Source: Novakomyces olei
Taxonomy: Eukaryota
Length of the DNA: 64,000 bases
Assembly (NCBI GenBank): GCA_016906335.1
Contig: JADEYG010000015.1
Coordinates: 62,001 to 126,000 of the forward strand
Direction of reading: 5' to 3'
Position numbers and translations under genes: made by a program. Each line of letters begins with the position of its first letter. Position 1 is the first letter of the stretch. The notes beneath the pieces were generated by a model. The model saw nothing but the letters and a program-made list of their open reading frames with translations. It was not told where the DNA came from and did not search any database. Positions 1-64,000 of the stretch are shown here, piece after piece.

Positions 1-495
1 GCAACATCCTCCGAATCGACTGTGAGCCGGTCGTCTAGAAGCTCAGTAGGGCAAAACGAGTTTCGGCTTAAAGTACTCGGGCGCGATAGCCTTGGATGCT
101 TGGTCTCCCATGACAGGGATCCGATTCCACTGGAGGCCTGCCATATTGTGCCATACAGCCTGGGACAGGTGTTTTTGGATCGCTTAACTGATTTCGCGAA
201 TACAGGAGCGAGCGTTGGGCTGTACAGTCCGAGGAACGGGCTGACGCTAAACAAAAGCTTACACGCCATGTTTGATCGGTATCAGTTTGGTATCTGGGTT
301 GAGGACGGGGTATACTATGTGCACTCGTTTTATATGGGCGGGGGCAAGTACCACGGCGAGCGGCTCCGGTGGTTCGTAGACGTCACTGATTCTGAAAAGC
401 CTGATCCCTGCTTACTGGAATGGCACTACAAGCAGTGTACCATGGCACGGTTCCGGGGATTCAAGGTGCCAATGACAGAGTACGATACCCGCTAA
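1..495 (+). CDS. Fungal HNH endonuclease (HNH_2-type), 5'-truncated by the window edge
   Basis: Frame 1 is open from base 1. Motifs FRxxVLxRD-x-C-V, EACHIVP, SPRNGLTLxxxLHxMFD and PDPxLLxWHYxQC are typical of fungal HNH proteins. Confidence 0.8.
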   Translation, partial: ATSSESTVSRSSRSSVGQNEFRLKVLGRDSLGCLVSHDRDPIPLEACHIVPYSLGQVFLDRLTDFANTGASVGLYSPRNGLTLNKSLHAMFDRYQFGIWVEDGVYYVHSFYMGGGKYHGERLRWFVDVTDSEKPDPCLLEWHYKQCTMARFRGFKVPMTEYDTR

Positions 496-2001
496 CGCTC
501 CCTCGCTGACTGTGTGTACAAGGGCACGCTGACCTGATGACATACGGCTCTGATATACTCTTGTATGGGCACACCGTAGAATTGGTCTTGCTTGTTTAGC
601 AGTAGGCAAACCATTTATCCAGAGTCAAGCTTTTCTTGTATACTTATCCACCTCGATTTGACGCTACAAGAAATTGCCTGGCACTATTAAGCTGGACTAA
701 TATTATAATCGTCAAATGGGCATGAGTCTAGACCGCCAGCTGTGGCTTTGCTAGCAATGCGGCAGCAGGCGGAGATCGTGGATTGGTCGGTTTTGTTCAT
801 TCGTGATTTGCTGATATTGTCTCGTTTTTCATATGGATCAGGATCATGGTACAAGATCTTACAAATTCTTTGGAAAAGTCTGAAGACGGAAAGTGCAGTC
901 GTTTGCACTCATGGGCAAGGCAAGGCCATTGTCAGCAATGGCAGACCGTTACCACAGTCAAACGAGGCAGTTTACATTGTAAAAGAGGTCTGTAAAGGCA
1001 AGTCTTGGCCAGTCTTACTGGCAAGGCTCCCTTTGCTCTCGAGTATGAGGTCGAATTGTACGATGAAGAGTCGAGACTGGTTTCGCGGGAGAGCCAGACT
1101 CTGCAGTCTACGAGCGTTAATGTCTGCCTCGTCACTGTGGGCCTGGGCAAAGCAAGATCTATACCTCCAAGCCAGGGACTTTTTGTTACCAGCTCACTGC
1201 TCTATCAAGTGCCTTTACAGGACTGGCTCTTTTGACGCTAGGCATAGAGGCGAAATTGAAACTGACGCTAGTCTTGTCAGCACTACAGTGTCAGATTATT
1301 TGCTGGTACGATGTACAACACAGAGCCCGAGAGGAGGCTCGATTAGTACGCTGCCGAATAAGCTAATGCGCGAATTGCGTTACTGTCTTGAATGGTACCA
1401 GATTGGATTAAACGTGCATGTTTTTACAGTTACTCTACATATACATAGACATAATTTTAATAGTACAGCATTATAAATAGACAAAAAATCATATTTGAAT
1501 TATAAAGTGATTGTTCAGGTCCCCCTGACTAACCCTGGCACTTGACAGCGCTCTTAAACCCTCAAATGCCAAGCAGCAATAAGGTGTATTATGGTATAAT
1601 TTGATTACATTTACTGTACATTTTTTGTCACATATTGTATGTTTATACGTATCTTGACCGCCTCAATATGTCCAGTCAATTATAGCTATAATATTCTTAT
1701 TATATTATTGACTATTTGTATTTAAAGTGCGCAAAATAAAATCACAGAACGCGATTAGTGCTATTACTTGTTTGGAACACAGAGAACGAAAACGTGCCTT
1801 AATACATTAGACTGACCAATCACATACGGCCCTAAAATTGATATATCGGCCAAACAGGTCGATCGTCACGAAAACAGGATCTGCCTCAATTTCGAGTGTC
1901 GGCACCGACGATTATGAACACGAAAACAGGACCAGCGTGACTCATTTATGAACTTTTACACGTTTTCGAAACAAATAGTGGGGTAATGAAAGGGGTAATG
2001 A

Positions 2002-2224
2002 AACGTTTCTGTGATCAAAGTCGAATTTTTTGGATCATTTTACGCGTTTTCGTGATTGAAATTGAGGGAATTAGAACGTTTCTGTGATCAAAGTCGGATT
2101 TTTGGAGAATTTCGTCCGTTTTCGTGATTGAAATTGAGGGAATTAGAACGTTTCTGTGATCAAAGTCGAATTTTTGGAGAATCTTATCCGTTTTCGTAAC
2201 CATAATTGAGAACGTTTTTGTGAT
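2002..2224. repeat. Tandem repeat, ~72-bp unit, about 3 copies plus a partial fourth
   Basis: AACGTTTCTGTGATCAAAGTCG recurs at 2002, 2075 and 2147; a degenerate start recurs at 2211. Confidence 0.9.
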
Positions 2225-2289
2225 TGCTAATTTGCCAAGGGCCTCATGGCCAGGGTATAAAGCCAGGTGGTTTCGCTCCCTTAGTTCTC

Positions 2290-3050
2290 CATCCTTCAGG
2301 ATCCCGAGGTCCGGACGCTATTTCCCGCACTTGTTTGTCACCTGGTAAATCACCTTTAGCCGGGGTACGGACTCTGTCCGCTCAAACTTGTGGTTTCAGG
2401 GCTTGTTTTCCGCTCGGTAATGGGTGTTCGATACCGGCGTGCCTTTCCTCCCTTTTTTTGGAGTCTTTCCAGGTTTTTCGGTGATTTTTTGGCCCTGCAT
2501 TGACTTTGGAGACGGCACGTTCGGGGCCCCTCTATGTCTCAGGTCCGGACAAGGACTACCGCTATCGCCGACTGTGGCTTTAGGACTGGGCAGATTTCCG
2601 CTAGGCATAGAGGGGTGGCTTTGGGCTAGTTGATTTGGCATGTGGCAGTTGTATTGCGTTGGAACACGGTTTTCCATGCATTGGCCTAATTTCCATTCCG
2701 CTTGTACGGCAAGATCGGGCTTCATCAGTTTCTGTGCTGTATAGCCAGCTGGGGGGTGCTCTCAAGCATTGATCTTGTTTGTATTGAGCTGGAGCACTAT
2801 GGATTTGAAAGTTGATCTTGGAGGGACACCGCTGGCCTAGTGCTCACAGCAGGACCTTACCGCTGGTGACCCACTCTTATTGTTCTGATTGCTATTTGCA
2901 CCGTTGTGTGTATTCGTTCAATAATAGAGTCACAACGTCCACCGGCGCATATAACCCGTCAGTGCCTTAGAGATCCCTCTGACCGACACCTCTTATACTG
3001 ACACGCGGTGAATCTAATTCATCAGTGTCACATGAGATGTGCCGGTGAGT
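2290..3050 (+). ncRNA. Candidate structured non-coding RNA of unknown class (boundaries approximate)
   Basis: TATAAA at ~2256. Helices 2434-2448/2508-2524, 2527-2539/2603-2615, 2873-2882/2919-2930 and 2940-2950/3037-3047, three of them with G-U pairs on the + strand. No credible ORF. Confidence 0.4.
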
Positions 3051-3525
3051 ATTGAGGTCTTTTTTATGTAGATTTCCATAGGTTTCTAGCGCAATAATAA
3101 ACTGGTTTGAACATCAAAATCATCTACACGGCTAATTTATTTGCTTCAACATGTCTGGTTCGTTATACATTCTTCTCTTGTTGAAAACTCTTGGAGCCTT
3201 CTTTTATTTGGCTTCTAATCTCATGCTACTGATAAATTACAGACGGTCAAGATGAAAAAAACGAATACAGCACTCGTGATATGGGAAGTACTGGAGCCCT
3301 TAGCGTCAGGATTGGTCGCGTCACTAATGTGAAGCTTGCAATGAGCCCTGCCGCGTCGAATTATGTTCATGTTTCATTCTGCAACTACACTATACAGCAT
3401 ACAAACCTCTCTAATCTGGCCTCAAAATAGTCTTGAAACATTCATTTAAAAATTGAACATTGCTTATTCATAAATTAACTATCATACAACCAAAACTTTG
3501 GACATTTTTTCCCGATTGGCGCCCA

Positions 3526-5391
3526 TCACGAACCGCCAATATTAACCTCTGGAACTTCGTTGTCTGCATTCTTTGGCACAACAATTTGTAACGTGACACC
3601 TGTCTGTGACGCCTGCACGATAATATTTATATTCCCCGTGCTCACAGTTATCGGTGGTGGAGCATTAGTGCCCCTTGACCCCTCTTCGTCATGCTCCTGG
3701 GGCTCAACTCGGACCCCATTTACCTTGCCAATACGCTTCCCATTGTTATCGCGAATAATATTGTCTGCTTTACCACCCTTTTCCTTCTCCTTGCCGGCCT
3801 GGCCTGCCTCGATACCTTCGGCTCCGCCAAACACAGAGCCCACAAGATCATCTGCGGTTCCAACTTTATTTCCATCGGGATCACGGACGACTCCCTCATC
3901 GTCAATAGACATATTTTTGAACTCTGACAGCGCTCCAGGCGCCTCCCCCAAATCTTTACCATCGCGATCAATGACATGTCCCTTGTCGTCGATAGAAAGT
4001 CCATTCAGGCCGCCGGGTTGACGTGCTTTCTCCATCAACTTACGGCCTACATCAGAGTTTTTGGCATAATGTTGGGCAATTCCCATATAACCTTTTGCAC
4101 CGGTGCTCGCTTGTGAAGCCAGGCTCTTTAAAGACCCGCCAATACGTCCAAACCCAAACCCTCCTCCTCCGCTCTGTGCCTTGTCGGTCGTTTCTGCAGC
4201 TTTGCCTTTAGCATCTGAAGCAGAATCAGCGACTTTGCCCTTCACATCGCCAAGAGCACCACCAGCAGTGTCCTCGGAATCACTTTCCTCTTGCTCAGAG
4301 CCTTCAGACTCGGACTCAGACTCGTCATCTTGTTCGTTGTGGCCATTGGTCTTTTCACTATTCCCAAACAGCGAAGGAGCAGCGTTTCTCACCTGCTCGG
4401 GTAAAGATGCACCTCGGCCATAAGCTCGAGCACGTTCAAGAGCGTCTTTCCTTGTCTTTTCCACGTTCTGTTGTACTTCCTCGGGCAGTTTCCCACCGGC
4501 TTGCTTGGCCTTTCCAGCAATATCGTCTCCGCCAGCTCCTCCTGCCACGTCAGAGATTTTGTCTTTGGCTCCACCAGCTGCTCCAGCAGCAGTATCCTTG
4601 GCTCCACCGGCCACTCCAGCAGCAGTATCCTTTGCTCCACCAGCTGCTCCGGCAACTTTATCTTTGGCTCCGCTGGCCAAATCGCCAACACCGCCCAACT
4701 TACCGGTTAATCCTCCTACTGCGTCCCCACCAGCATCAGATTTTGAGCTCTTCTTCTTCTTGCCAGAGCTGCTGGCCGGTGTAGTTCCATTATGATGCTT
4801 CTTCTTTTTCGTTCCCGAGCTCACTTTGCTCGGGGTTTCTTCCGCTCCCTCTGCATCGCCGGCCTTGGGCGTTTTTGGCGTTTTTGGCGTTTTAACTTTG
4901 CCGCTCTTTGCCGAGCGATGATGGTGGTGGTGGCCCTCTTCAGCCTCACCGTTTTTCTTTGGCGATTCGTCCTCCGCTGGTGCCATTACGACCTTGTGAA
5001 AAGCAAAAGCAACTGGGTACGCTAGTGTATGAGCTGTTGCACGAAGGCACCAGATATAGCCGTGCACAAGAGCGACTGGGACAGACGCTCCCAGTGAAAA
5101 GGCCTGTGCTACGTAAGACGGCTGCTGCGATTGGGGAGGCTCTCTCCGCGCCCTTAAGGGTGACGAGAAATCTGGATCAGAGTACGACCTGTCGGACCGT
5201 CTGTCGGGACCTTGTTGCCGAGATTCAGGCTCCGCTGACTCTGCTCGTTTCAACTTGTCTGCGCCAGTAAGAGCAGTGTTGCGTGTACCACTACTGCCGC
5301 TGACTGTATGATTGTCAGGACTCTGGACGGCTCTGCTTCCGCTACTGTCGTCTGCCCCACTAATATATGCGGGTGAGGCGGCTGATGTCAT
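3526..5391 (-). CDS. DUF3659/'LEA-like' Gly/Ala/acidic protein with a C-terminal beta-rich motif
   Basis: Long ORF; the first ATG is at 5391 (an alternative start is at 4986). AGGAKDTAAG repeats, IDDKGHVIDRDGKDLG and IDDEGVVRDPDGNKVG repeats, and a C-terminal INIIVQASQTGVTLQIVVP. Confidence 0.8.
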   Translation of the reverse strand: MTSAASPAYISGADDSSGSRAVQSPDNHTVSGSSGTRNTALTGADKLKRAESAEPESRQQGPDRRSDRSYSDPDFSSPLRARREPPQSQQPSYVAQAFSLGASVPVALVHGYIWCLRATAHTLAYPVAFAFHKVVMAPAEDESPKKNGEAEEGHHHHHRSAKSGKVKTPKTPKTPKAGDAEGAEETPSKVSSGTKKKKHHNGTTPASSSGKKKKSSKSDAGGDAVGGLTGKLGGVGDLASGAKDKVAGAAGGAKDTAAGVAGGAKDTAAGAAGGAKDKISDVAGGAGGDDIAGKAKQAGGKLPEEVQQNVEKTRKDALERARAYGRGASLPEQVRNAAPSLFGNSEKTNGHNEQDDESESESEGSEQEESDSEDTAGGALGDVKGKVADSASDAKGKAAETTDKAQSGGGGFGFGRIGGSLKSLASQASTGAKGYMGIAQHYAKNSDVGRKLMEKARQPGGLNGLSIDDKGHVIDRDGKDLGEAPGALSEFKNMSIDDEGVVRDPDGNKVGTADDLVGSVFGGAEGIEAGQAGKEKEKGGKADNIIRDNNGKRIGKVNGVRVEPQEHDEEGSRGTNAPPPITVSTGNINIIVQASQTGVTLQIVVPKNADNEVPEVNIGGS

Positions 5392-5997
5392 TGCTCTGAT
5401 GTCATATATGGAGATATTACGCGTGCGCGCGACCGCGTTTATATGCACCGATCTCCACAAAAGTAGCCTTTTGCTTGTATTACCGCCTCTTCCGTATGCG
5501 GAAGGCAAGAGAAACTGTAATAATTGGTGCACTATATCTACAATTCGTCAGAAACAGTAACCTGCACGGTAAAACGCGCCGCTGCTGGTATCAAAAGTAA
5601 GATAACGTTTCATATTAGTCTAACAAATCATGTTAGTCTACGAATCATATTAATCTAACAAATCATATTAATCTAACGGATACTTTTGCTACAACGAATA
5701 ATGTAATATTATTTTCCTCACCAGCGCTCACTATACACACAGCGAAAATTTGTCTTTCTCTAATCTTATTTTCCAGATCATCGATCGAATATTCCTAATT
5801 TTAATTTGATTACTTCATTTCTACTGGTCGACAGATTAGGAACTAGCCACCTTTTTCAGTCAGTGTCGCATTAATTTATTTCAGCTTTGCGAATACAATG
5901 CCAATGATGTCATGCATCTCAAGGTATAACTGAGCCGTGGCATCTTCGCACTAGCCATTCTTGTTTGTTTTAGTTCGTCAGTAAACCGACTGCAGAT

Positions 5998-6381
5998 ATG
6001 GCAAATGCAGAGGAAACTCGTCCGGCACGCAAGAAGGGCTCGAAAAAGACCCGCACAAAACAAAAACAAAAACCCGGATCCGATGTCAGTCCCATCGCAA
6101 ATCAGTCTCCGCGAGAAGAGAAGCAAATGATGGCCCAACGGGACCGGCTTGCCGAGAATCATGCGCAGCAAAACGGACGGCAGGACGAGGACGATAATGC
6201 GGAAGAAGAAGAAGAGGACGATGACGATGACGATGGCGGCAAGCAGCCATTGCGTTTACGGCTCGATCTAAATATAGAAGCCGAAGTTCAGCTTAAAGCT
6301 AAACTTCACGGTGATGTGACTCTTAGTATGCTGTGAGTGGTTTTGCCTGTTGTATCCCACACTGACAGTTTTAGTGGATGA
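5998..6381 (+). CDS. Small basic/acidic protein with C-terminal LRLRLDLNIEAEVQLKAKLHGDVTLSML motif
   Basis: ORF 5998-6336. Probable intron 6333-6374 (GTGAGT..CTGAC..TAG) and a 7-nt last exon ending TGA at 6381. Paralogue of 6690-7295. Confidence 0.8.
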
Positions 6382-6689
6382 ATCGCTTGCACAAATCTAC
6401 GATCGGATAATGAGCAGTATCTATTGTAACGAATATTTAATTACGATAATATTTAATTCATAAAAGTAGACAATTGTAGAGCATTCAGGTTTGATAAAAA
6501 TTTGATTCCTAAAGTGACATTGTAAAGACGATTTAATTACGATGATATTTGATTTTAAAAAGATACATTAAAGAATACTAGAGCGATTATCGCCAATTTA
6601 ATCATTTCAATGTCATTAAAATACAGCACTAGATAGGTCTAGTCGATCGTTTTCAGGAGCAGGGCTACACTTCACCGCAGAGATATACA

Positions 6690-7295
6690 TCATCGCCTAG
6701 GCACTTTATAAGTAAGCTGATGCGAAATCAAATAGTAAACAGTAAAAACTTACAGAAGTGACAGCGTTACATCACCATGCAACTTTGCTTTAAGCTCAAC
6801 TTGAACGTCCAGGTTCAAATCGAGACGGAGTGACAAAGGACTGTCGTTCCCTTGCTTTTTCGGCTTGCGTTTTCCGCCCACAGCTTTGCCTGCCGTGTTT
6901 GATACAGTATCTGTTGCCCCACGGACAGTTTCTTTCCCTTGTTTAACGGCACCATCAGCAAGCTGTTTGCCTTGGTTTGCCGTGCTTTCCACTTGCTTGG
7001 GCGCACTTTGCACTAATTGCCCAACTGTATCTTCATCCTCTCCTTCTTCTTGTTCCTCCTCTTCGTCGTCGTCATCGTCCTCCTCTTCGTCATCTTCTTC
7101 TTCTTCGTCGTCGTCATCTTCGTCGTCTTCTTCCTCACTTTCGTCATCCTCCTCCTCCTCCTCTTCGTCAGAGTTCTCTAGTCCACTATCAGGCTCCGGC
7201 TGCTGTGCATTTTTCCCATTTTTTGGTTTTGGCTTTGTCGCCTGTTGTGCGTGCTTGGGTCGTGAGGGCGATGGCTTTGTTGCAGTTTCTGCCAT
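6690..7295 (-). CDS. Acidic protein with C-terminal LSLRLDLNLDVQVELKAKLHGDVTLSLL motif
   Basis: ORF 6750-7295 with a long D/E tract. Probable intron 6753-6697 (GTAAGT..TAG) at the same codon position as in the paralogue, then a 7-nt exon. Confidence 0.8.
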
Positions 7296-8508
7296 GATTG
7301 TTTATTGCGGGAGCTGTCACTCGTCCAGATTCGTGCGCCTGTTATATATTCGTGTCCTTAATATAGACTTTTGCGCAACTGACATTTTCTCCTGACATTT
7401 TTTCGGGAACTCTTTGCTGTTGATTAACCCAAACAGGATTGAGGCTCATTTGAGTCTGAGTATTATGTCATAGCCCACTTTGTAATAATTTCCGCGGTCA
7501 TCGACATCTCTCTTCTATTACTTTTAAACATTTCACACCCGGAAAGGGTTTAGGAAGTTGTTTGCTGCACCCGTGTATCTATTGGTATGTAAATTTGTAT
7601 TATGAAATAAAGGCTTTGGTTAAATTTAGCGATTAGTGTAAAGCGGGTCTCAGGTTTAGTGAATGAACGGGGTGGAGCGTGCGATCTCTGCTGCATGCGG
7701 ATCCAATTGACTATGTTTTTATGTTTTACAGTGTAGTGTTTCGCTAAAGATACTTGGCGGTAGTTAATGTACTCACGTCATTTCGTAATACCAGCCAGCA
7801 ATATAGCCGTGAAGGGAAGAGCGCGTGACTTGGTACTTATTCATTTGGTACTCTATACGAATGTCCCACACAGTGAATGTCCATTACCAGATACAGTCTG
7901 TTGCTCACAGCTCATACTGCTCACAAACTATATTCGTATCCAGCGGTAAGAGTAGATGCGTTGTATACAACTATCGGCATCTATGTTTCAGACTTACTGT
8001 CCTCGCATTTTGTCGATTGTGCTCTGAAACGGCAATGTACTCCCTTGATTGTGCCTATTTCAAAGCGGCAATATACTTTTACAGACACTGCCTCGCCAGT
8101 CTGCTGTCGCAACTCCCTATTAATTTTGTACGTACCCAAAAAAGCCGGGGAGCTTCTCTAATATCAGTCCCGTCCGTATCAGGAAATGATCAAACATTCG
8201 AAAAAGAAAAATAACGTCACTGATCGCGCCCGCGCAATAATCGACACGATAGCATATTAACAAGAAATATGAATAAACAAGAAATGAATAAACAAAAAAT
8301 AATAAAAGATGTGTGGAGACGTCTTGATGAAGACGTCATTGCTAAGCCGTAAACGTCAGAGGTTCGTTACACTTGTGTATAAGAAGAGGCGTCCTGAAAC
8401 CGAGTTTGGGGTTGTATTGATTTGAAAAGAGCAAAAGTCAACAAAAGGCTTTTATTTCTTTCATATAGTACTTTTGAGCAGGGCGAATAATACACACGAC
8501 AATTCCGA

Positions 8509-10731
8509 ATGGTTCGAGAGCACCACGGCAGTGAGACGTCACCGTCAGCGGCTAAAGCTGCTGGCGAAGCGGGAACGCCTACTCGGCAAGGCGGAGCCAA
8601 GGCTCAAGAACAATTAAACGGCAAGAAGAATGTGGAAGACGTTGCCGAAAACGAGAGTGACTTGAACGGACAAGAACAGCCTGGGGAAGAAGAAGAATCT
8701 GGAGAAGAAGAATCTGGTGACGAAGAATCTGGAGAAGAAGAGTCTGGAGACGAAGAGTCTGGAGAAGAAGAGTCTGGAGACGAAGAGTCTGGCGACGAAG
8801 AGTCTGAAGGCTCTGAGGAAGAATCTGGCGAGTCTGGAGACGAAACTGAACAAGACGAACAGGATCCAGAAAAGACTGCTCAAGAGGCGACAGAGGGCAA
8901 GGCCAACAAGAAAGGCCTTCTTGGATCAGTTGGTGATGTGGCTTCAAAGGGTGGAGACCTTGTCCAAGGAGCTAAAGGCGTCGCTGGAGGGCTCAACGGA
9001 AAGGCTGATGGAAACGAGGGAGATCAAGACGGCAATGTGCTGCAAGACACTGTTGGCAAAGCTGGAGACGCCGTGAATGATGTCACCGGCACTGCAACAT
9101 CGGCAGTTGGATCAGTCACAGATTTGGTGGGCAAAAAGATCGGCAAAGACGGCAATGTCCTGGACGACGCCGGCAATGTTATCGGCCGTCTTTCCGACGG
9201 AGATCTTAAACGTGCAGTCGGCAAGACGATCGATGACAATGGCAATGTTTTGGACAAGAAGGGCAAAGTAATTGCCAGCGTGGAAGCTGTCTCTGGTGAC
9301 CTTTTCTCCCAAATTGTGGGCCGTAAGGCATCAAAAGACGGAAAGATTTACGACGACGAAGGAAACGCCATTGCTCGAGTTACTGGTGTCGATCCAAAAC
9401 GTGTGGCTGGCAAAAAAGTCGACGAGGACGGTGACGTTGTTGATAAAAATGGCGAAAAACTTGGATCTGTCGAGCTGCTCCCACAAATCCCGGAAGAATT
9501 ACGTAGCCAGGTAGCCGGTGTAGTTGATGAAAGCAATGGAGCCATTCTCGACAGCCGGGGCAACGAAATTGGTAAAGTCAAAGAGGAGGATATTAAGAAG
9601 TTTGCTGGTAAATTTGCAACTCCAGATGGATCGATCATTGACACGAACGGTCTGCCATTGGGCCAGGCTTTGGAATTGAATGGTCGCAATTTGGTTGAAG
9701 AGGCGAACAAGAAAATTCACGCTCTAGCGGGTAAGGAGATCGAAGAAGACGGAACGATTTTGGGTAAGAAGGGAGAGGTAATTGGCCGAGTGAGTGAAGG
9801 CGAGTTGGATGAACTTGTCGGCAAAAAGGTATCTGAAGACGGAACAATAAAGGACGACAAGGGCAATGTCCTTGGATCGGTTGAAAAGGTTTCGCCTGCT
9901 GCACTTAAAGATACTCTTAAAAACCGTATAAACAAGAAAGGCCAAGTGGTGGATGAAGGCGGAAACGTTATCGGCGAGTTGGTGGAAGGAGAAGCGCGTA
10001 AGCTTAAACTGAAATTGGTAGATGATGATGGAAATGTGGTTGATGAGGATGGCACTATTCTTGGAGCTGCGCGATACTACGAAGACGAAACGGAGGAAGA
10101 AAAAGCAGAGAAGCTCAAAAAGAAAGAGGAGCAAGATTCCTTGGAACACGATCGCAAGATTGCAGTGCAGATGGCGGAGATTATTGATGCATCCTTGGAG
10201 AAGGTCAAACCTATTCTGAACAAAATAACGGAAAATTTGAAGGAGGCTGATTCTCAAGGTGAAGACTGCGATCAAAAGAAACTCGTGCAAAACGTGAAGC
10301 CCCTGATCGAACAAGGTGGTCAAATCTTGCAGGAGACCAACGGTGCAATCCGGGCTCTTGATCCTCAGGGCCGGGTTACTCAGGCTGCTCGTTCCCGAGC
10401 CAAGTCGCGTAGTGCTACTAGTGAAGAATATTATTTGGCCGATCTGCTCAAGGAGCTAACAGAGAACGTGCAAAAGACCATTGACGATGCTAAGGTTAAG
10501 CTGGAAAATTTACCTGAGGCCAAACGTGACCTCGGTCCGCTTTTGAATTTGTTATCTGATCCGTTGTTCCAGATTCTTGCTGCCGTTGGTCTGCTTTTGA
10601 GCGGTGTACTGGGTCTTGTTGGCAATCTGTTGAACGGACTCGGACTTGGCGGGATTGTGCGCAGTGTTTTGGGAAGCTTGGGACTTTCTGATGTGCTTGA
10701 AAATCTCGGAATTGACAAGATCTTGGGTTGA
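8509..10731 (+). CDS. DUF3659-repeat ('LEA domain') protein with a helical C-terminal domain and hydrophobic Gly/Leu tail
   Basis: Intronless 740-aa ORF. About 10 repeats of G(K/R)xVDxxGxVxDxxGxxIG; C-terminal PLFQILAAVGLLLSGVLGLVGNLLNGLGLGG. Confidence 0.88.
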   Translation: MVREHHGSETSPSAAKAAGEAGTPTRQGGAKAQEQLNGKKNVEDVAENESDLNGQEQPGEEEESGEEESGDEESGEEESGDEESGEEESGDEESGDEESEGSEEESGESGDETEQDEQDPEKTAQEATEGKANKKGLLGSVGDVASKGGDLVQGAKGVAGGLNGKADGNEGDQDGNVLQDTVGKAGDAVNDVTGTATSAVGSVTDLVGKKIGKDGNVLDDAGNVIGRLSDGDLKRAVGKTIDDNGNVLDKKGKVIASVEAVSGDLFSQIVGRKASKDGKIYDDEGNAIARVTGVDPKRVAGKKVDEDGDVVDKNGEKLGSVELLPQIPEELRSQVAGVVDESNGAILDSRGNEIGKVKEEDIKKFAGKFATPDGSIIDTNGLPLGQALELNGRNLVEEANKKIHALAGKEIEEDGTILGKKGEVIGRVSEGELDELVGKKVSEDGTIKDDKGNVLGSVEKVSPAALKDTLKNRINKKGQVVDEGGNVIGELVEGEARKLKLKLVDDDGNVVDEDGTILGAARYYEDETEEEKAEKLKKKEEQDSLEHDRKIAVQMAEIIDASLEKVKPILNKITENLKEADSQGEDCDQKKLVQNVKPLIEQGGQILQETNGAIRALDPQGRVTQAARSRAKSRSATSEEYYLADLLKELTENVQKTIDDAKVKLENLPEAKRDLGPLLNLLSDPLFQILAAVGLLLSGVLGLVGNLLNGLGLGGIVRSVLGSLGLSDVLENLGIDKILG
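8689..8842 (+). repeat. 15-bp coding minisatellite encoding (E/D)EESG repeats
   Basis: GAAGA(A/G)TCTGG(A/T/C)GA(A/C) is repeated about 8-9 times in frame. Confidence 0.9.
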
Positions 10732-11113
10732 TTTACATGTTTATTTGCGATGTACTATGTACTGCAACTGTGCAACCCAAAAGACGGGAAGAATCCAACG
10801 GCGAAAAAAGAAAACTTCTTATATGATGAAAGATTTAATGTTTAGTTGTTGTTCTATTTTTGTATCTAGTAATGACTTATGAACTGAAGTTGAGTATTTG
10901 AAGCCATTCCTCTGAGCAAATAGAGTTGTCTTAACATTCTGTACTATAATCCTATACTCATAATGCGGTAATTTAATCTTAATTAAACCAAATTATTATC
11001 GTCAATAGTCTCTTTGAGCTCTAAGCTTTCCGTGGCAACTCTTCTTTTTTCTCCATACCCCTGCCTCTATCATCTATCGTCTTTAAATATGTACTCATTA
11101 GTCGGCTGCTGCA

Positions 11114-11830
11114 TCAAAGCTTAGCCCGTGATTCTTCAGAAATATAAGCCGCGTGAAGTGCCCGACCGACATGTGAAGGCCATTCGGAAACGGGACGACG
11201 AGTATGCGGATCAACAAACACGTGAACATATTGTCCTACAGCCGCGAGGTTCTCATGTTCGTCTTGTCATATTAGCTCGGGTTGCAGAATTGACAGTATC
11301 AGTGGAAAGGCAAAGAAAAATTAAATACAATATTATTATATTATTATTATCAAATTAGAACCAAAGCCATTTGCAGGATGAGTTTGACTTTGGTGTACAG
11401 AGGAAAACAGTTAAAGGCTCAAAGCACTTACCAAATATGCCTGTGAGATAATTGACGGAGCTGTTGCCAATCTTTGTAACCGCGAGGCCAAGATGAGCTA
11501 CGTCCGGAAACTCGAGCGACCTGTAGTAATCACACCTCATCTGTGCCGCGAGACTGATAAGCGTCGATCGAGACGCGGGTTCAATGCGGCACCGTTTGAC
11601 GAGGAACGTATTTATCAAAGTATCAAAAAGCTCGAGATATTTTGCATTATTCACGTGGCCATATCTGAGATATTAGATGGAACAATAAAAGGAAAAAACA
11701 TCCAAAAAACGAGGTCTAAAGAGCATTTTAAAAGGTAAAAAACCGTTTCTTACTGATCGTTGTCAGCCCAGCGTAATTGCAATTGCATACGATAAGGCAG
11801 CTCTCGGAGCTTGAGCGCCGGCGCCCTCAT
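11114..11830 (-). CDS. Hotdog-fold acyl-CoA thioesterase (4HBT family), probably peroxisomal; 3 exons
   Basis: Spliced product contains RWADNDQ|YGHVNNAKY, GNSSVNY and HVFVD, and ends ...SRAKL* (PTS1). Confidence 0.85.
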
Positions 11831-12179
11831 CCTGTCAAAGGCTTGCCGCTAATATTTTCGCGTTTATTTACCGGTTTAGTTTAATCCGAGCCTTTGAAAC
11901 AAACCAATTAATATTGGGTCTATCGGTGTCACGTGCGTTTACAATCAATTTTATAAATTTATTACACGCAAAATTTATAGCTTTTTATCGCCTTTTTTAC
12001 AAGCAATACTACGTCCCATCAAACCCCTAAAATGCCATATATTAAATGCAGTGGCTATTCGACTTGTTATCCTTTATTATCTATATTTTTCTTTTATCTA
12101 TTTATTTATTAATTGGTAAATTACACGTTCTTATTATTCAACATTTATTGACATTTACCAAAATTTAGCCACACTTGTT

Positions 12180-13280
12180 TTAGAACGTATGTTTGTTGCG
12201 CTGATGTGCCGGAAGAGCTTGGCGCACCTTTGGCAGCACGTAGCGACCATAATCGATGGCGTCATTAAGATTATCGTACCCCCGAATAGAAATCAACTCG
12301 GCCCCAATATCAACGTAGTCTAACAGCGAAGCAGTAATGGTCTCTGGAGAGCCGACAAGAGCGGTAGAAGCTCCTCTGGCATTCGTAGCAGTTACGGTCG
12401 GATACCACAAAGCCCGGTCGTGTACTTCCCCACGCGCTGCAATCTCCAAAAGTCTTTGGGAGCCCACGTTTTGCGGGGGCGGAGCATTGGCCGGCACTTT
12501 ATCCTGTCCAATAGCACGATGGTGCTGCAACAGTTCGAGTGTGCGATGAGCCTTTTGCCACGCCAGCTCGTCCGTCTCGGCAACTATTGGCCGGAAAGTG
12601 ACCCAAATACGGGGCCGGTCGGTTCGGCCTGCCCTTTTTGCTTCTGCAAAAACTTGGTCAATCTGCGCACGTGTTTCCTTCAAAGGTTCCCCCCACAATC
12701 CAAAGATATCGGCTAATGCCCCACCAATGCGGTACGCATCGGCAGAAGACCCGCCCACGGATACGGGAATACGAGTGCCATTGATGGGCCTTACTCGATT
12801 GCTAAACTGCTTGAACTGATAATATTTGCCCTCCCAATCAAAGGGCTCTGGAGACTTCCAAGCGCGTTTCAGTATACGAATGTACTCCTCCAGGCGCTCG
12901 TATCTTTCTTCCTTTGTCAGAAAGTCACCCTCTTTTGCCTGCTCTGCATCACTCCCACCAGCTATGAAATGTACGACTGCCCGTCCACGGCTGAGCTGGT
13001 CTAGTGTGGCCAGAGCCTTTGCTGCGACTGTGGGGTAAAGCGTGTTTGGACGCAGGGCAATTATAATTTTAAGGTTGCGAGTGGCTGCGGCGATTGTAGC
13101 CCCTACAGTAAAGGGGTCAAAGGAGGAAGAGTCGTAAGGAACAAGGGTATAATTGAACTCGAAATCGTCCAGCGACCGAGCGTACCTCTCGAGATAATCG
13201 GGGTCGATCCCGGCGCCGGGTATCGGGCTGATTTCCGTTGAAGCGTTGGGGAAAGTAAGGCTGATAAATTCAACCGGCAT
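12180..13280 (-). CDS. Luciferase-like (LLM) flavin-dependent monooxygenase, SsuD/alkanesulfonate-monooxygenase-like
   Basis: Intronless. Starts MPVEFISL; motifs IALRPNTLYPTVAAKALATLDQLSRGRAVVHFIAGG, FDWEGKYY, VGGSS and ALVGSPETI. Confidence 0.9.
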   Translation of the reverse strand: MPVEFISLTFPNASTEISPIPGAGIDPDYLERYARSLDDFEFNYTLVPYDSSSFDPFTVGATIAAATRNLKIIIALRPNTLYPTVAAKALATLDQLSRGRAVVHFIAGGSDAEQAKEGDFLTKEERYERLEEYIRILKRAWKSPEPFDWEGKYYQFKQFSNRVRPINGTRIPVSVGGSSADAYRIGGALADIFGLWGEPLKETRAQIDQVFAEAKRAGRTDRPRIWVTFRPIVAETDELAWQKAHRTLELLQHHRAIGQDKVPANAPPPQNVGSQRLLEIAARGEVHDRALWYPTVTATNARGASTALVGSPETITASLLDYVDIGAELISIRGYDNLNDAIDYGRYVLPKVRQALPAHQRNKHTF

Positions 13281-14285
13281 CCTCGGCGATCTGTCAAATA
13301 ATTGCCTCTTTGCTTTGCTCGTTGCGAGCCACATTGACGGCGGCTTTTATACTGCCCCAAGGACGCCGCCCACGTAAGGGCCCCACATAACGTAGGGCTA
13401 TCACGCGAGGTGACGAATAAATCACAAAACAATATTATATTAATATAATATCTTATATATATGTTGCAATATGAATCTTGTTGATACGAATCTTGTTGAT
13501 ACGAATCTTGTTGAAATATGAATCTAATATTCCTTCAATAAAACTAGTCAATTATTCAGTTCCTGATTCAGATACGTATCTTGTGTGGGCTTATTCTGAA
13601 TTTGCTCTACTGGATTTCTGTTTAATACGGAGCAATATAGTTCAAATGATCCTTAAACCTTTGAGGTTTCAGCTAAAGGTAAAGTCCGGCTTATTTAATT
13701 ATTCTACCTTAAGAACTCTGCCTCAATATAAAGGTACAACAAATCTGTTATTCCCTCATATGACCTTTCTATACTCTCCTCGTAATTCAGATACATCTAT
13801 CTTGCGTGCCAGTTCTTGACTATAGTTTTACTCAATCTCCTCTGATAATTATAGTCTAATTCAAACATTCGAACACAAGAACATTTTCTGGACTATATTT
13901 CCAACAATATAGTAGTGGCGAAGTCGTATAGGAATGTGTATGCCATAGATCATGTTTCTAATGGCGGATGTATTATGTACTTAAGTGGTATATTCTGCGA
14001 TTTATCATGCATGTGTCAGACTACTAGAATGTAAGTCAGAGTGGTAGAATTGTTACACAGTTAAGCAAAAGAATATATTCTGTTGTCGAGAGAACAAATG
14101 ATACGTCTGTAGTGTATAAACATCTCATATTTAAGTCCAATATTTGACAAAATTGTGTTTTGAGCCGAATTGTTTCCTTGACCTCCACAAATGCTCAGGC
14201 ATCTTGTTTATTTCTACTTTCTCGACTGCTAAAAAATCTAAACTTGAACTGGTGCGTGTTGATTAGAAGCTTAAGAGGCACGATG

Positions 14286-15417
14286 CTATGGCTCAACAGT
14301 ATCACCAAACGTTTGTGCCATCCCTGCTTCAGGGTACCGGGTACCCACAATATTCGCATTCTCCGCAAACTGCCGTAACTCTTCAAGTTCCTGATCAGAT
14401 AACTTTATAAAAGCCGACTCGATATTCTCTTGCACGCGTGCAGGTTTAATACTGCCGGGAATCGGCACTGCGCCCTGGGCCATAACCCAAGCAAGAGCGG
14501 TTTGGCCCGGGGTAATACCCCGTCTTTCCGCAATGGCACTGACTTTATTTACCAGCTCGAGATTCTTACTGAAATTCTCCGGCTGAAAACGCGGCGCACG
14601 ACGACGGAAATCGTCTGCCGGAAAATCTTGGGGAGACCTGTATTGGCCCGTAAGGAATCCACGGCCCAGAGGCGAGTAAGCCACAAGAGTTATTCCGAGC
14701 TCCCGGCAGGTATCAAGGACACCTTTGCTCTCAATATCCAATGTCATTAGAGAGTATTCCATTTGTACAGCGCTGACAGGATGAACCTTGTGTGCTCTGC
14801 GGATAGTTTCAGCACTGCACTCGGAAAGGCCATAGTGGCGAATTTTACCCTCTTCAATCAGCTGCTTCATAGCCTGAGCGCTGTGCTCAATAGGTACTGC
14901 CTTCTCTATGCGATGCATATAATACAAATCAATCGTATCGATGCCTAATCGCTCCAAGCTTCCCTGGCAGCATTTATGGATATACTCGGGACGGTTATCT
15001 GCTGTAAAGTCCATTTTGGCTCCACATTTAGTAGCGAGAAAAATCTCTTTACGTCGACCCGTCTCCCGGAACCATTTTCCAATCAGCTGTTCGTTTGTAT
15101 GAGGACCGTACAGGTCACTAGTGTCCCAAAATGTACAGCCTAGATCAGCTACATGCGATAGCGTTTTCAGATTGGCTGTATGCCGGTCAGTTTTGTTCAA
15201 ACAGAACTTCTTCGTTTCTTTTTTCTTTTTATTTTTATTTTTTTATTTTTTTCAATTTGTTTAATTTAGTCCCATATTCTCTTGTCTTACCCTCATCGTC
15301 TCCTCGGCCGCTGTAGAACGCCGACATGCCCATAGCACCGTACCCGATAGCAGTAATACGAGCATGAGAGGGCGAGTTGCCCAGTTCTACCGTTGGAAAA
15401 ACTGTATTGACAAGCAT
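14286..15417 (-). CDS. Aldo-keto reductase (AKR13/YakC-like), 2 exons
   Basis: Motifs IGYGAMGMSAFY, WDTSDLYG, FLATK, IDLYYMHR, GLSE, AYSPLGRG and PIPG. Intron 15290-15176. Confidence 0.92.
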
Positions 15418-16157
15418 TTTGTTTGCCGGTTGGTCGATATATCTCGATGTATATTTGCTGAGTCGTCTCCTGCCGCTAAGAAGGATGGAGCTTTAGTGCC
15501 TTTTATAAGCGTTCTTGCTGTGACGTTCCGGCCAACTTATATATTACGTACCCCGTATTCCTACAGTGTTACTTGAAATAATTATCGCCGATTGAGTTTC
15601 GGCTCGGAGATTGCGCGTGCTATTAATAATATTGGGAAGGCATTTTTATCTAACGAGGCAGTTTCATCATTTCGCGAATGCTCGAGGAGAGAACCTTAAC
15701 CTTTCGTCTTCTTACCGTTGTAGCCACTCCTATAATTCAGAATATTCGGCATTCAACCACCAGTCTTCGTCTTTGATTTTTCATGTGCAATTTTATTATG
15801 CAATTTCATTCAAATCACTATTGGCCCGCTAGACTTAATTGGACAAACAGGCTGTAGACCCAAAGACTGACTAGTTATACTTTTACCGAGTTCTCTTGGG
15901 AATCCATCCTTGCTTTGAGGCATGCGTTATCAGTGATGCTTTTATTGTTTATCTATTTTTAAAAATTTTAATTTTTACGAATTAAAACGGAGATAAAACC
16001 AAAAAACAACACGACAAACAAACTGGCAGATGTACGGCACGCAAACAATCTATCGGCACAGTTTTCACTGCAAAGCGATACATAAAACTTTATTTATATT
16101 ATAAAATATAACATTTGTTTTCTATGCGTATCTACGCAATCATCGACGTTGCATTCC

Positions 16158-18217
<2,060 letters not shown>

Positions 18218-19867
18218 GGTGCAACGCGATGAAATTGGATTAGGTACACCACAAAAAAAACCAAAAAAAAATCCGGAAATTCAAAGGTTGGTGCGTTTTG
18301 ACCTCTTTAGCGTATAATCAATCTATGAGCTCGGCCTGTTGTATTTTTTCGTATCCCATTGGATTACGAAAGAGAAAACCCTATTTGGCAGCTGCATAAC
18401 TTGTTGGCTCATAGATTGTTGGATATTATATTACAGTGATCACGCAGAGAAATACACAAGTAGCACGCTTAATATATGTTCAACGAAAACTAGCTCGGTT
18501 TGGCCTCCATGCGTGTTGTAATCTGTGGCCTGAAACCTGGTATTATTAGGTAGCGACAATATAGCGACAATAGCGCGTGACGTTTATGTATGTTCTAAGC
18601 AATGAGTAAACCACACAAGCCCGTTATGCTTCTTACTCAGGCTTTTTGTCCAAACTTTTTGTCCAAACTTTTTGTCCATTTGCCGAACAACCATTGCATT
18701 GTATGCAATATTATAATAAATTAACAAAAGTAATCTGAATGTGTACACCACTGCGTCTTAAGACGTCTCACGAGCTATGAAATGTTTGAGAAACAATGAA
18801 TCCCCGAAAATGAAGTAGATGGAAAATAAAACAAAACTACTTAGAAGCAATGTCAAACCTTAACCATTTTGTTGGGACTTCACTAAAAGTTTAGCTTATA
18901 CTGATACACAGCTAACAGATGGTCCAAAATAGTATATGACGTACACGCCTCTTGTACTGCGCTTGCATGTGACAGAAGATGGTGCACAACGCGGGTTCTT
19001 GGATCGTACATCTAAAAAGAAATGCTACTACAGCTAATGAGACAATTGCAATTCGAACCAATTCTGCGCGGCACTTGCAAAGTAGTAGACACTTCGTGCG
19101 GATAGTGAATCGTTCCTTTTCGTGTTGATCAATACCACATGACTGCTTCAATAAACGGCTCGTTTACCAAAACCACCAAAATACGATAAACTGTATTGTT
19201 TCGAAAGCTACACGTGGCCAAATAGAGATGCAATTCCCTTATTGCTGCCGTCAGCAACAAGGCAACAAGCGGCCGAGCCCGACGTGCTCGCAGCACGCAA
19301 TGAATATAATGTCCACATATAACTTGTAAAAATTACTGAATCTCTGTATGTTTCAAGCCTTCTTAAGAATACATGAAGATAAATAACGTACGTTAATTTC
19401 TATTTATTTCAAATTGAAGATTTATATACGGCTCTGTACATTACATTGAGCAATTGAACGAGCAGTATCCAGAAAAATCCTCACTCATTACTCGGCTTTG
19501 CGTTGTGTAAATTAAACCGCATTATTATACGTTATTATGTGCTACATCAACATCATTTTAATGTAAGGGCACTTACTACCGAGATAAACCGCTTACCCGT
19601 TTCGGTTTATCGTGCGTCTAAATTGTTCTTTTCATCATCTCCACAACATTAACCGACAGCATCGGGTTCTGGCCAATAAGCGTCGAGCATACGCAGTGCT
19701 ATAGTAAGTAACTCTGGCCGACGCTTATCTACATGTTCTTTTTTGGATTCACGTAATGAATGGTACAACGGATCTTTGATATATATACGCGCACACAGAC
19801 GAATGGTGCATAACGAAAAGAGGAGCCTTTGCCATTCCGATCGCGTGTGCCAATCAATTGAAAGAAT

Positions 19868-21955
19868 ATGGAGATCGATAAATCGCTGACAGAAACGCAA
19901 AACAGCGACGACGTTTTGCTTGCTTCTTTAGGGTACAAGCCAGAGCTCCGTCGTAATTTCTCTGTCTTGGAGACCTTTGGACTCGTTTTCAGTATTACGG
20001 GTCTTGTGCCCAGTATTGGTAGTGTGCTCTCATACTCGCTGCCCGCTGGTGCCGTCGGCCTGACATGGGGATGGCTGATTCCTTCTTTGTTCATTTTCTG
20101 CATTGGCGCAGCAATGGCAGAACTGGCCTCGGCCATGCCAACGTCTGGAGGTCTCTATTTCTGGTCTTTTCGTCTTTCTTCCCCAGCGTGGCGGAAAGTG
20201 ACGTGCTTTGTTGTGGGGTACTCGAATACTCTGGGTAAGAAGGAAATTAGGTTTTCGTTTGGTTTAGTCTACATTTGAATTAAAAGATTTTTTTTTAAAG
20301 ACTTTTTTCTTAAAAGAATTTTTTTTAAGAGGCTTTTTTCTGACAAGCTTCTTTATGGTATCGTTGCCGGTATATTTCATATTATCCATATTTCATTTAC
20401 CCTTCCGAATATACTGATTACAGGTATGATATCCGCCATTGCTTCCATCAATTATGGTGGCGCACAAATGCTATTGTCTTGCATCACCGTATCTCGTAAC
20501 GGCGACTATGCTCCTTCGCGAGGTGTAGTCTTTGGCGTCTATTGTGCTATTACCTTGTTGCATTGTATATTGGCTAGTATCGCTACGCGGCCAATGGCGC
20601 GATTACAGTCGTTTTTTATTTTTTTGAATATTGCATTCATCATTGCTCTCGTTGTAGCCCTGCCGGCAACCACACCGCGAGACCAGTTTAACTCTGGTGC
20701 ATTTATCTTTGGAGATATAGAAGCTGTTGAAAGCACTTGGTCAAAGGGGTTCACTTTTATTCTTGCATGGCTTGCACCGGTTTGGACTATTTGCTGCTTT
20801 GATGCGGCTGTACAGTATGCTGACGCCTATTTTAATACTATTTATTAAAATATATTATACTGTATAATTGGTTTTCTCTTATTTGATTTGATTTAATTCT
20901 TTATTATTTGCTTTCTCTACATATATTCTTCCTTTGTGCACGACTAAAATCTAGCGTTGCGGAGGAGGCAGAAAATGCCGCTAAAACTGTACCAAATGCG
21001 ATCGTCCTTACCTGCGCTAGCGCAGGCCTGCTTGGATTCCTGGTAAATTGCATTATAGCTTTGTGCATGCCTAGGGATATAGAGGCACTTTTGGATACGA
21101 ACCTTAGTCTTGGTCTCATTCAAATTTTCTATGACCGCTTTGGAAAAGCAGGTACACTCGCAGCTACTGCCATGATGTTTGTTATTCAATTTTTTATGGG
21201 TCTTTCTGTCATGGTTGCAAGCTCGCGACAACTATGGGCCTTTTCCAGGGATGGAGGACTGCCTTTCTCTAAATACATGAGGCCTCTAAGTATGTGTAAT
21301 GTCCTGTTTATTTCCTTATTAATAACTTGGTATTTATTTATTTATTTAAATATTTATTTATTATTATTTATTATTTATATTTAGTTTCATTCTTATCTCA
21401 TTGCTGCTGTATATCAGATCAAATCGATCATAATCTTTTATACTAATTCTAGATCTAAGCACTGGTACTCCGGTAAATACAGTATGGGCTTCCGGATTTT
21501 TGAGTGTACTTCTCGGGCTCTTGACCCTAATTAATGATGCAGCAGCAGAAGCAATCTTTTCCGTATCTGTGATTGGGCTTTATCCCGCGTATGGGCTGCC
21601 CATGATTTCTCGTCTTATCTGGGGAGATCAGTATTTCCGACGAGGCCAATGGCACCTCGGCCGGTTTTCCAAACCTGTACATTTTATCGCTGTAGTTTTC
21701 ATGATCTTTATCATTATTGTCTTTTGTTTCCCCTCTTACGGACCTGACCCAACCCCGGACGTCATGAATTATGCTTGTGTTGTTGAAGTGTTTGTTTTTG
21801 CTGGATGCCTCATTTATTATTATTTACCAAAGTACGGAGCACGGTATTGGTTCAATGGACCCATTTCTACGATTGAGTCTAGTGAGCCTATGGGGTTTGT
21901 TACTGCCTCCGAGTTTCTTGTGAATGCCAATGAAAAGGACATTGGAAAGATTTGA
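19868..21955 (+). CDS. APC-superfamily amino acid/GABA permease (UGA4-like), about 4 exons
   Basis: Motifs LGYKPELRRNFS, MAELASAMPTSGGLYFW, SRQLWAFSRDGGLPFS and MNYACVV across successive exons. Confidence 0.9.
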
Positions 21956-22381
21956 TGTGAATAGATATGTTCATTGGCGAATTCGAAATAAATAAAAAAA
22001 TCAGGATTTGGGGAAATTATTACGTCTGCAATTGCCGTCATAGCTGCCAAATAATTAAACGTAGCCCGGTATGAATTAAAGCACAAGTGTTTGCTCAATA
22101 GTATTATAATGAGAGCAAAATTAAGTCTAATTGAGTATGGTTACAAAATTGATTTACAAGCACAAACGTTTGAGAAACGAGATTGGGGCAAATCAAGGGC
22201 AAAACTTCAACAGATCGACAGATAAGATTATTTGGAATAATTTGTGAATATAATTTCGTTTTTACCACTCGCGTCTCAAAGCCATAACCCTTTTGTTGCC
22301 AAAATGAATTTGCAAACCTAACGTTTAATCGCATTACTTTATAAAGTGCAGGAGGCGGCTTTGAAGGAAGCAGCAAACCAG

Positions 22382-23259
22382 CTAGACAAGTTTTTGTTTC
22401 TTGAAAAAGCCCTATGCATGTTAACGCGATATTTTTTGCAGAAGTATGTAAAGACATATCTTACCTGTAAATGGCTCAACTGCCACGAGCAAGTTGCCAG
22501 TAAAACAGCCAGCTGAATAATAGTCCATTTGACCACTCGAGAATTCGTGCTCTCGCTCTGATCGCGAAACTCGGCCTCCCTTTCTCTTTGCGAGAGCTGC
22601 TCACGCCGGATATCTTGCAGTCGGCTATTAAGCTCGCGCACCGTTTTCACCAAATCTACAATCTTAGTACGCGCATCTTGAGCATTGTATGCTACCGTTC
22701 ACTTTTTCCGTTGCCCCAGAATCCAAAGGTAGGGATTCACCAATGGCGATATCCAGGAAAAGTTTTACACGACTCGTTGAAAGCCAACCATTTTTCCGAC
22801 TAGATGAAAAGCATAAAGTATGCTCTCCGGACTCGGCCGCAGTGAACATAAATCGACCGGCGGAACGCGTGCGCTGGTTCACAACACGATGGTTTCTGTC
22901 GAATTTTTCCTATAACTGATTTAGAAAAGGACCATGGTAAAGACGAATAGCGAGGAGGAAAAGTTGGAAACAATTCAAAAAAAAAAAAATAGAATAAAAT
23001 AAAAAATAAAAAATAAAAATCCTTGAAAATAAACATCACCGAGACAATTTACCTCTACCGTAATCTTGACTTCAAGATCGGGATCCGGTTTCCACGCGTC
23101 ATTATCCAATACTTGCGTGGAAAACTCTCCCGAAACAACAGTATCACGTGGCAAAACCTCAACAAAACACTTTGGCGAGTCTCCTTCAAGGAAAAAATAG
23201 AGAGCCTGCACACGCGATTGTATTAAAAAGAGACACAGCAAAACCACTAAAGATCTCAT
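22382..23259 (-). CDS. p24/emp24-gp25L family cargo receptor (alpha/Erp1-like), 4 exons
   Basis: Signal peptide, GOLD-domain motifs PKCF and [23 protein letters not shown], a TM segment, and C-terminal FFKKQKLV*. Confidence 0.9.
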
Positions 23260-23502
23260 CTTGCGAGCCGCTGATTGTATCGTGTTCGTGCGAGAATAAG
23301 GTCATTTACGCAGCAAATTAATAGCAATGCTATTATTATATATAGAGGTGCGTTAGTACGAGCACAAGGGAAAACAATATTGCAATATTATTTATATACT
23401 ACTTTTATATCCGTATTCTATTAAATTAATAAAATTAATTGCCTGCTGGTCGGATATGGCCAATATATGGTGGAGGAAGCCAAGAGTCGTGCCGCACGTG
23501 GC

Positions 23503-24105
23503 TCACGGACAGTGTAAATCTACGATTCAGTCTACTCTGCTAAAATCAATATTGAAACGATGCCCATTTAAAACATTTTGTAAATCCATAAATACCGAGC
23601 TCATAACCATACTAAGCAGCCTTGTACCCCACAAGACTAATAAAAAAGGGCCCCAAAAATGGATTTATGTCGCACGGCACTTGTGATAGAACGCTATAGA
23701 GTCAGAAGAAACCTTGAGTATGCGACCGTCACAAAACTTACGCAGTCCACAGCCGAGGCCGATAAGAATATACAATAGGAATAAGCACACGAGTGTGAAT
23801 AAAATCATCATTCGTATATTTTTCCACCACATACGTCTCCGTAACGCTGTAGACCGTTTTCGAAATTGGAAAGCCGTTTGATTCATGTTGTCCGTTTTGT
23901 CAACGAGCAGGTGTATACGCTCCCCGCGATCCAGCACTCGCTCGATATTCTGAACCATATCTAACAAGCGATTAATGCCTGCTTTGTTCATTCACTACCT
24001 ACCGTCTTTGACAGAATCAATCTCGCGCCGTACTTGTCCCGCCTTCGATCCGGAGGCAGCCGCGCCACGTGGAGACGACGGGCCGGCGGGATCTTCTTCG
24101 CTCAT
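23503..24105 (-). CDS. VAMP7/Nyv1-type R-SNARE, apparently without a longin domain; 3 exons
   Basis: MVQNIERVLDRGERIHLLVDKTD, FRKRSTALRRRMWWKN, a TM segment and GCGL. Start and last exon are inferred from splice signals. Confidence 0.78.
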
Positions 24106-24935
24106 TTTTGTCTGTGGTGGAGTATCGGCACGCGGTATTAGTGACTCGGGGCCAATGTGATTTGATCGATATTTATCGGCTATACAGCGTTTTATGATTT
24201 AAATTAAACTATCGATAGAAGGTAAATGTAATTAGTATTAGACCGATCCTCTGTATATTTCGTTGATATTATACACTTTGTTTCTCTTGATATGAAGCCT
24301 ATACAATGATTAATATAATATTCAATATAATATTCAGTATTCAATTTTACAATATTCAATAAAATAGTATTTATTTATAATATTCTATCAGGCTGTGGGC
24401 AAAGCTCCATTTGCTTTCTAATAATTTGTTTTTAATTCGGGTATCTACGGGCATGCTTCGCTTTAGTATTGGTATGCTGGCGGTTGGACTTCGCAACTGA
24501 GTCTGGCCATATACAATTTTGGGCACTCCTCGCATTAAGTATTGGACAATTAACAATATCCAATGAAGGAGGCAAAGCCAAGACCATTTAAAGTAGAAAC
24601 GTAGACCCCAGCATGTGGAAAAGAAAGATAGCCAGAAGCGTCGATAATGAAGGCTTTTACCAGATCTGCCATGGTCTAGGATTTGAAATTAAACTGGTAC
24701 CTATATTGAATTAAGACACTAAAGATTCAGGATAGAAACAATTTTGGCAAAATACTTTCTTCGAGATAGGAATGAAATAAAGTTTAGCAAGGGGAAATGG
24801 ACACATTGGCGGAATGCTGAAAAAGAAATGGAAACTGAGCTTAATCTTATGGAAACTAATGAATATATAAATAAAAAACAAACGAGAAAGAAATTGTCCG
24901 CAAAGAAGATTGATAAATCCAATAGAGAACAAGAC

Positions 24936-26875
<1,940 letters not shown>

Positions 26876-27247
26876 GGTGTCTAGCCCCAAACTCTGCGAG
26901 CCGGAGACGAATATTTTCGCGTTTACACGCGTAGGGTGCTGGCTGCTAGTGCAATCTCGGCTCACGCCTGACAATGGCAGAGTATAAAGCGGCCTGAAAC
27001 TCGGCAACACGAGACTGTTACGGTCGCGGTCTATATTCCTGCGAATACCCTTTTCCCTTTTTATTATAAATTTCACAGTGAGGCGCGTCCCATACGCATA
27101 ATATTCGTACTATACACGATACCGACTACTGTCCAAAAGTTTGTGCTCAAATGGCCGCGCGCTACTTTTAAGCAACGCACTGTGCCACCGTGCTTATATA
27201 TGAACACAGTATTGCCTATGTTTTAAAGTAATCTCGACGTATTAATT

Positions 27248-27428
27248 AATAATTAGAATAATTGAATAATTGAATAATTAGAATAATTAGAATAATTGAA
27301 TAATTGAATAATTGAATAATTATAATAATTAGAATAATTAGAATAATTAGAATAATTAGAATAATTAGAATAATTAGAATAATTGAATAATTGAATAATT
27401 AGAATAATTAGAATAATAATAATAATTA

Positions 27429-27462
<34 letters not shown>

Positions 27463-27490
27463 TGGTTGAATAATATAATTCAGAATAATT
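27248..27490. repeat. AT-rich 8/9-bp repeat array (AATAATTG/AATAATTAG) plus (AAT)n between CDC3 and PEP7
   Basis: Seen directly in the sequence. Confidence 0.9.
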
Positions 27491-27690
27491 AGCCGAATAA
27501 TCATTGATTGAAATATTCACCAAATTCAACGGTTAATTGAATCATTCTAGTTGATTATTAGAAGATTAATGATAAATTTAATTCCAACTATAATTCAATA
27601 TATTACAAATTAAACATATTGATATTGAATCAACCTTTTCAACAAATAATAAAAGAACAGCAAGAAAGGCAGAGAGATGTAAGACTGATC

Positions 27691-29466
27691 ATGCCAGATT
27701 CGCCGCAGTATGCGCCCGCGCACACTCCTCCGCCAGCTTCGGCTTCGGCTTCGGCGTCGGCTTCAACTTCTACTTCAGCTTCAGCTTCAGCATCGGCTTT
27801 TGCAGAAAAGATCTGCTGCCCAGTGTGTGGAGAGGATATGGTCGCTCTGGGCCAGTTGAACCAGCACCTTGACGACGCACACGGCGACGAGCTGCGCGCT
27901 GACCCCGTCCGCAGCCGCAGCGTGCAGGTTTGGTTTGCGCGGCAGTTTGTGCCGGCTCTTCAGCAGCCGGGCCGAGCGATCTTGTCGCACTTGGGCTATG
28001 AGCCCTTCCAGCGCAATGCGGACAGTGTCGACGATGGATCTACACGCGTCGGAATCGACGCGGCCAAAGTCACAGACACACGCGTTACGCAATCTCATTG
28101 GCAGTCTAACGCGTCGTGTCCGCTCTGTGGAAATGGACACGGGGCCCGTGTCAATTGCCGACACTGTGGCCGTATGTTTTGCGAGCGGCACACGCTCTAC
28201 CAGATGCGGCTCTCCGCTCTCGCCCAGCACGATCCGGCCGAGGGGGTTTGGTGCCGCGTGTGTGCGACGTGTTACGCGTCGCGTGACGGGTACGCGAGTG
28301 ACGCTAATGCTTCACGTGACTTGACTGGCGAGTTTACGCGTCTGCGTAAGCCGTTCGCAGAGACGCGTGCTTTAACGCGTCAGCGGATGGAGGGACGGGT
28401 ATCGCGGCTGCTGCTCCTCCGCAGCCAATCACATGCGGAAGCGGAAGCGGATGCTCGGCACTCGGACCAGCAGGTTGTTGCTTGGCAGCCGGACAGTAGC
28501 GCTACAAAGTGTGCAGTCTGTGGATTAGGGTTTGGCGTTTTTGGCCGCAAACACCACTGCCGCGTTTGCGGACGCGTCGTTTGTGGACGCGCATGTTTAC
28601 GGAACGTGGCGCTACGCGTTTGCCAGAATAACGAGGATAAAGGCGATGCTAAACCATTAAATACCAAGGCTTTAAATACCAAGGCATTGAATACCCGTGC
28701 CGGTAAGGCGTTAGGCCCTAGAGTTTCTGGTGGGGGTCTTTTCGGTGGGGGCCAGTCCGGTGGGGGCCAGTCGGGATTGCCTGTGCGCGCCTCACAGAGT
28801 CTGGGCGAAACTTGGATTCCAATGTGCCGTGACTGCTGTCATATACTGTTTGGGGCTGACGAGTTGGAGGCCGCTTCTGCCGTACCGCCTGTGTACCTGG
28901 AACAGTATGCAAAATTGAAAAAAATACACGATGAGATTTCGCAAATTGTCCCAGACTTTGAAGCAATGATAATAGATCTCCGCACAAAACAAAAATCGGC
29001 AATTGATGCGGCTGATATTACACAGGCACGTAAAATGAGAGAACGAGTGCTCGATTCTTTTTCCCAGTTTGATGCCTGTTTAAAGCAGTTTTCTCGACTG
29101 GATTTGCAAGGTCGGGATTTGCAAAGGCTATGCCGGACGATTGTGGCATGGGGGAAATCCTTTCTACAACGTAATATGCTCCCCTTACAGACACTGCCAC
29201 AAGCATTAAAAGGCGGGGATAGCCGTGCACACGAAGAGCAAAAGGCAGCACGGGCAGAATTGGAAGCGCAGAGGATGCGAGACCGTGATGAAATAGAGTT
29301 GAGAGAGAGGATTATCGTACTTGAAGAACAGTCTTACTTGGTCGAGGAGATGATCCGCCAGGCTGATCGGCGGAGAAAGTACGAGGATGCAAAGTCTCTG
29401 CGAGAAAGTTTAGTGCCCTTGAAAAGGGAGATTGAAGAGTTGAATACTGCGTTTGAAAAGCTGTGA
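27691..29466 (+). CDS. PEP7: Vac1/Pep7 (rabenosyn-5): C2H2 finger, two FYVE-type fingers and a C-terminal Rab-binding helix
   Basis: CPVC..QLNQHLDDAH, NCRHCGRMFC, WQPD..RKHHCRVCGRVVC and LEEQSYLVEEMI..RRKYEDAKSLRESL. Confidence 0.92.
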   Translation: MPDSPQYAPAHTPPPASASASASASTSTSASASASAFAEKICCPVCGEDMVALGQLNQHLDDAHGDELRADPVRSRSVQVWFARQFVPALQQPGRAILSHLGYEPFQRNADSVDDGSTRVGIDAAKVTDTRVTQSHWQSNASCPLCGNGHGARVNCRHCGRMFCERHTLYQMRLSALAQHDPAEGVWCRVCATCYASRDGYASDANASRDLTGEFTRLRKPFAETRALTRQRMEGRVSRLLLLRSQSHAEAEADARHSDQQVVAWQPDSSATKCAVCGLGFGVFGRKHHCRVCGRVVCGRACLRNVALRVCQNNEDKGDAKPLNTKALNTKALNTRAGKALGPRVSGGGLFGGGQSGGGQSGLPVRASQSLGETWIPMCRDCCHILFGADELEAASAVPPVYLEQYAKLKKIHDEISQIVPDFEAMIIDLRTKQKSAIDAADITQARKMRERVLDSFSQFDACLKQFSRLDLQGRDLQRLCRTIVAWGKSFLQRNMLPLQTLPQALKGGDSRAHEEQKAARAELEAQRMRDRDEIELRERIIVLEEQSYLVEEMIRQADRRRKYEDAKSLRESLVPLKREIEELNTAFEKL

Positions 29467-29825
29467 TTAGGCTATCGTAGGATTTGTATAGATTATGAAT
29501 AAAGTTTTAGATATTGGTTCAAGACTAGCCTTGTCCTAGATTTAGTATATTGACAAGATTAACAGGGATAGTTGATCAGTTCAAAATACATGCCGTACTT
29601 TATTTTTTGTCCCTATGGCTTTTTACCTTTACGAGACTAACGGTCTATTCTTTATTTCACGTAGTATATTTATACAGCTTTCCATATATTTCAAACTGGA
29701 CTTATATATCCAAACCAAAGTGTTGTCAACTGCCACTTGTATCACGCACTAATCACGACTTTTCGTCCCCAGCTTATTGGCCTCTTGAAAAAAATAAAAA
29801 CATAAAATACTAATCCATTGCGGTA

Positions 29826-31600
29826 TTACGCTTCAGCTTTTTCGGAACTGCTGTGTGATCGATTGGGAGCAACAGAAATGTCCAATCTGCTCTTTTCCTT
29901 TTCGGAGGAAACACCGAAAATTTCGTTTGTCTTATATCCCTTCTCGATCAAAAATTCACGGAAATGTTGGTTCTCCGCTTCAATACAGTCTTGATTCAGG
30001 ACGGGCACAAAAAAGACGGCCAAAACGATGGAAAGGCAATTAAGCCCAGCAGAAATGTAAAAAATACAGTTGACCTTGTCTCCCGAGGTCAAATTTTGAT
30101 AGGCATAAATGCCGCAAAAAGCCCCGACCCTGCCAAAAGCAGCAGCAATGCCGTAGAAGATACCACGGAACCCGGAAGGAGTTGATTTGCTGGCAATAAG
30201 TCCCATACAATTGCCCACAAATTCACCAAAAGCCAGATAAAACCCGTAAACTACACAAAACCCGGCAATGTTGTTGGAGAGATTCGAATAGAATCCGCCC
30301 ATAAAGAACCCAAAAATAGCTTGGATAGCCAGGCCCAGGACCAAAGTATATCGGGGCCCAATATAATCCACAAGAAAGGCACCTACAATTGTGCCCGGGA
30401 TATAAAAGGCATTTATCAGTACGCTCCAACCAAAGGAAATTGTCAGTGATGTGTCGTCACCAATAATGCTATCGACAATAGTAGAACTGTAGATAGAGCC
30501 TCCGTAAGCTGCCAAGTCATAGATGGCCCATATAAGGCTAATAGAAGCGAGTCTGACTCCGTATTTGCGTAAGATCAAAAGAACAGGAGTATTGCGTATA
30601 CTCATCGCATTCTTGCGATATTCTTTTGGCTCGTGGATGCGGGTACGGAAAAAGAAGAGAATAAGGGGAACAATAACGCCAAACCCCAGAGTCAGACGCC
30701 ATACAATGCGCAGGTGGCGAGGTGAAAAAATGGCTGTTAAAATGTAGGGGACAAGAGCACCTCCAACGAATCCGAAATCGATTGCTGTATTAGTTACAAG
30801 CACAAAAAGACCGTGACGACGGCCTTGACGTGTCTCGCTCGTTGCTTCTGACGCCGCAGAAGAACCGGTGGGATACTCGGCCCCAATACCAATACCTTTT
30901 TGTTAGGAAATGAAAACCAAATGAATAATTGAATTAATTAAAATAGATTTAATGAACATAGAAAGAGTACAAACATCAAACTTACCAACACACAACCGCC
31001 AAACGGTGAGGGCAGTAATCATGCCGTGCACGCTCGTGCCATACGAGCCAGCACAGAGAGCCGTAAAAACAATAAGAATGCCATTAGCAAGGAGCATTCC
31101 CATTTTGCGACCGAGACCATAGTCGGAAAGGACACCAAAGGAAAGCGTTCCCACAATAGTACCAACAAAGGCCATTGCAGATACATTAGCAAGAGCCTGG
31201 TTGCCCGCAGTTTCCTCGGGGTAAAGTGTGCGGATCATAGTGATAACAGTTCCAATGGAAGACGCGACATACCTAAAAGTCAGTTTGGAATAAACTAGAA
31301 AAAGGAAAAAGGATAAAAAGGCAAAAAAGGGAAAAAGGAAAAAAGAAAAAAAGGAAAAAAGGAAAAAAGAAAAAAAGGAAAAAAGAAAAAAAGGAAGGGA
31401 AAAAAAAAGAAGAAAAAAGGAAAAAGAAAAAAGCCATACCCATCGCTAAAAAGCGCGACACCGCACACGATTACGGTCCATATACGCTTTGCCTCTGACC
31501 TTGTATCGACCTCCGGCTCTTCGGCTTCAGAGGCATTGCGGTCAATTACATTTTCTCCGTCGAGAGCGTCGCCTCTTGTCTCCAAGACGGGTGCGCCCAT
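29826..31600 (-). CDS. GIT1: MFS glycerophosphodiester/glycerophosphoinositol transporter (Git1/Tgp1), 3 exons
   Basis: GVALFSDGY, FVGTIVGTLSFGVLSD, GIGIGAEYPTGS, TNTAIDFGFV and FYIPGTIVGAFLVDYIGPR. Confidence 0.88.
31297..31432. repeat. Polypurine (A/G) low-complexity tract filling GIT1 intron 1
   Basis: About 135 nt of GGAAAAA-type units. Confidence 0.9.
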
Positions 31601-33426
31601 TGCAAAGTTTGCGATAGATATTCTTCCGTGGCGATTTTTTGTGAATTTATATTCGCAGCAAAATAGCGATATAAAACGTGGACAATTGCGCGGGCCGATG
31701 GCGTTGTCCTACTCGCGAGACGCTTGAGCACGTGTCTGCAAGACGCTTGAGCACGTGTCTGCAAAAGCGACTATTACTACGTTTGCCGCCTTTAATGTTA
31801 AATATATAGTGTTGAGCGAGTATAGTGTGGAGTGTACAATTACAAAAGGGAGGAGAAAGTGGTACAAATTAAGCGACGGAAATTATCCATGTGCTCGTTT
31901 TGATTGGCCGATAAAAAATGGTTGCTTAAATTTGTTGCGTCACGGCGGCGGACGATAAGTGATAGCGATTGATAAGTGCGCGTGTGCCGAATAATGGAAG
32001 ATTACTTTTGCAGTAGGTCACTCGTCCTTTTCACTTGTTATCGGAACTTTAACATGTTATCGGAAACGCGCTGCCTTGTACACTTGCCCGCTCCAACTGC
32101 CGACGATAAGACACGCAGGTTTGGTGGGTTCAACGTTTAATTTGCCTACGTCATGGCTGTTATCTCGCCGTAAGTGTTTATCTGCCTGCCTCACGGCCAG
32201 TGTTGTCGGTGCGCCTGCGCTGTAGAGGTATTGTAATATATTTTACGTATATAAAAGTCTAATCTACGTCTTGCCAAGTCTAAGTTTTGCGCAAAGCGTG
32301 TTAGAGATAGCAGCCGCTTTTTGTATTATCTTTCTCAGTGTGCGACGTTATACATGTAATGCGCATAGGCAGAAAGTATTAATACCTATGTAGTACGTGT
32401 ATCTACGTACTACATATACCTATGCAGTTACCTATGCAGTACGTATACCTACGCAGTACGTATACCTACGTAGTGGTATACTACGTAAAAGCGCTACAAA
32501 GAGCAGCCGACAAGGCTACAACAACAGCCCTAACGGCCAGACAGTATCGGAGACACATCCCAAGCTAAGAAGGATTGCTTGTGTGCACAATTGTATTTTC
32601 TAGACGATGAGTGCAGGAAGCTGGTTACAAGTAATTTAGAACACGGCGCTGTTGCGGTCCAACGTTCCACATAGTCCGCATCCTTTTGCGCAAGTAATGC
32701 AGCCGCATTCGTTCAAGCAGTACAGCCGCATTCGTCAAGCTGGATCTGCTCAAGTAATACAGCCGTTAGTCGCTTTGGCCAAATTTGTGTCTGTCCAATA
32801 CGTCCAATACTGCTCGCTCTATCGCTTACTTGTGCGGCGAGTGTCAGTCGATTCGCAGCGGACAGTATGTGGTCATAGTATAATGAACCAAGACTAAAAT
32901 GTCTTGTCTTACCCGTGTCCACGTGTAATCTGCTATTTTTACACGCAAATGTGCTCAGACCATTGCTCGATGCAGCAAGCATTGGAACATTGGAACCTCT
33001 GACAAACTAAACCTTTAAAATGTTTAAGATTTATGGAATAGTGTACAAATTTAGAGCACCGGTGAAATTTCCATGCGTAAAAGTCATTGTTAGAGACGTT
33101 TTGTGTCAGCGTGTATCAACTTGATACAACATGCTACAATCACCTAAAAAATGATCACAACGCTTTACAGCGCTTTACGAAGGCTTTAAAAATTTTTACA
33201 AATACTTTAGTCTAAGGGAAAAGCGTAGTTGGCACCGCTCGAATGCTAATATACACTGTCTCATCTCAAATAGAACAGTTCTCAAGGACAGACGCACTTG
33301 TAATAAAGTACGACGTACATATATAATAGTACAATGAAGCGCGAATATATTAGTACAGAGAATATCCAGGGTTTTGGTAAAAGAATGACCCTACACAGTA
33401 GATAGTTGACTTTGTACAGTATATAT

Positions 33427-33529
33427 CTAACCCTAATTTAATAACCCTAATTCAATAGCCCTTTTTTAACAGCCCTACTTTAACAACACTTTATAACACT
33501 TAACAACCCTAACTAACCCTAACCCTAAC
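33427..33529. promoter_or_regulatory. Cluster of telomere-type (TA)ACCCTAA motifs upstream of SEC7 (possible Tbf1/Teb1 sites)
   Basis: About five AACCCTAA copies 110-210 bp before the ATG. Confidence 0.5.
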
Positions 33530-33639
33530 AAATTTTCCTCGCCGGTATACGATGTGGTGTTGTAAGGTAGGGAGGGTATCGTGAGCGGACAGTATATATA
33601 TTTGCTGCTGTATGAGAACGTGGTATAGACAGCCTGGAG

Positions 33640-36600
33640 ATGGAGAGCGGGCAAGATGCCGCGCCGACCTCTTTGGCGCAAGAGCAGCCACGTGCAATTG
33701 ACGTGGATTCCGAGCATCAATTGCGGGCCGACGAGGTTTCGGCAGAGACTGATCCGTCCGCAGCAGAAGGAGACGCGGAGGCTGCGCCGCACACGAGCAA
33801 AACGGCCCCGTCTACGGCCGAAGAGGCCCCGCAGATCGGCCTGGCCGGCATTGCGTCTGCCAGTGGACCAACAGAAAACCCGGACTGTGAGCCTGGGCGG
33901 CAAGGAGTAGACGATTCTGCTCCGGCAGAGACGCGACACAATGGTACTGGTGACGCGACCAAAAATGCTAATCCGGCCGACGAGGATCCGGCCATAGAGG
34001 AGGCGAATAGTGCAGCCGAGGCTGGTGGATCTGAGCCAGACTCGGGTCTGGTTCAGCCTGACGAGCCTGAGGCAGCAAAAGGGACAGAGGGAGCTGGAGA
34101 GGCCGATAAGGCTGATGGTAAAGGTGAAAAAGAGGCAGAGCCAAAAGAGGCAGAGCCAGTAGAGGCAGAGCCAAAAGAGGCAGAGCCAAAAGAGGCAGCA
34201 AGACCGGCAGAGCCAGCTGGTCAATTGAGCCAGAAGAGTCCCAGCCAGAGCCAAGAAGGCGGCAGCAGCGGCCGTGAAATGGCAGCAGACAGTGGACAAG
34301 AAAATTCGGCTACTGAAGCCTCTGCCACGTTTGATAATGTAAGCGTGAGCGACGAGAATCGCCATGAAATTGCGTCAGTAGCGTCCAGTTGGCGCAAAGA
34401 GCAGCAGAATTCGATGGTGTTTGTGACGCAGGCGTTAGACTCGTTGCTGGCGACAAAGCAGGGGAAGCGTGGGCAGTTAAAGGACGCGTTAGAGAGGGCT
34501 ATGAGTAAGTGCTTTACAGATTAAAAAAAATAAAATTAAAAAATAAATTTATTCCATGTTGCTAATTGTGCAAAGACGCGATCAAGTCGGACGGGGACGT
34601 GTCCCCGAAATCGATCCTGGAGCCTCTCAAATTGGCATGTGTTTCGGGAAACACAGGCCTGATTATAACGGGTCTGGACTGTATAGGAAAGCTTGTTTCG
34701 TACTCGTTTTTCATTGACCCCGAGAGTAAGAGTGGGGCGGATATTCCGATAATGGAGGATGTGGTTGATACGATATGCAACTGCTTCCAAGGCGAGGGCA
34801 CAGATGAGCGAGTGCAGCTACAGATTGTAAAAGCGCTGCTGAGTGCAGTCTTGAATGAAACCCCACAAGCGGCTATTCACAATGGAGCACTGCTTAAATC
34901 CATACGGTCTACGTACAATATATTCCTTTTGAGCAGGAGCACTGCAAACCAGGCTGTTGCTCAGATTACACTGGCGCAGATGGTACACGCTGTCTTTGAC
35001 AGGATCCGTCCAGAGGCGATAGCATTGAATGAAAAGTTTCGATCAGAGAGGGACGTGTCCACTGCCGGCCAAGCCAAGTCCAAGGACTCTGCGAGTGCAG
35101 GCGAGCTGAGTGCGTCTGCTTCAGTCACCGATCTCGGCCAGCACGGCAACGAGTCGGGACCGCACTCAGCAACTAATGCCACTAGTTCGGCTCCAGTATC
35201 AGAGACAAAGCTTACTCTGCAAGCTCTAGAGCAGCGGCAGACGTTTGACCCGGTCAAGGACGAGCGGACGGAGGAGGATGACGAGATGGAGGAGCAGGAT
35301 GTATACATAAAGGACGCCTTTCTCGTCTTTCGATCGCTGTGCAAGCTCTCTATCAAACCCGTGTCTATTGAACATGCGGTAGACCTTCGATCGGAGCAGA
35401 TGAGGTCGAAGCTGATGACGCTGTACCTTGTCTTTATAATCCTGAACAAGCACATGGACGTCTTTACAAACGAAAGTGTACGGCTTCGGTCTGCTCGGCA
35501 GAGAGAGGGAACACAGTTTTGTGAAGCTTGCAAGCAGTACATCTGCCTCAGCTTGAGCCGCAACAGTCTGAGCCCGACAGTGGAGGTCTTTGAGATCAGC
35601 TGCGAGATCTTTTGGAAGATTCTAAGCAATCTGCGTACAATGTTCAAGCGTGAGATTGAAGTGTTCTTTATCGAGATCTTTTTCCCCATCCTGGAGATGC
35701 GTAATTCCTCGTACCAGCAAAAGCAGATCCTGCTCAATGTCCTGGCACGGCTGTGCAATGAGCCCAAGGCCATAGTTGAGCTGTACCTCAACTATGACTG
35801 CGACCGCAATTTCGACAATGTGTACGAGCGGCTGCTAAACATCTTGTCCCGAATGGCCTCGTTTACATCTGAAGTTGGAGAGGACGTGGTCAGTGCGGCA
35901 GTGCCGATAGCAGCCAAGTCTATGGAGGATATGACTCTGCCTCCTCCACTGACAACGGCAGCTCTCTCCTCAACGAGCCACGAGCACCCGCCAGAGCCTG
36001 TGATGGAGTACCAGCTGAAGCGCCGGGCGCTGGAGTGTATGGTGGCCATCCTAACGACCCTGTCCAACTGGTCCAGCCAGGGTATTAGGGCAGCAACGGC
36101 CTCGCAGATCGACGAGACCTACCCGGACTCTGGCTCCTCTGTGGCAACGGCCGGCGACGAGAGCGTAAAGGCCTCTGGCGTCAACTCGCCTCGCGTGGCG
36201 TCCTCGGCGTCGCTGGACACGGCAAACCTGCCGGCCGGCAATAGTACGGCAGGCAAACTGCCCTCGCCAGGGTTAGGGTTAGGGTCAACGTCAGCTTTAG
36301 GGTTAGGGTCAGGGTCATCTTCAGGGTTAGGGTCAGCCTCGATGGACGACCCGTCGCAGTTTGAGGCGCTCAAGCAGCGCAAGACGCTTCTGCAGGAAGG
36401 TATTCGGCTGTTCAACACCAAACCGAAACGCGGCCTGGCGTACCTGCAGGACCATGGCTTTATAAGGTCCTTGGAGGACGGCAAGGAGGTGGCTCTTTTC
36501 CTGCTGCGCACAGACGGGATCAGCAAATCAGCGCTGGGCGAGTTCCTGGGCGAAGGTGAGGAAAAAAACGTGGAAATAATGCATGCCTTTGTGGACCAGC

Positions 36601-39600
36601 TGAGCTTTGACGGGATGAAGTTTACAGAGGCCCTTCGACGGTTCCTTCAAGCCTTCCGGCTGCCAGGCGAGTCGCAAAAGATCGACAGGTTCATGCTCAA
36701 GTTTGCTGAGCGGTACATCCGAGGCAATCCTGGTGCCTTTGCCAATGCGGACACAGCCTACGTCCTCGCCTACTCTGTAATAATGCTCAACACGGACCAG
36801 CACAATCCGCAAGTGCGGAGGCGGATGAGCAAGCAAGAGTTTATTGCCAACAACCGTGGCATCGACGACGGCCACGATATACCGGACGCGTACCTTGCTG
36901 CCGTCTATGACGAGATTGCAGACAACGAGATTGTCATGAAGGACGAGCACGGACAGGCGGCTATGATGGGAATGGGCACTGTTGTTAGAGGCAGTAGTGG
37001 TGGTATTACCGGCAATATCTCGAGCGCTCTTGCCACCGTCGGCCGCGATCTGCAGAGGGAAGCGTACATGGCCGCCTCGGAGGAGATGGCGCAAAAGACA
37101 GAGACGATCCTGAAACAGCTGCTCCGCTCTCAGAGACGTGGGCTCTCGACTAATAGCAGTTATAGCAATAACAGTGGCAGTTACAGCAATAACAGTGGCA
37201 ATAACAGTGGCAATAACAGTGGCAGTTTGAGTACAACTGCAGCAGCAGCAGCTTCTGCAGCAGCTTCTGCAGCAGCTTCTGCTCGGTCAAACGTGTTTTA
37301 TATAGCTCGGCACTTTGAGCATGTCGGCCCCATGTTTGACGTAGTCTGGATGCCCTTCCTTGCAGCTCTGTCAGGTCCGCTGCAGGAGAGCGATGACGCG
37401 TCCGTTGTGGCCACGTGCCTTGCCGGGTTCAAAGACGCAATCAGGATTGCGTGCCTGTTTGACTTGGAGCTGGCGCGTAACGCGTTTGTAAGTACATTGG
37501 GCCACTTTACAATGCTCGACAATCTGCCTTCGATTAGAGGCAAGAGTGTCCTCGTTATCCATACGCTCCTCGACGTGGCCTGTGCCGATGGCAATGGCCT
37601 CCGTGGATCGTGGAAGGATGTACTGACTCGTGTCAGCCAGCTCGAAAGGCTACAGCTGCTCAGTGAAGGAGTTGACGAGAGCCTTGTTCCAGACGTTGCC
37701 CGGGCCAGAATAAGCACTGGCCCGAGCGTTAATGGCTCAAGCCAAGTTGGCTCTAGCCAAGTTGGCTCAGGCCTTGTCAGTGCAAATTCTGGCAGTCAGA
37801 GTTTGAACGGATATAATAGTAGCGGCCGTCTGTCTGTAGACTCGAGTGTTAGCCGCTCGTCCTTCCAGGCAGCCCGGCACTCCTCTCGGCGGCCATTGGG
37901 CCCTCAGCACTTGTCTCGAGAGGCGGTAGAGGCGTGTACGAGTGCCGAGACGGTGAGGCAGATGGACCGGCTGTTTACACAGAGCGCCCACCTGTCCGGT
38001 TTGGCGATTGTCGATTTCGTAAAGGCACTTTGTGCAGTGTCGCTGGAGGAGATTCAGTCCTCTGCAACGGCAGAGCAGCCGCGGCTGTACAGTCTGCAAA
38101 AGCTGGTAGAGATTTCGTACTACAATATGGGCCGTATTCGGATGGAGTGGACGAGTATTTGGGCCGTTTTAGGAGAGCATTTCAACCGTATTATAGCCCT
38201 AAATGCCTCACACAGTGTCTCTTTTACTGCTCTCGATTCGCTGCGGCAGTTGGCGATGCGGTTCATGGACCTCGAAGAGCTGCCGCACTTTATGTTCCAA
38301 AAGGATTTCTTACGGCCGTTTGAGTACGTTATGAACAGCCGTGCGCCAGTAGCGGCAAAGGAGATGACTCTCCGCTGCATTTTGCAGATGGTACAGGCAA
38401 AATCGGGACGTATCCGCTCCGGCTGGCGGACAATGTTCAACATCCTTGCCGCTGGCGCCCGTAGCGAGAACGAGAGCATAAACACACTCGCCTTTAATAC
38501 GTGCAAAAACATTATCCGCAACAGCCTCGACGACGTTATCCTGCAGGGCAGTTTTGCTGACGTCACTGTCAGCCTCTCTGAGTTTGCAAAGAACAAACGG
38601 TTCCAGAAATCAGCATTGCAAGCTGTCGAGACGCTGAGGGGGCTCATTGCCGTCGTCCTACGCAACGAGCACTGCCCTCTAAGCGAGCAGTATGCCGCCC
38701 GCCAGTCTGAGAATAAAAATAATAAAAACGATAATAACAATGACATTGTTAATAACAATAATGACATTGTTAATAACAATAATGATAATGATATTGTTAA
38801 TAACAATGATATTGTTAATAACAATGATATTGTTAATAACAATAACAATGATAGTATTGTTGATAATAACAATATTATTAATGATAATAATAATAATAAT
38901 AATGATGTCGATCCAGAGCAGGACACGTTGCTCAAGTACTGGTACCCGATGCTGTTTGCGTTCCACGATATAACGATGAACGGGGACGACTTGGAAGTCC
39001 GCTCTCGAGCTCTGTCGTACCTCTTTTCTGCGCTGGAAAAGTACGGAGCCTCGTACCCCTCAGAGTTCTGGGACGTTGTGTGCCGACAGCTCCTTTTCCC
39101 AATGTTTACGATGCTGAAATCCAACACGGAGAGCACACGCTTTGGCAGCACTGACGATCTCAACATGTGGCTCTCGACGACGATGGTACAGGCGCTGAGG
39201 GATATGGTGCGGCTGTTTACGTACTACTTTGACCTGCTCGAGCGCATGTTTGACGGTATGCTCGACCTGATTATCACCTGCTTTTGCCAGGAAAGCGATG
39301 CTCTGGCCAAGATTGGTGCCAGCTGCCTGCAGACGTTTATCGTGCAAAACGCGGCCAAGTTTTCGCCCGCTCATTGGAAGAGGCTCGTTGGCACTTTTGC
39401 ACGGCTCTTTGCCGATACTACTGCCATACAGCTGTTTGACTACCGCTCCGTCAAGGCTGCAGACCAAAAGTATGGCCACTCTAATGGCAGGGAGGCCTCT
39501 ACTGGTACTGGTACTGGTACTGGTACTGGTACTGGTACTGGTACAGAGCCACGGGAGAGTAAACCGGCTGGCCGGCACGAGCCAGGGACCCGGCGCCGTG

Positions 39601-40535
39601 ATTTCCAGCCTCTGATTGTAAAATGCGTTCTGCAGCTGCTGCTCCTCGACTCTGTCAACGATATCTTTAAAAGCGACCAGGTTTTCCAGTGTATTCCTCA
39701 CGAACACCTCGTGACGCTCATGGAGACTGTCCGCCATTCGTGGTCGTTTGCCAAACGATTCAACGACGATATCGAGCTGCGCACGAATTTGTGGAACCTC
39801 GGTAGGTTGCGGTTAAGAAAAATAAATTAAGACAAGAATAATTTTATTATTATTATTTTTTTTAAACAAGGAATATTTGCAATTTTATTAATGCCTCTCT
39901 TCACTGCTAACATCCAGGGTTCATGAAACAGCTCCCAAACTTGCTGCGGCAAGAGACAGTGGCGGCATCGACTTATACAACAATTCTTTTCAGAGTATAC
40001 AATACTCCGTCTTTGAAGGCAATTGACAAGACTGCTATAGAGGAGAAACTTGTTCCGTATGTTTTCTATATACCTGCGTCTTCATTATTTACTAATTACA
40101 GTGCGTGTCAACAAGTCGTACGGTCGTACGCGGACTTGGACCAGGAAACTCAAAACAGGAATATTCTTTCCTGGCGCCCAGTGATAAATCTGATCATCGA
40201 GTGCTATACGCAGCTACAAAACGAAGATGTATGCGCAAAGTCATTTATACATGCTTGATTCTAGTTCTCTCTTTTTTATTGTTTGTTTGTTTTGTTTGTG
40301 CTACCGATTTCTGTTTCATTATAAATACATTCCTGCTTTGTATCGTCTCGTTTCATTGTCTACTCGTTCTATTCTAACATTACAGTTTCTGAGAAACATT
40401 GCTTCGTTTTACGAATTGGCAATAATCCTGTTGCGCTGCGAAGGGATTGACGTCGGCACTCGACGGCTGCTGGCCGACTTTTTTGAGAAAAGTGGCGAGC
40501 TGAAATTAAAACTAAAAAATACTGTCAAGAATTAG
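33640..40535 (+). CDS. SEC7: Large Arf guanine-nucleotide exchange factor (Sec7/BIG), about 5 exons
   Basis: DCB/HUS motifs KDAFLVFRSLCKLS and LYLNYDCD; Sec7 domain FRLPGESQKID and LAYSVIMLNTDQHN; HDS region YSLQKLVEISYYNMGRIR; GFMKQLPNLLRQE. Confidence 0.96.
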
Positions 40536-41003
40536 GATTTTGTAGTGTATATTTATCTGACGCGACGACACAAGTTTTGGAATTGTCTCGGCGGTTTGGT
40601 TTTTGGTCGTAATTGAAAATGAATACATTGATGAAGCAGTATAATATATCTCCAAAGTAGGCAAATAACTAAACACTTTAACCCAACCCAAGTCTAATAT
40701 GCTCAAGCCAGATACGTAAAGTAAAGTCTCATAGGAATGACGCGTGCCCCTTTTGTTCTGCTTTAATATACGTGACGGAAAAAGTTGTACAATTTGGTTT
40801 TCGATATACCTTATAGACTTGTAAATGCTGTGAATACAGTTGTGCCGCTTATATTTATCTGTATGCTATTCACATTTTCTGTATATTACTAATATCTATT
40901 AGCAAAAATATGTCGAGTATTATTATATAAAACAATAATATTATTTTATCAGTAAAATAAATTTAAATATCAAATTCAACAGTCTAATCGCGCATGAGGC
41001 ATC

Positions 41004-41775
41004 ATGTCAGACACGGAAACAAAAGGCCCTGTGCCGAATCAGGGTAACTCGAGTCAGATTTATCATAATTCTTACAGCCTAGAATTGCAACTGCAGTATA
41101 ACAATTATAAAGCTACTTTACAAAGCCTCGCATCGAAAATTGGCGACCTTGAGACGGAGGCAGACGAATACAAGTACTACTGACCCAAAAGATTGTGGTA
41201 GAATTACTAACATGTTTAGGCTCGTAATTTCGACACTAGAACCGCTTGCGGGCGACAGAAAGTGTTTTCGCATGATTGGAGGCGTTTTGGTCGAACGTAC
41301 AGTGCAAGACGTCCTGCCCACTTTGAAGACGAACCATGAAGGCGTAAGTTTATGCTCCTCTATGATTTTTTACATTTTCGTTGTATACCTTGATCTGGTC
41401 ACATTTTAACTGGATAACGATAAATCGTTTACTTCATTTTAACCACTTTGACTGCGTCAAATATTTCTATCTTTTATTTAACTAATTAACTAATTAACTA
41501 ATTAACTAATTAACTAATTAATTAATTAATTAATTAATTAATCAATCAATCGTTTTGTTTTGTTTTAATTATGTTCGTCTCTTGTTTTCTTTTAGATCTA
41601 ATTTCTTATGTCTTGTTTTTGGGGTTTCTCCTGCCCTTCACCTATTGCGATTAAAATCTAATTTAAACAGATTCGAAACTTGATGGAGCAGTTATTAGAA
41701 CGGTACCAAACGCAGGAAAAACAGTTTCAAAAGTGGCAGAAAGATAACAAGGTACAGATTGTTCGTCAGCCTTAA
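41004..41775 (+). CDS. GIM4: Prefoldin subunit 2, 4 exons
   Basis: LQSLASKIGDLETEADE, DRKCFRMIGGVLVERTVQDVLPTL and last exon WQKDNKVQIVRQP*. Confidence 0.9.
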
Positions 41776-42008
41776 TTGATATCCTCGATTTGAATAATAC
41801 TCTATAATGTATAAAGTCCAGTCGTTGTAGGACTTTTTGTACATGGCCAATGCAGTGTAACACACGGGCGTTATCAAAAATCTGGAGTATATGTAACTCA
41901 AACGCTCTATATTTATGGAAATCTTCAACAATGTTGTTATAATCAGTGTGCGGATATATAGATTGCTCTATTGAATGTCGAACCTTTATCATTTCGATTC
42001 CATCATTT

Positions 42009-44850
42009 CTACTGCTTCAATTTGTACATGCCCCGGGAAACTTCCAACTTTTCGCTCTCCACCATTGCGAGCAAAAGAGTCTGTAATTCGTTAATTGATT
42101 TGGTGTAGGTATTGGGCGGAGGAACAAACATGCCCAGCATCATATGAATCCGGTTCAAATCCATGGGCCCGATATTCGTAATCATGCCGGTGACAAATGA
42201 CCCAAAAATATTCATTTCCGAGTCCATTTCCACATCGACACCGGCAATTTCTTCCTCCACTGGAACAACAATATTACTTGCAGTTTGTTGCTCAGAGACT
42301 TGCTCAACCAGCACAAATCTTTCAGCCGAATCCTCGCGCAAAACTCCGTGTTTAACCCAAAAGGCAAGATCGCGTTTCGCTAGTGCCCGAGGCATTCTTA
42401 AGGTTTTTACAATTTCATCTAGGGTTAGGGTTATTGCAGTATTTGTTGAATCGTCTTCAAAGGCGTGTAATATCGTCGCCTGAGCCGGTGTTACAATCAT
42501 GTCCAGCGTCCGATCTTGCAGCTCAATTTGTAGCTCGACTTGGCCCAAGGTAGGAACCCATAACAATGTCCGATTCTTTTGTATCTTTTCAAACATTTCC
42601 ACATAGTTTTGCATACTTGTTTGGATGGCAGGTGGCGCACTAAATGTATCTTGCCGCAGTGAAGGCCAATACAGTTTAGACAAGACAGTAGCGTTAAAAT
42701 GTTCGGCGTTGCCGGTATAGTTCTGACGCGTTTCCCCTTCAAATTGGTGATTAAAGCTCTCTGATCGCTCAAAATCTCGAAGCATTACCTCACACATGGC
42801 CAGATTGTTTTCACCAAACCGTAGCTTTAAGAGATTTAAATTTCTCAATTCTTGAGCAATATCGATCGCCTTGCTGGCCAGTAATCTGTCGCACAACAGA
42901 GTTTGAAGCTCCTTGATGAAGACCTCTTTGCTATCGTAAATAGAGACAAGACTGCCCACAATATCGAGTCTTTTTGATGGCTTTTTAAAATTAGGAGCAG
43001 CATCAATTGGGTCAGGAACCCAATCAACACTTGCTGCCTGTGTATCCTGCTCAGCGCTTATATTTTCAAGATTGAAATCATCGTCAATCAGCTCTGCATC
43101 TGACTCTAAATGCTTGCCACCCAGAATACTAATCATAATACATCTAATTGTATCCTCACGCAGCCTCAAACAGTCGCGAAAGGGGATTGAAACACGGTCT
43201 AAAAGAACTCCGGGTGGGTCCACAATCAACATGGCTTTAATCGTGTGAATGTATTTCGCAATAATGCTTACTGTATTCGCTCCAGAGTGAAGAAAGGTGG
43301 ACTGACATATTGTGCGGAAAGTATTTACAAACTGAGCTCTCTGCCTCGTCGTATGCACACATTTTTTAAGGTCCAAAAGCGCAGGCTCCGACTCAGGGAT
43401 TGCACTTACTATTCCCATTATATCTTTAGTCCGGACACGCGCCAGTTCTTCATCTGCGATATCTGTCAATTGCTTTTTAACGATACTCGGGTCAATTGCT
43501 CTCTGCCTCTCTGGGAATAGGGTTTGTAGTATTTGTATAGTGGTATTCACGAAATTTGTGAGCAAATCTCCATGAATAAGCGTGTAGCCGCTTTCGGACC
43601 ACGAATTGCTGAATCTGTTTGCGATGAATAGTGAAGTAATGTCGCTTATACTAGAGGAAAATGCCTTTTCCAGCTCTAGACCGAAACCCAGATCACGACA
43701 GTGTGATAAAAAGGTCAATAAGGGCGCAAATGCGCTGTTGTACATTCCACTTGTTGGGCTTTCAATGAACAAACGGCCATCCCGCAGCGGTCGGGAAAGG
43801 TGACTTTGACAAACTTTATACAGGTCTGATTGTAAATCTTCGAATCTCCATAAAGACCGAGAAATAGCATTGAAAGCACGTACAAAGTCGGAAAGGTGTT
43901 GTCTGAATTAGTTAGAGCGGTGCCTCGTTGAAATACAGATGTAAGCCTCGTTGAAATACAGATGTAAGGTAGAAGAATATAAACCACGTGGACACGTAAA
44001 ATAAATCCAGCAAATATATTCCGGGAGCTCCTTAATATTGCGTGACAAAGGCATAGACCTGAGGATATTATTTCAGTCACAACATTTCAGTCGCAGCAAC
44101 GACAGAATTTTAATAGTTCTCTTGAAGCAACACAAGTTTCAACGGGTAAAGATTAAAAATTGGAAAAGAAGGAGATAATGTAGAGTGCTTCTGTCTTTTA
44201 CAATAAGACAGGACCAGAGTCATAGACGAAATAGACGAACATTCTAGTCAAGAAATGTGAAGCTATTGCCACGCTGTACGCCTCGCGATATGATTGGAAA
44301 TGCAAGAGAATAATATGAGCGATTAAAAGCGAAAGAAATAAAAGCACAATGTGTAAAATGCAGGAGAAAACTTACTCTAATCCAACTGCACACAGTCGCC
44401 GCACCATCTTCCTTTGCCCCGCATGAAGAGATTTAACTTTATCAATAAACCGAGATTCGTCAAAGTCTTCTGGCACGGTACCATCTTGCTCACTATCCAG
44501 TGTTTCGCGTTGCCGTCCAAACGTGGGCTTTATCAGAGTATCCTGAATCAAAAAAGCCTGGTACTCGACGATTGTGTGAATACCGCACAAGTGCTGAAGC
44601 TTCCGCACAATCTGGTTACCTCGACTTAAATGAATTGCGGTAAACTGCTCATTGCTCTCAAAGCTCAGGAAGGGACAAAGCTCACCGAATAACTCCCGCA
44701 CTGTGTCTAAACGTCGTGCATCATAATGTACTGCCTTTTCGCCTCCTCCACTGTATAAAGCTGCCTCTTCTCCAAAGACAGAGTTCAAAATTTGCTGTGC
44801 CATTAAGGAGCATGAGCGATCAATGAAGCATCAGCCTAACCTGGAGCCAT
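42009..44850 (-). CDS. APC2: Anaphase-promoting complex subunit 2 (cullin-like), 3 exons
   Basis: LHSGANT, DPPGVLLDRVS, WVPDPIDA, LKLRFGE..CEVMLRD and LSKLYWP. Upstream exons join in frame across a ~470-nt intron. Confidence 0.93.
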
Positions 44851-44880
44851 CGCGTAATGAGTTCTTGTGCCGTACCTGTT

Positions 44881-44957
44881 TATTTATGATTATTTATTTA
44901 TGATTATTTATTTATGATTATTTATTTATGATTATTTATTTATGATTATTTATTTAT
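44881..44957. repeat. 14-bp tandem repeat (TTATTTATTTATGA) x5 in the APC2/POM33 divergent promoter
   Basis: Seen directly in the sequence. Confidence 0.88.
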
Positions 44958-45220
44958 AATATAATTATAATTATAATTATATTTATATTTACTATCTACA
45001 AATTTAAGTAAAGCTGCCCGCAGCATTACGCTCATAGCGTTGCCTGCGTGAATCACAAGATATGATGAAATTCACGAATACAGTTCCATTTTCCTCCTTA
45101 TACGTCACACGAACTATTCATCCCTTTGACAAAAGCTACCGAGAGTCGTCCACGGCAACCTCAATTTCCTTCAATTATTAACTTTTGCTGCTGTCAATTT
45201 GGCAAAGATCGCTGCAACAA

Positions 45221-46479
45221 ATGTCGTCTGCTGCTTCTTCAAGCAGACCCGGCGGAGCCAACGGTGCTGCGCGTGGTAGCAGCGGATCCTTGGGAAGCCG
45301 AGCACAGAAATTGATCCAGGTGGGTTGAGATCTCTCTTGTTCCATTGCCAAGGAAACTGACATTCAAGCAATCACAATTTGTCTGGTTCGTTGGCCATGC
45401 TGTGTTAATCCTCGCCTCCGTGTCGTTTGTCTTTACTCTGATTTTCGGACGACATTTTTCTTATTCCGCTTACCGTACTGTATTCATCGGAGCCCTTGTT
45501 TCATACTCTGTCGTGATTTATACCACGTTCAAGTCGAAAGTGAAGGTATGTAGAATTGAAGGCTTCAATTGCTGATCAGTCTAGAGAGAAGGATTTTCAC
45601 GTGATCTTGCGCTACGGGTTTGGCTAGACGAGAACGTTCAGTATTTGTGTACGCCGCTCACTCTTGATTGCCTTATTCTTTTTGTGCTTTAAATTTTATT
45701 CTACTCGTTGGATTCCAATGTCTTGTCTGTATTCCGATTCAACGCCTTTTGCTTGCCGTTGCTCTTTGTCTCTCGTTTTATAGTCTTGTCTTTTTGTTAC
45801 TATTTTCCTGACTACTTGATTAACTATTTCTCTTGCCATGATCAGGATACGCTTTTACTACATTATGCTTTATTGCAATTTGTTTTTATGATGAGGAATG
45901 TCATTTCATCCCTTTTGCCAAAACTAACTCGTAGTTCTGGCTCTTTTCTGGCTGGTCTCGCGCCCCGTGTCTATTGCCATTGTGCCCTTTGCGACTTACA
46001 GTCTATTCCATACTCTTACGTACCTTCGCAACCACATTATCCCCACTATAGTGCCAGCAGTCAAGGAGTCGACACCAGAGGCACAAAGTCATGTGGCAAC
46101 AAAGGTCTCGTCAAAAATACAGAATTTTGTGAAATCAAATTACGAAGGGGCTATGCGGTATGTTAGTGTTTTCGAATCAACTGTTCTTCCTATTCGTCTC
46201 GTGCTAGGCCTCTTGCTGCGACAGAATTCTTTTGTCTCTATCATTATTTACATACATTTTGTCCGTTTCCGTTGGGCCACGAGTCGCTATACTCGCCTTG
46301 AGATCCGCAAAAGAACTCTTCAAATTGATTATCTTGTGGGCAATCCTAATGTTCCCGAGTTTGTCCGTTTAACTTGGAACTCCATCAAGCGTGCTGCTCA
46401 AGACAATTTGTCTCAACCTTTTACCTCATCCGTTGAAGAGGCGGATAGCAGGTCTGGCGGCGCAAGAAAAACTGAATAG
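45221..46479 (+). CDS. POM33: Pom33/Per33/Tts1 (TMEM33) ER/nuclear-envelope membrane protein, 4 exons
   Basis: QFVWFVGH, YRTVFIGALVSYSVV, DENVQYL, PFATYSLFHTLTYLR and YIHFVRFRW. Confidence 0.88.
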
Positions 46480-47302
46480 GACTATATCAAAAAGCCTTGG
46501 CTTCTCTTTGTTATTGACTGAAGATTTGGCGACATTCTATCGTTGCAAATGAAAGCAGCCCTATGAAATCGCACAATTAAGATCGACAAAATAAAGAAGG
46601 GGCCATCCCATCACGTCCAGCCATTAATATTACAAGCGAAAACTCAAAGTTTCAAGTATTCTAGAAGATAATTGACAAATTGGAATCTCGTAAAAGGCTC
46701 GGTATAGTATGACATGTAGAATAAAAAAAGTAGATCACCGATGGCAGCCGTGTTATGTGATACTTGCAAGTTCAGAAAGCCAAAAAATTTATCAAAAAGA
46801 CCTTTTTATTATTTTTGAGATTGCACATTTTGAGATTGCCAACTGTTGGATTACTCCTGACACTTTACGTGTATTAATTGTAGACTTATTTAATTATTGT
46901 ATGGCACAGTTATTTTGTGTCGTTTGCGTAATATACAATATAGTGTGATATAATAAAATAAAACATGGAATTAAAGGCTTTTACATGTAAAAAACAGACG
47001 TACAATTTTATAGAAAAGCCAAAAGCTACGTACGTAAAACGGACAGAAAAAAAGATTTTTGAGCGCTAAATTGCTCGGAAAAGACGTCTGAACCGCGAAT
47101 TCATCTGAGAAAATCCGGTTCACCAGCTCAGCAGCAACTTGAATAGTCCGGTCTTTGTTTTGTCAGTCGCAAGGTTCGATAACAGTAGAGTGCTTTTGTC
47201 GTTATTGTTCAGATCACGACTACAGCTGGCTCCTTACGTACCACAGTTCGTGAGGGGTTAACTGCCGTTGTCTTTCCTCTGAGAATTGCGTTATAGTCCA
47301 AA

Positions 47303-50300
47303 ATGTCTTCATCGAACGGACTTAACTTTGGGCCTCAATGGTACGCTTACAAAGATTTTTCTCCTTTTTTCATTGTCAAGTTTTGTGTTTTGTTCACAGT
47401 TTGTTTGGAAATAGCATATTGTTTGGCTGCTTCTTTTATTACAGGGCTTCTTTTAATAATGAAGCCGACTACTAACCACAATATCTACAGGATGCGGACT
47501 TCTTTGTCCGGCTCACCCGTACTCAACCCCGATGCTACAAGTCCGGCGGTGGCTGCCTTTGACTACAATGGAGGTAGCGGGTACGAACGGTCGGCCTCCG
47601 CTGCCAATGATCCAATGTATCGGCAATTGAACACGGAGAATGAAGCAAGATCCAATGGTAATGATAAATACACTTGGAAACAGAGCACAAGATAATACAA
47701 CGGAAGGAATGAAGAAGGATGTGCTAAATGGTCTTTCTTTCTTACATTTTCATTTTTAAAATAATTAAAATGAAAAAAGAAAAAACGAAATTTTTTTAAA
47801 ATAAAAAACCAGAATTCAAAATAAAAATGGTTAGACTATGCTAACGCTATTTATAGACCGAGATTTTGAGGGTCGAATACCCGCTCCACAAGGCTCTTAC
47901 TCCACCCGACTCGAACTGAATAGTCTACTGGAATCGTCGCGTCCAAAATTTGGGGCTGCTGCCGATTCGTTCAGTAACTCTCCAATTCTTGCAGGTGCCT
48001 CTGGAGTACTGAGGTCGTTTGCGGACACTGCAGGACCAAACGCGGCTGGACCGTTTGCCTCACAGTCTCCACTGGATTCACCAAGACTTGCTAGTGCCGC
48101 GGGTGCGCCATTATTATCGTCTCGTAGTACCTCACGTCTTGCCTCGTTGAAGGCCGTCAATCCGCCCACAGAAACTGGTGACGGGAGCAGTAATGTTAAT
48201 AATATTAATAGCAGTTCGTTTCCCACTGGGGGACCTACTGCCGCCGCCGATTCCAGACTCGATGGTTCTGACTACGATATACTCCGCAATGTGGCCCATT
48301 TGACTCTGGATTCGGGCTCTACTGGAGCAGCAGCAGCAGATCCGGAAGAGTCCGGGACAGATTACGGCTCATTACGGGAAACACGGCCAAGCAGCACGAG
48401 TACCCCATTGTTTGGTGGCTCTGGAGACAAGCCGAACCCCATTCTTAGTCCTTTTGGAGACTTACCACCGATTCCTCCTCATACTACAAGGGTAATGATA
48501 ATGCCGGACAAGCAGAAATGGTACTACCTCGACCCGCAGGGAATGACGCAGGGACCCTTCTCGGGTCTGGAGATGCATGACTGGTACAGAGCCGGCTATT
48601 TTCGACCGGAGCTGATGGTTTTGCGAGAGAATACAGCTGCCTTTGAGCCCTTGTCTGTTCTCGTACGCAGAATAGGGAACCAAAGGGAGCCTTTCTTAGT
48701 CCCTTTGCCGAGCCCAACTGAAGTTCAGAGCATTGAGTCTGCAGTCAAAGGCAGTTTCCCTACCGACTTGTCCTCTGATTCTTACAGGTTCGACGCCGCC
48801 AGACAGCAGCAGCAGCCGCCACAGCCGCAGCAGAGTCAAAGTCAGGCCCATCAGCCACAGCCTCCTCTGTCTCAAAGCTTCCCGAGCTATGGGACTACAC
48901 TGACAGCAGATCAGCAAAATGCTTTAGAGAGAAGAAAACAGGAAAAGCAGTACTTGATGGTCCGTCAGCGCGAAATGATGATGCATCAGCAGCTGATTGC
49001 TCAACAAATGTCGGCACAGCACAGAATGGGTCAGCAGCAAAATAGCCTGTCACGCAGCCATTCGCCTGTTTCGCCCAATATCTCGCAGTCGAGTTTATTG
49101 TTTAATACAAGCAGCAATACGAACAATGGCCATATGAACAATAACAATATTGGTGGCAATATTGGCAATAACATTGGTACCAGTCAGGCGGCGGCCAATT
49201 TCTCTCCAAACATTGCTCCAGCTCAAGGCTTCAAATCCGAGTTGGAGAGCGGCGAAGGTTTAGGCGATACGGCTACGGCAGCAAAATTGCTGAATGAGAA
49301 CTTTTACGATTTAATGAGGGCAGCTACACCTCCTTCTGCCTCTGCTCTAGTCGGCCCCGACGCGGGCAAAAGGCTTCATTCGGCAACACCTCAGGAAACT
49401 GCCTCAGCTCAGGAAACTGGACGGTATGGAGAGGCGGCAGCGCAAGCAGATACCGATTCGAGAGCTAGCAAAGAAGGGCAGAGTACAGACGGTGTTTATA
49501 ATGGCAATAATACCGACAATAAAACTGGTAATAAGGCTGAGGATATAAAACAGTCTATTGCCCCGAGCAACAACAACCGTGCCACTCCCAAGGTCGACAA
49601 GACGGATAAAGTGTCAGGGACGCTTGATAATGAAGCGGCTACGAACCAGAAACCTCAGCCTTCTTCAACAGACAACGGTGAACGGGCTGACCATCCTTCA
49701 ATCCCGGAAAAGCCAGCGGCAATTGCTCCCTGGGCGAATATTAAATCGACCCACTCGCCGTTAACGTTTAGAGAGATCCAAGAATTGGAAGCCAAACAGG
49801 CAGAAACGAGGCAGGAAGCAGAGAGCAAACGTGCTCTTGAGCAGCGGCTATTTGATATAAAACGGGCTCAGGCCGAGTCTGTCTCTGGTCTGCCATCCAC
49901 TTCTAAATGGGCCGCTGCTGATCGTAGTGGACCTTGGTCTGGCGGAGAAAAGCCGGGGCCAGATGCCAGCCGGTCTTTGCTCGACATCCAGAGGGAGGAG
50001 GCCGCCGCTCAAAAGAGTAAACAGGCTTTGGCAAAGAAACAGCAGCAAGAAGCTCATTCGTATTCGCAGCTGGCTAAAGCATCAGTTTCTCATAATGATC
50101 TATCGAGACGTATGGGGGAAGCTGTAAGTGAACATTAAACTATTCAAAAAAAGAAAAAAAACAAAAACAAAAAAAACCCAGTGCGAAAAGAGAACCATTT
50201 TTTCAATTTCTTTTTAAGTGGATGCTCTATGGTTTCACGTCTTTTTCCTATTTTGTTTAGAATTTGAAAATACCTTAGGTTTTGTCCTTTGATTTTTTCT

Positions 50301-51056
50301 TATGACCATTTTTGCTAATGTCACAGCAAAAATCCAACACTAAACCTGCCAGTGGAGCCGATCCTGGATGGGCGACAGTCGGGGCCAATGGAAAAATTAA
50401 AGGCGGAGTTCCACTAAAAACAACTCCACCAGTTAAACCAAGTGTTTCACGGCCAGCAGTCTCTATTACACGTGCACAAGAGCCTACAAAGTCATCGGCT
50501 GTTGGCGCTCAGAATGAGCTTGCAATCTGGTGCAAGTCTACTCTAAAGGAACTGAACAAGGGAGTGAATTGTAAGTGAACAGAGCTACTTAAATAAATAT
50601 AGTTTATTTTTTTCATTTTTGGTTATTTTATTTGAGTTTGTATATACTATTCTAATTTGCGCATTATAATTATCATTGTTATTATTATTATTATTATTAT
50701 TATATCATCATTATTTCTTCTTTTATAAGTTTATTTGAAATCTCGACTCTAATTGAGCAGTCAATGAATTTCTGCAAATGCTTATGAGCTTCCCGGTCGA
50801 TGATCCTGAAACAAAAGAAATTATTTCTGATTCTGTTTATGCAAATACGGCAACAGCGGATGGCAGACGGTTCGCCAATGAGTTTATAAGGAGACGGAAA
50901 GCCATTGTAAGCGAATTAAATTCTGCAACAAACGGAGCCAAAATGCCAAATTCATCCTGGTCAAATGTGACTAAAACTGTCCCGGTTCCGCCGTCTCCCG
51001 AATGGAACTCCGCGTTTACTGTTGTGTCGAGTAAAAAGAAAAACCGACGCACATGA
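47303..51056 (+). CDS. GYF-domain protein (Smy2/Syh1/Mpd2, GIGYF-like), about 5 exons
   Basis: NFGPQW, WYYLDPQGMTQGPFSGLEMHDWYRAGYF, SLLDIQREE and IISDSVYAN..DGRRFANEFIRRRK. Confidence 0.88.
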
Positions 51057-51248
51057 AGTGGTAAAGATAATAAGAAATATCTCTAACTCACAATAAATTT
51101 ATTCAAATAAAATATTTAAATGTGAGTGAAAACAGACGGCACGCGTCGGTCAAGATTACCAACTCATGCTTGGTGGCTTGTAATAATGTATTAATGATAG
51201 GATATATTATCACATATATGAACCAATAATATAACGATATTGACACTG

Positions 51249-52925
51249 TCAGTTTACAATTTTCGGGTACACTATAGTGATTCCTTCGCCGCAATAAATC
51301 GTCTGCTCAACCTTAAAATATTGCCATTTATTCGTGTTCCATGGCCTTAATTTCACTCGTGTTGCCGGTGTCAGTTGCATATGTTCACTATCGGCGTTTG
51401 CGGCCTTTTTGTTTTGCAATAAAGGAATGTACGAAGGCATTGACACGTTTGCCCGTTTGCGATTGCCCTGCTGATATTCTTTATTGTCGCCCCACAAGTA
51501 AACGTCATAGCCCCAAGCTTCAGGGACAGTTTCAAGCCTTTTATTGGATTTAACAGTCTTTTCCAACTCTGAAATATCAGTGTACCCGTCCAATACTGCG
51601 GCCGTATGACTCGAGGACACAGACATGTACTTTATCGCGATTGGGCTCAATTCCTCTTTGCCCTCATTGTACTCGAAAAGACCCGAAAGACTCTTGATCC
51701 GCAAGGGGGTACCTTGACAATTTGACCAGGACCCATTACCAATCTGCCCTGTAATCCCATTACCAGCAGCATATAGCTGCAGGGACTCATGGGTCGCTGA
51801 AGGTTCTTGTGTTAAAAAGTACGTCATATTGCCTCCGGCAAATACGTTTTGAACTAGGCCGCCGCCTCTTTGTGGAACCAGGACGGGCGACGATTGACGG
51901 GCATTTAGAGGCTGATACTCCAGGCCCAATTGGCCATGAGCATTGCTTCCCAGTGTGAACGCCCTACCCGAGTCAGTCAGAAGAACACTGTGATTTGAAC
52001 CAGCAGCAATTTTAATAATTCTTTCATTAGCAATATCCTGAGCATTTTGCAGCGGCTGCCATTGGAACAAAGCTGATTGATCAAACTCAAAGTGTAAAGG
52101 GTCTAGCACTCCAAGTTGTCCATAATCAGCAGCTGATTCATGCAACCCGGCAGTGTAGACTTTGCCGGAGGCAGTTAGGCCCAACAAATGGTGATCTCCA
52201 GCTGCAATTGACTTAATTTGGATCCGTCCACTGCTTTTTACTGGACGGTAAGCAATACTTGCCCTTGACCGAGGCCAAAATGGGATCCATCCCCTTGATT
52301 CCCAGGGTTTTTCAGCTTCAATTTGCTGCCGGCTCTGTTCCAAGGGCAGAGCAAACACTTGACCAGAGGCGGACAGGGCCACCAAATAATCGGCACACAG
52401 ACAAATGTCTGTAATGTTTTTACCTCTGAGCGTCAACTGGGGAGTATGAAGCTGCGGATTAAACCTCGAGCCCCATTGCAACACGTCTCCCTTTTCAGTG
52501 ACGACTGCCGCTGAGCCAGATTTAGCATCGGCCACTACGGACCTCAAAGCAGTGCCATTAAAGTACGCCAAGGCCCGTGGCTCTTTGACACTTGTCTCTG
52601 CAGAGTCAGGGTCGGCCACGTGAGCTCGATTGCCTCCGACAAAAAGCGATTTCGGGTTCTGTAGGAAATCGAGCATCTGCATGACTCTGGCAGAAGGAGT
52701 ACGGGGCTTTTGAAAGGCAGACGAGGCCCGTGAGAGTATTGGCGTCTGACCAGATCCAGTATTAATACTGTCCGTATACCCACTGTCAGCATTCAGGCTG
52801 TTTGTATGGTACAGGGCGAATACGCCTGTTGCTGTTGCTGTTGCTGCCACGGCGACAACAGAATAGTACCGTTTTGCTTTGGGAACGGCCCGCGCTCTGG
52901 AAACTGCTTTTGCCGTGCTAAACAT
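51249..52925 (-). CDS. FMP25: Mitochondrial RCC1-repeat protein Fmp25
   Basis: Presequence plus TM; RCC1 repeats IAAGDHH and IAAGSNHS; GNGITGQIGNG, SLSGLFEYNE and WGDNKEYQQGNRKR. Confidence 0.82.
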   Translation of the reverse strand: MFSTAKAVSRARAVPKAKRYYSVVAVAATATATGVFALYHTNSLNADSGYTDSINTGSGQTPILSRASSAFQKPRTPSARVMQMLDFLQNPKSLFVGGNRAHVADPDSAETSVKEPRALAYFNGTALRSVVADAKSGSAAVVTEKGDVLQWGSRFNPQLHTPQLTLRGKNITDICLCADYLVALSASGQVFALPLEQSRQQIEAEKPWESRGWIPFWPRSRASIAYRPVKSSGRIQIKSIAAGDHHLLGLTASGKVYTAGLHESAADYGQLGVLDPLHFEFDQSALFQWQPLQNAQDIANERIIKIAAGSNHSVLLTDSGRAFTLGSNAHGQLGLEYQPLNARQSSPVLVPQRGGGLVQNVFAGGNMTYFLTQEPSATHESLQLYAAGNGITGQIGNGSWSNCQGTPLRIKSLSGLFEYNEGKEELSPIAIKYMSVSSSHTAAVLDGYTDISELEKTVKSNKRLETVPEAWGYDVYLWGDNKEYQQGNRKRANVSMPSYIPLLQNKKAANADSEHMQLTPATRVKLRPWNTNKWQYFKVEQTIYCGEGITIVYPKIVN

Positions 52926-53265
52926 GGTACATTAACCAAAAGTGATCGGGCCGAAGAGCGCAAACAGCGTAAGAAATAGCGAAAAATAGGCTCAAGAAAC
53001 CTGTTTAGCCTCCTTTGGCAAATGAATACTTGCACAAATGAGGCAGATTTAATTGTGCCGGCAGCCGTGTAACAAATCGCTACTCTCCTGTGAAAAATAG
53101 TGGAAAGCTGAAAAGATTATAGTCAATTAAATTAAAAGGCTGTGGAGCCGTAACAGAAATGCCGTTTGCCGTTCGTTCGACCGATCTTGCTCCTTATGTC
53201 ATCGGCGTGATTTTGATTTGTGGAGTTTGTATTTAACGATGCGACTGTGCACGCAAGATTGATTG

Positions 53266-53335
53266 TATAATATAATATAATATAATATAATATAATATAA
53301 TATAATATAATATAATATAATATAATATAATATAA
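53266..53335. repeat. (TATAA)n pentanucleotide microsatellite in the FMP25/U1A divergent promoter
   Basis: Seen directly in the sequence. Confidence 0.92.
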
Positions 53336-53406
53336 TTCAATTTCATGATTTAATTTTTTGATTTGGATCAACAAGTACGGAATTCGCTCAATAGATCCAT
53401 CAAACT

Positions 53407-54382
53407 ATGAGTCAACCGTCAGAAACGATCTATATCCGGAATATAAAAGGACGAGTAAAAATTCCGGGTATGTTGTCTGTTCCAAAAAGCTTTTAGGGCT
53501 CATTGCACTTCGAGCTTAAAGCTTTCTATTGGCTAACATGCATGATCAGTTTTAAAACAGACATTACGCGATATCTTCAAGGAGTATGGGACTGTCCTCG
53601 ATGTTGTGGCACATCGTAATATTCGGATGCGCGAACAGGCGTTCGTAGTTTTTGCTTCTAAAGAGGAAGCTGAAAGGGCTTTTATAGCCACTCAGGGACT
53701 TACTTTATTTAATTCTCCTGTTGAGGTTCAAATGGCCCGGAACCGATCAGACGCAATTGTTAAAAGGGATCAGCCGGACGAGTATGACGCTCACTTAACT
53801 GAGCGTAAAGCTAAAAGAGGTAGAATGAGTGGAGTCGTTTTGAAGTTTTTGTGTTTATCAGATGCATGCTTTTTCTTTCAACTGGCTCTATTAATTTTTA
53901 ATCTTTTCTATACATTTAGTTTTGAATTTATTGTTTACACATTCATTTTGAATTTTCGTATTTAAGTTTTCAATAATGATTTCATCTCGACTAACAAACT
54001 AGCTGCGGTGGATAAGGAATGGAAGCAAAAATTAGGGGAAAAAGCCAAAGAACAGGAAGAGAAAAAGGCTGCTCAAAAAATACAACGGCCAGCTCCTGTT
54101 CCAGCACCAGCTCCGGTACCTGTATCGGCTGTCGATTCCATCATAATTCCCTACCATATCCTTTTTATTCAAAATTTACCAGAAGACATTACTATCGAGA
54201 TTCTCAATGCCGTGTTTGGCCGATACAATGGATACCTCGAGTCCCGATTAGTGCCTGGACGAGCAGGGATTGCCTTTGTGGAATATGATACAGAAGAACA
54301 AGCGGGAGCTGCACGTACTGGTACTTTTGGTATGCGCTTAGGAGAGAACAAGGTTACCGTAAACTTTGCAAAGCGGACATAG
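53407..54382 (+). CDS. U1A/U2B'' snRNP protein (two RRMs), 3 exons
   Basis: ETIYIRNI, VAHRNIRMREQAFVVF, ILFIQNLP and RLVPGRAGIAFVEY. Confidence 0.9.
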
Positions 54383-54769
54383 TCGTGATGGCCACTGCAT
54401 TCGCATTATTGCTTGCTCATACTGAGCTGAATTATAAAAATAATATTTTTAATTAAATTGTTTTATTACATTTGGTTTTTTGTTGCTCCTTTTGTGTGCA
54501 ATAATGTAAAGTATTGTATTGTTTTATTGCCTTGGAATGAATAAAAAAAGATTCGTCAAATACGTAAAGAGCTGCTTTGGATAATATTAGAGTTAAATAT
54601 TATCATCATTTGAGTCATTAACTTGTAAAACATAACTCGGCATTTTAATACAAATCTCAATATATAGACATATCTTTGAACATGTTAAACGGTCAAGCAA
54701 GCATTTGCATACGGGGATATACAGGAAATAGGATATCAAAACAAGAGTAGTACGATAGGAAAAAGGAAA

Positions 54770-56056
54770 TCACCTCCTTCTTCGACGGCCCCCGTCCGAC
54801 CTATCGGCACGACGGTAACTCCGGCGGTCATCGACTTCGGGCCGATGCTTATTTGCTAATTTTTCTTGCAGCTGCTTCACGACTAGTCTCATACGCGCGT
54901 AGCCTTGGTGCAGTTTGCCAATAAAATGATCGGCCAGACGACGATCGTTATCGAGTTTGCTTAATAACGCAGCACACACATCACAGACTTGCAGCTTTTG
55001 TACATTATTATTAGAAGAAGAAGAGCTAATGCCTTCAGCCGCTGCTGCCGCTGCACTTTTGATTTTACGTTCTTGTTCTAGCAGTTGAACTCCGAGTCTT
55101 TGTGCCTCGTAAAAGAGGACTACCGCATCGTATACATCACCATTGTCGACATAGGCCTCGATTTCATTGCAAATGGCTTCCATTTCGTCCTCGATACCCT
55201 TGAGTTCTTGCAGCTGAACGTTAATTTTACGAATACTCGATGAAATGCAACAGTGAAATTGTAGAAACCAGACTAGAAAAGCCATGATAGGGAGAAAAGC
55301 TTAAATAAAAACGTTTTGAAGGGAAAATTGTTTGGGAAAGGTGCTGTACTCTTGTGTTATTTGACAAGAAAGCCTTTAGCGTAGATAGAAATTCTATAAA
55401 AAGCGGTAATCAAAGATGTCAAAAACATAAAACAATAGTCGAAATCTGGGGAAACTGAAAGCCAAGCTTATAACATGATGGTACATTGAAATGTGCGAAA
55501 GCTTTAACAACGTGTATTGCAAACATTAAAAATGGCCAAGCAAAAAAAAACAGCAGGAATAGAGAACAATATAACATGAAAACACATAGTCAAAAAACTA
55601 AATCTAATAAAATTCAAACCGTACCATTGCAGTCTGCTTTTCTATTTCTTCAGGACTGCGCTCCAAGCGCTGATATGTAATTTCAATCCGCTTATCGCAT
55701 TCGTCCACATATTTCGAAAGATCATCGAGCTGATCAAACTCAAACCCGACTGATTGTGTCGCACGCCAATGCTCATAGTCTGCTTTTAATTTGTCTGAAT
55801 GAATTTTTGGACAGGGACCAAGGTCCATTTTCTAAATTGTCAATCATCATAAGGCGCTCGACTTACAGTGCCGTTAAATAGGTCGTGAGGACAGTCACCA
55901 CATAGATACGAACGGCAGACCTTTGATTCTTTAAACGACATTTGGCCTTTGTTTGCTGAGCCCATAATTTCCGTGCCCATAAGTTGCTTTAAGTGTCAGT
56001 AACTTGCAAGTGAGATGAACAAATACCTCGAGCAGCTTACGCTGCTCGGACGCCAT
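54770..56056 (-). CDS. LUC7: U1 snRNP zinc-finger protein Luc7, 4 exons
   Basis: EQRKLLEQLMG, VCRSYLCGDCPHDLF, MDLGPCPKIH and QKLQVCDVCAALLSKLDNDRRLADHFIGKLHQGY. Confidence 0.95.
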
Positions 56057-56330
56057 ATTGCTCTAATGCTCAGGTGAGTCTAAATTGCAACGTTATTTTT
56101 ATGTTTTTATACGCAGGCTTATCAAAACGACACTGTTTGCCAGTACAATATTTATTCTAATCAATAATAAAATTTAAAAAAATCGAAAATCAGGAAGGAA
56201 AAAAAAAAAATAAATAAATAAATAATAAAATTAAAAGTAGTATTACAATAAGCAAAATAATAATAATAAATTATTCTCTTAATGCCATTGAATTTTGGAG
56301 CATTTCGACTCTGCGGCGCAACATTTGCTC

Positions 56331-57344
56331 ATGAGCCAGCATGGCCTTCGTGAAGCTAAAGATAATTTGCCTTTTACCAATGTATTATCCCATATTGAAT
56401 ACCGTCAGTTTGAGCCGAGTAAGCCTACCGTTTTGCTTTGTTTCCATGATTTATTCTTTCTTCTATTCTTCTTCTTTTTTAAATATAATTTGTGTTCTAA
56501 TCGACTAGTGTTCGTATGGGTCGCTCGACTCCCCGCACGGTACTCGCGAGCATTGATTGATTTGATAAAAACGACGGATTTTTTTGGCGATTTAAAGGGC
56601 GTTTCGCATTTACGGCGGGTACGGAAATTGCACTATGAAAAAGGTGTGAAAGCCACAGGAGACTCTTTAATCGAGATTCTTTTGTGCCAATGCAATGCAC
56701 AGTCTTTACCAGAGATCGAGCAATTTTTGAAGGCGCATTTGCCCCAAATGCCCTTGGCATATCACCAGCGTATTGCCAGCCAGTGTGTGGCAGTTACGAT
56801 GGAACAAGCGCGGGCTTGGAGCGTTTACTGGCCGGTCGAGTTATTCTCAGATTCAACGCGGCGTAGACCCGTGACGGGGAAACAGATTGAAGTTTACCGA
56901 TCACTGTTGGCAAAAGTCTCTGCTATTGCTTGCACTAGTGAGATTCCTATTGCTGCTCTCGCTTTTGATGAGCAAACCGATCGGGTAGTAGCCACGAGCG
57001 TGGATGCACGATGTAACGGGAATCCATTGGCTCACTGTGTATATTCGCTGGTGCACAAGGTCGCCGAACAGGAAAGAGCAGCCAGAGCAAATGGCCAGTC
57101 TGACGGGCAATACTTGTGCACAAATCTAACAATTGTAATGACCCACGAGCCTTGTGCTATGTGCGCCATGGCTCTCGTACATTCGCGAGTAAAACTCGTT
57201 GTTTTTGGTGCCGCGTGCCCAAAGACTGGAGCCTTTATATCGCACTATGGGTTGCATTGGCGTAAGGAGTTGAACCATCGATTCAGTGTCTACGGCTGCT
57301 GGGATGTTGAAATGCCACACATCGGCGAGGAGGTGTACGCGTAG
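56331..57344 (+). CDS. TAD3: tRNA adenosine-34 deaminase non-catalytic subunit, probably 2 exons
   Basis: HLRRVRK, WP, NPLAHCV (Val in place of the catalytic Glu), YLC, THEPCAMCAMALVHSR and LNHRF. Confidence 0.9.
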   Translation: MSQHGLREAKDNLPFTNVLSHIEYRQFEPSKPTVLLCFHDLFFLLFFFFFKYNLCSNRLVFVWVARLPARYSRALIDLIKTTDFFGDLKGVSHLRRVRKLHYEKGVKATGDSLIEILLCQCNAQSLPEIEQFLKAHLPQMPLAYHQRIASQCVAVTMEQARAWSVYWPVELFSDSTRRRPVTGKQIEVYRSLLAKVSAIACTSEIPIAALAFDEQTDRVVATSVDARCNGNPLAHCVYSLVHKVAEQERAARANGQSDGQYLCTNLTIVMTHEPCAMCAMALVHSRVKLVVFGAACPKTGAFISHYGLHWRKELNHRFSVYGCWDVEMPHIGEEVYA

Positions 57345-57536
57345 AAATAGAGGTTCGTTAGAGGACTTGGATTGGATATAATTGTATTTTTAGACTTGGA
57401 CGACAAGCGGGCTGCTGTTGCATATTTCCCTATCGAACGTTCTGTAGCTATTGCATTGCCATTACACCTCTAGTCTTGCGCTTGTACATATATAAATATT
57501 TATTTATTTGTTTATTTGTTTATTTGTTTCATTCCT

Positions 57537-58571
57537 TCATACAACGACAAAACTCGTACCGCACCCGCCTTGCACAAACTTGGCTCTGCCCTCAATCGCT
57601 ACCTTGTGTACATAATCAACATCGGCAGTCGTCCCTGTCCCACAATTACCGTGCTCGTTCCAGCCCCAGGCGTAGCAGTTGCAATCGTGAGTTCCCAAGC
57701 AATGCTCACTGCCAGCGCTTAAAGAGTCAAGCGGAGGAAGATGGCTCGGAGCAAACTGGGCGTGATTATTACGGCCATAGGAGACGACTTTCCCATCACT
57801 GCACAAGATGTGTAATGTCCCCCAGCCTGTCTGAATGTCCACAAGACCAGACGCTGCCTTTATACTGCGAGGAAGTCCCCATTTCTCTCCGCCCAAAACG
57901 TAAGCCGTGTCCTGCACTGCGATAACAGTGGCGTCCGGTAGGCATTTGACCTGCCTTACAAAGGGACCCGTGGGCGTTGTAGAAAGGGAGACTTGTTGCA
58001 GTCCAAAATCCAGCCCTACAGGCGAAAAAACATGTTTTAAATGCGTTAGCGACTGGCCCAATTGGCCCTTGCGACAATTCCCACAGCCCCATACACTACC
58101 ACCATCCTGAGCCACTGCTGCCCAATGGTTGAGGGAGCACGCTACAGAGCCAAAAGCTGGCATTTCGTGCTGAGAGAAAACCCTATGCAGACTTGTCCAG
58201 GTGGCAAACTGCCTTTCGGGCCCGAGAGAGCCCTTGTCGCAGTGTCCGCAGGCCCACAATTCGCCCGCTGTATCAAGGGCAAGAGACAAGTTCCATCCGG
58301 CAGCAATTGATTTGACGGTTATGTTTAGGGGCAAAATGCTCTCTGTAAACTGCTTTACAATCGGCTGTGGCCCCGTTCCACACTGGCCAGAGCTGTTTAG
58401 TCCACACGCGTAGACGCGACCATTGCCAGAGAGCAAAAGTGTATGATTTCCACCAGCCGCAATTGCTACAATTTCAGCGGGCGAACTTGGTACCGCGCTC
58501 GGGACGTGTACGTCGTCACACGTTCCTAACCCTAATTGCCAGTTTCCATTAGAGCCAAAGGCATACAGCAT
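57537..58571 (-). CDS. ATS1: RCC1-repeat protein Ats1/Kti13 (SERGEF-like)
   Basis: MLYAFGSNGNWQLGLG, AAGGNHT, AGSEHC, WGWNEHGNCG and GGCGTSFV. Confidence 0.82.
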   Translation of the reverse strand: MLYAFGSNGNWQLGLGTCDDVHVPSAVPSSPAEIVAIAAGGNHTLLLSGNGRVYACGLNSSGQCGTGPQPIVKQFTESILPLNITVKSIAAGWNLSLALDTAGELWACGHCDKGSLGPERQFATWTSLHRVFSQHEMPAFGSVACSLNHWAAVAQDGGSVWGCGNCRKGQLGQSLTHLKHVFSPVGLDFGLQQVSLSTTPTGPFVRQVKCLPDATVIAVQDTAYVLGGEKWGLPRSIKAASGLVDIQTGWGTLHILCSDGKVVSYGRNNHAQFAPSHLPPLDSLSAGSEHCLGTHDCNCYAWGWNEHGNCGTGTTADVDYVHKVAIEGRAKFVQGGCGTSFVVV

Positions 58572-58965
58572 TATACTGCAAAAGATGGACGGCAGGACGC
58601 ATCTTTTATTTCTACACTAAAACCGGGGAATGGCATATTAATTTTGTAAATAATACTGAGTTTGTTATATGTGTATATCTTTGTTTAGCAGTATATATAT
58701 ATTGAATTTTCTGTATATTTTATTTTCTTTACATTAATTTTTTTCATATATAATTTTTTGTACCATTGTCTTTGCTGCCTATTCCCAACTCAAGTAACCT
58801 TAGCTAAACAAATATGGTTTTAGCGTATCCGCATATCGGTTTAAGAGCAAGACACGCGTGCTGGTCAACCTTTACGCGCAGCGAAAGCCGCTGATCAAAT
58901 TTCCCTTTTGAGTGACCATTGAAACTGCTCTCTGGAAAGTTTAGACAAACTGTCCTGTAACGGAC

Positions 58966-61476
58966 ATGTCGCAGGTTTTTTCTGGGTCTGAAGAGACGGG
59001 CCCGCTGAAATTTTGGATACCTTTGACGTACGGGGACCGGGCGCATTGCCTTCGCACTATCAGAGTAAGCAAAAGAAAACTAAAATATCAGGGTTGCTGA
59101 TGCATTATGTGCTTTGTCTTATAAGGAACACGGTGGAGATGTTAGCAGAAGCGCAAAACAGCCAGGCGTAATTGCTATTGGAGAGCCAGGTCAGCAGGCG
59201 GTCGAGTATGACATAAAGTTTCTCTGGGACAGTATTGCAGCAGGCAAAGCTTTGCCCTTGGAACAATACAAAATTGATCCTTTAAGCCAGCAGGAGCTTA
59301 TTGGTAAAGTTCCGTTTGGCTCCAGTCGCGGACTGTAAGTCTTGTTTTTTTATTATTTTATTATTTTTTTGATAGATTATTATTTTCTTATTGTTCAATA
59401 AGTCATTACGTTTCTTTATTGCTGTCGGCAATTTTGTTTATGTCTGTCGCTATGTTGTTTTGAAATAAATGAACTTTTGGGTTTTGCTTTGCGGTTTGAT
59501 TATTTTACATTTAGATTTCATCTCGTTTCCCAAATACTTTTTCTCCACTTGTGCGATGGTCTTGTATATGATATTAATAGAATACAATTAACGCGGTCTA
59601 GTCGGTCAGAATTTACGTCAGAAGATGATCAAAAGATCGCTTTTGCCATTGAAAATATGTCTTTCCAAACAAATATGAGTGAACTTAGTCGCGAACTCGC
59701 TTCTAAAGTGCGTTGGGCCATATTTCACGTTTAATACTAATCCATAGTATCTTAATCACACTAAACAATCGTGGTACGAGCGTATAACTAAACGGTTCCG
59801 GGAGAAATATCTAGCTACTAAAGCGCGAAAGGGCCAAGAAGAAAACCATGATATCACTGAATTGAACAACAGATTAAATCATGAGCGACGAGCAAAAGCT
59901 GAGCTGCAGCAAAGGTATCATTACTAGAAAAAGGAGGAAATATAATAAAAATCAAAAACTAATAAACAAAGCTAATACGCATTTAAGTGTTAAAACCAAT
60001 TATAACAATAACATATCTAGTAAATAGTTTTTTGACAACAAATACTCCTCAATTTCTCATCTTACTAACATCAAGACAACAACTGCTGCGGCAATTTACG
60101 GAAGCAGATCACCGCTATCTCAAAAGTTGGCTTTTGGATCAAATGAATAAAGAGGGCAAGAACGCCTTGGACAATATCCAATTATATGCGAAAATATCCT
60201 ATCAAAGACCAATATACTCCGCCAGGGAATGGCAGATAGTTGCTCGGGCCAAACGGTACTATGGTCTTGCCGATGAGGACTCTGGAAATGAGCAGGAAAA
60301 GTATACAGGCTCGGTCGGAATTGCCTCTGAAGATGAAACAGATACAAGCGCTTCATCTCTCGGACAAACTGAAGCTCAAAATGCAATCCGTGAAAAAGAT
60401 GAGAGCAGGGAAACCGTCCCTGATTCTCAGGGATACGATTTTAGCCAAGGTCAACGTTCCAGAATGAATTCCTCTGTATCACAGCAATCCTATGACGAGT
60501 TTGAGCAGTATTCTAATCACTTGAAAAGGACTGCATCTCAAGCTGAAGCTAAAGAAAAGGCCGAAGAAAAAGGTGACCTCGGCAAAACTGAACAATTGAA
60601 GTCAGTTGAGTCGAATAGTCAAAATTCCATATCCCCTTTAGCAGAGTCTGGGCAGTTTAAAACGCCCGGAAATAACGTAACAGTGCCGACAGGCAACGAT
60701 TCCAGACCCAGTCCGATGAAAACAGCAGAGAGTCTACGCCATATTTCAGATGATCAGTACGTGCAGAGCAATTTGCATAAAAGATCAGCGCTAGAAATTG
60801 ATACTCCCTCGAAAACTTTATCCCAGTCGGAGACACAGCCGGCCAGGAAAAGGGCAAAATATTCTCATTTTTCACTGGACAAAGTAAAGAACCTTGGTGA
60901 AGGGCAAAAAATTGCTTTTTCACAGTCAGAATCGCAGGAAGTGGGAACTGACAATAAAAGTGCTGACAATAAGATACAGGTTGGTAATACGAATACCGAA
61001 ACCACAGAAAAGTCTGTGTCGCAATCGTCTGCTCGGGTAAATGAGGCAAATTTTGTTGCAAACGAAGATAGCCAGAATCAATCACCGACGGAAAATTTTA
61101 ATCACAAGCACTCGTCTGCCTCTGTTCAACGAGAAGCTGCGGCCGTTGGGAATGGGACTAATGCTGTTTTAAACGATAATTCGATTATAAACAATAATGA
61201 TACTTTAATCGACGAGGCGCACAAGTCTCTGGAAAGTCCTTTGTATCCTATTGATGTACAGTCGACTGTTACCACGCAAAAGCCGAAAAGAATACGTAAT
61301 AGCAAATCTCCTAGATCAGAGGCTTCTTCCAGCAGGTTCTCAGCATATGTGCAGGATCTGATGAAGGCTTACAGCCTTTCACGCGCTCAAGTGCTTGAGT
61401 GTGTGGATATGGGAACAGGAATACATCAGTACACTAACGTTGCCTGTGCTCTAGTCTCAAAAGATTTGCGTAAGTC

Positions 61477-61535
<59 letters not shown>

Positions 61536-61744
61536 TTTGTTTGTTTATTTAGTTATTCTTCTAATTCACAGCTATACCCGACTTTATCCCCGGTCTATGG
61601 ACAAAACAAGACGATATTGAAGTACTGCTTCCAGCTAGAGACCCAAGGCGCAGTCGTGTTGTAGCAAAACACGATCAAAATTTGGTAGACCAGCGATTGA
61701 ATTATTTGAAATCTCGATTCGATCTTGAACAGGCGATAGAGTGA
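58966..61744 (+). CDS. RAP1: Telomere protein Rap1 (BRCT, two Myb-like repeats, Rap1 C-terminal domain), about 6 exons
   Basis: BRCT-like HGG..FLWDSIAAGKALPLEQY; Myb RSEFTSEDD..HTKQSWYER; second Myb RQFTEADH..YSAREWQ; C-terminal IPGLWTKQDD..KH..RLNYL. Confidence 0.82.
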
Positions 61745-62070
61745 ATGTGAAGCGAGATTGTTTATGCTCGATAATTGTTTGTGTGGCTAGCGTGAATTCT
61801 ACACAATCAGTAATAGTTGCAACATATATATTGAAGACTGTGATTAACCCTAACCCTTCGTATATTGATAGCTAGCTGTAAGCACCAACTAACGGTGAGG
61901 CCTTGAGTGTTAAAATAAAGGAGACTGAAATATTGAGATTTTATTGTTATCGTTATCATGCCTGCTGTTTGAATTAATGCGTGTATGTAATTAGGTAAAT
62001 ACCAATTTGTTGGTATTTTAATTAATTTATTCTCAATTATTTCTTTAATTGTTTATTTAATTAATTAATT

Positions 62071-62119
<49 letters not shown>

Positions 62120-62185
62120 TTTCTTGCCATTATATGTACAAGCGGCTAGTGCCTCCGGCCACAATTCACTTATTATTAAAGCACA

Positions 62186-64000
62186 TCACAGCAACGCATT
62201 CGACGACAAATCGGGCAGATCATCGCTATAATCAGTCGTATCACTGCCTTCACTTTTCTGGCTGCTTTCCTCGCAAGGCAGATCGTCTTCGTCAGATACG
62301 ATCCGCCTTCTTCGACTCTGGTCGAGAGAACGAAATTTGCGTTTTTTTTGCCCATTAACTTTAACTCCTTCCGTATCAGAATTAACAGCCGAGTGTTGAG
62401 GTAAGTTCAACGGCCGATCGGCCAGAACTTTAGGCGACACAAAGCTCCATTCGTCTTTTGGTTGGTCCTTTGTGGGAAAATCAAGGTCGAGTCTTAAATA
62501 TCGTTGAGGGTCCCATCTATCGATTGCTTTTGCAAGAGCGTGGATGGCCCTTGTCCGCCGTGAACAGGGAACAATAGTATGAGAGTTGCAAGGCAAATGA
62601 GATAAGCGTGATACTGAGGGCCCAAGTAGTCCAGCGTCAGGGCAGCCAAATCTCCGTAGCAATTGGGAGAATTGTTCGTCTGAAAGCAAACCAGAGTCTG
62701 TATTTTCAAAGCAGAGCGAATGTAAAAGCCGCAACTCTGTATTACCGTTAAAACCACCTCGGCTCGAATAAGAGGAATTGTTTTCCGTATCAGAATCGTC
62801 GTCAGAATCAATGTTAATTTTGGTTTTATTCGTCACTTTATTCTTTACTTTATTTTTATTTTTATTTCCCGCCTTTGGATGGCTCTGCACAAACAGAGTC
62901 AGGGCATTGTCCGGAGTGGACGGTTTCTCGATTGCGCGCATATCACACTCTGGCCGGATTCCATACGGAATAATCCGCTTTGACTCTGTCCGCGCCAATT
63001 CGATATTCTCCTCCGTCTCCAAATCCAACTGCAGAGCCTTGTAAGCGTCCAGAGCCTTTCGCAGTTTGAAACTTTCTTTGCCGGCCACACACAAGTTGAA
63101 TATTTTACCGGCTCTTTTCCTCCCTGTTCTGCCAACTCGCTGACGGTTTCGAATCAAAGACGAGCTTTGATCATAGGAAATTACAACGTCTACTTCCCCA
63201 ATATCCAATCCTTCTTCTCCGATACTCGTGGCCACCAGTATGTTTATGTCGCCGGCCTTAAACTGGTTTATTACCGCCTCCTGCTCCTGCCTTTTCATCC
63301 CGGGGATTCCATGGGCAGCAGTGGCACTCTGGCCTACAAACAGCCGAGGCTTGAACCTTTTGTCGCCCTGCTGCTGGATACACTCGACTATCTGCAACGC
63401 ACTCTGCCGAATACTGGAAAAGATCATTACCCTCGTGTCAGCGTTATCGCCGTTATCGCCGTCGGTATCGCCGTTATCACCGACGGAGCACTCATCAAAA
63501 TGGTCACGCAAGATTTGCAGAGTAATCTCCAGCTTTGGGTGCCCTACAAACTTTGGGTCACGTGTCCAGAGTTGTAGTCTACTGTGCATTGTTCGCCAGG
63601 CCGAGGACTGTACAATGTCATTGAGCAATTTGCCTCCTCCGCCAGACTGCCTTTTCGACTGCACATCAGCATCTATTTTGCTAATGCAGTCGTGAAACGT
63701 CCTCAGTCCATGGATTTGCAGGTAATCCATAGGCCCGGCCATGAGCGACAGAATGTGATAGTAAGGGTAGACCCAGGAAGTATTATTGTTGTTGCTATTA
63801 GAATTATTTGAACTATAACGATGGGCAGCAAAATGCTGTTTCGCCGTGCGCAATCCAAACAGCGTTAGCTTACTAGGCTCGTCAATTGTCGCCAGAGCCC
63901 CGGCGGCTTTCAGTTTCCTAAACACAGGAGCAATTGCTTGGGAAAACAGGTCAAGTGTCTCCATAATATCAAGTCCAGGCTGAACTTCAAACGTATCCTC
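62186..64000 (-). CDS. MPH1: FANCM/Mph1/Fml1 DEAH helicase, 3' part (continues beyond the window)
   Basis: HPKLE..L.DHF, TRVMIFS, FVGQ, GMKRQEQ, LVATSIGEEGLDIGEVD and QRVGRTGRKRAG. Confidence 0.93.
   Translation of the reverse strand, partial: EDTFEVQPGLDIMETLDLFSQAIAPVFRKLKAAGALATIDEPSKLTLFGLRTAKQHFAAHRYSSNNSNSNNNNTSWVYPYYHILSLMAGPMDYLQIHGLRTFHDCISKIDADVQSKRQSGGGGKLLNDIVQSSAWRTMHSRLQLWTRDPKFVGHPKLEITLQILRDHFDECSVGDNGDTDGDNGDNADTRVMIFSSIRQSALQIVECIQQQGDKRFKPRLFVGQSATAAHGIPGMKRQEQEAVINQFKAGDINILVATSIGEEGLDIGEVDVVISYDQSSSLIRNRQRVGRTGRKRAGKIFNLCVAGKESFKLRKALDAYKALQLDLETEENIELARTESKRIIPYGIRPECDMRAIEKPSTPDNALTLFVQSHPKAGNKNKNKVKNKVTNKTKINIDSDDDSDTENNSSYSSRGGFNGNTELRLLHSLCFENTDSGLLSDEQFSQLLRRFGCPDAGLLGPSVSRLSHLPCNSHTIVPCSRRTRAIHALAKAIDRWDPQRYLRLDLDFPTKDQPKDEWSFVSPKVLADRPLNLPQHSAVNSDTEGVKVNGQKKRKFRSLDQSRRRRIVSDEDDLPCEESSQKSEGSDTTDYSDDLPDLSSNALL

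Follow-up and report, generated by a model that had tools for sequence, protein, structure and literature searches.

Abundant hydrophilic proteins, most of which act in ways that are still obscure, aid the survival of drying and heat by fungal spores and resting cells. The window analysed here, 64,000 nucleotides of a contig of Novakomyces olei (JADEYG010000015.1, positions 62,001 to 126,000), carries four neighbouring genes for hydrophilic proteins and raises the question whether these constitute a functional unit or are neighbours by history alone. The reading that we favour tentatively, with a probability of roughly 0.35, is that the quartet encodes co-regulated stress or dormancy proteins acting at the surfaces of lipid droplets or membranes. 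The locus ties the DUF3659/DUF6987 family, for which a single lipid-droplet phenotype has been published, to a large, so far unnamed family of small proteins, which lacks both a Pfam entry and a relative of solved structure, and it is this second family that makes up the main interest of the locus. New here are the definition of this fungal family by its C-terminal tail, the conservation of the polar face of that tail, and the mirror layout of the quartet.

Layout and paralogy of the quartet

A preliminary description of the window had reported four adjacent genes arranged as two divergent pairs, and intact open reading frames were found in exactly this arrangement. The features are as follows.

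3526..5391, minus strand: P0001, 621 aa, divergent DUF3659 paralogue, intact open reading frame
5392..5997: presumed bidirectional promoter region of P0001 and P0002, with TGATGTCA (CRE-like) at 5397 and 5905
5998..6336, plus strand: P0002, 112 aa, small disordered tail protein, intact open reading frame
6333..6374, plus strand: P0002, putative terminal intron of 42 nt, beginning with the third base of its last Leu codon
6750..7295, minus strand: P0003, 181 aa, small disordered tail protein, intact open reading frame
7296..8508: presumed bidirectional promoter region of P0003 and P0004, with ACGTCA at four half-sites and ATGTCA at three
8509..10731, plus strand: P0004, 740 aa, DUF3659 repeats and DUF6987, intact open reading frame

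The gene order is mirror-symmetric, DUF3659 (−) / tail (+) / tail (−) / DUF3659 (+), and each small tail gene lies head-to-head with one DUF3659 gene, with which it has its promoter region in common. As had been described, the genes are non-metabolic and related in pairs, and all four proteins are hydrophilic (GRAVY −0.66 to −1.55). P0001 and P0004 give a colinear BLASTP match (30% over 227 aa, E 1e-5), while P0002 and P0003 have 23 of their 33 C-terminal residues in common (E 1e-14), the remainder of the two being without similarity. Across the quartet no repeats are left at the DNA level except in the acidic tracts, and the duplication must therefore be old; the mirror layout is most likely the result of an old inverted duplication of one head-to-head pair.

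P0002 and P0003 belong to what we define as the LRLDLN-tail family, proteins in which the pattern L-R-L-D-L-N-L-[DE]-...-K-A-x-x-H-G-D-x-[TE]-L-x-L-L follows a disordered region and ends no more than 1-2 residues from the C-terminus. The two small paralogues were said to have a C-terminal motif in common, and they do carry this 26-residue tail, being otherwise dissimilar.

Among the 6-mers of the cluster's three intergenic regions, ATGTCA is enriched most strongly, occurring 7 times where 0.81 occurrences are expected (P 2e-5, the motif having been picked post hoc among 1211 k-mers tested). The CRE-like TGATGTCA is also found upstream of tail-family genes at two metagenome loci, L002 and L003, and in L003 it is the sole copy in 20 kb; half-sites as a whole show no enrichment in L003, with 1 where 0.55 would be expected. 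Each pair of the quartet is probably driven by its common bidirectional promoter, which would belong to a stress or dormancy programme.

Gly-rich segments (G/A/T/V/K/D) and acidic tracts are common to all four proteins. Very hydrophilic, low-complexity and probably disordered, the quartet proteins resemble LEA proteins and hydrophilins, and their Gly/Ala/Thr/Lys/Asp segments resemble LEA repeats. Membership in the LEA families of Pfam is ruled out, since none of the four proteins matched a LEA profile at E≤1. Hydrophilins are defined by a Gly content above 6% together with high hydrophilicity. Against these thresholds, P0003 has 7.2% Gly and a GRAVY of −1.55, P0002 5.4% and −1.54, and P0001 and P0004 13-14% with GRAVY values of −0.79 and −0.66, respectively. 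Transcripts of a 'LEA domain protein' (Afu3g11550 / An02g07350 / AO090003000710) are reported as enriched in dormant Aspergillus conidia (PMC4869263). This protein may be a DUF3659 protein.

The DUF3659 proteins P0004 and P0001

The presence of DUF3659-like repeats in two of the genes was confirmed with Pfam, in which membership of PF12396 (DUF3659) corresponds to a whole-protein score above the curated gathering score of 24.8 bits: P0004 scores 240.2 bits in five stretches, and P0001, marginally, 27.3 bits in a single stretch at residues 461-515. No DUF3659 match was found by Pfam in P0002 or P0003. For DUF6987 (PF22485, gathering score 26 bits), P0004 scores 265.8 bits over residues 540-737 (10126-10719), which span profile positions 2-200 of 200; P0001 gave no DUF6987 match in Pfam and is thus not a member of PF22485.

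P0004 begins with acidic ESG repeats and a Gly-rich segment, which precede the DUF3659 hairpin units; at least nine units of the DxxGxVxDxxGxxIG type were located by regular expression at about 9121-10071. Its end is Gly/Leu-rich and hydrophobic (residues 677-721), in agreement with the tail ascribed to the fourth gene. In a single-sequence model the DUF6987 helices are predicted at pLDDT 70-92 and the repeat region mostly below pLDDT 50. The nearest Atlas clusters are annotated 'DUF3659/DUF6987 domain-containing protein' and are commonest in Ascomycota. The repeats score marginally with Bflower_2 (PF21785; 38.8 bits against a gathering cut-off of 38) and fall below the gathering score of PF21784 (14.5 against 25). 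The beta-flower family has been placed by its authors in the Tubby/scramblase clan of lipid-binding barrels, and P0004 resembles this clan (PF21784-6) as described there in its short beta-hairpin repeats with [DNEQ]xxG at the tip (PMC10584680). Its score, however, is marginal, and a closing of its hairpins into a symmetric barrel would be putative, the model of the repeats being mostly of low confidence.

P0001 has a disordered N-terminal part, a moderately hydrophobic segment at residues 97-116, a middle region composed of His/Lys-rich and Gly/Ala/Lys/Asp repeat sequence followed by an acidic Ser/Glu tract, two to three DxxGxVxDxxGxxIG units at residues 461-558, and a hydrophobic, beta-like C-terminal element at about residues 584-603. 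It aligns to the DUF3659 part of the Fusarium protein P0034 (E 2e-5), and no relatives of residues 400-621 were found in a 5.8-billion word-indexed search. Alternating beta patterning had been attributed to the ends of three of the proteins. This holds for P0002 and P0003, which alternate perfectly, but the element of P0001 alternates weakly, with a best 18-residue beta moment of 1.7 against 3.6 in the tails, and its similarity to these tails is no greater than that of shuffled sequences; the common patterning is therefore a loose resemblance and not a motif.

The preliminary description knew of no demonstrated function for these proteins, which is out of date for DUF3659. In Aspergillus oryzae, the DUF3659 protein LdrD is reported to co-localise with lipid-droplet dyes, and the deletions after which droplets are more numerous and smaller include that of LdrD. 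Conservation of LdrD is described for the C-terminal region, in which amphipathic helices are said to lie, and one DUF3659 paralogue is reported off the droplets (bioRxiv 10.1101/2022.11.24.517872). P0004 likewise carries PF12396, and its C-terminal region, with DUF6987 helices and a hydrophobic or amphipathic end, may be the counterpart of the conserved region of LdrD. P0004 may correspond either to LdrD or to the off-droplet paralogue. The membrane anchoring proposed earlier for the 740-aa protein, or an anchoring to lipid, fits the published LdrD data.

Linkage in other fungi and proposed action of the quartet

The two kinds of genes had been described as neighbours in the genomes of filamentous ascomycetes, and the linkage evidence from other genomes is mixed. 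One independent example agrees with this: the gene model FMUND_7795 of Fusarium mundagurra contains, on one strand, a tail-family part and DUF3659 repeats. The latter align to P0001, and the C-termini of the two proteins align weakly, at a level equalled by 2.7% of shuffles. No such linkage appeared at the two independent metagenome loci that alone have long flanks, in which tblastn and Pfam scans of 44/84 open reading frames of at least 100 aa found no DUF3659/DUF6987 gene within 10 kb upstream and 4 kb downstream of the family gene of L002, nor within 10 kb on each side of the family genes of L003 and its near-copy L004. The tail family is not confined to ascomycetes and also occurs in Basidiomycota and Mucoromycota.

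Several of these observations favour an explanation by history alone, in which an inverted duplication left DUF3659 and tail proteins side by side that work independently and form no functional unit. Of the three independent cases outside the window for which neighbours are known, two (L002; L003/L004) are unlinked; the two tail paralogues of L003 are paired with one another and not with a DUF3659 gene; Verticillium gene models fuse the tail-family gene to a different, unrelated upstream gene; and the tail family reaches into Basidiomycota and Mucoromycota, while the distribution of DUF3659 is termed scattered in the LdrD preprint (bioRxiv 10.1101/2022.11.24.517872). What such a history leaves unaccounted for is that both tail genes of the window are head-to-head with a DUF3659 gene, that both kinds adjoin again in the Fusarium gene model, and that segments of the same Gly-rich composition and acidic tracts recur in all four proteins. 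We regard neighbourhood by history alone as possible, though on balance doubtful.

According to the favoured reading of the quartet as lipid-surface stress proteins, the ancestral pair would have consisted of a DUF3659 beta-hairpin-repeat protein and a small disordered tail protein, encoded head-to-head and later duplicated in inverted orientation. P0004 would be of the LdrD type and reside on lipid droplets or the ER, held there by the DUF6987 helices of its C-terminal part and by the Gly/Leu hydrophobic end, and P0001 would be a lineage-specific degenerate copy in which DUF6987 was lost and other hydrophobic elements are present. P0002 and P0003 would supply long, highly charged disordered chains, which their tails would fasten to a partner surface, and the four proteins may come into physical contact. 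The classical example of lipid-bound amphipathic beta-strands is apolipoprotein B. The quartet is comparable to its strands, and to the lipid-droplet coat proteins oleosin and perilipin, in the proposed action only, in which an anchor of hydrophobic or amphipathic nature would attach to the surface of neutral lipid and a hydrophilic part would point to the cytosol; it has no relation to them in sequence or fold. Should the link to lipid droplets prove true, a beta-type anchor would join a field dominated by helices and hairpins; should it prove false, the tail family would still merit a Pfam entry and localisation work.

The LRLDLN-tail family

A profile search (E≤1e-3) delimited the tail family as 852 clusters at 50% identity from Ascomycota, Basidiomycota and Mucoromycota, without a match in Pfam or PDB. 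P0002, which aligns with the tail-family alignments A1 and A2, starts with a basic region that is followed by an acidic tract and, at 6256-6333, by the 26-residue tail. P0003 is likewise basic at its N-terminus; an Asp/Glu tract of about 50 residues comes next, then a segment rich in Gly, Thr and Val, and last the tail (6753-6830); Asp and Glu account for 57 of its 181 residues, with a GRAVY of −1.55 and a pI of 4.1. Polar and non-polar residues alternate perfectly over the 26 residues of both tails, the hydrophobic moment being 2.9-3.0 at the beta period against 0.3 at the helical period.

Across 151 tails, Arg2, Asn6, Ala15, His18, Gly19 and Asp20 are 99-100% identical and Asp4 and Lys14 92-95%, and the polar face is conserved equally with the hydrophobic face. 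The tail is kept nearly residue for residue from Mucoromycota to Dikarya, while the remainder of the family proteins drifts freely. Such strong conservation over 26 residues implies a specific, testable interaction, and the near-invariant polar residues argue against a simple, non-specific binding of lipid. The length of the tail suits peptide biophysics, clean deletion and point mutants. The preliminary description had the proteins co-assemble through beta-hairpin tails, a hypothetical interaction; no strand appeared in an AlphaFold2 monomer model of the tail, which was built on 92 sequences and weak (mean pLDDT 63.4, pTM 0.22). The tail may fold in company only, with itself or with a partner surface, possibly as about three short strands with one face composed entirely of Leu/Val/Ile and the opposite face presenting Arg, Asp, Asn, Lys, His and Asp in a fixed pattern.

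Folding of the tail with itself would also be the basis of a lipid-free alternative, in which it is a self-assembly module whose strands pair into a defined oligomer or a reversible cross-beta sheet and so render the disordered chains multivalent, the resulting gel or condensate protecting the drying cytoplasm. Designed peptides with this kind of alternation are known to assemble into beta-sheet hydrogels, and the unbroken alternation over 26 residues, the near-invariance of the polar-face residues, as specific packing would predict, the unfolded monomer model and the disordered, highly charged rest of each protein all agree with it. The tail, however, matches no solved structure and is not rich in Gln/Asn, as fungal prion domains typically are, and we consider self-assembly unlikely. 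Something of a long shot is the combination of these ideas, in which the tail would be an undescribed pan-fungal amphipathic beta module with a fixed polar face that assembles into a defined oligomer, either at lipid droplets or together with beta-flower proteins of the DUF3659 kind; small disordered 'brush' coat proteins, a new class, would then guard the storage organelles or the cytoplasm of dormant cells, and the quartet would be an ancestral two-component system in duplicate.

Very improbable is a non-structural role of the tail as a peptide that some conserved fungal machinery recognises, for example as a signal for sorting, import or turnover. Of 112 proteins that match the motif, 81 have the tail 0-1 residue from the C-terminus, and the tail keeps its residue identity across fungal phyla while the remaining protein drifts. 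However, 26 conserved residues are long for a linear signal, the last residues of the tail depart from the SKL-type consensus of peroxisomal targeting, and no candidate receptor emerged.

The putative terminal intron of P0002 has a GTGAGT donor, a CTGAC branch-like site at 6362-6366 and an AG at 6373-6374; splicing would add one Gly to the protein, and in the unspliced transcript the stop codon lies within the 5' splice site. A predicted 5' splice-site hexamer that begins with the third base of the final Leu codon was found in six of the seven distinct family genes examined, including both genes of the window.

Organization of the quartet and its surroundings

The preliminary description had proposed four adjacent genes arranged as two divergent pairs, and four intact, uninterrupted open reading frames were found exactly where it had placed them:

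3526-5391, minus strand: P0001, large protein of 621 aa
5998-6336, plus strand: P0002, small protein of 112 aa
6750-7295, minus strand: P0003, small protein of 181 aa
8509-10731, plus strand: P0004, large protein of 740 aa

P0001 and P0002 lie head-to-head, spaced by 606 bases, as do P0003 and P0004, spaced by 1213 bases, and P0002 and P0003 are tail-to-tail with 413 bases between them. The quartet is surrounded by ordinary eukaryotic housekeeping and redox genes, including Sec7, APC2 and RCC1, and scans of the whole window for Rfam families and tRNA genes returned none; the gene content marks the window as part of a fungal chromosome. Directly downstream, three consecutive minus-strand genes (12180-17406) encode redox enzymes: a luciferase-like monooxygenase, an aldo-keto reductase and a pyridine-nucleotide disulphide oxidoreductase that has a dimerisation domain. 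The exact sequences of the four proteins were absent from a collection of 15 billion proteins.

The C-terminal tail and its family

The most novel element of the locus is a large, pan-fungal, unnamed and unusually conserved family of proteins bearing the C-terminal motif of the two small proteins. P0002 and P0003, described beforehand as paralogues with a common C-terminal motif, are indeed identical at 23 of their last 33 residues and have nothing else in common; their final 26 residues (the LRLDLN-type tail) display an unbroken alternation of polar and non-polar positions, with a hydrophobic moment of 2.9-3.0 for beta versus ~0.3 for helical structure. As a search with full-length P0003 was swamped by its acidic tract (one spurious match among 8000 candidates), residues 90-181 were used instead and retrieved eight relatives, every one ending in the tail motif, among them proteins listed as hypothetical from Schizophyllum (Basidiomycota) and Zychaea mexicana (Mucoromycota). 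The P0003 tail alone retrieved nothing usable from the Atlas. Exhaustive comparison of a profile of the eight relatives with 1.84 billion cluster representatives yielded 852 proteins at E<=1e-3, of which 353 reached E<=1e-10, the named sources being Agaricus bisporus, Moniliophthora, Neoarthrinium, Zalerion, Verticillium and Fusarium, all annotated as 'hypothetical'. No Pfam family is shared across the 92 aligned members, the profile found nothing in the PDB (best E 0.35), and a literature search on the LRLDLN motif or on VDAG_07277, AGABI2DRAFT_181760, FMUND_7795 and BD626DRAFT_487973 found nothing relevant. The motif, written as a regular expression, matches 112 of the 153 proteins examined and ends 0-1 residue before the C-terminus in 81 of these 112; the 41 non-matching proteins are mostly a Thr-to-Glu motif variant or long gene models.

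Across 151 tails drawn from representatives at 50% identity, conservation is by class at the hydrophobic positions and by identity at several positions of the polar face:

Residue identity in 151 tails; the tail-collecting regular expression limits some conserved positions to small residue sets, Arg2, Lys14 and His18 being unrestricted
Arg2 99%, Asp4 95%, Asn6 100%, Lys14 92%
Ala15 100%, His18 99%, Gly19 100%, Asp20 100%

Conservation of polar-face identities between fungal phyla points to a defined fold or binding partner and speaks against amphipathicity alone. The AlphaFold2 monomer model of the tail, built from 92 sequences, is weak (mean pLDDT 63.4, pTM 0.22): the Gly/Thr/Val-rich segment is helical, and the tail itself lacks strands. 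A strandless monomer model is what would be expected if the tail folds only in company, and is no positive evidence for it.

The large proteins and a published lipid-droplet link

Both large proteins had been described as carrying DxxGxVxDxxGxxIG (DUF3659-like) repeats, and Pfam places both in DUF3659 (PF12396), P0004 firmly (240.2 bits, five stretches) and P0001 narrowly (27.3 against 24.8, residues 461-515). P0004 also matches DUF6987 (PF22485; 265.8 bits, residues 540-737), lies just above the Pfam gathering score of the five-fold beta-flower PF21785 (38.8 vs 38), and contains at least nine DxxGxVxDxxGxxIG-type units as counted by regular expression; its nearest Atlas clusters are named 'DUF3659/DUF6987 domain-containing protein' and are commonest in Ascomycota. 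The AlphaFold2 model of residues 190-740, made from the single sequence, is of low overall quality (mean pLDDT 58.1); it shows DUF6987 as long helices (pLDDT 70-92) and the repeats as hairpins. No PDB structure matched this model at E<=0.001 in Foldseek; the best hit, the helical bundle of syntaxin Sso2 (E 0.01), stood beside generic helical bundles and was set aside as uninformative. By sequence, P0004 matched only VHL in the PDB, always through the acidic tract, and these matches were discarded.

P0001 is a divergent paralogue of P0004: it has the DUF3659 match, aligns colinearly (30% over 227 residues, E 1e-5) through the acidic tract, the Gly-rich segment and the hairpin units, and is without DUF6987 according to Pfam. 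When 5.8 billion proteins were searched by word index with residues 400-621 of P0001, the 2655 candidates, 341-1087 aa long, included no relative at E<=0.01, and kinship of its C-terminal element with the tails was rejected, the alignment being no better than shuffles. The sole near-exact DNA remnant common to the P0001 and P0004 genes is a 23-nt part of the Ser/Glu acidic tract (4289-4311 and 8800-8822, 96% complementary). The P0001 start sits in a short tandem duplication of TGATGTCAT (5383-5405). On the minus strand this puts an extra ATG, followed by five codons and a stop, immediately before the main start codon; the resulting candidate upstream ORF overlaps a CRE-like site.

P0004 is a member of already known DUF families with one published lipid-droplet link, LdrD of Aspergillus oryzae. 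According to that report (bioRxiv 10.1101/2022.11.24.517872), LdrD belongs to a set of ten 'lipid droplet regulating' proteins identified via co-localisation of GFP with Nile red or BODIPY, and its deletion falls in a group with more, smaller droplets. Conservation of LdrD lies in the C-terminal region, which is said to bear amphipathic helices, and its paralogue AO090005000959 is not on droplets. DUF3659 is common to P0004 and LdrD, the likeness being one at domain level, and P0004 ends in a strongly hydrophobic Gly/Leu stretch (residues 677-721, Kyte-Doolittle up to 2.35). Hairpin repeats with a [DNEQ]xxG tip belong to the same clan as the lipid-binding Tubby/scramblase barrels, as stated in the beta-flower paper (PMC10584680). 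Our best mechanistic reading, tentative and with a probability of about 0.35, is that the quartet encodes stress/dormancy proteins acting on lipid-droplet or membrane surfaces, in which the tail would be a specific beta-type fastening element.

Linkage, promoter regions and a putative terminal splice site

The quartet displays a mirror symmetry, DUF3659 (-), tail (+), tail (-), DUF3659 (+), in which the outer pair and the inner pair are each paralogous, and no DNA-level inverted repeat across it is left save in the acidic coding tracts. The simplest history would be an old inverted duplication of a head-to-head pair, and hence a DUF3659 gene and a tail gene would have shared a promoter region before that duplication. 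Of the 27 long family members scanned, one, FMUND_7795 of Fusarium mundagurra (486 aa), carries DUF3659 repeats (61.7 bits) after its tail-family part, and these align to the P0001 repeats (E 2e-5); its C-terminus aligns weakly to the P0001 C-terminal element, a score equalled by 2.7% of shuffles. Whether a true fusion or merged neighbours, this gene model places tail-type and DUF3659-type genes adjacent on one strand in Fusarium.

A metagenome scan returned five loci with tail-family genes, three of them with long flanks: L002, with one such gene, and L003 and its near-copy L004, each with two head-to-head. In the flanks of these three (<=10 kb each side) no DUF3659/DUF6987 gene was found by tblastn with P0001 and P0004 (E<=1e-3) or by scanning, against Pfam, 44 of 84 ORFs at least 100 aa long, overlapping shorter frames having been dropped. 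In Verticillium, gene models merge the tail-family gene with an unrelated upstream gene. Linkage of DUF3659 and tail genes is recurrent, not general. The interpretation first proposed is partly supported: the genes are related, and linkage occurs in at least one other fungus (Fusarium), although it is not universal (L002-L004, Verticillium). That the DUF3659 and tail genes are independent neighbours, as these last loci would suggest and the Fusarium model and the mirror arrangement would not, is almost as probable as our best reading.

Lipid-independent self-assembly of the tail would fit its unbroken alternation, its near-invariant polar face and the strandless monomer model, and we consider it less probable. 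Least probable is the tail as a recognition signal, which would suit its C-terminal position and its conservation as identities.

The Verticillium locus models (P0143, P0177, P0169) give proteins of 200, 255, 257 and 401 aa, which differ in fusion to a 200-aa protein bearing an N-terminal hydrophobic segment. The unstable annotation of the family is probably due to the putative terminal intron and low-complexity N-termini. The L003 paralogues, from a second organism, head-to-head and likewise present in L004, are:

7855-8361, minus strand: tail paralogue
~9359-10084, plus strand: tail paralogue

Like the window pair, they have a Gly/Thr/Val-rich segment ahead of the tail in one copy, absent in the other, and the two-paralogue state may be old.

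CRE-like sites were spotted by eye and then counted, so that the motif choice is post hoc. The P0001/P0002 promoter region contains two TGATGTCA sites and that of P0003/P0004 four ACGTCA sites, and ATGTCA is the most enriched 6-mer of the intergenic DNA of the quartet (7 seen vs 0.81 expected, P 2e-5; 1211 k-mers compared, with coding DNA forming part of the background). Upstream of the L002 gene there are 3 half-sites vs 0.6 expected (P 0.02), and the common promoter of the L003 pair has 1 vs 0.55 expected, this being the only TGATGTCA in 20 kb. These post hoc counts hint that the regulator may be a bZIP factor of ATF/CREB type, and the quartet genes are plausibly co-regulated. In Aspergillus, the ATF/CREB-type bZIP factor AtfA governs conidial dormancy genes (PMC4869263).

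A canonical 5' splice-site hexamer (GTGAGT, GTAAGT or GTATGT) starts at the third base of the last Leu codon in six of the seven distinct tail-family genes with DNA available, L001 being the exception:

Window, 6333-6374, plus strand: P0002 site with putative intron
Window, 6750-6755, minus strand: P0003 site
L002, 10084: site
L003, 10084, plus strand: site
L003, 7855, minus strand: site
L005, 650: site

In P0002, a CTGAC branch-like site and an AG define the putative 42-nt intron, whose removal would add one extra residue. Across the family, the unspliced reading stops at once with GTGAGT or GTAAGT and runs on with GTATGT. This would account for the single additional residue of 25 of the 112 database proteins and for the long 'YV...' extensions of others. 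Its conserved place at the close of the reading frame may give the putative intron a regulatory role.
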